Shown piece after piece: positions 1-64,000 of a DNA stretch of 64,000 nt (its first letter is position 1; every line of letters begins with the position of its first letter). The notes beneath the pieces are model-generated. The model worked only from the letters and a program-made list of their open reading frames with translations, did not search any database and was not told where the DNA came from. Made by a program: the position numbers and the translations under genes. Where the stretch lies: assembly GCA_025603075.1 (NCBI GenBank), contig MU626307.1, positions 1 through 64,000 of the forward strand. Direction: 5' to 3'. The DNA comes from Neoconidiobolus thromboides FSU 785 (Eukaryota; Fungi; Entomophthoromycota).

Positions 1-25707: not shown

Positions 25708-26673
25708 TTTCGACTAACACATTGAAGTATTAAATACAAAATTAAAATTATTAATTGATTGATTAATATTAATAAATATAAATTGAGAAGTGATAATGTT
25801 ATACAGAGGGTTAAAAATGCTTGTAAAATAGTAATTGTAAAAATAAAATATTTTTTTGAGGTCGTTAATTAGTTATGGTTTTGAACATGCTTTCCTAAGT
25901 GCTCAGTGATGCAATTAACAATTAGTAAAATATCATTGGTTCTTTTTATTTTACCCTCTTTGACTAAAATTCTAAAGGTTAAGCACCCGCCTCTACGTCA
26001 AGTTTATTAATATTTGTTGGTAGTTAAATGTATAGTTATTGCATCTTTTTGATTTATTTTTTGTATTTATATAAATTCCAGCACCATAGATATTGTTTCA
26101 ATATATTATTTAAAAAAATCGGTATAGCCAATTCTTTTATTAACCCTTAAGAAAACAACCACTTTATTGAAAACAGAAATATTACCAAATAAGGTAAAAA
26201 AGGTGAAAATAGTTGTCAAATACAGTTCGAATTGACTCTACTTATCCAGCAGTAATAAGTTTGAGCAAATCTCCTCACATCATGTTAGAGTGATCAAGAG
26301 AGTTCAGCGCATTTAGTACTAGGGGTGAAAAATCGATCAGTGAGGGTGTGTACTAATGGAAATTGTATAGTGAGTATATCTAGCTCCCGATAGAGTTGAA
26401 CAATTTGAGTCACCCACTGTTCTTGTTTTATGAATTTTAGTTCAAAATATAAAATTTGCTTATTTTCTAAGTCAATTTTTAAAATTAATAGATTATTTTT
26501 ATTAATTATAATTACTTTGTTTTATTTTAATAATATTATAAGCTTTTATACTCTTGAATAAATTTATCAATATAATTTAAATTGTTTTAAATTTCGTTTT
26601 ATACGGGTTTTCATAATTTATGTTTAAAAATACTTTTTAACATAATAAATATCTTAATGATTAATGTGACATA

Positions 26674-26864
26674 TGAGGGGTTTTTTTAGTTTCATTACTC
26701 TCAATTTTTTAAGCACTGTTTGAGTGGAAAAGCTATTAGTAAAACTCTTAAACAAAAAGATACATTCTCATGTATCTTTTTGTTTAAGAGTTTTACTAAT
26801 AGCTTTTCCACTCAAACAGTGCTTAAAAGGTAGAGAAAATAATGAAGCAAAAAAATCATCCTCA
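26674..26864. mobile_element. Two MITE copies (11 and 12) fused head-to-head, with a perfect 59-bp inverted repeat
   Basis: 26707-26765 is the exact reverse complement of 26770-26828 (4-nt loop TCTC); the outer parts are diverged MITE ends; TA on both outer sides. Confidence 0.9.
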
Positions 26865-27792
26865 TATCTTCATACTGTATAAAATAATAGCCATTTTTAT
26901 TCAAGTAGTTGTTAGAATTCACAGCATCAAAAGCTTATAATTTAATATAAGATTATATTTTAAATTATATTTTAAAATGTTGGTGTTTAATTTTGAATAA
27001 TTTACAGCTACCGCAGCTCTTTTACGACTTATCTAATAGCTCATTTGAGAAAAAAAATAGTATTAAAATTTGCTTGAATATAACAATTGCATAATAAAAA
27101 TCAACTGTGAGAATAGTTTGGTTATAAAAATTATTACTATGAAGATCGCAAAAAAATTGCAACAACTGTACATAGTAAAAAACATTGATCTCTAATTTAC
27201 CATATTAATACATTCATATTATAGTGATAGTCAATAGCAAATAAGAATGCTAACTTACTACAAGTTAAATACTAGAGTAGCACCCCATTTGATAAAAAAT
27301 TAATATGATTTTCAGCCAAAATAATCAATTTTAGTTGACTTTAGTTTAATAAATATTATTAATATTCTTGTTATTTGATATAATAGTATTAAAAATTAGC
27401 AATACTAAACTACACCAAACTTTGTTAAAAAATTACCAAAGTTATTTCACATGAATAGCATAAATAATATTAAAATCGAACTTGATGATAACAATGAATT
27501 CTATCACTTATTTTGGTGCTACAATGAATAATTGACATAATCAATTCTTAGAATATTAATAATAATAACATAAATAACTTTATTATAATATAATAAATAA
27601 CAATGATAAACAAAATAAAGGCTAAATAAACAAAAAAGCTAGAATACACTAGGACAAATAACTATGGTTGGTTGAAATGATAGATTGAATACAAGCAATT
27701 GTAATATTTCAATATTAACCTCTAAAAAGGCTAAAATCTCAAAGCAATCTTGACAAAATAGGCTAAAGTAATTGGATCCACCAATAAAATCT

Positions 27793-27831
27793 TGACTCAG
27801 ATAAAACAAAAAGATGAGGTGGAATGAGTAA
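27793..27831. promoter_or_regulatory. Gcn4/CpcA-type elements upstream of ARO2
   Basis: TGACTCA at 27793-27799 and TGAGTAA at 27825-27831, 90-130 bp before the ATG; CCAAT at 27781. Confidence 0.5.
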
Positions 27832-27920
27832 AGGCTAATTTAAAATTTAAAACAATTATAAAAATGCAACTTACTTCATTTTGACTTCTTTAATTTTATT
27901 TCGAATTTTTTAATTCAAAA

Positions 27921-29229
27921 ATGTCTTCTTTTGGCACTATATTTAAAGTCACTACTTATGGTGAAAGTCATTGTTCTTCCGTTGGCTGTATAATAGAAAA
28001 TGTCCCTCCAGGTTTAGAAGTAACGGAAGATTTAATTCAACCTCAATTAACTAGACGTAGACCAGGTCAAAGTAACTTAACTACTCCAGTAAATAATCCT
28101 ATTTATTATAGTTTTAATATATTAAAATTAACCTTAATTATCTTATTAGCGTAATGAAGCTGACCGCGTCAAAATCGAAGCAGGTGTTGAACATGGAGTA
28201 AGTTTAGGCAGTCCCATTGCTTTAACAGTTAAAAACTTAGATCAAAGGCCACATGATTATAGTGAAACTGATTTATACCCAAGACCAAGTCATGCTGATT
28301 GGACTTATTTATTAAAATATCAATTAAAATCTTCTTCTGGTGGAGGTAGATCTTCTGCTAGAGAAACTATTGGTCGTGTAGCTGCTGGTACCATTGCTGA
28401 ACTTTACTTAAGAAAAGCATTCAACACAGAGATTGTTGCTTTTGTTTCTCAAGTGGGTAAAGTTAAAATGGATTTCCTTAATGGTGAAGAAAACCATTTG
28501 GAATTTATGAAGTTTTTAAATACTATTGATCGTCCAACAGTAGACCAAAATAACATTCGTTGCCCAGATATACACGTTAGCGAGAAGATGAGAGAAGTAA
28601 TAATAATGTTATTATATTTGGATTATTGCTAATTTTTATAGGCTATTTTAGAAGCTAAAGAAAGAAATGATAGTATAGGTGGTGTGGTAACTTGCGTTAT
28701 CCGTAATGCACCAAAAGGATTAGGGGAACCATGTTTTGATAAATTAGAAGCTAAACTTGCTCATGCTATGTTATCTATTCCAGCTACCAAAGGGTTCGAA
28801 ATTGGATCTGGGTTTAATGGAGCAGCTATGTATGGATCTCAACATAATGATAAATGGGTACCAACTGAAGGTGGCCTTTCAACTGTTACTAATTATTCAG
28901 GCGGTATACAAGGAGGTATTTCTAATGGAGAAAATATTTATTTTAATATTGCATTTAAACCAGCAGCTACTATTTCTCAAGAGCAAGAAACTTGCACCTA
29001 TGATGGTGAACCAGGTGTATTAAAAGCTCGTGGTAGACATGATCCTTGTGTGCTTCCAAGAGCTATTCCAATTGTAGAAGCTATGGCTTCTTTAGTTATT
29101 ATGGATAATTTCCTTATCCAATCCGCTAGACTTTCAGCTAAGCAATTGATTCCAAATGCCAATATTCATCCTTCCCTTTTAGGTAAAATCCCTACCAAAT
29201 CTACTAATGGTATCAATGGCAATCATTAG
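27921..29229 (+). CDS. ARO2: Chorismate synthase (3 exons)
   Basis: [70 protein letters not shown]. Confidence 0.96.
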
Positions 29230-29462
29230 TTAAATTCGATTTATTTTATTGTTTACTTTATTAAAAAAAATAAACTTAACTCACACTTAAATATTTAGTA
29301 TGAAATGGCTTGATTATTAATTTAATCTTTTTCTTTATACTCTAGAAGTGATTTAGTATTCTAAATCATAGTATTTTTTTCACCCTAGATTATAGCGACT
29401 ACTGTTAATAAGGCATATTTACATGTATAAATTTATTACTATTCAATTTTAATATAAACAAA

Positions 29463-29559
29463 TGAGTCCATTTTTTGATTTCATTACTTTTCCATTTTTA
29501 AGCACTATTTGAGTGGAAAGATTGTTAGTAAAATCCTCAAACAAAGAATTACATCCCCA
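29463..29559. mobile_element. MITE-like element, copy 13
   Basis: aagcactatttgagtggaaagattgttagtaaaat...tacatcccca; left end degenerate. Confidence 0.8.
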
Positions 29560-30007
29560 AATCTTAAAAACGTAAATTAAATTTGGGTTCTCTAGTATAA
29601 ATGTATTCGAAACAAAAGCTACTTCTTGAGTGCAATGATTATTAGAATATTCGAATAGTATACTTATACAAAAATTGACTTTTATTTCGAATACGGTAAT
29701 AACATTAAAGTGTTCTACCAAACTATAAAATTTATACTATAAAGTGAGTATTATTTTGAAGCTATTCCGTAGACTTTTGGATAATAACAGTAGTAATTAA
29801 AACCATCATCTTCATATCTAAAAGCAAACATGTGGATAATCTGATAAAAAACAACCTACGTAAACTTGATAAATACTCTAAAAAATTTATAAATATTAAA
29901 AAAAGTTTATTAAAATTAAAACACGCACTTTTAGAATAGCATAATAATATTTAACTCCATCTTAACATAGAAAATAAAAGATCAATTGAAGTACTATCCT
30001 TTAAAGA

Positions 30008-33000
30008 TTAATTAAGTAAGTCCTTAATATTTGATCTCGAAGATGCATTGGGTTTCCTATTACTATCCTCTTGATTCGGACTACCCCCTTGTAATATATT
30101 TAAGTTTGGATTTATACCTTGATTAGCCCCAGTACGTCTGCGTACTTGACCTGCTCCTAAAATTGAATCGTACATACTGATTGGTTGGTTGAGTGATTGA
30201 TTTTGAATAGGTGCAAGAGAAATATGCTGACTATTTATATTATGATTACTTTGAATAGATTGGTCATAATACCTTTGGGATGATCTTAGATTACCATCAC
30301 TTTCGTTCTGAATGGATGGATAGCTTGTATGTATACGTTCATAATTATGACTTTGAAGCTTAGCTTTATCAATATGCTGTGTTTGATGAGTAGCATTTAC
30401 ATCTTGATTTCTTTGATGATTAACTGACTGGAAATGATCTGACATTTGGTAACGCTGGGTATATTGAGAATTATTGGATTCTTGTAACTGGGATGGGATA
30501 CCTTGCTTTTGGTTTTGGCTATCAAAACGACTTTGAATCTCATGGTATTTATTAAGCTGAGATAGCTGCGGGTTATTTGCGTCTTGAGTAGCACTTACTG
30601 GGTATTTGGCAGTGGGGTTAATATAAGGAGACTCATGCCTATAATTCGCATTAGATTGACGTGTTTCACCTGACTGTTGCATTGGTTGACTTTGGTCCCT
30701 TCCTTTTACATATTGATTATTATGGCTGTATTCAAACCTATTCTCAATCTTTCTTAAATCTTGAGGATGTTCGTATGGCCTAAAAGAATCCTTAGAACCA
30801 CTTTGAAGTACGGTATATCCTTTTTCTCTTGCTTCTTTTTGGCTTCCTAAAATACTAGAATGCTTTTTATTTGCATAAACCATTTGTGAAATATGTGAAG
30901 AACCTAAAGTAATGTCAGATCTTCCTGAATGTTGCGACTCAACAAATTTCCCTGAATAAGGCTCATTTAATATCCTAATATTTCTTGATTGGTTACTGAC
31001 CCCTTTAGGCCCAGAAGCATTTGGATCACTTTGGATGCTGCTTTGAACGAACTGATTCTGAGATATAACCTTAGGTGTGTGAGTATCTTTACTACCTATT
31101 TCGTGTCTTGGGTTATGAATAGCGACTTGTCTAAGTGGTGTCTGCTCATATCGACCTGCTTGAGAGAAATCCTTAGTTAATCTTTGAGCTACAATTCCTT
31201 CACGTGGGGAAGATTTATCTGCCGTAAATCGATCTAAATCTAATTTTGGTAGATAATCTTGCCTTAGTCCAGCAAATTGGCTGTATCCTTGATCAGCTGG
31301 TCTTGAGGTATATTGATTTGATAGGCTAATATTTTCATTTCGAGGATTAGGTGGAATTTGATTAGAATGTGAACTTTGGAGAAAGAATTGATTGTGTAAT
31401 TGAGTAGGCTTATGAGATAAGGCGGGTAGCGTATTTTCTCTGGAATTAATAGAATTTCCTTTATTAAAACCTTCATTGGCATTTCTATTCCTGTTATATG
31501 ACATTTGGTTTTGTAATGCATTAAATTCTGATAATGGGTCACGTTTACCAGGAATATTTTTTGAAGTTTGTGCATTGATTATACTTCCTTCCTTTCTAGG
31601 TATCTTTGTCTCCATACCTTCATTTATGCCAGGAGTCATGGCTGATCTGGCTGATTTTTTTGTAGAAGACCTGATTGCTTTTTTACTTTCTTTTGACGAA
31701 GTAAGTGAAGCTGGTAAAGTAAAATCTTGCATATTACCACCAGAAGATTTTGAAGAAGGAAGCGTCCCAGCAGATGGTCCAACCATAGCAGGTGGCAGAA
31801 TAGGTGCGTTTAACTCCATCATTGCTGATATAGCTAATTTGTCGCTTTTAGATGGCTTGGATTGGCGGAAACTCTGGTTAATATTCATATGGTCATACCT
31901 GTTAGTATCGTTTAGCATATTTGAGCCGCCAACCTTATATGTATCAGCTGGAGGAGGCTGATTATGTCGAATAGGAGGGCGTGATGTTAATGTACCAGAT
32001 ACATTTGATTGCTGTAAAGCATTCGCAGATGATCTTTCAGGTCCTGATGCTGGAGCTGGAAGCTCAAAAAATGGAGCAATCGATGGAAATCTAGGAATAG
32101 TTTTAGAATCAGGTTGTGGAGGCAATTGAGCGGAACTTTCGAGTATGCTTCTAGTCCTTTGTTTTGAATCATGGTTTGTTTGAGGAACATGTTGACTATT
32201 TTCTTGTTTATTTCTGCTCAAGGCTCCAACTTGAAAAGGTTGGACAGCACTTTGATTTCCTGGGAGATAATATGGTTTAGCCATACGATGATCAACTAAA
32301 GATTCTACTTTATTGGGATTTACTTTAGGATCGAATTGCCCTCTATATTGAACTTCTTCTTCATCCACCCCTTGTGTTCTAGACTGCATAGTGTTTGGAG
32401 TACGTCTAAAAGGATAATTTGTAGCTCTATTTATTAATAATTCTCGTTCACTGTCCATTGTTGTAGAGGTAGCAAGCGGGGGTGGTAATGGAGTAAAGTA
32501 ATTTGTATTATTATTTGATGTATTAGAAGACATATTGCTGTTTTCAACTTGCTTTGCTCTTATTCTTTCATAAAAGTCAATTGTATTTGGATTACTAGGC
32601 TTAGATGAAGATTCGTGTTGGACATTGGACCTGCTGCCTTGAACAAATTGGTTATATCCGCTTAATGGGTCAGTAGATAAACGATGTGAAGATTCGTTCT
32701 GTTGAACAAATGGTACTGATAGAGGCTTAATTTCTGGAGGTGGTAATTGAGATGTTTGAGGAGGGTGATCATGACTAAGTGTTGGCTGGCTGCGGCTTTG
32801 AAAGCTTTCATGAGCAACTGGATAAGTGTTTGGATGAACAGCTTGTGAAGTGATAGGTAGTATCTTCTTGTATTTATTTAAATTATCTGTACTATCTGAT
32901 GTATATGACGTTGTTACCTGGAGGTTATTAGAAAGCTGAGGATTCATATTTGATATTGTTCCCTTTGTAAGATTTTTCAAAGCCGATTTCTTTTTCTTAC

Positions 33001-36000
33001 TGCTAGAAGGAGGCTGAAAATTATAAAATACGCTTATTCTTTCTTTCTCAATCTGTGAAAAAGATTTTGGTGGATCAGTACTATTAGATAGTCCTATTGG
33101 CTGATTAGGGTTTGGGGTTACTTTATTATCGGAATTAGCTAAAGGCGTTTCTTCTAAATTAGAGCTTAACTCTTTGTCACTCTCCTTTATCTTTCTTGAT
33201 TTTCGTGTAATGTCCAATTTGTAGTTATCTACCATTGATCCCGACTCAATATCGGCTGGAGGTACAGATGTTTGATCTGACGTCAACTCTTTCTTTGAAT
33301 TTTTGGTTTTATACTTCTTCCTCTTTTGCTTCTGTTCTGATGGAACTATGACTGGAATAACTTGGTCAGCTTCTTGTTGGATAAGTTCACTTTTTAGGTT
33401 TTCACTATTATCCTTTTCGACTGGCTCTTCAATTATTCGAGTAAAATTCTGGACTTCTTGTGAGCTCACTTTTATAATCTCTTCATCCAAAGTATTTGCT
33501 GGTATGTTTTCGGCATGAATGTTTTCTTTAGAATTGGTTTTATCACTCGATTCTGATGCAATATTCGATGAAGTAAGAGAAGTTTCAAGTTTGCTCTGGT
33601 TACTTTCAATCGCTTCTTTACTATCATCTATCTTCTGAATATCCTTTTTCATCACATCGTCTAATTGACTATCACTGATGACATTATTCGGGCTTTCTTT
33701 GTTCTTTTGTTGAGACTGATAATCAAGTGAAACTATAGGCAAAATAGTTGGCAAAGCAATGGGTTGACTAACTTTACGCTGAAAAATATTCATTGGCTTA
33801 TTTCTTTCATTATGGTTGTTTGAATCACCCTTACAAACATTGGGAGCTTTGTTATTTATCTGTGTTTCATCAGTTATCGTATCTTTAGCAGGCTCTGTTT
33901 GATTGGTTGTACCTTCTGGAGTCAAAATAACATTATTCATATTACTATTCTCAATAATAGATTTATTTGGATTAGTGCTTTCAATAGAATAGTGATTTGA
34001 ATTAGTGTTTTCAGTCAAAATGTCATTTGAATTAGTGTTTTCAGTCAAAATGTCATTTGAATTAGTGTTTTCAGCAAAGGGATGTGACAGCACATCATTG
34101 TTGTTTTTTGGCGATTGGTTGTAAGTTATTTCTACGCTTTCATTTAGTACTGGAACTTGTTCATTTGATTCCATCGCTAAGGACTCATTATCATTAGTAG
34201 GATCTAATTCATCCGATGAGTTTATCAACTGTTGTGATTCCTCGATCTCACTTTGATTCTCAATTAGATCATCTACTGTATTAGAAACGCTCATGCTACT
34301 TTGCTCTTCTGAATTCAATTTCGGTTCTAAAAAACGATTAGTTTAACTATTACTATAAATCAAATAAATATACTTACCTGTAAACTGAGCCCCAATTTGA
34401 TTTAATAATTCATTAATGCTTTCGCCAGTAACAAATCGATTAAGCTCAGTTACGTTTTGTGAAGAACGCCCTATATCTAATTCTCTATAAGTTATTATAT
34501 GAGGATCATTGTCTATCTCATTTGCCAACTCCCGATGAATATTATTAAGAAATTCACTATCAACCTTAATAAGGCGTAATAAAGAATAGATAGGATTAAC
34601 AATGACCCTTTGACTACGTATTACATCATCCTTAATATTTAAAAGCTCCGAGATTAAAAGTACTGGATGAATTGTGTTACGATTACGGTAATTTTTAGTA
34701 ATCCCAATAAGAATATTATTAAGTAGCAACTTTGAATTAGGAAGATCCTTGATTAATTTTAACATGTAGTTCAATTGACTAAATGGACTGTTTATGAAAA
34801 GGAAAGAAGATACATGAACATTTCGAAGTTCCAACTTTTTTGAATTAGGCTGGATCCAATCAAGCATAAGTGTCTGCTTAATTTTAGTTGGTAAGAAACT
34901 GAAAGTAGTGAGTGATGATAATACTAGTTGATACTTTTCGTTTATTTTTATAGCGAAAGTGTATGCAAATTTGTTGCTTTCATTAAATAGTAACAAGCCA
35001 AAATATTTGAGCTCAAACATATCCTTAATCAAAGCTCCGAAGTCATCTCTTAAATCATTAGGAAAATATCGATTATTTGAATTATAATTTATATAACCCT
35101 GTATGTTGTTTTTTTCTATGTCTGTTTCTCGCCATTTTAACAGCTTTATTAATTGAACTGAATTAGAATCATGCTTATAATCAAGGAAGTTTATGATTTG
35201 AATCGGAAACTTCTTTTTACTACATTTTAAAATGAGCTCATACTCTACGTAATGCTTTTCAAATATAATATTATAAAGTAATGTAAATTTTGGTTCTAAA
35301 AGCCCAACTACATCTTTTGTTATAAATTCAATTTTAGAAAAATTTGCTTTCGAGGTTGGGGCGGAAGCAAGATCAAACCAAGAAATTCTTTCATCATCAA
35401 GGCATTTGTCGGATTGAAAATCAAACGTAAATATTAAGATTCTATTTCTCAAAGGTGAAAGAAGTCTTTTAACTCTCTGAGGCTCAATATCAGTGAACAC
35501 CCATATATAGCTATGTGCCCCATTAATTGAGGACATGGATAAGGCTTTTATCCAACTTGGTGAATTAGCTTCCGTTATTATGCTACCATTTTCTCTAAAT
35601 TTTATTAACACTTGTTTAAATGAAGATCAGAATTACTTACGTTTCATTTAAAATACTTTCTAGGAATGCTTCTTGTTGAAGATTATTTTTAAACTCACGA
35701 TTTGACTTTACCCAATTAAATGAGTGGAATTGAATTTTATCTTTTCCAATCAAATAATAATAAGCTTGGCAAATTGCTAAAAATAAAAATTAGTTCATTG
35801 AATATGATTGGTTGAAAAATTATATAAATAGCTGCTTAGTGGTTTCTATAACAATGTTGTTTTTTTAAATAAACTATAGTATTATAAAATCAAGCATATA
35901 AATTAAATTGTTCAATTAACTCTTTTAAAGTTTATTTAAAGAGCATTCTTTTTCAATAATTTAATTTATACTTCAGCTTTTATCATTTCATTTGAATTGA

Positions 36001-36272
36001 AATATTACTCTACCTGTTTTGACTAATTCTTGTTGCTCTCTATAAGCATCTGGGGTTGTAGAATTAGAGTTTAATGAAAAAAATATTGTATCATATTTAT
36101 ATGGCTCAAACATATTAAGAAACACTATATTACTAAATTAAATAATATTAGTGATTTTGTACTTGTAGTGTTATCAATTGTATTTTCAATATCTTGCTTT
36201 GAGCAAAATTTAAGATACAATATCGTGTATAGTTCGCTTACATAAATTGATAAGCCTTAAGCTTATTTTCAT
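30008..36272 (-). CDS. Large protein: folded N-terminal region (possible VWA, INTS13/Asunder-like) spliced to a ~1430-aa disordered S/N/Q-rich tail
   Basis: ORFs 34343-35611 and 30008-34318 join in frame through intron 34328-34378 (CAG|GTAAGT...TTTAG|AA, giving FTEPKLNSEE). Further upstream exons join via intron 35595-35640. Start near 36272 is tentative. Confidence 0.75.
33995..34074. repeat. Coding 30-bp minisatellite (ENTNSNDILT repeats)
   Basis: atttgaattagtgttttcagtcaaaatgtc twice perfectly plus a partial third copy; degenerate copies continue toward 33930. Confidence 0.9.
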
Positions 36273-37596
36273 TTCAAAATAAAAAAAATGAAGAAAATTT
36301 CTCCTCTATTTATACCCCTTCGCTCATGTTTTGATTGGTTGCATGCATTTATATTGATCACCAATCAAATCACAATGACTGAACTTCTTAGTAGGGTGTA
36401 TTTTACCGGAATATAATCTAAAGCAACCAATAATATTTCGTAAAAGGATTTTTCTAAGAAAATTTTGAGAATATAATTGGTTGAGTTCACTTTTTAAGGA
36501 AAAAATAAAACTTGAATCTTTAATTCTCTTCTTATAATGATTAAAGCACCAGTGTTATTTCATATTAAGACCTAAAACGATTATTAAACAGGATGACCCC
36601 AACATATTGATTTGAAAATGTACGATGGAAGATTATAAGTAATGCGTGATGATAAGAATAAAAAATCGTTTAAAAATTAAAAAATTTATTATTGAAAATA
36701 ATTTAATTAAACTGCTTTTTATTTAATAAAAATTATCTTTAAGGCAAAATCACACTTAAATATTACGTAACTGTGAAAATAAATTTAATAGATTAGTTTG
36801 TAATTTATTTGATCTAAGATTTCACAACTTAAGATTAAATTCATATAAAGTTGTTATCAAATGCCAATCTATAAAGTCATAAAAATAGAAAAATAGCACT
36901 ACCATAATAAAAACGATAAAAACTTAGCAAACAGAGAAATTAAACACGAATTTTTAATTAAACATATATATTTTCAAGTATCATGCTTGAAGAACTCAGT
37001 TTTTTAGGAGTTAATGTGATTCATTTCTAAACTCTAAAAATAATGAAAGGTTCTAACTATCCCCTAAAAATTCGTATTATATAAATCATACCAAGATGAT
37101 ACTATAGTATATAATGATCAAAATAGCTGCTAACAATGAAAATTAGCTTCATACTTACAGAAATAGACTTATTTGTTACTTAGATAGAATTAAAGCTTTA
37201 AAATCAACTTCGATGTTATATTGTTTCAATTTGCTTAATATACTTTGAATAAACAATCTAAAATTAATTATTGTATCATTTTAATTAAAGATAGATCCAT
37301 AATGAATATATGAATTTTATATCAGTTTGTTTTAACTCGATTATGACATGTTTTCTTTGTAAAATTACATAAACTATTATAACGTTTTGATATCATTTTA
37401 TAGACCCAAAAAGATTTTGAAGTAAAATAACTTCGTCCTAATGACTTATGTGTGTCAAAAGCTATTTATTAATTTAAAAAAATTAGTTGATAAACTTGAA
37501 AGTAAAAGACCGAAATTTGATTGAAGTCTGCAAAAATAATTAAGTATTTGTTAATGCCTAAGCTAGGCTTTAAAGCAATAGCATACAAATAGCAAT

Positions 37597-37696
37597 TAGA
37601 AATGTTTTTTTGGTTTTATCACTTTTTCTATCTTTAAGTGCTATTTGAGTGAAAAGACTGTTTATTAGTAAAATTCTTGAACAAAATACATCCCCA
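37597..37696. mobile_element. MITE-like element, copy 14
   Basis: aagtgctatttgagtgaaaag...ttagtaaaattcttgaacaaaatacatcccca. Confidence 0.8.
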
Positions 37697-37928
37697 ATTG
37701 TAAAAAACCCAATTCTTTTGTTTAATTTAAGGCAATAACTTGTCACCATAGAATAGAAAAAATTTGAATACAATTTGTAAATAAATTGACCAATAGAAAT
37801 AAGCTGAAGTAAAGGAAAAAGTAGGTAGAGCTGACTTTAAGATATTAAAATAGTGGCTACGTAGATAACGAGCTTTTCTTTTATTCATTAAATTTAAAAG
37901 AAGAGCCTAGTCTTTAATAAAAAAACCA

Positions 37929-39173
37929 ATGATCAGTATCATGAAAAACATAACGAATAAGAATCATAAATATAGCTTAAGGAGCTCCGAAAAGAAGTCA
38001 AATTTCAAGGATGGTGGCCAGATAAAAGGAAATGGTAATATCAAAGGGACAATGGGAAGGAACGAGTCTTTATTGAAAAGGAAAGCTGACCCTGTTTTAA
38101 AAGAAACAAAAGCTGAAGATAATAAAAGGAAATTCATAAACCAAACAAACTCAAACTCAAAAAATAACTTTAGTACTGAGACCTCAAGGATAAAGCTAAC
38201 TAACGATCAAAAAACTATAACAAGTAACCATAGGAGAATAGAAAATAAGGGCTTTAAGAACTCACCTAGGCTTCTGCAATTAAGCATAAAGAATAGCAGA
38301 GAACTTGAACCCTCAAAGAAGAGGAGGAATTCTAGCAGCAAAACGGCAAAAAATGAAAAGAATAACAGTAATTTATAAAGTTTATATATTTAATAAAGCT
38401 AAAATATCACTATAGATAATGAAAAGAAAGAGGAGACAGATAAAGTTATTTTGTTATACGATGAAAACAAATTTGATGTAAAGGAGCCAAATAAACCTAT
38501 ATTTAACAATACTGAAACTAGAACTAATAACCCTTTTGAAAATCTTTTACAACCTAAACCAATGAAGCTTTCTGAATTAAATGCTGAAGCAGAACCAACT
38601 GCCAGGATTCTTCTTACTCGCTTCGATGGAAGGCGAACTTCCGTTCGGGTAATTAATAGTAAACTTCATAATAATAAACTTATAAAATTTAAGGAAAGTG
38701 ATGAACTTGATTTTCATACATCAATTAACAAAATTGGAGAAAGGTATGAATCAAAGCTAATCAATAGAGAGCTAGAAATGAGAAAGCATCAAGAGTATAC
38801 GGAAAAAGTTATAAAAGAACAGCAGGATTATTATAAATACAATCAAAGGAACCCAATTGGATTACATAATCTATCAAACATATCCTTATTTAATGACTTG
38901 TCTGAAGTTGACTATTGTCCCAATACGATAGCAGTTTCCAGTCTAGATTCAAATATTAAAAATAACATTTTATCCCAAAGACACCCATCACGTATTTTAG
39001 GAGAGCCTAAACTAATTTCTTTAAGCGAGTTAAGTGGAATAGTTCGACCTAAACAGCCCAACTTTTTTTATCGCTTATTAGACTCGGAATATGTCAAACA
39101 AAGTTTAAACGAAAACCCACAAGATTTTGAGTCAACTTTTAAGCAATTTAGAAAGATGCAGGAAAACGAATGA
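37929..39173 (+). CDS. Hypothetical basic, low-complexity protein (2 exons)
   Basis: The two ORFs join in frame through intron 38368-38415; NLS-like KKRR; no recognised family. Confidence 0.6.
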
Positions 39174-39451
39174 ACTATTTGCTACCTTATTGCTTTTACT
39201 AACATTAATTCATATAATTAAAGCTAAGTTATTTTGTTGCTTATTGCTATATATATTTTTATTGTTTGATTTATTTTGATATTTTTAATCTAGGAATTTT
39301 AAGCACTTTTTATTAATGTAATTAGCCAAATTTGCAATACTTATGATAATTTCAAATCAAAAAGCTAATACTATTAATAATGGAATGTTTAAGCAAAAAT
39401 TAAGTATAAAACAAAACTTAAGTGATGCTTTTTAATAAATTTGTATAAAAA

Positions 39452-41380
39452 ATGAGTACCAATAATGAAATTTGGAAAAAAGAATTAGGCGTTGAGGTAG
39501 CAGAAAGCTTGAATGGTGGGGATAAAATTATTTTACCAGCTGACGTATTAGAAGAACTTTTAGAGCTATATGATCATAACTTACCCACACCACTAACATT
39601 TAAAGTATCAACCCATGAAAACAGTTTCCTTCACTGTGGCGTTAGAGAGTTTAGTAGTCAAGATGGCACTATAATAGTACCACCTTGGATACATGAATTT
39701 TTTAATGGTAATGACACTACTATTAATAAACTAACTTTGGAGTCAGTTCAACTTCCTAAAGGAAAATGGGCAAAATTCGTTCCTCTAGAAGATGATTTTT
39801 TACTGGTTAAAGATCTTAGGGTTATGTTTGAATCTTCTTTAAGAGCCAATTTCACCGCTTTAACTCAAGGACAAATACTCCATACTCGTTATGCATCTAA
39901 GGATTATAAGTTTAGAGTCGATGAGTTGAAACCTGAAATAGCAGTTAATATAATAGATACGGATTTGGAAATTGATATTGAAACACCAATTAATTTTTTA
40001 CAAGGGACTTCGAATTCAAAAAATATAGCTAAAAAGCTAAAGATTCAAGAAGTTAAAGTAGACATCGTTAATTCATTTAAGCTAGGTAAAGGGGAATCAA
40101 TGCAGTATCAATTTTTATGGCCAAGAACAACTTCTTTTAAGGTTGTTTTAAAGGCTTTTGGTACTACTGGACCTAATGCTTTCTTAATTCCTGGTGTAAC
40201 AGAAGCTTCAATTGATAGTCATATTTGGGCTTCCTTTGGTTCACAAAATGAAAAAACAATTACTGTCAAAAAGAACGACCCTGCATATAGAGCTCCTTAT
40301 CACTACAGTTTAACTGTAACAAGCAATAGTGAGTTAACTTTTAACTTAATAATAGAGGAATATAATGAGCCAGATGCTATTCAAGGACCAGCTCCCATCA
40401 AAGAAGATGAGGTTTTATGTACAACGTGTAACAGGATAATACCTAAATCTAGTTTTACTTTACATACCAATTTCTGTGCACGTAACAACAAAGTCTGTGC
40501 CATTTGTAATAAAGTGTTCAAATCAAATGAAATAAATCAACATTGGCATTGTGAGTTATGTTTAATGGATGGAAACTCAGGAGATAATGATATACATTAT
40601 GGGTTTTTTCATACAATTAATCACTGTGAGTGTGGCTCTAAAGTAGAAGGAAAACATGGGTTAGCAAGGCATAAAATTTTAGACTGTCCTAATAGGCTGA
40701 TAGAGTGTCGCTTTTGTCATGATCTAGTACCATATAACAAAAAATCATCTGATCCGGCGGATTGGGAGTTTGATTTAACAGAGCATGAGTCTTATTGTGG
40801 AAACAGAACAATCACATGTTCCAAATGTAATAGACATGTCTCATTAAAAAAGGTAGGATTACATGCCAAATATCACGAGTTTGTGAAGCAAAGTCAACCA
40901 CTGCCGTTTCAAAAATGTTCAAATAGTAATTGTATCAAAGAGCAGACCGGGGATACTAATGAAATGAGGTTGTGCCAGGCGTGCTTTTATCCTATTTGGT
41001 CACCAAATTATGATCCTGAGAATAAAGCGCTTAGGAAAAGGGTAGCTTTACGCTATCATAATCAGTTGGTTAAAGGGTGTCAAAATCAATGGTGTAAAAA
41101 TCAATATTGCGCAACAGCTACAAAGGAGCCATTAAATCCTAATGTGGCAGCAGCTAAGTTAATACCTCTATTAAAAATTCCTTTGTTAAAAGGCCAAGAA
41201 TGTCACTTTTGTGTGGATCAAAGTACTACGTTTAAAATGGAACTTGTAAATAAACTCAAACACGAAAGTAACGGATTGTATCCAGTTGAATGGTATATTA
41301 GATCTTTAACTATGAACGAAGCTGATTTCAAAGAGTGCTTAAAATGGCTTCGAGTTAATGCTCCAACCACAAGGAGTTAA
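39452..41380 (+). CDS. Ufd1-like double-psi-barrel protein with TRAF-type zinc fingers and an AZUL-like zinc domain (642 aa)
   Basis: GDKIILP..L..L, LHCGVREFSS..G.IIVPPW, LPKGKWAKFVP, LRANFTALTQG, AVNIIDTDLEIDI (UFD1 family); repeated C-x2-C..H..C; YHNQLVKGCQNQWCKNQYCA. Confidence 0.85.
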   Translation: MSTNNEIWKKELGVEVAESLNGGDKIILPADVLEELLELYDHNLPTPLTFKVSTHENSFLHCGVREFSSQDGTIIVPPWIHEFFNGNDTTINKLTLESVQLPKGKWAKFVPLEDDFLLVKDLRVMFESSLRANFTALTQGQILHTRYASKDYKFRVDELKPEIAVNIIDTDLEIDIETPINFLQGTSNSKNIAKKLKIQEVKVDIVNSFKLGKGESMQYQFLWPRTTSFKVVLKAFGTTGPNAFLIPGVTEASIDSHIWASFGSQNEKTITVKKNDPAYRAPYHYSLTVTSNSELTFNLIIEEYNEPDAIQGPAPIKEDEVLCTTCNRIIPKSSFTLHTNFCARNNKVCAICNKVFKSNEINQHWHCELCLMDGNSGDNDIHYGFFHTINHCECGSKVEGKHGLARHKILDCPNRLIECRFCHDLVPYNKKSSDPADWEFDLTEHESYCGNRTITCSKCNRHVSLKKVGLHAKYHEFVKQSQPLPFQKCSNSNCIKEQTGDTNEMRLCQACFYPIWSPNYDPENKALRKRVALRYHNQLVKGCQNQWCKNQYCATATKEPLNPNVAAAKLIPLLKIPLLKGQECHFCVDQSTTFKMELVNKLKHESNGLYPVEWYIRSLTMNEADFKECLKWLRVNAPTTRS

Positions 41381-41654
41381 AAATGATATTTGAGTGTTTG
41401 GTATAGTTTTTAGCATTGATTAAAAATAAAGTAAGATTTGAAATCAACTTCATTGTTTCAATATAATTAGCAATTATTTATTTTGATCATGGTAACTTTT
41501 TAAGGATTATAAATGATATTTGAAAAAAAACAAAGCAGAACGCTAAATTTTATGATTAATTAATCTATCCTAGATGAATTTAGAAATCAGAGAAAAGTTT
41601 ATGAAACGTAGAAATGAATAGTATTTGACTTGAATAAAGGAACGAGGAAAGGGG

Positions 41655-43931
41655 TTATTCATTGACCATTTTATCCAAACAAGTACCTTTAGGATTATAG
41701 CCTAAATTCTCGCCAAAACATAAGAAGCATTTGTTCACCTTGGTATAAAAAGGCCTCATAATAATTTTACTAGAAAATGTAAAATTATTGATCGAAATTT
41801 CCGCTAATTTTTTAACGCCCATAAAGATTCGATTTAATAAATCTTTATCACCAAAATCTAATGAATTGGATCTAGATCTAGGTAAAAAATAACTATTCAA
41901 ACATAAACATGTTAACCCTAAAAACTTTTTGTGGGTCGTTATATTATACATTGATAGCTGATGCATGTGAGTATAAAACGTACTGAATAATATTTCCTTT
42001 TTGTTCAAATGCTCTTCTATCTTTCCTGAATTTATATAAGTATCAAACATGGCTACAATCAAATCATTGAAAGGGTCGAAATAGAGCGATTTAGTCGAAA
42101 AAGATCTCAGCCTACTTTTTACCTTCTGTTCCTCAAAAGGTGGAGCTTGAACAATTTCCTGTGCTTTTTCTAGCTCTTTGATGCATGGGAGTACTACTTC
42201 ATTCAATACTTCACCTAGTGTGAAAGTGTTTGCACTATGAAACAACATGTAGCAATAGTGTGACATGATCTAGAAAGCAAGGTTAATAAAGTATAATAAA
42301 TACAAAATGATGTTATACCAACGATGCAGAGCCATAACAACAAACAATATTTACTAAATTAGATAAAACTTCCCCTTCTTCTCTGTTAATAATTTTATAA
42401 AAGATCTCATTATTGGCTTTTCCTCTTTTATTTGATTCGATACGTAAATATCCTAACAGTAGCGAAAGAGTAGTGAATTCTTCATCTGGAAAAATATGGA
42501 TAAGGTACTCTTCAGAGAATATTATTCTTTTTACATAACACGCAGTTTCTAAAAGATTCACCATAAATTTAACCTGACAACTTTTAGTTTTTTGGTTTAT
42601 GTTATTTAATTAAATTTACTTTAGAATAGTGGTTTCTGTTATCAATTCTTGAATTATAAAGCAAATCAAACACATGATAACTTAATTTGAATAAAACCCA
42701 ACGATCACTTAATATCAATGCTAAATCACTATTTTATCAAAAAGTTCATGCTATACGTAATTCATATTAATTACCTAAGTATACCATCACCATTTTTTAT
42801 ACTTAATTCATTAAGTTTATTCTCTAATTGGCTGACATCTTTTATATCAAAGTTATTTAATACGTTTGTAAGCCCATGTGTAAATGAAAATAAAGAATCA
42901 TGTCCTGTATACTATAAATTTCATTATATTTTACCTTCAATATTATACTTTCATAATAAGCTTACCGCATTTATTTTTATATTACAATTAATAGTTAAAT
43001 CTAATCTAAGAGAACAAAGTAAAGGATTACTTAGTAATTTATACATACTTTTAATTTTTTTTGTAAACGCATCATACATACCAATATCGTTTCCAATAAA
43101 TGCTTGGATTTCTTTAAACTTTTCATTGTTTTTCCTACAAAAGTAAATGAACAAACTGCATCTTTTATAGTTTAAATTAAAATTACCTAATATACACAAC
43201 ATCTTGCTGTGGATATATATATACATTTGATAATACATCTTTTGAATGTTGTAATAATTCTGGATCTGTTACATAAGCATCAATCAAATCTTGAATCTTT
43301 TTATCTTTTAGTTCTGGTACATGTGCTAATACTTTCTTTTTAAGTTTTACACTGCATGACTTGAACTGCGATTAGGATACATTGTACGTAAAAATTAAAA
43401 TAATCTTACTTCATACACTTTGACATCTGTCAAATCATTGAAAATAAATAGTAACTCTTTATCAATAGGAAGATCTGCTGCTAAAGTTAGAGGTATTTTT
43501 CTGAATGGCTCTACTTGTATATATCTCCAAGTTAATTTTAAAAGCTCCCTATATCTTAACTATATTAACTTTTATTTATATAAATCAAAGTTTAAGATGC
43601 TTTACTTTATAAGATTCCTAGGTAAATTATTTTCAATATCATGTAAAATTGAATTTATGAAATCATTTAAACAGGCGTAGTACAAATCATTAATTGAGCC
43701 TTTACAAAATTGTAATAAGGGTAATGTTGCTTTTATTACTGGTACCTCTTCAGTTAGAAATTCTTTTAAGTTTTCTTTTAATGTGTCCGTATTTTTTGAA
43801 CTCCTAAATACTTGTATCAATCTTTCTTTCCCTTCGCTTGTCCCTATTATTTTAGAATAATCATATTTTAATTTTATTGAGTTTTTATTGTTGCTGTTGT
43901 TATAGCTGTGATTAACCCAATCTGTATTCAT
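41655..43931 (-). CDS. NELFB: Negative elongation factor B (COBRA1) homologue (multi-exon)
   Basis: Spliced exons give VPVIKATLPLLQF, YRELLKLTWRYIQVEPFRKIPL, KSCSVKLKKKV..IQDLIDAYV, RKNNEKFKEIQAFIGNDIGMYD..LLCSLRLDL, DSLFSFTHGL, ILSDLALILSDRW. These are collinear with remembered human NELF-B blocks (LPSLQSALPFLD, LEDLLEKSFSLVKMPSL, RACAVEVKRQI..VSPLLKQYI, RRQGEVVQRL..GKNVKLYD..HYCTLRAEL, DPCHKFTWCL, VLGDLSMILCDP). Confidence 0.82.
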
Positions 43932-44146
43932 CTTTTTTTTAAAATAAAAAATCAGTGTCGAAATTGAGCTTTTTGTATTTTCTAGTGCAAATTTAAATGA
44001 ACGAACAAAACTTAATTTGCTATTTTTAAACATTTTTCAGCAAAATTTAAATCAAATTAAAAAATTGAAACTCAATATTATTTAATACTCAAAAAGGATT
44101 CTATTTTGAATCTTTCTGGTCATTTAATTTATTTGATTTTAATAAA

Positions 44147-45072
44147 ATGGGTATAAAAATTGAGCAAAAAGAAGTTGAAATAAAGGCCTCTAATGATTTA
44201 TTTGAAAACTTGTTTGGTATGATTAATTAAAATTGTGTTTGGTATCAATATATTAACCTTTTTTATTTAATAATATAGAAGTAGCAGTTCATACGTAATT
44301 ACATTTACCATTAATTTTTATAAAATCTTAACTGCGTAGCATTTTATATTTAAGAGGAGCTTATGCAAAAGAAGATTTTGAGATCCATGAGTTTGATACT
44401 ATTGAATTTATGAAGCTTAAGCCCTTGACCTATTTAGGATTTATTAATGAATTTATTGAAACTTCAAGAAGTAAATTACATTAGTCTATTATATTATTAC
44501 TAACTTACGAAAACAGATCGCTTTTTATGTAAAAAAGGATGCTCTTTCTCATTGATAATTAAAAGTGCTAAAAGCGGGAATGTCCTTGATACCTGGGAAA
44601 TAAATTTTAAGCAAGAAAATGAGTAAACAGAAATTAGTAATGATGCTTTTATATTCATTTTATTATAGGGAAGAAATTGGACTGACTAAACCTTCAAGTA
44701 AAACCAAATTCAGTGAGTTATATTATCTAAATACAATACAAAGTATACTACATAAAACTTCCGGATTAGAAGAAATTAAAGAAGAAAGTAAGTAACTTTT
44801 ATAGAAAAAAAATATCATATTAAGCTGTTTTAGTTGTATTTGATTTAGACTTCGATACCATGTATTCTGAGGAAGAGACTGATTCTAAGGACTGGTTTAA
44901 TAACAGTACGAATTTGTCCGATCTTCAGAAAATGTTTCAAGCTGCAGCTACTCTTCGTAAGAGATATATGACTAATGTCGGTGAAGCAGAATGTAGCCCA
45001 CGTAAGAAAATCGAGCTTGGCCTTTCTGCTTCCCTTTCAAAACTTGAAACAGCCCATTACTTTCATTATTAA
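44147..45072 (+). CDS. Divergent HORMA-domain protein 1 (Rev7/Mad2-like, 6 exons)
   Basis: Exons 44147-44216, 44279-44294, 44340-44470, 44517-44622, 44669-44787, 44834-45072 splice in frame: ENLFEVAVHTILYLRGAY, SLIIKSAKSGNVLDTWEINF, LNTIQSILHKT, IVFDLDF..KDW, then a unique tail with SPRKK. Confidence 0.8.
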
Positions 45073-47379
45073 TTTTAATTAAGGACTGGGGCTGTTATGA
45101 GTAGTTTTCTTTTATCTTTCTACCTTCCCGTTAAGTAAAATAGTCATGTTTCTTTTAATCTTCGTTAAGAGATATGACGAAATAAATTACACTAAATTAG
45201 TTAAAATCAATTTTATAAAGCAAAATAGATTGATTGTCTTTCTATTATATTGTAAAAGAACATAGAATTTCTTTACTTTTAGAATGATAGTATCAAATTA
45301 CATTCTTCCGTATAGTGGAACTAGATGTTTATAAACTAAGTTAATTATGGATTTACAACTTAAGCAACAATCTAAATTTCAATTGATGTAACAACCTTAT
45401 CATATCATCCTAATGCATTTATTGTAAATTTTTATACGTTTCCAGCAATTTGATCTACCAGATTATACTTTAAAATATGATATATTAATCTATTTCATTA
45501 CATTATACTACAATATAACAGTAATTTAGCGTAGCCTCCATTCAATTTTTAATAAAATCAGCTAATTTTATTATAATCACCAAGATACATATTTGATCTA
45601 ATTGGCGCGAAAGTATTAAAAGATTACTAAATAGATAATCACATTCAAGCTTGTTACCATCATTTAACCAAAATTCCTTAATTCTTACGACTTGTTATAG
45701 GGTAAAAGCTGGAATATAAATATGACCTTAGACAAAATATTTTATATAAAATATTTATACTCATGTCAGATAAAGTCCCTAAAATAGCTTTTTTGAACGC
45801 TTTTTCTTTATAACTGTTCTTATAATATTTACAGAACTGAGTATATAAACGATTATTGTATGTTCAGGATGTCTTTTTTGTGTCAAATTATATAAAGATT
45901 GTCTTAGTATATCTATGCTTTAGATAAAGTTATACTTAGTCATATTTATTTAATCATTTACATTAAAGCGATAAAATCAAAGTATTTAATGAGTTTGTAC
46001 TATTTTTATTTGAAGTTGCGCTTAAAGTACTATTATAAATTTCTAGCTTATTAAATTATCAATTATTTTTATTAAATCTTATTCTTATTTTTTATCTTCA
46101 ACTCAAAGTTAAAAATAATAAATATCATTAATAGTAAATTAGTCTAAAGAAACGATATTATCGTTTTGTATTAAACTCAAATTTTTAACTTATTATCACA
46201 AATTGAATATCTATAATGAACAATGTTTTGTTATTTGTTAGTACATATAAGTAATATACTAGTAAATTTAACTTAGGAGGGTAGTATGTTTTGATTAATT
46301 TACAACCTTGAGGACTATTTTTTTAATTTGATTAAAATATAAGACAGTGCGTTATAATATTTGAAGGCAAGAGCCATACATAATCAGTATTTAAGCGATT
46401 AAATTTGATGATGGTATTTCTACTTTATTTTAGTAGCTTACTTTAATGGCTTTTTTGTTTTTATAATAATGCATTAAAATTACATTTGACTTTTTTCCCA
46501 ATAAATCCTTTTTAGTTCATTAGCATTATTCGCTCTTTAACTTATTCCAACCTCCTAATAATAGTATAAATATAGCTTTTAATTTATTCACAAATGAAAT
46601 ATTTTAATTACGTTGACTAATTTCAGCTGTAAAGCTATACAGTGGACCATTTAAATGAGAAAAATTTAAAGTTAGGTCAAATTTAAAAGCATGATTAATA
46701 ACAGACTTTAAAAAGCTATGATCAATGGACAGAATTCTTTTAAAAAGATATTCTCATTATTCATTGAAATGTTATATTTTGGTTATACTAAATAAAATTT
46801 ATCATGCACATAATAGTTTACTTTTTAAAGCAAAAATTGAGTTTAAGAGATCATTTTAAACAAAGGATATTATTGGCTAATAAGTTTTCAGAAACGAAAA
46901 GCTCAATTAAACAGTCAAATTGTAGATTAAAACTAATAGTGGCTATAAAAAAGATAAAACTGTTGAAAATGCGACCAAAAATCCAATGTGTAAATGAAAA
47001 TTCGATTCATATTGCTTTTGAAATGAATTCAAATAATAAATGTAATTTATTAGGTGTAGTGTATGATGAACTTTAGACTACCATTGTTTTTAAAGGAATT
47101 AAATAGGAAACGTAATCTGGTTTTTATCCCATAATATTAGGACAGCGTGAATGCAGAATTGCCAAGTAGCACTTTGATTGGTCTAACTACTGTCATTTTT
47201 AAAACTGCACAAAAATGGACTGACAAGCAACAAATCCAATCAAGGAAATCCATACCATGGCAAATAGTCCAATAAAATGGTCGGATAGAATAATTAAGGA
47301 ATGAAACAGAGCAGACCAAGCAAGCAATAAAAATAAAAAATTTAAAAAAACATCGTTTGTCTTTTTCAAATAAAATAAA

Positions 47380-47928
47380 ATGGCTAGTGTTGACCCTAAA
47401 GTTCTTAAAGCTGTCCTCAAGGAAGGTGGTAAACGTGCAGTAGAAATCGTTGGTGTTGCTGAAACCGGTGGTCTCGAATTTTTCTGTACCAAACTTGACG
47501 AGCCAAATGGTAGCGTTGAGCTCCTCCTTGAAGCCCTTAAAGCTATGAATAAACCAATTGACCCTAATGAAGAAGAATCCAAAGGTGGTTCCCAAGACAT
47601 TGGTAAAATGATCTTCTCTGTCAGCAACGACCAACTCGCCGTTATCGCTTACGTTCCAGCTGCCAAACAAGATAAAATCACTGCCAAGACTTGGTTAGAA
47701 CACGTTCTTACTAAATATGAAGGTAAAGTTCTCGAAGCTAATGATGAAGTTGCTTCCGGTATCATCCTCGCTAACCCAGAAAAGAACGTTTTCTCATTAA
47801 AGGTTCGTGACGAAGCTATCCCATACTCTATCGCTTATCTCCGTTCCCTTGGTCTTTTCCCAGAACAAGCTGATTCTTCTGATGATGAAGCTGCTTTCGG
47901 TGATGACTTCGATTTCGATAACTGTTAA
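47380..47928 (+). CDS. Small conserved hypothetical protein, likely highly expressed; acidic C-terminus
   Basis: No introns; strong C-ending codon use (CTC, ATC, TTC, GAC) unlike neighbours; motifs KEGGKRAVEI.G, EESKGG..DIGKMIFS. Confidence 0.8.
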   Translation: MASVDPKVLKAVLKEGGKRAVEIVGVAETGGLEFFCTKLDEPNGSVELLLEALKAMNKPIDPNEEESKGGSQDIGKMIFSVSNDQLAVIAYVPAAKQDKITAKTWLEHVLTKYEGKVLEANDEVASGIILANPEKNVFSLKVRDEAIPYSIAYLRSLGLFPEQADSSDDEAAFGDDFDFDNC

Positions 47929-48458
47929 AGAATAAATTTGTAGCTATTTATAATTAGTTATTTATAAAAGAATATATGGTATAAGGAACTTTAATATTTT
48001 TATTAATATCAGATAATTTTTATTGATTGCTATATATTTAATAATGTAATATCGCATGTACCAACAGCCACTATAATAAAGCCGAAATTTGTAGCTTGTT
48101 GTTAATCAAAATTAGTAAATAAACTAGATTGCTGTAAAAAATACACTATTAGATACAACTTTATTCTGACATTTATTTAAAATGAGCTTGAACATACCTT
48201 CTAGTCCTACTTTGATATGTAAAATTACAAAAATGCTTGGTGGCAATTTTCAATAGTTAACTATTGTTGTATTATCTCTTGCTTAAGTTATTAGATACAA
48301 TAAAGCTGAAATTTTAATTTGTAGTATTTTTTATTATATAAAATAAAACTATAGCTAATTTGAAACTTAATTTCATTAGCTCTTTAAAAACCAAGGAATT
48401 GAAAGCAAAAATTTTATTTTTTATAATTCTTTTTTTTATAACACTTAGTTTAATAAAA

Positions 48459-49522
48459 ATGGCTGAACATTTAGCATCAATTTATGGTACTGAGAAAGAT
48501 AAGTAAGTTTTTAATTTTAATACTCAACGTAATTATCAAAAAGGAGGTTATCAATAATTTAGAGTTTTTTGAATTTGAACTAGTTAACTTTTCAATGTAC
48601 TCAAACAGTTTGTTCTTATTTTAGCTTAGGATATAAGCAGTGCCCTTGGCTTGGTTCAATATTTAAACTTTAAAAAAATAGTCAAGCTCTATTTGAGCAA
48701 GCATTTTAAACCAAATTTTTTATTTAATATAGGGTCAATTGTTCCTTTTACTTTAAAATTGGAGCTTGTAGGCACGGTGAGCGTTGCTCTAGGAAACATG
48801 TTAAACCCACCTTTTCCCAAACCATTTTGGTCCCAAATATTTACCAAAACCCAAACTTCAATTTATCGGTTCCAATGGACGAAGTTGCTCATCAACAACA
48901 TTTTGATGACTTTTATGAGGACTTTTTTATTGAGTTGGCTAAATATGGCGAAGTCGAAGAGATGAACGTTTGTGACAATGTTGGGGACCATCTTGTAGGA
49001 AATATATATGCTCGCTTCCGCTTCGAAGAAGATGCCGGGAAAGCGGTTGCTGAGTTAAACAACCGATTCTATGCTGGTAAGTACAATATGATTGAATTTT
49101 TAGCTAAGCTAATTATTTTTAGGGAGACCATTGTACGCTGAGTTATCTCCAGTGACTGATTTTAGAGAAGGTAATTTTGAATTTATCTTTCTGATAATTG
49201 ATTAAAGTAATATTTAGCTTGTTGTCGACAATATGAAAATGGAGAATGTACTCGAGGAGGATTTTGTAATTTCATGCATTTAAAGATGCCATCACGAGAA
49301 TTAAGAAAGATACTCCACCAATCTCAGAGGAAGTCAATAGAGATAAAGCGACAAGAACGTCATTTAACAAGAGAGTTGGAAAGAAAATCCCATTATCGTG
49401 GCCGCTCTAGATCAAAGGAAAGGAGTGCTAGAGAAGTTGGGAGATCTAGAGAAAAAGCACGCTCTAGAGAACATGGTGAATCAAGACACCGCCATTCCCC
49501 AAGAGCTAATGGACATGCTTAA
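48459..49522 (+). CDS. U2AF1: Splicing factor U2AF small subunit (4 exons)
   Basis: Exons 48459-48502, 48733-49076, 49123-49170, 49218-49522: [69 protein letters not shown]-rich tail. Confidence 0.96.
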
Positions 49523-50051
49523 CTTGTCTGTCTGATGCTTTTATAATATAGCTGTTTTATTAATATTAAAATTAGGATCTGATTATGTGAATTTGGATTT
49601 ATGTTTAAAATATTCAACGTTTTTTTAGTTTATAAATAAGACGATATGATGGAAAAATAAATCGAGTAGAAAAACGAAAATTAAATTATAAAATATATAA
49701 CGGCAGTGTTGTAACTGATACTAGTTATTCTGATAGTTGTATTTAACTATTGATATTAAATGTCACTAACTATAGAATAGATTATTCATATTAAGTAATA
49801 GTATCGCAGTAACAAATCATGCTCTAACATTCTACTTCTACACCTTTACCATGTAATAAAAGTCAACAAAGTTTAAATAATAAAGGTTTACTCTATAAGT
49901 CAACATGATTAATTCTTTTAAAACAATAATAAACTAAACACTGCTTTCGTTAATAATTCAAAATGTAATAATAAAACTTGATAACTGTAAAGTGGTTTAT
50001 TTGTATTAAATGGTTTTGTTAATGCTTTAGTATAAAAAATTAGTAATCACT

Positions 50052-53000
50052 CTAGAATGAATTGCGACGTCTAAATCTAGGGCGGTAATCATTTGGAGTA
50101 CTTGCGCTTGTAGAAATGGTAGATGAAACTTTTTCCATGTTATGGGCAGAAACATTTGAATTGGTCCAAGTAGATATCAATCCTTCATCATGCCAAGTTT
50201 GAACACATTTTTGACCATGAGCATAACCTACTGCTTCAATATTGGTAAATGATCCAAACTCTAAAGTTCCATACTTTTGGACTGGGAGACGAATATAAAG
50301 ACATCCCGGTATCTTTTTGGCTGCTTCGATTTGAGAAACACTCGAGATATAAGCAAGTCTGGATTGAATATCAGCAAGAGAAAGAATTTTAGGACGATAA
50401 AAGGGATTCAATTTGGAAAGAACGACATACCATCCAGATAATGAATCTCCATAATTAGTGAAATTATCTTCATTATCTTCTCCAGCGACATCCAGAGCAA
50501 ATATAGTTTCTACACCCATTGAATGCATGACTTCGACTGGAAGGTAGTCTAAATATCCGCCATCTAACAGTAAATTATTACCGTCACATAAAGGAGGCAA
50601 AAATCCAGAAAGCGACATAGAAGCTCTAACGTATCTCCACAAATATCCGGATTGATGAACTTCAAGTCGAGAATGAGTAATATTGGTAGTGACACAATAA
50701 TATGGTAGCCATAAATCCTCAATTCTAATATCTTTAAATGTTTTCCAAATACCTCGATTGAACTCATGCCCTGAAAACCAAGAAATAATAGGATAAGTAA
50801 GGTCCGTAACTTTACGCCATAAGCTTGCCATTCTATTGGAAAACACTCTAGCTGGTGCAAACATAGCAACAGTATCTGAATCTCTAGCATACAATCCCCC
50901 TACATAAGCTCCGATACTACATCCTCCAACGATATCAATTGGAATCCCTGCTTCTTCAAGGGCCCTTATAAAGCCCAAATGAGCAATTCCTCTTGCTCCT
51001 CCTCCACCAAGGACTAAACCAATAGATCTTCCACACAGACGACGTGCTAAACGAGAAAAATCTGATCTGATCCCAGTGTAAGATGAGGGTTGATGAATAG
51101 ATTTCTTTGATAAACCTACACCAGCAACATCAGCGTAATACTGGTGGAGTTGGTCTTTAAGTTCGTTTAAGGTAGATAATATAGGTGGTACATTCTTCAT
51201 AATAACTTGTCGCTTGAGAGGGAACTGCACATGATGATGTGCATGAATCCAAAGCCTAGATTTCAACCAATTTTGAGTTGAACCAGAAGGCACCATATGA
51301 TCTGGATGAAGAAGGACAAGCTCCTTTCTAGCTGTTGTTTTAGAGCTGATTAGAAGCCTTTCGAATTCTCCAATAGAAGGATCTTCCGATCCTATGCCAA
51401 TAAGTAAAATACAATCAGCTTGCCGTATACATTGACGGGTCCATGGCGAGTTTACTGCCCCATCAGCAGTTAATAAAACAATTCTATGACGCTCTTCTTG
51501 TTCTATTAACCAATTTTTGAGCTTAAGTTTACCCATCTTAGTAAACGCATGCCTTCCAAGTGCGGAATGAACAGAAGCACTATTGATAACTTGAACTGAC
51601 TCTCCAATACTTTGGAACGAGTCCCTCAATCTAGCAGAAAATTCTTGGATAGGTACATTCCCTTTAACTGGGACTATTGCTACAGTTTTTAGATTTGTAT
51701 TATTTTTACCAAAACTGGTTTTTTCTATTGATGATGCTGATTTTACTCTCAAACTAGCTTGTTGTTCCATTGTTCTGCGTGCAATCATCCTTGAGATTTG
51801 AATAGTTACTTCAGGATTTGCAAGCGAAATAGCGTCGAATAAGCTCTTTGGCATCCTTGCAAGCTCAGAGTCGCGAATAGCATGCAAAGTAAAAGGGAGT
51901 GGGGAGTTAGTTAACATTTCTAATTCACCAACCGAATCACCTAAACCATATTCAGCCAATATATTTATTCCTTGATCTTCCGATTCAGCAATAGTACGCA
52001 ACCTCCCATTTAAAACAATATAGATTGCATCGCATATATCATCTTGCTTACACAAAACTTTACCTGCACTAGCTTGAACCCATTCAAGCGCAAAATCAAT
52101 TTGTAAAACTAAAGGCGGAAGACGATGAATAAGCCTTTTGGCTAAAGTTAACAGAATAGCAGGGTGTTTTTCAGTTAAGCGATCAAGGTATTTCCTTGGC
52201 AAACAAGCCACTAAGGTATTCCCTGCTGCTGTCATGTTAATAAAAGAAGGAGTTCCTGTAATAGAGCCCAAATATCCTGCTACACATCCTTCACGTATTT
52301 TACTTGTTGGTCCTCCTTTGCTTTTGGTTTTATAACTTGAGAATTTCTTTGATTTATGCCTAGAGGTTTCCTTGTGTTTGTGCGATAAATGTTCTTTCCC
52401 GAAATTTGGAAGACTCACCGAACTCTTCCGACTAACTAAAGCTGGTTTCTCATCCTCGTTAGTGATATTAATTGAGCCATGAAGCACTAAATAAATACCG
52501 TCTAATCTTTCACCTTTGCTAATCATAGTAGCTCCAGATTTAAGATAATAAAGTTCTACGTGATCTTCATAATTATCTTTTAAAGAATTAGGGGAATAAG
52601 TTCCTGATGGAGATATAGTTGATGACGCTACATCTTCTTCGGAGTAGTCTGAATCTTCTTCAATTTCATCCGAGTCACGAGAGTACGGCGAACTTTGTGC
52701 TCTAGATAAATCCCCTGCAGAAGAAGATATTAAATGAATGTTTGGAGTCATTCCAATTGAATCCAGAATTAACTGATAAGACTGCTTACGAAGGCTACTA
52801 TAAATTTCCTCTTCCTCTTCATTACTTAAAGCATTTTCCGATATATGAATCACAGAATTCGAATTTCTTTCATTGGGAATAATAGTTTCTGCAGCTATTG
52901 TGGCTTTCTTCTTGCTTGAATCAATGTCTTTTGAGCTATTTGATCTAGAAAGTGAAAGTTTTGAATTTATTCCTTTTGCCACATCAAGCATTGCTTCAGT

Positions 53001-54191
53001 GTGTTTCGGATCAAAAGTTCTACTCTGTACATTGTAGTTTGCAAGATCAGATACCTTCTTTTCTATCTCAAGTAATTCCTTAGACATACCAAGGTAATTA
53101 TTTAAAGTGAGGAAGGTAACTCTCTGGAATCTAGTAAGAATTACTTGAACAATATGAGCGGAAGAACTGGGAAATTTTTTAATCAGCCTTTGAAAGGCTT
53201 CTGCTGGTATAACTGCAAGAGTGGAATCACAAGTAGCTCTAGCTGTAACGTGTGGATGTAAAGGCTCTTCCTTTAAACCAGGTGATTCTACAAAATGATC
53301 ATGTTTAACTAAAGCCAGCCCTTTATTATCAATATTTAAGTATGCATCACTGTGATTATCTGAACTATCTATTTCATGTACTTTTCCTATAGTTTCTAAA
53401 ATCTTCTGATAATTGAAATCACTGTTCGCAGCTCTTTTAAGTTCAACATTCTCAGTAAACAAGGATAATAAAGTAAATAAACTAGAAAGTGTTCCACCAG
53501 CTTTAACTTCAGTGAGAATGTTTTCCGAAGGCTTATCATTTGTTTGGTCAGCAAAATAACCACTTACATTTCTTTTAGTAGAAACCTGAATTTAAGTTAG
53601 TAAATTTAAACTAGTCTATAAAACTAAAATAAGGCCTACCTGAACACAACCATCCACTACAATATAAAATGATTTCTCTTTATCAAAGCCATCAAAGATG
53701 ATATCGCCTTTAACTACTCTTTTTGTATTTAAATATCTCGATAACTCATTAAATACCGGTTCTTCTAGATAGCCGAATATTTTTATTGAAGACAAGATTG
53801 ACTTTAAAAATTCATTTGGGTAATGACCTAAGTTTGATTCATCATCTGAATCGTCTAAATGACTAGCAATTGGCTGAAGATCAAAGGCATCAGATTGTTT
53901 AGGCGGAGCTTCAGTTTCAGGCAATCTTGAATAATTGGTATGATAGCGATATCTGACATAAATGTAGAACAATATTATAGCTAAGATGAATAAAAATAAC
54001 AAAGTTTTATAATTGAATGAAATGGTGATGGTTTTTGATAATATTAAAAAGATCGAAGTTGGTATCCTATAAGTTATTAGTAGCAATAGCTCGTAAATAA
54101 CGGAATAAATCATCTGTAATACTGAGCGATTTTGGAATGGGATTGAACATGTATCTGAGGTTACTTCACATGTACTTTCAAGTAAATCCAT
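50052..54191 (-). CDS. NTE1: Lysophospholipase Nte1 (cNMP-binding domains plus patatin domain)
   Basis: GLVLGGGGARGIAH, GGCSIG nucleophile motif, LLLDGGY, WRYVRASMSLSGFLPP; N-terminal TM helix; one intron near 53587-53639. Confidence 0.93.
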
Positions 54192-54656
54192 TTTGGGTTT
54201 TAAAAATTTTAAAAGTAAATTTTCGCCTTTCACCTTTTGTCTTTTAAACTCAGTCGATAATTTAAGAATTTTAATGAGGTAAAGTGCTCATCATTTTATT
54301 ACTTTCATTTAAAAATTTGAAAATCAAAGAATAAAAATCATGTTGATGTAATTCATTCTATATAGTTTGACGAATAAGGTATTCGTATTAAAACACGACT
54401 AAAGATTAATTCTTTGTATAAAAAAGCATATAATTATTATGATAAAACTATATAATCTACATCAAAAATGATATATCATCCATTTAAACCTCTATTTAGT
54501 TTAATACTTTTATAAAAACTGTTTTCATTTAACCTAACCTTAGATATTGGAAATTTAATTTGAAAATTAGATCCATGAAATTCTAAAGTTATTTGTTATG
54601 ATTAAGATTAGTGGCATTAAACTTAATAACTTTTTAAGGGCCATGTAAATACTATA

Positions 54657-54718
54657 TGGGGATGTGTTTTTTTGTTTAAGAATTTTACTACAATCTTAAA
54701 TACAAAAATACATCCCCA
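54657..54718. mobile_element. Short symmetric MITE derivative, copy 15
   Basis: TATA|tggggatgtgtttttttgtttaagaat...atcttaaatacaaaaatacatcccca|TATA; lacks the central core, and both ends are the same end type. Confidence 0.8.
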
Positions 54719-54954
54719 TATATCAAGTTTTTTAAAATTCAAACTATTAGTCCCTAATATAATAGACGCCATTTCAATAATTTCGCTTTTTATTACAAAA
54801 TTGTATTTGTTAAATCAGTAATTAAAATATGGGCAGGCCTTTCATTTTTTACTTTTTAATCATCTGTCCCTTTGCTATTTAGCAATGTACCAAATTTTGC
54901 ACAATTCACTTTTTTAAATCATTGAACTTCAATTTAATAACAACTCCTTAAAAA

Positions 54955-55775
54955 ATGGAAGAAAGCTATACCTTTCCAAGTGATGACAAAGCAAAACTAT
55001 TCTCATTTTTAAGTAATATAAAATCAATAATAATGATAATAATATAAAATGTTAATATTATATAGATTGTGGGATAAACTCGTAATCAAATATAACTTCA
55101 TTAAGATATAAATTAAAAAGTAGAGTTTTAGTATATAGTAAAATATTAGATGCCTCCGATTATGACAAGTTGAAAGGAGGAAATCTTTCCATTCCACAAA
55201 ACTTTGGGAATGAACATGAGGAATATGTTCAAAGTAGCATACAAAAAGCATTAGGTAAGACTTTAAGCTATGATAAATAAGGCTGTTTAATTTGTAAGAA
55301 TTATTTAGTGAAAAAAAGTTACATCAGATTGACTTAAATATTATGTCCAAAAGAAACCATGACGTTATTGGGAAATGGTGTTTTAATATCAGCTATAAAA
55401 ATGGATTAAATGGGTAAAATGTGACTGCATATATATCTCAATATTAACCATTTTAGGCAAAATCATGCAGATGATGAAAACAAGTTTGAAAACGACCTTA
55501 AAATGTTAGAAAGAAGGATAAGTAGCTCGATTAGTATGCTCTATAATTGCGGCGAAAGTATAGCATTTTAAGTATTAACATTTCTGATTGATTAATATAT
55601 TTTAGAATATTATGAAATAGTTCTTATCGTTCATCAAGACCTAAAAATTGAAAAAGAATGGAAAGAAACGTATCCAGGACTCATCAATACAAGTTTAAAT
55701 GAGCTTTTGTTACGCGAGTTGAATGAAGAGTCTTTTAATTTGAAATCTAAAGCTCAGTTTAATAAAAAGTTTTAG
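54955..55775 (+). CDS. Divergent HORMA-domain protein 2 (Mad2-like, 6 exons; absent from ORF track)
   Basis: Exons 54955-55012, 55066-55081, 55124-55254, 55299-55413, 55457-55557, 55606-55775 splice in frame: FSFLNCGINSVLVY, KKLHQIDLNIMSKRNHDVIGKWCFNI, RRISSSISML, YYEIVLIVHQDLKIEKEWKETYPGLINTSLNELLLRELNEESFNLKSKAQF. Confidence 0.8.
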
Positions 55776-56174
55776 CAATAATAAGCTGCAAATGAAACAT
55801 GTTAAGTGTTAGGAAGCTTAGAAGCAAAAATTAAATTACTCATGGTTTCAGATTAAGTTTATTTACTAAGTTGGGGCGGTTTTCAGTGGTTCATTAGAGA
55901 TGCTATTTAAAGGTTAGATAAAAAATTTGATACTTTTAAGCATTAGAGCATGACAGAAGGAAGTGGGTAAACAAATTAGATAAATAGTACTTAAGGCAAT
56001 AACTTAAGTAGCACAATGAAATATCAATATCCGAAAAAAAAGGTTAAAAATGATTTTTTAAAAGTACTAATAGAGCTTTATTTAAATCTAAAAATATTAT
56101 TTTTAAATTTTTAGAAAATGCTATAAAAAATAATTAAACTGAATTACAAAAAGTTAAAGCAGAGGAAGCAAATA

Positions 56175-58322
56175 TTAAATAAATGTTGATTGAGGATTGG
56201 GTTGGGTTACATCATCAGATAAATAACCATTGGAATCTGATATGTCTGCGTTTGAAATGTTTTGGTAAATGACAGGCGAGCTTAAAGGGTCGGAGGTAGG
56301 TAAATTAGCTTGAGCTTCAATGTTATACACTTCATCGCAAGCATAATCTTTATAGCTTAAAAAATATAAATATAAATAAATAGTAAAGATTTATAAGATT
56401 ACTAATTACTAAAGTTCTTTTTCTGAAATAATAGGCAAATTTTCCTTAACCCACGATTCTTCATCATTTGATTCCAAGCTATCCCTATATGCAGGCTTGG
56501 TTTTAGATCCAGAAATACGCTTCCTATCAATATAGATTCTACCTCCTCTTCCAAACCTTCTACGACAAGCAATGGAACTAACATCTGATTCCTTTATCAA
56601 GAAATGAGGTGAAATTGTATAATAGGTTTCTGCTTTGGGGATAATGGGTGTTTGATATGGTGCCTTAAAATAAAATATTAAAGAAAAAGAAAAGACTAAA
56701 AAACTACATACATCAGTGATATCAGTATACCCTTCTAAGTCCTTCTTTTTAAGTCTCTCCAGTCTACGTATTTTTTTGCGAGGAATAAGCTCGGAATCGA
56801 ATATATCATCGTTCAAATTGATACTATGAGAGCTTGCCCTAAAAATATTAATGAAAAGTAAAAACAATAACAATATAAACTTACTTATGCTATAGTTATA
56901 ATGATTATAAAAAATTAAAATATTAGTAAAGCTTAAACATCCAACCATTAATATTACCTCATGTTTCTTTACATTATCTCTAATTGCTGGATCATCATAT
57001 TTAATAGCAACTCTTTTCTTACATATGCTCATACGCTTTTTTAATACCTCTTCTTGCATATGTATCGCTTCTTCTCTTTTTTCTTCTCTAGCGATACTAC
57101 TATCAACAAGAGATAATAGTTTGTTCAAGTTATAACGCAAATGGTTCAATTTGTTAATATAGAAGGTATCAGTCGCACGCGTACGCCTCTGAAGTTTAAT
57201 TTCCCTTCTTCTAAAACAAAGATATGGATCATTTTCTGCTTTGATACTACGATCCAGCTAAATTAAATTAATTTATTAGTTTCTTAGATCTTAAACACAA
57301 CTCACCCTCAAACGGGGCATGATGGTGTCACTATTATTCATTTTCTTGCGGCGGTTTATCCAATGTTGTAAAATTGCATTGAACTGCTTTTCAATAGATT
57401 TACTTCTAGAAAAGGTTGTCTTTAATGTAACAAGTATATCATCAGGAATTTTAACGTTTTCTTCTTTCTATAGAAATGGTTTATGATTTAAAACAAAAAC
57501 ATTTTATAAACAACTTACTGGATCGATTCTACCATCTGCCACTGCATCTTCTAATAGTTTTAAAATTTCTTCAAATCTAGACTCGTTTATTTTTTTCACC
57601 GTTTGGTCTGAATATGTTTTGATGAAATTGTAATCTTCTTCATCCATGCAATAACTGATCCCAATAGAAGTATCATAATACTCTGTATACTTTATGTACT
57701 CTTGAGGCTGTTGAAAATCAGGTTGATAAAATACCGAGTAATCATCTACCAATTTCGATGCATCTGGTGTTGGTATATAATTTGAAGCAACATGACCACC
57801 TGTATAAGCAGCTTGTGCCGACTTTATTGCAGCTTGTAAATGATGTTCCTAAAATAATTCAATTAGACACGTAGACAAAAACTCGAATTTGATAGAAATT
57901 GTTAAAAAATAAATAGTTAAATTTGATTGGCTAAAGCATAAAATTATGTAAAGCTGAAGTCACTTAGAATTAGTCAATTTCAGCCAATTAACTTGCGACA
58001 AACATAGAGAACAAATGGCTGGAATTATTATTATGGAATATAGTGATAATATGTGATAAAATACACAAAACTCATATAAAATCCATTAAAGCGTTGACAA
58101 AAAGGTAACAAAGTGGTATAAATAATGGATAAAAAAGAATAAAAAGGATAAAAAAATAAACGATATTACCTCTTCTTCTTCTTTTTCAACTCCTGTCTCA
58201 ATTTGAACTGCACTTCGTTGAGAAGTGAGCGCTTCAATATCTGGAGCATCTTCAGTCTTGATTAAAGGTAGGGCTTTTTTGATATCTACCTTTCGGCTTC
58301 TAAAGTTCATTCTTGTGCTCAT
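56175..58322 (-). CDS. EPL1: Enhancer of polycomb-like protein (NuA4 subunit, multi-exon)
   Basis: FRSRKVDIKKAL, IETGVEKEEEEEHHLQAAI, YIPTPDA, YCMDEED, DPYLCFRRREIK, CRRRFGRGGRIYIDR. Confidence 0.9.
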
Positions 58323-58489
58323 TGTTTATACCTTGTCAAATAAACTAGATCTTTTGCTCAATATACGCTCCTACTAACCTACTTTTATATATAAACTACA
58401 CTTAATATTGAATATATATAAAATTCTTTTTAAACAACAACCCCAGTATCTATAGGGGATCAATGCGTATAACACAAACTACTACTCTG

Positions 58490-58695
58490 ATTGGATACTT
58501 TAACTTATTATTGATTCTCATTTGCTAATTAAGGATCAAACTGCATCTCTAATTGGTAGCTAAGCTTTTCAAAAAATCAATTGGCTAATTAGTGATTTCT
58601 TTCTCCTTATTATTCCCTTTTATCATCTCTCATTTGGCAATTTCGACCCATTAACAAAATGTTTGGTTGATAAAATGAACAATCCATTTAATTGG
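58490..58695 (-). promoter_or_regulatory. Cluster of four CCAAT boxes upstream of EPL1
   Basis: ATTGG at 58490, 58552, 58580 and 58691, all reading CCAAT on the EPL1 sense strand. Confidence 0.5.
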
Positions 58696-59341
58696 CCGCT
58701 AATTAGCTGATTTCAGCAATTTAACCTTAGGTAAATTTAGATAAACCTTTAAAGTTTAAATAACCTGTGTTAAATATAATGAGGAACATTATTAGTACAA
58801 ATTTCTATGAAAAATAAAACTTAATGCTTTAAGCTTTTTGTCTTATAAGATATAGTTAACAGTTAATACTTGTAATTTTACTGAGTTTTATTCTTTTTGA
58901 GACCTGTTATTGTAACATTTGTTCTAAATCCCTGTAATTAAACCAAACAAACATAAGACTCACTTTTAAATTATTTTATTGTTTTAGCCAATAATTTTCA
59001 TACAAAACTGTATTGAAGAAACGTTTGTTAAAAATAATCATTCATAATCATTTAGTATTATATAATATGGTTTGAATAGCTTGAATTAATTCATGATTTG
59101 ACTTTTTTAAAAATTAAAACTCAAGATTTTATAAATGTTACAGTTTAGTCAAATCACTATTATATAGTTAAATCAACTATGACGTTATACAAAAATATAA
59201 TCAGAGCTCATAATATTCTAATACAATCCTTAATACTGAGCAATAAATGAAGTAAGAAGATTTAAAAAAAGCTTGAAAATATATAATTTTATATTTTGAA
59301 ATAAGTATGAAAAATCTATAGAGCTGTGGTTATGAACGAAA

Positions 59342-61438
59342 TTAATTTTTAGCGGCAGGGATCTTGTTAGAAAACTTTTTAAATTTGGCTACATAGAATC
59401 CATCCATATTGTGAGTGTGAGGATAATACCTTTTAGTTAAATTCAGAGTAGGATGAAATTTCTTTTCATTGAAACTAAAAAATAAATAAGTTATAATATA
59501 TAATTATATATATGTTACCTTGTAAATCCATCAACTCCAAAAGTAAGTCCAGTATCAACTAACTTTACATTTCCACGCTTCATAAGTGCATAATTAACAA
59601 CAGATTCATTTTCTTCAACAGTAACTGAACAAGTTGAATAAACTAAATATCCACCTGTTTTAGAGTTAGCATCAATGGAGTCAATAGCTGCTAAAATTAG
59701 TTCTTTCTGTAACTTAGATAACATGGCGAAATCTTTTTCACTCTAATTTTATTATAAGTAACAAATAAATATACATATATTAACTTACCCTGCTTAATTT
59801 GACAGAGGGATCCTTAGATATAACACCAGTACCTGAACAAGGAGCATCTAATAAAATACGATCAAATCCTCCAATTACTTTTGGAAACATTCTGCCATCG
59901 TAATTGCATACTACTGAGTTTTTAACACCTAAATTGTATCATGTTAAGTTATTTGAAAGCCACATTATGAGAAAGAAATTACCTAATCTATGGATATTAG
60001 CTTTAAGAGATTTGGTACGATCTTTAGTAGAATCATTGGCAAATATACAACCAGTGTTTTTCATTAAAGCGGCCATATATGTAGTTTTTCCACCTGGAGC
60101 TGAACACATATCCAAAACAAATTCACTGGGTTGAGGATTTAAAGCAACAACTGGAAGCATAGAAGAAGCAGCTTGGAGCATATAATGACCGGCTAAATAC
60201 TCTGGGGTAGCACCCACTGGGACATTTGAGTCGAAAACTTGTAAACCTACTTTACTCCATTTCCCTAATGGGTCAACATTAATACCTCTACCAATTAATG
60301 CCTGCGCTAAATCTCTACGACGAGTTTTTAAAGTATTGGTACGAATAGTTACTGGACGTGGCACTTCATTTGCTTCAAAGAAATCAATGGCTTCAGATAC
60401 AGGGAATAATCCAATTAATTTATTCGTTAGTTCTATGGAATATCCATAGTATAATGATATATCTCGAACTAATTGATCAATATAATCACTACGATACTTA
60501 TTAGGATCTCTTTGATGCTTAAAATCATTCAATACACGAACAATTTCTTGTATTCTTATTTTAACATCTGCTAAATCTGGAACCTCTTGTTTTTCTTGTT
60601 CAATTTGCTCTTCATCAGGTAATTGGAACCTATCCTCTTCTTCTAATTCTTCTCTCACTTTTGCATCCTCTATTTCCTCTTCATTTAATTTTTCATCTTC
60701 TTCTTGTTTTTTGTTTAGTTTTATCGCCTCTTTCTCAAACTCTGTTAACTAGAAAATATACTTGTTCAAATAATAGAAATAATGATAGCTTTATAAATTA
60801 CCTTTTCTTCGTCTTCGTCTTCCTCTTCCTCTTCCTCATCCTCTTCTTGTTTCTCTAATTCATCTTTGTTATCGAATTCATCATCCTAAGGTAAAATTAT
60901 AAGCCATTTGCATTCAATGTTAAGAGATAATACTAACAGGTAGATCTAATTCTTCGGAATCATCAGAGTCATAAGTCTTTCTTTCAACGATGTTATTAAG
61001 CTTAGGTTTCAACCATTTATTATTATCATCACTGAATCCAACAGTCCTAACGAAGAAAATTAATATGTTATTATGTATAGCCATCTAAAACTATACCCTT
61101 TACGTTTTAATTCTGGGTCTTCTTCGTCACTTGAGTCAAATAAATCGCTAAAAATAAGGTTAAAAAGAGAAAGAAAGCTAGGATTTAAATTACTTTTGTG
61201 GCAAAGCTTCTTCTTTTTCAACATCATAATCAAATAAGTCTACTTCTTCATCACTATCTTCATTCTTTTTGACTTTATTCTTCTTTTCTTGAGCTACTTT
61301 TTCTTTTTTTTCTTGCTTTGCTTTTGGTTCTTTCTTTTTATTACTCTTGATCTTTTCTTTCTTTTCTACTTCTAGGATCTTTGGTTTTGGATCTGGCTGA
61401 TGCTTTAACTTTCTTTTCTTTCCTGCTATTTTGGCCAT
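59342..61438 (-). CDS. NOP2: 25S rRNA m5C methyltransferase (multi-exon)
   Basis: [93 protein letters not shown]. Confidence 0.95.
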
Positions 61439-62230
61439 ATTTATTTAAAAATGAATTTTTTATTATTTCAAAATTGGAATCGAATTATTTTAAGTTAGAG
61501 TTGGGATCGTATTTTGGGATTTAAATAAAAATTCTTTAAACTAATGTTACTAAATCTAAGCAATATCAAATAAGATTTATACATAGTTGTTGAATTAGAA
61601 CAAAATTCGTAATCTTAATTTATTCCATAGCGTAACTTTTGATTGTTAGGTATCATTTATAAAAGATACATTAATGCTAATAATGCTATTATTATGTGGT
61701 ATTTTTATTACTACTTGTACTATAAAATAAAGTTATGTAAAACTAACAACACACTGATAACACTTGAGCAAGAGATATATGATCCCTTGGTTTTATTAGC
61801 TATAGCTCTATGCTTATTTTAGTATATAAGATATAACCTTGATGAAATAATTTTTATCAAAACAAAGTGCTTATAATTAAGTTTAATATTTATGCTACAT
61901 TATAACATTATAATAAACCTTTATTTTCCTTTTAATTTAATAGTTTTTATAACATTTTAAGTATTAAATGAATATCTACATTGAAAATTTTAAGCTTTTA
62001 ATTTATAAATTTAATATAAACTATTACCATTCGCGATTTAATGTTTTTTATTTAAATTTATTGTAGTGGAAGTATAGCTAAGAATGAAATAGCTGGTTTG
62101 AATTTTTTAGAACAATAACAGAATTCAAATATGTAAATGAATTGTTTAATATTTATAATTTAGCAGATGTCTGATTTATAAACCTTACCTTTATACTTTT
62201 ATAGCAGTAAAATTACTATAAAGATATACA

Positions 62231-62333
62231 TGGGGATGTATTTTTGTGCTTAAGAATTTTACTAACAGACTTTCCGCTTAAATAGCGCTCAAAAAATCGA
62301 AAAAATAATGAAGTCAGAAAAAACACTCTCACA
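62231..62333. mobile_element. MITE-like element, copy 16 (opposite orientation)
   Basis: tggggatgta...tttccgcttaaatagcgctcaaaaaatcg...aacactctcaca. Confidence 0.85.
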
Positions 62334-63492
62334 TGTTAATTTCAAACATCTGATGATAATTTCTCAATAAATAAAACATCATAGATTTAGCAACTATTCA
62401 AAAGTTCTAATACTTTATTTTATATACTAATTGTTTTTGGAGTTGTAGAGTATTAGACCAAATATGCTTGTCATTATTTTAAAATCGAATAAAAGGTTTT
62501 AATAATCTAAAACTGTGTTTATTGCTTATTTATTACAATTGTTTCTAAAAATTATAAACCCATTTAAATTAAATTCACATCAATATCTTTATAGTCATAT
62601 TTACTAATATCATAAACATTATATCGTTTATAATGTTTTCAACAAAATGCCTATTATTTTATTATTATGACCCTAAAAATTGTTCTTATAAAAACAACAA
62701 AAAGTTAAATTTGATAAGTTAGTAATAATAACTATCAAAATTAGGAGTAAAATAATTAATAATTAATGTGTTAGTAGTAGTATGCTAGTAAAAATCATTA
62801 AATGTTATCAGTGATATACTAATAGTTTTTTATAGAAGGCACTTCGTCCTTTAAAAGTTCATTAATCATGCTAGATTCTTATTGTGATTAAGATGAAATC
62901 TATATAATATTATATAAGCTTAATAAAAACAAGAATAAACTTCATTGTATAAATTATAATGTTATTCAAACTAATTTTATTAGATAAGATAGTAAAAAAA
63001 AATTTTTTAAATATGTACTACTATCGTTTTTAAATTTTAACAACTATTGCTCTTGAAAACAAGTCAAGAAATAATTTTGTAAAATGTTTAATTTAAGCAA
63101 TACAGAATTTACTCAAGTCCAATGTTTTTATTATTTATTCGATAAACTATATAAACACTACAATGTTTTTAGATAACGAAAATCCTAAAAATTTACTTTT
63201 TCAATTCTACCAAAGTAAAAGTTAAAAATTTGCCATTTTTAGTTTAATAAGATCTGAATTTAAAACCAGCAAACCTTGAAGGTATGCAGCATGATTGGCT
63301 ATTTTTCTTAATGATATTCAAAGTCTGTCAGCGATCAAAAATAACTTTAATAAATACAAAATTAAAGAAGTAATAAGTGACTGCTTTTTTAAAAAACTTA
63401 AATATTTGTTACTTCAAAGTACAAGTTGATAGTTATAATAGTTATATAATTTTAATTTTTATAGAGTTTATTTGTTTTTAGTTTATAAACAT

Positions 63493-64000
63493 ATGAAATT
63501 ATCCAAACTTTCTTTTTTCATTGTGCAGGTCACATGGATTATCGCTAGAAAAAGTTACAATGATGGCGATGACTGCCCAGCTTCAGGAGAAAAATGTGCT
63601 TATGATGGGGGCTCTTACCAACTAAGGGACTATGGCACCCCTCCATGCTGGAGCGCTGTCGATAAAGAATGGAAGTGCAAACCTAGAGTAAATGAATCGA
63701 ACTGTCCAGAGGGATTTATAGATGTTGAAGACACATGTGGTTTTGATCCTCTTCCTCCACCACAATGTCCTTTACCTGATGATAATTGCAAATTGGAAGG
63801 CAACATATTTATTGCCAAAAATGCAAGTAAGAAAGAAGACGATTTCCCTTACTGTTGGAATAAAAATCCTGATAATACATGGTCCTGTAAAAGTAGCTCG
63901 GCAGAATGCGATATCAATGGCAAGGATTTAAGAGAATGTTTCAAACTAAAACCTGTTTGTCCAAAACTCCCAACAGAAACATGTCGCTTTGGTTTAACGC
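63493..64000 (+). CDS. Secreted cysteine-rich repeat protein (3' partial; absent from ORF track)
   Basis: Open frame from ATG 63493 to the window end: signal-like MKLSKLSFFIVQVTWIIA, then two six-Cys modules and the start of a third. Confidence 0.8.
   Translation, partial: MKLSKLSFFIVQVTWIIARKSYNDGDDCPASGEKCAYDGGSYQLRDYGTPPCWSAVDKEWKCKPRVNESNCPEGFIDVEDTCGFDPLPPPQCPLPDDNCKLEGNIFIAKNASKKEDDFPYCWNKNPDNTWSCKSSSAECDINGKDLRECFKLKPVCPKLPTETCRFGLT

Follow-up and report, generated by a model that had tools for sequence, protein, structure and literature searches.

The described HORMA proteins closest to the genes reported here are Mad2 (MAD2L1, KOG3285), which acts in the spindle assembly checkpoint, and Rev7 (MAD2L2, KOG3186), a small single-domain protein that serves as a subunit of Pol zeta and shieldin. 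Two others, p31comet and Atg101, pair with the switching proteins Mad2 and Atg13 respectively. A Mad2 descendant that has apparently been reused in a lineage without the canonical spindle checkpoint, Mad2-like, is described from Trypanosoma brucei; the protein is reported to lie near the basal body, and T. brucei Cdc20 to be without the Mad2-binding motif (cited in PMC11633173). Within the fungi, van Hooff et al. (2017) provide ortholog FASTA files in which Mad2 is listed from Coemansia, Mortierella and Phycomyces, and Conidiobolus coronatus is missing from the Mad2, Mad1, Mps1, TRIP13, p31comet and HORMAD files and present in those of MadBub, Bub3 and Cdc20 (PMC5579357).

The window, i.e. the whole stretch of 64,000 nucleotides from Neoconidiobolus thromboides FSU 785 analysed here, carries two HORMA-domain genes about 10 kb apart, g1 (44147-45072; 226 amino acids) and g2 (54955-55775; 196 amino acids). 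In our judgement both probably descend from MAD2 (probability roughly 0.7), rather than representing a MAD2 and a REV7. Each consists of six exons, as follows.

44147..44216, + strand: g1 exon 1, 70 nt from the ATG, ending in phase 1 (ORF-keeping GT..AG model; translation equal to P0001/KAI9295932.1)
44279..44294, + strand: g1 exon 2, the 16-nt micro-exon (..VAVH..), bounded by introns at column 25, phase 1, and column 30, phase 2, of the Mad2 profile
44340..44470, + strand: g1 exon 3, 131 nt, end of helix A to helix B, gapless and colinear with Mad2 columns 30-74
44517..44622, + strand: g1 exon 4, 106 nt, covering beta4 and beta5 and holding the conserved Trp; weak Mad2 HMM match; 3' intron at column 109, phase 2
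44669..44787, + strand: g1 exon 5, 119 nt, helix C region; 3' intron at column 151, phase 1
44834..45072, + strand: g1 exon 6, 239 nt with the TAA stop counted, beta6 and then a tail unaligned to the Mad2 safety belt; Mad2 HMM alignment ends at column 164
54955..55012, + strand: g2 exon 1, 58 nt from the ATG; the first piece of an X6 contig ends at 55012; translation equal to P0002/KAI9295936.1
55066..55081, + strand: g2 exon 2, the 16-nt micro-exon (..CGIN..); joint 55081>55124 in X3
55124..55254, + strand: g2 exon 3, 131 nt, gapless against Mad2 columns 30-74; joint to 55299 in X1, X2 and X3
55299..55413, + strand: g2 exon 4, 115 nt, beta4-beta5 with Trp; on its own matches Pfam HORMA (E=0.013); joint 55413>55457 in X1, X2 and X6
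55457..55557, + strand: g2 exon 5, 101 nt, helix C, with the Arg of the Mad2 RQIT motif kept; joint 55557>55606 in X1, X2 and X3
55606..55775, + strand: g2 exon 6, 170 nt with the TAG stop counted, encoding beta6, the safety belt and the C-terminal strands (Mad2 HMM columns 153-202)
55776..55797, + strand: g2 3' UTR to the poly(A) addition site, with a loose run of 19 A past 55797 in an X3 contig

Rebuilding the models from the window gave the architecture that an earlier sequence-only reading had proposed, with intron phases 1,2,1,2,1, a 16-nt second exon and a 131-nt third exon common to both genes, and the low amino acid identity that it reported between them was likewise recovered (approximately 20%; BLASTP E=0.36). 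Both open reading frames are complete over the six exons with intact GT..AG sites, the five introns of g1 measuring 62, 45, 46, 46 and 46 nt, and the translations match P0001 (g1) and P0002 (g2) letter for letter. The expectation that gene finders would easily miss both fails because the exact exon models are already GenBank proteins of this strain, KAI9295932.1 (g1) and KAI9295936.1 (g2), each annotated as "hypothetical protein". The g1 junctions are based on the open reading frame and splice signals, and on the GenBank model, which is identical.

Contigs of RNA-like runs from three studies show g2 to be spliced and polyadenylated, and all five of its introns are represented among them. Introns 2 to 5 are supported by the joints listed above; intron 1 is supported by a single low-depth X6 contig in two pieces, 54941-55012 and 55124-55186, separated by exactly 16 letters that were not placed, and an X1 contig opens with the complete 16-nt exon 2 fused to exon 3. 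Introns 1 and 4 are each retained in one X3 contig. These retentions, together with the extreme divergence of the proteins, the disappearance of most residues invariant in Mad2 and the saturated branches of the tree, would fit one or both genes being decaying copies, i.e. incipient pseudogenes whose frames merely happen to be open still. We regard this as very improbable given the intact six-exon frames and splice sites of both genes, the processed transcript of g2, the secondary structure predicted in HORMA order and the pattern of change in a second g2 allele detected in X3. This allele carries seven silent against four replacement codon changes; in exon 6, where its divergence is about 6%, nine codons are changed, six of them silently.

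Several lines of evidence place both proteins in the HORMA family. The Pfam HORMA domain (PF02301) matched g2 at E=1.2e-5 (25.4 bits, cut-off 24) and g1 at E=3.7e-5 (23.7 bits), and the ten best family-bearing feature matches of g1 and g2 in the ESM Atlas all fell in the family or clan of the top one, HORMA. The Atlas model of g2 (pTM 0.77) superposed on a fungal Mad2 cluster with a TM score of 0.84 over residues 9-196. Our own AlphaFold models were poor (pLDDT 33.5 and 45.6); the secondary structure predicted in these low-pLDDT models nevertheless follows the HORMA order, and the top Foldseek matches of the weak g2 model were nearly all Mad2, Rev7 or bacterial HORMA proteins. The earlier view of g1 and g2 as real but very diverged HORMA genes of Mad2/Rev7 type, homologous in gene structure, is thus upheld. 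At the C-terminus of g1, a Pfam scan of exon 6 gave nothing meaningful and a search of its vicinity with the Mad2 HMM found no belt-like exon.

The gene structure points to the origin of the pair. On the Mad2 profile (column/phase) the introns lie at 25/1, 30/2, 74/1, 109/2 and 151/1 in g1 and at 25/1, 30/2, 74/1, 112/2 and 150/1 in g2, the first three at identical columns, the fourth offset by three codons and the fifth by one, in a variable loop and beside an alignment gap. Our comparison covered MAD2 genes, and among 69 spliced ones from metagenome contigs introns occurred at 25/1 (18 genes), 30/2 (4), 74/1 (28), 113-116/2 (11) and 151/1 (12). Exon lengths of 70, 16, 131, 106, 119 and 239 nt in g1 and of 58, 16, 131, 115, 101 and 170 nt in g2 can be set beside those obtained by exact mapping for MAD2 in Klebsormidium nitens (73,16,131,121,104,122,51), Branchiostoma (76,147,121,104,164), Trebouxia (89,131,121,104,..) and Thecamonas (89,131,383). 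The 131-nt exon is shared with the MAD2 genes of Klebsormidium, Trebouxia, Thecamonas and Myrmecia, and the Klebsormidium gene also has a 16-nt micro-exon (L121:676-691), the same as g1 exon 2. Since each of the five positions, with its phase, is common in the MAD2 genes of distant eukaryotes, with the 16-nt and 131-nt exons side by side in Klebsormidium, the introns shared by g1 and g2 represent ancestral MAD2 architecture. The sequence-only reading had inferred a lineage-specific expansion and had named ancestral introns within its counter-case; the shared introns are no evidence of a recent expansion of this kind, and on the point of ancestral introns the counter-case proved correct. Inherited from the parent MAD2, the introns are uninformative on any recent event.

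At the protein level, comparison of the sequences indicates that g1 and g2 are HORMA proteins closer to Mad2 than to Rev7. Searched against the PDB with phmmer, each retrieved Mad2 chains only (best E=9.5e-7 for g1 and 4.3e-8 for g2), with 11 distinct Mad2 sequences at about 1e-6 for g1; up to E=10, neither query returned a Rev7 chain. A joint g1+g2 profile scored 61 bits on Schizosaccharomyces pombe Mad2 and 45-49 bits on human MAD2A, and 22.6 bits on yeast Rev7 and about 21 bits on human REV7. The joint score on Mad2 is far above that of either protein by itself, which indicates that g1 and g2 have retained different portions of ancestral Mad2. Against a Mad2 HMM built here, g2 scored 55.9 bits (columns 21-202) and g1 42.8 bits (columns 8-164), compared with 214-338 bits for complete Mad2 proteins; both align without gaps from column 25 to past column 100 (columns 8-107 in g1), and 13 (g1) and 10 (g2) of the 39 near-invariant Mad2 columns are kept. 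The Mad2 hallmarks first noticed in g2 hold, comprising GINS, two of the three conserved Mad2 tryptophans (those at profile columns 100 and 169; the one at 75 is missing) and a C-terminus alignable to the Mad2 safety belt as far as column 202.

The main competing explanation, that g2 is the sole, unusually diverged MAD2 orthologue and g1 the REV7 orthologue, their introns predating the MAD2/REV7 split in early eukaryotes, appears unlikely to us. It draws on the EVAVHxILY start of g1, carried as EVAVHTILY, a stretch shared with human REV7, on a Pro close to the 'HPxL..YI' site of Rev7, and on the nearest language-model cluster of g1 in the ESM Atlas, which is fungal and named 'DNA polymerase zeta processivity subunit' (0.94). 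Poor conservation is general for Rev7, and g1 and g2 stand roughly as far from Mad2 (30-36 bits) as Rev7 usually does (33-36 bits); the lack of a C. coronatus Mad2 in the published set would suit a diverged MAD2 in g2. Against it stand the PDB matches of g1, all Mad2, and the behaviour of the joint profile, which gains on Mad2 and remains at 21-23 bits on Rev7, so that the label 'Rev7-like' for g1 is not borne out. The g1 protein also has a Mad2-type Trp, Mad2 spacing in beta5 and its long gapless Mad2 alignment; the alignment of a canonical Mad2 to REV7 involves changes in length (residues 16-102 of the one, 19-104 of the other), and all five MAD2 introns, micro-exon included, would be unusual in a REV7 gene. 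The tree was saturated and placed neither protein.

If both genes descend from MAD2, canonical MAD2 and REV7 may still lie elsewhere in the genome, with g1 and g2 as extra, lineage-specific and fast-evolving Mad2-derived paralogues that have new partners. Scores of 43 and 56 bits against 214-338, the few near-invariant columns kept and the retention of canonical Mad2 by most fungi (Coemansia, Mortierella and Phycomyces among them) all speak for this possibility, which we nonetheless consider doubtful. Also in its favour, an exon-3 profile, admittedly short, recovered only g1 and g2 from 1.84 billion representatives and exact-word searches found no further relatives, although an absence of orthologues cannot be shown by short-profile or exact-word searches of this kind. 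No fungal sequence occurred among the best 120 of 5854 Mad2 matches. Mad2, Mad1 and Mps1 are all absent for C. coronatus (PMC5579357), and the canonical copy may be missing in the group, although C. coronatus belongs to another genus, its proteome dates from 2017 and a missed gene model may explain the absence. With this hint, g1 and g2 may be the derived MAD2 copies of the lineage and, granted MAD2 descent, we lean slightly towards a lineage in which no canonical MAD2 is left.

In this favoured scenario, the Mad1-Mad2-Mps1 checkpoint arm would have been lost or remodelled, as the published C. coronatus data suggest, and MAD2, released from its Mad1 and Mps1 partners, would have duplicated, both copies then diverging quickly. 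Under MAD2 descent in general, g1 and g2 have kept the five introns at their ancestral positions and phases, with the micro-exon followed by the 131-nt exon, and about two thirds to three quarters of the near-invariant residues of canonical Mad2 have disappeared from them. With a full HORMA domain and safety belt, g2 could close around a short partner motif in a Mad2-like manner; g1, with a HORMA core to beta6 and a tail unaligned to the belt, would more likely be a non-closing partner or regulator, modelled by analogy on the pairing of p31comet with Mad2 or of Atg101 with Atg13.

Compared with the known systems, g1 and g2 share with Mad2 their only PDB sequence matches when searched singly, the domain order and a colinear core, extending in g2 through the safety belt to the C-terminus, and the five intron positions and phases of its genes. 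They differ from it in that QRGxYP is absent from g2 and the RQIT motif from g1, whose tail is unaligned to the belt, in that neither has Trp75, and in occurring as two copies 10 kb apart. With Rev7 they have in common the small single-domain layout, and a Rev7 cluster is the nearest language-model neighbour of g1, yet neither protein has a Rev7 match in the PDB. The possible analogy with p31comet and Atg101 lies in g1, whose HORMA core is followed by no recognisable belt of Mad2 type, standing beside a belt-bearing g2; the Atlas model of g1 gave a TM score of 0.58 with an Atg101 cluster, and Pfam p31comet (PF06581) and ATG101 (PF07855) had no match in g1 or g2 at E<=10. T. brucei Mad2-like is a single copy as against two in N. 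thromboides, where loss of the checkpoint arm is suggested only by C. coronatus. Both genes are new, very diverged members of a known HORMA family, with roles that are predicted.

The two HORMA genes, g1 and g2, lie 9.9 kb apart on the forward strand of AT-rich eukaryotic DNA (about 21-38% G+C in 2-kb windows) in which introns of 42-62 nt are abundant. Rebuilt models confirmed the gene structure proposed by the sequence-only reading, with six exons in each gene, intron phases 1,2,1,2,1, a 16-nt and a 131-nt exon, and every intron of the GT..AG type. These genes and two of their neighbours are as follows:

44147-45072, + strand: g1, exons 44147-44216, 44279-44294, 44340-44470, 44517-44622, 44669-44787 and 44834-45072 (70, 16, 131, 106, 119 and 239 nt), protein P0001 of 226 aa
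54955-55775, + strand: g2, exons 54955-55012, 55066-55081, 55124-55254, 55299-55413, 55457-55557 and 55606-55775 (58, 16, 131, 115, 101 and 170 nt), protein P0002 of 196 aa
39452-41380, + strand: ORF of 642 aa with an unusual Ufd1 architecture, i.e. Ufd1 N-terminal domains, XAF1/TRAFD1-type zinc fingers, a UBZ-like finger and an AZUL domain (Pfam)
50052-53462, - strand, between g1 and g2: large exon of a neuropathy-target-esterase-type lipase with cNMP-binding, NTE P-loop-like and patatin domains, an ordinary gene

An exon-3 profile built from g1 and g2 retrieved exactly two sequences from 1.84 billion representative proteins, P0001 (KAI9295932.1 in GenBank) and P0002 (KAI9295936.1), both named 'hypothetical protein' of Neoconidiobolus thromboides FSU 785, each the sole member of its own 90% cluster and identical to the translation of our model. 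The existing annotation thus contains both genes with the exon structures given above, and the expectation that gene finders would miss them was wrong. When P0002 and the g1+g2 alignment served as word-index queries, nothing beyond the queries themselves matched, and neither tblastn nor the Mad2 HMM built in this study revealed a third HORMA gene in the window.

Five sequencing runs contained 33-49% of the words of 54800-55900, which fits the expectation for a spliced transcript. Contigs from RNA-like runs placed on 54700-56000 supplied junction support for g2, with joints seen at four introns (55081>55124, 55254>55299, 55413>55457 and 55557>55606); at intron 1, a contig of run X6 falls into two pieces that end at 55012 and resume at 55124, separated by exactly 16 letters. 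In a contig of run X1, the 16 letters of exon 2 come first and lead directly into exon 3. Twelve ORF-keeping combinations were possible for the last three exons, among which the RNA data chose 55299-55413, 55457-55557 and 55606-55775. A poly(A) run begins after about 55797. An X1 contig of 2291 letters continues past this site (55776-56000 and beyond) toward a minus-strand ORF at 56409-57149, which may represent read-through or overlapping convergent transcripts. Among the contigs of run X3, one retains intron 1 (55013-55065) with introns 2 and 3 spliced and another retains intron 4 (55414-55456); a stop codon is met on reading through intron 1, and these retaining transcripts are incompletely processed or non-productive. 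Runs X2 and X3 also yielded contigs of another g2 allele or strain (55358-55775), which diverges by about 6% in exon 6 and has three letters replaced at the exon 4/5 joint; 7 of its 11 codon differences are silent, which speaks for purifying selection.

The HORMA fold comprises three helices packed on a beta sheet and a C-terminal safety belt. At full length, g2 matched the Pfam HORMA family (PF02301) with 25.4 bits (E=1.2e-5), above the curated cut-off of 24 bits, and g1 with 23.7 bits (E=3.7e-5), just below it; g1 is placed in the family because of its Mad2 matches in the PDB and its 42.8 bits on our Mad2 HMM. These matches support the earlier claim that both are diverged HORMA genes, which add two new members to a known family. 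No Pfam family other than PF02301 matched either protein at E<=10, so that the same scan gave no match to the p31comet (PF06581), Atg101 (PF07855) or bacterial HORMA (PF18138, PF18173) profiles. PADLOC returned a weak HORMA match for g2 (E=0.0045, 14.9 bits) and none for g1. Searched exon by exon, the genes gave a single weak HORMA match in Pfam (g2 exon 4, E=0.013) and no relevant match in the PDB, because the pieces are too short. The ESM Atlas model of g2 (pTM 0.77) aligned with a cluster of fungal Mad2 proteins (TM 0.84, residues 9-196), and that of g1 (pTM 0.60) reached TM 0.52-0.58 to MAD2A and Atg101 clusters. AlphaFold models from the two-sequence alignment only had unusable confidence (pLDDT 33.5 and 45.6); their succession of helix A, helix B, two strands, helix C and a strand fits the HORMA order up to beta6, and all but one of the 50 Foldseek matches listed for the low-confidence g2 model were Mad2, Rev7 or bacterial HORMA proteins (TM<=0.36).

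In phmmer searches of the PDB, g1 and g2 each matched Mad2 chains exclusively, with E values of 9.5e-7 and 4.3e-8, respectively, for Schizosaccharomyces pombe Mad2 (4aez_B) and of 1e-6 to 5e-4 for human MAD2A. A joint g1+g2 profile scored 61 bits against the S. pombe protein and 45-49 bits against the human one, far above either g1 or g2 alone. The proposal that g1 is instead the REV7 orthologue draws on its nearest neighbour among the language-model feature clusters of the ESM Atlas, a fungal Rev7 cluster and the sole pointer to Rev7; we consider it improbable, as neither g1 nor g2 alone matched any Rev7 chain in the PDB at E<=10 and the joint profile, with just 21-23 bits on Rev7, favours Mad2. 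The Mad2-Rev7 distance was calibrated with the metagenome locus L013, an intronless ORF that behaves as a normal Mad2 against the PDB (199 bits with S. pombe Mad2, 148 bits with human MAD2A) and scores 33-36 bits with human REV7. Judged by these sequence matches, g1 and g2 seem to be two copies of a Mad2-like ancestor, each heavily worn and independent of the other, rather than a Mad2 and a Rev7. Phylogenetic placement by a maximum-likelihood tree of 62 rows (locus L059 included) was discarded as meaningless, both branches being saturated (length 10).

Mad2 is typically conserved at 45-70% identity between distant eukaryotes, with near-invariant motifs. For comparison, metagenome contigs were scanned with the back-translated Mad2 motif NS[IV]L[YF]QRG[IV]YP, yielding 120 loci, and 28 intronless ORFs from these loci were used to build the Mad2 HMM. 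Eleven loci (L007, L019, L038, L055, L059, L061, L073, L090, L096, L110 and L117) were left out of all counts; they carry vertebrate-type MAD2 with long introns in several unrelated samples and may be host or human contamination of the metagenomes. Complete canonical Mad2 sequences (n=71) scored 214-338 bits on this HMM (median 286), whereas g2 reached 55.9 bits, its alignment spanning columns 21-202 with the safety belt included, and g1 reached 42.8 bits over columns 8-164; both align without gaps from column 25 to past 100. At the 39 near-invariant columns (>=90% conserved), g1 retains 13 residues and g2 10, with 4 in common, and the best identity of either protein to any Mad2 is 24%; in bit score, conserved columns and identity alike, neither shows the conservation typical of Mad2. 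The largely separate sets of retained residues fit the gain of the joint profile over either protein alone.

The exon layout shared by g1 and g2 is better preserved than their sequences. Introns of the metagenome loci were located by chaining HMM matches and refining splice sites, and junctions were mapped to HMM columns (69 spliced loci, forming 43 clusters at 85% identity). Seven named MAD2 genes were gathered by homology search, i.e. without motif bias, and their junctions mapped exactly to the proteins.

Intron positions (column of the Mad2 HMM/phase) and exon lengths (nt) in g1, g2 and MAD2 genes
g1: introns 25/1, 30/2, 74/1, 109/2, 151/1
g2: introns 25/1, 30/2, 74/1, 112/2, 150/1
Metagenome MAD2 loci with the intron: 25/1, 18/69; 30/2, 4/69 (a lower bound, as the search motif selects against 30/2); 74/1, 28/69; 113-116/2, 11/69; 151/1, 12/69
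Klebsormidium nitens: exons 73, 16, 131, 121, 104, 122, 51; phases 1,2,1,2,1,0
Branchiostoma: exons 76, 147, 121, 104, 164 (147 = 16+131)
Trebouxia: exons 89, 131, 121, 104, 122, 45
Thecamonas: exons 89, 131, 383
Myrmecia: exons 92, 131, 121, ...
Heterostelium: introns 25/1, 116/2, 192/0
Guillardia: common introns just 74/1 and 192/0

Introns of the g1/g2 type (25/1, 30/2, 74/1, about 110-116/2 and 150-151/1) recur in the MAD2 genes of Klebsormidium, Branchiostoma, Trebouxia, Thecamonas and Myrmecia and in many metagenome contigs, and each is therefore an old MAD2 intron. The K. nitens gene (L121) carries both the 131-nt exon and the 16-nt micro-exon, the latter lying between 25/1 and 30/2 at L121:676-691 just as at 44279-44294 and 55066-55081 of the window. 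This '16 + 131' signature is the ancestral MAD2 layout. The five positions reappear in animals and green algae, in Thecamonas and a slime mould, and in many metagenome eukaryotes; they probably date back to the last eukaryotic common ancestor, and the micro-exon is probably as old as eukaryotes. A published intron study lists the HORMA cluster (KOG3186, KOG3285 and KOG4652) without a per-family result (PMC9120149). The striking exon layout common to g1 and g2 is thereby explained as ancestral MAD2 gene structure extending from a charophyte alga to a fungus. Of the earlier interpretation, the diverged HORMA genes stand, whereas the introns proved ancestral, both genes Mad2-type and both already annotated. 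More generally, gene structure can place very diverged proteins in their parent family where sequence barely can.

A search with a Mad2 profile placed no fungal sequence among the best 120 of 5854 matches. In a published ortholog survey, Conidiobolus coronatus is missing from the Mad2, Mad1, Mps1, TRIP13, p31comet and HORMAD FASTA files and present in the MadBub, Bub3 and Cdc20 sets; Mad2.fa does contain Coemansia, Mortierella and Phycomyces (van Hooff et al. 2017, PMC5579357). The C. coronatus gaps reflect either loss of the Mad1-Mad2-Mps1 arm or copies too diverged, or mis-modelled around micro-exons, to be found. These absences make a lineage without canonical MAD2 plausible, and the scenario we favour, to which we give a probability of roughly 55%, is that the lineage has none, g1 and g2 being what it turned into. 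If they are its sole MAD2 descendants, in a lineage reported without Mad1 and Mad2, they would offer a natural experiment on a shape-switching checkpoint protein without its partners, and some published Mad2 absences would need re-reading. If a canonical MAD2 exists elsewhere in the genome, g1 and g2 are two new diverged paralogues.

As to function, g2 has the whole HORMA domain on the Mad2 HMM alignment, including the belt and C-terminal strands, and retains an arginine in helix C at the position of the conserved RQIT motif, which we take to be the dimer-interface arginine of Mad2; judging from its sequence, it could still close around a motif of a partner protein. Past beta6, g1 has a helix predicted with low confidence (173-195) and no alignment with the Mad2 belt, and by analogy it may be a non-closing partner. 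A fuller scenario, offered only tentatively, is that the Mad1-Mad2-Mps1 arm was lost in Conidiobolus/Neoconidiobolus and the orphaned MAD2 duplicated into a pair of fast-evolving HORMA adaptors, g2 closing its belt on new partners and g1 being its new-tailed, non-closing mate, such that published calls of 'Mad2 absent' would hide diverged survivors.

Compared with canonical Mad2, g1 and g2 have the same gene architecture but a fraction of the HMM score. The role suggested for g1 would be like that of p31comet or Atg101, which are non-closing HORMA partners, and the proposed reuse of the pair would parallel that in Trypanosoma brucei, whose apparently reused Mad2-like protein provides a precedent (PMC11633173).
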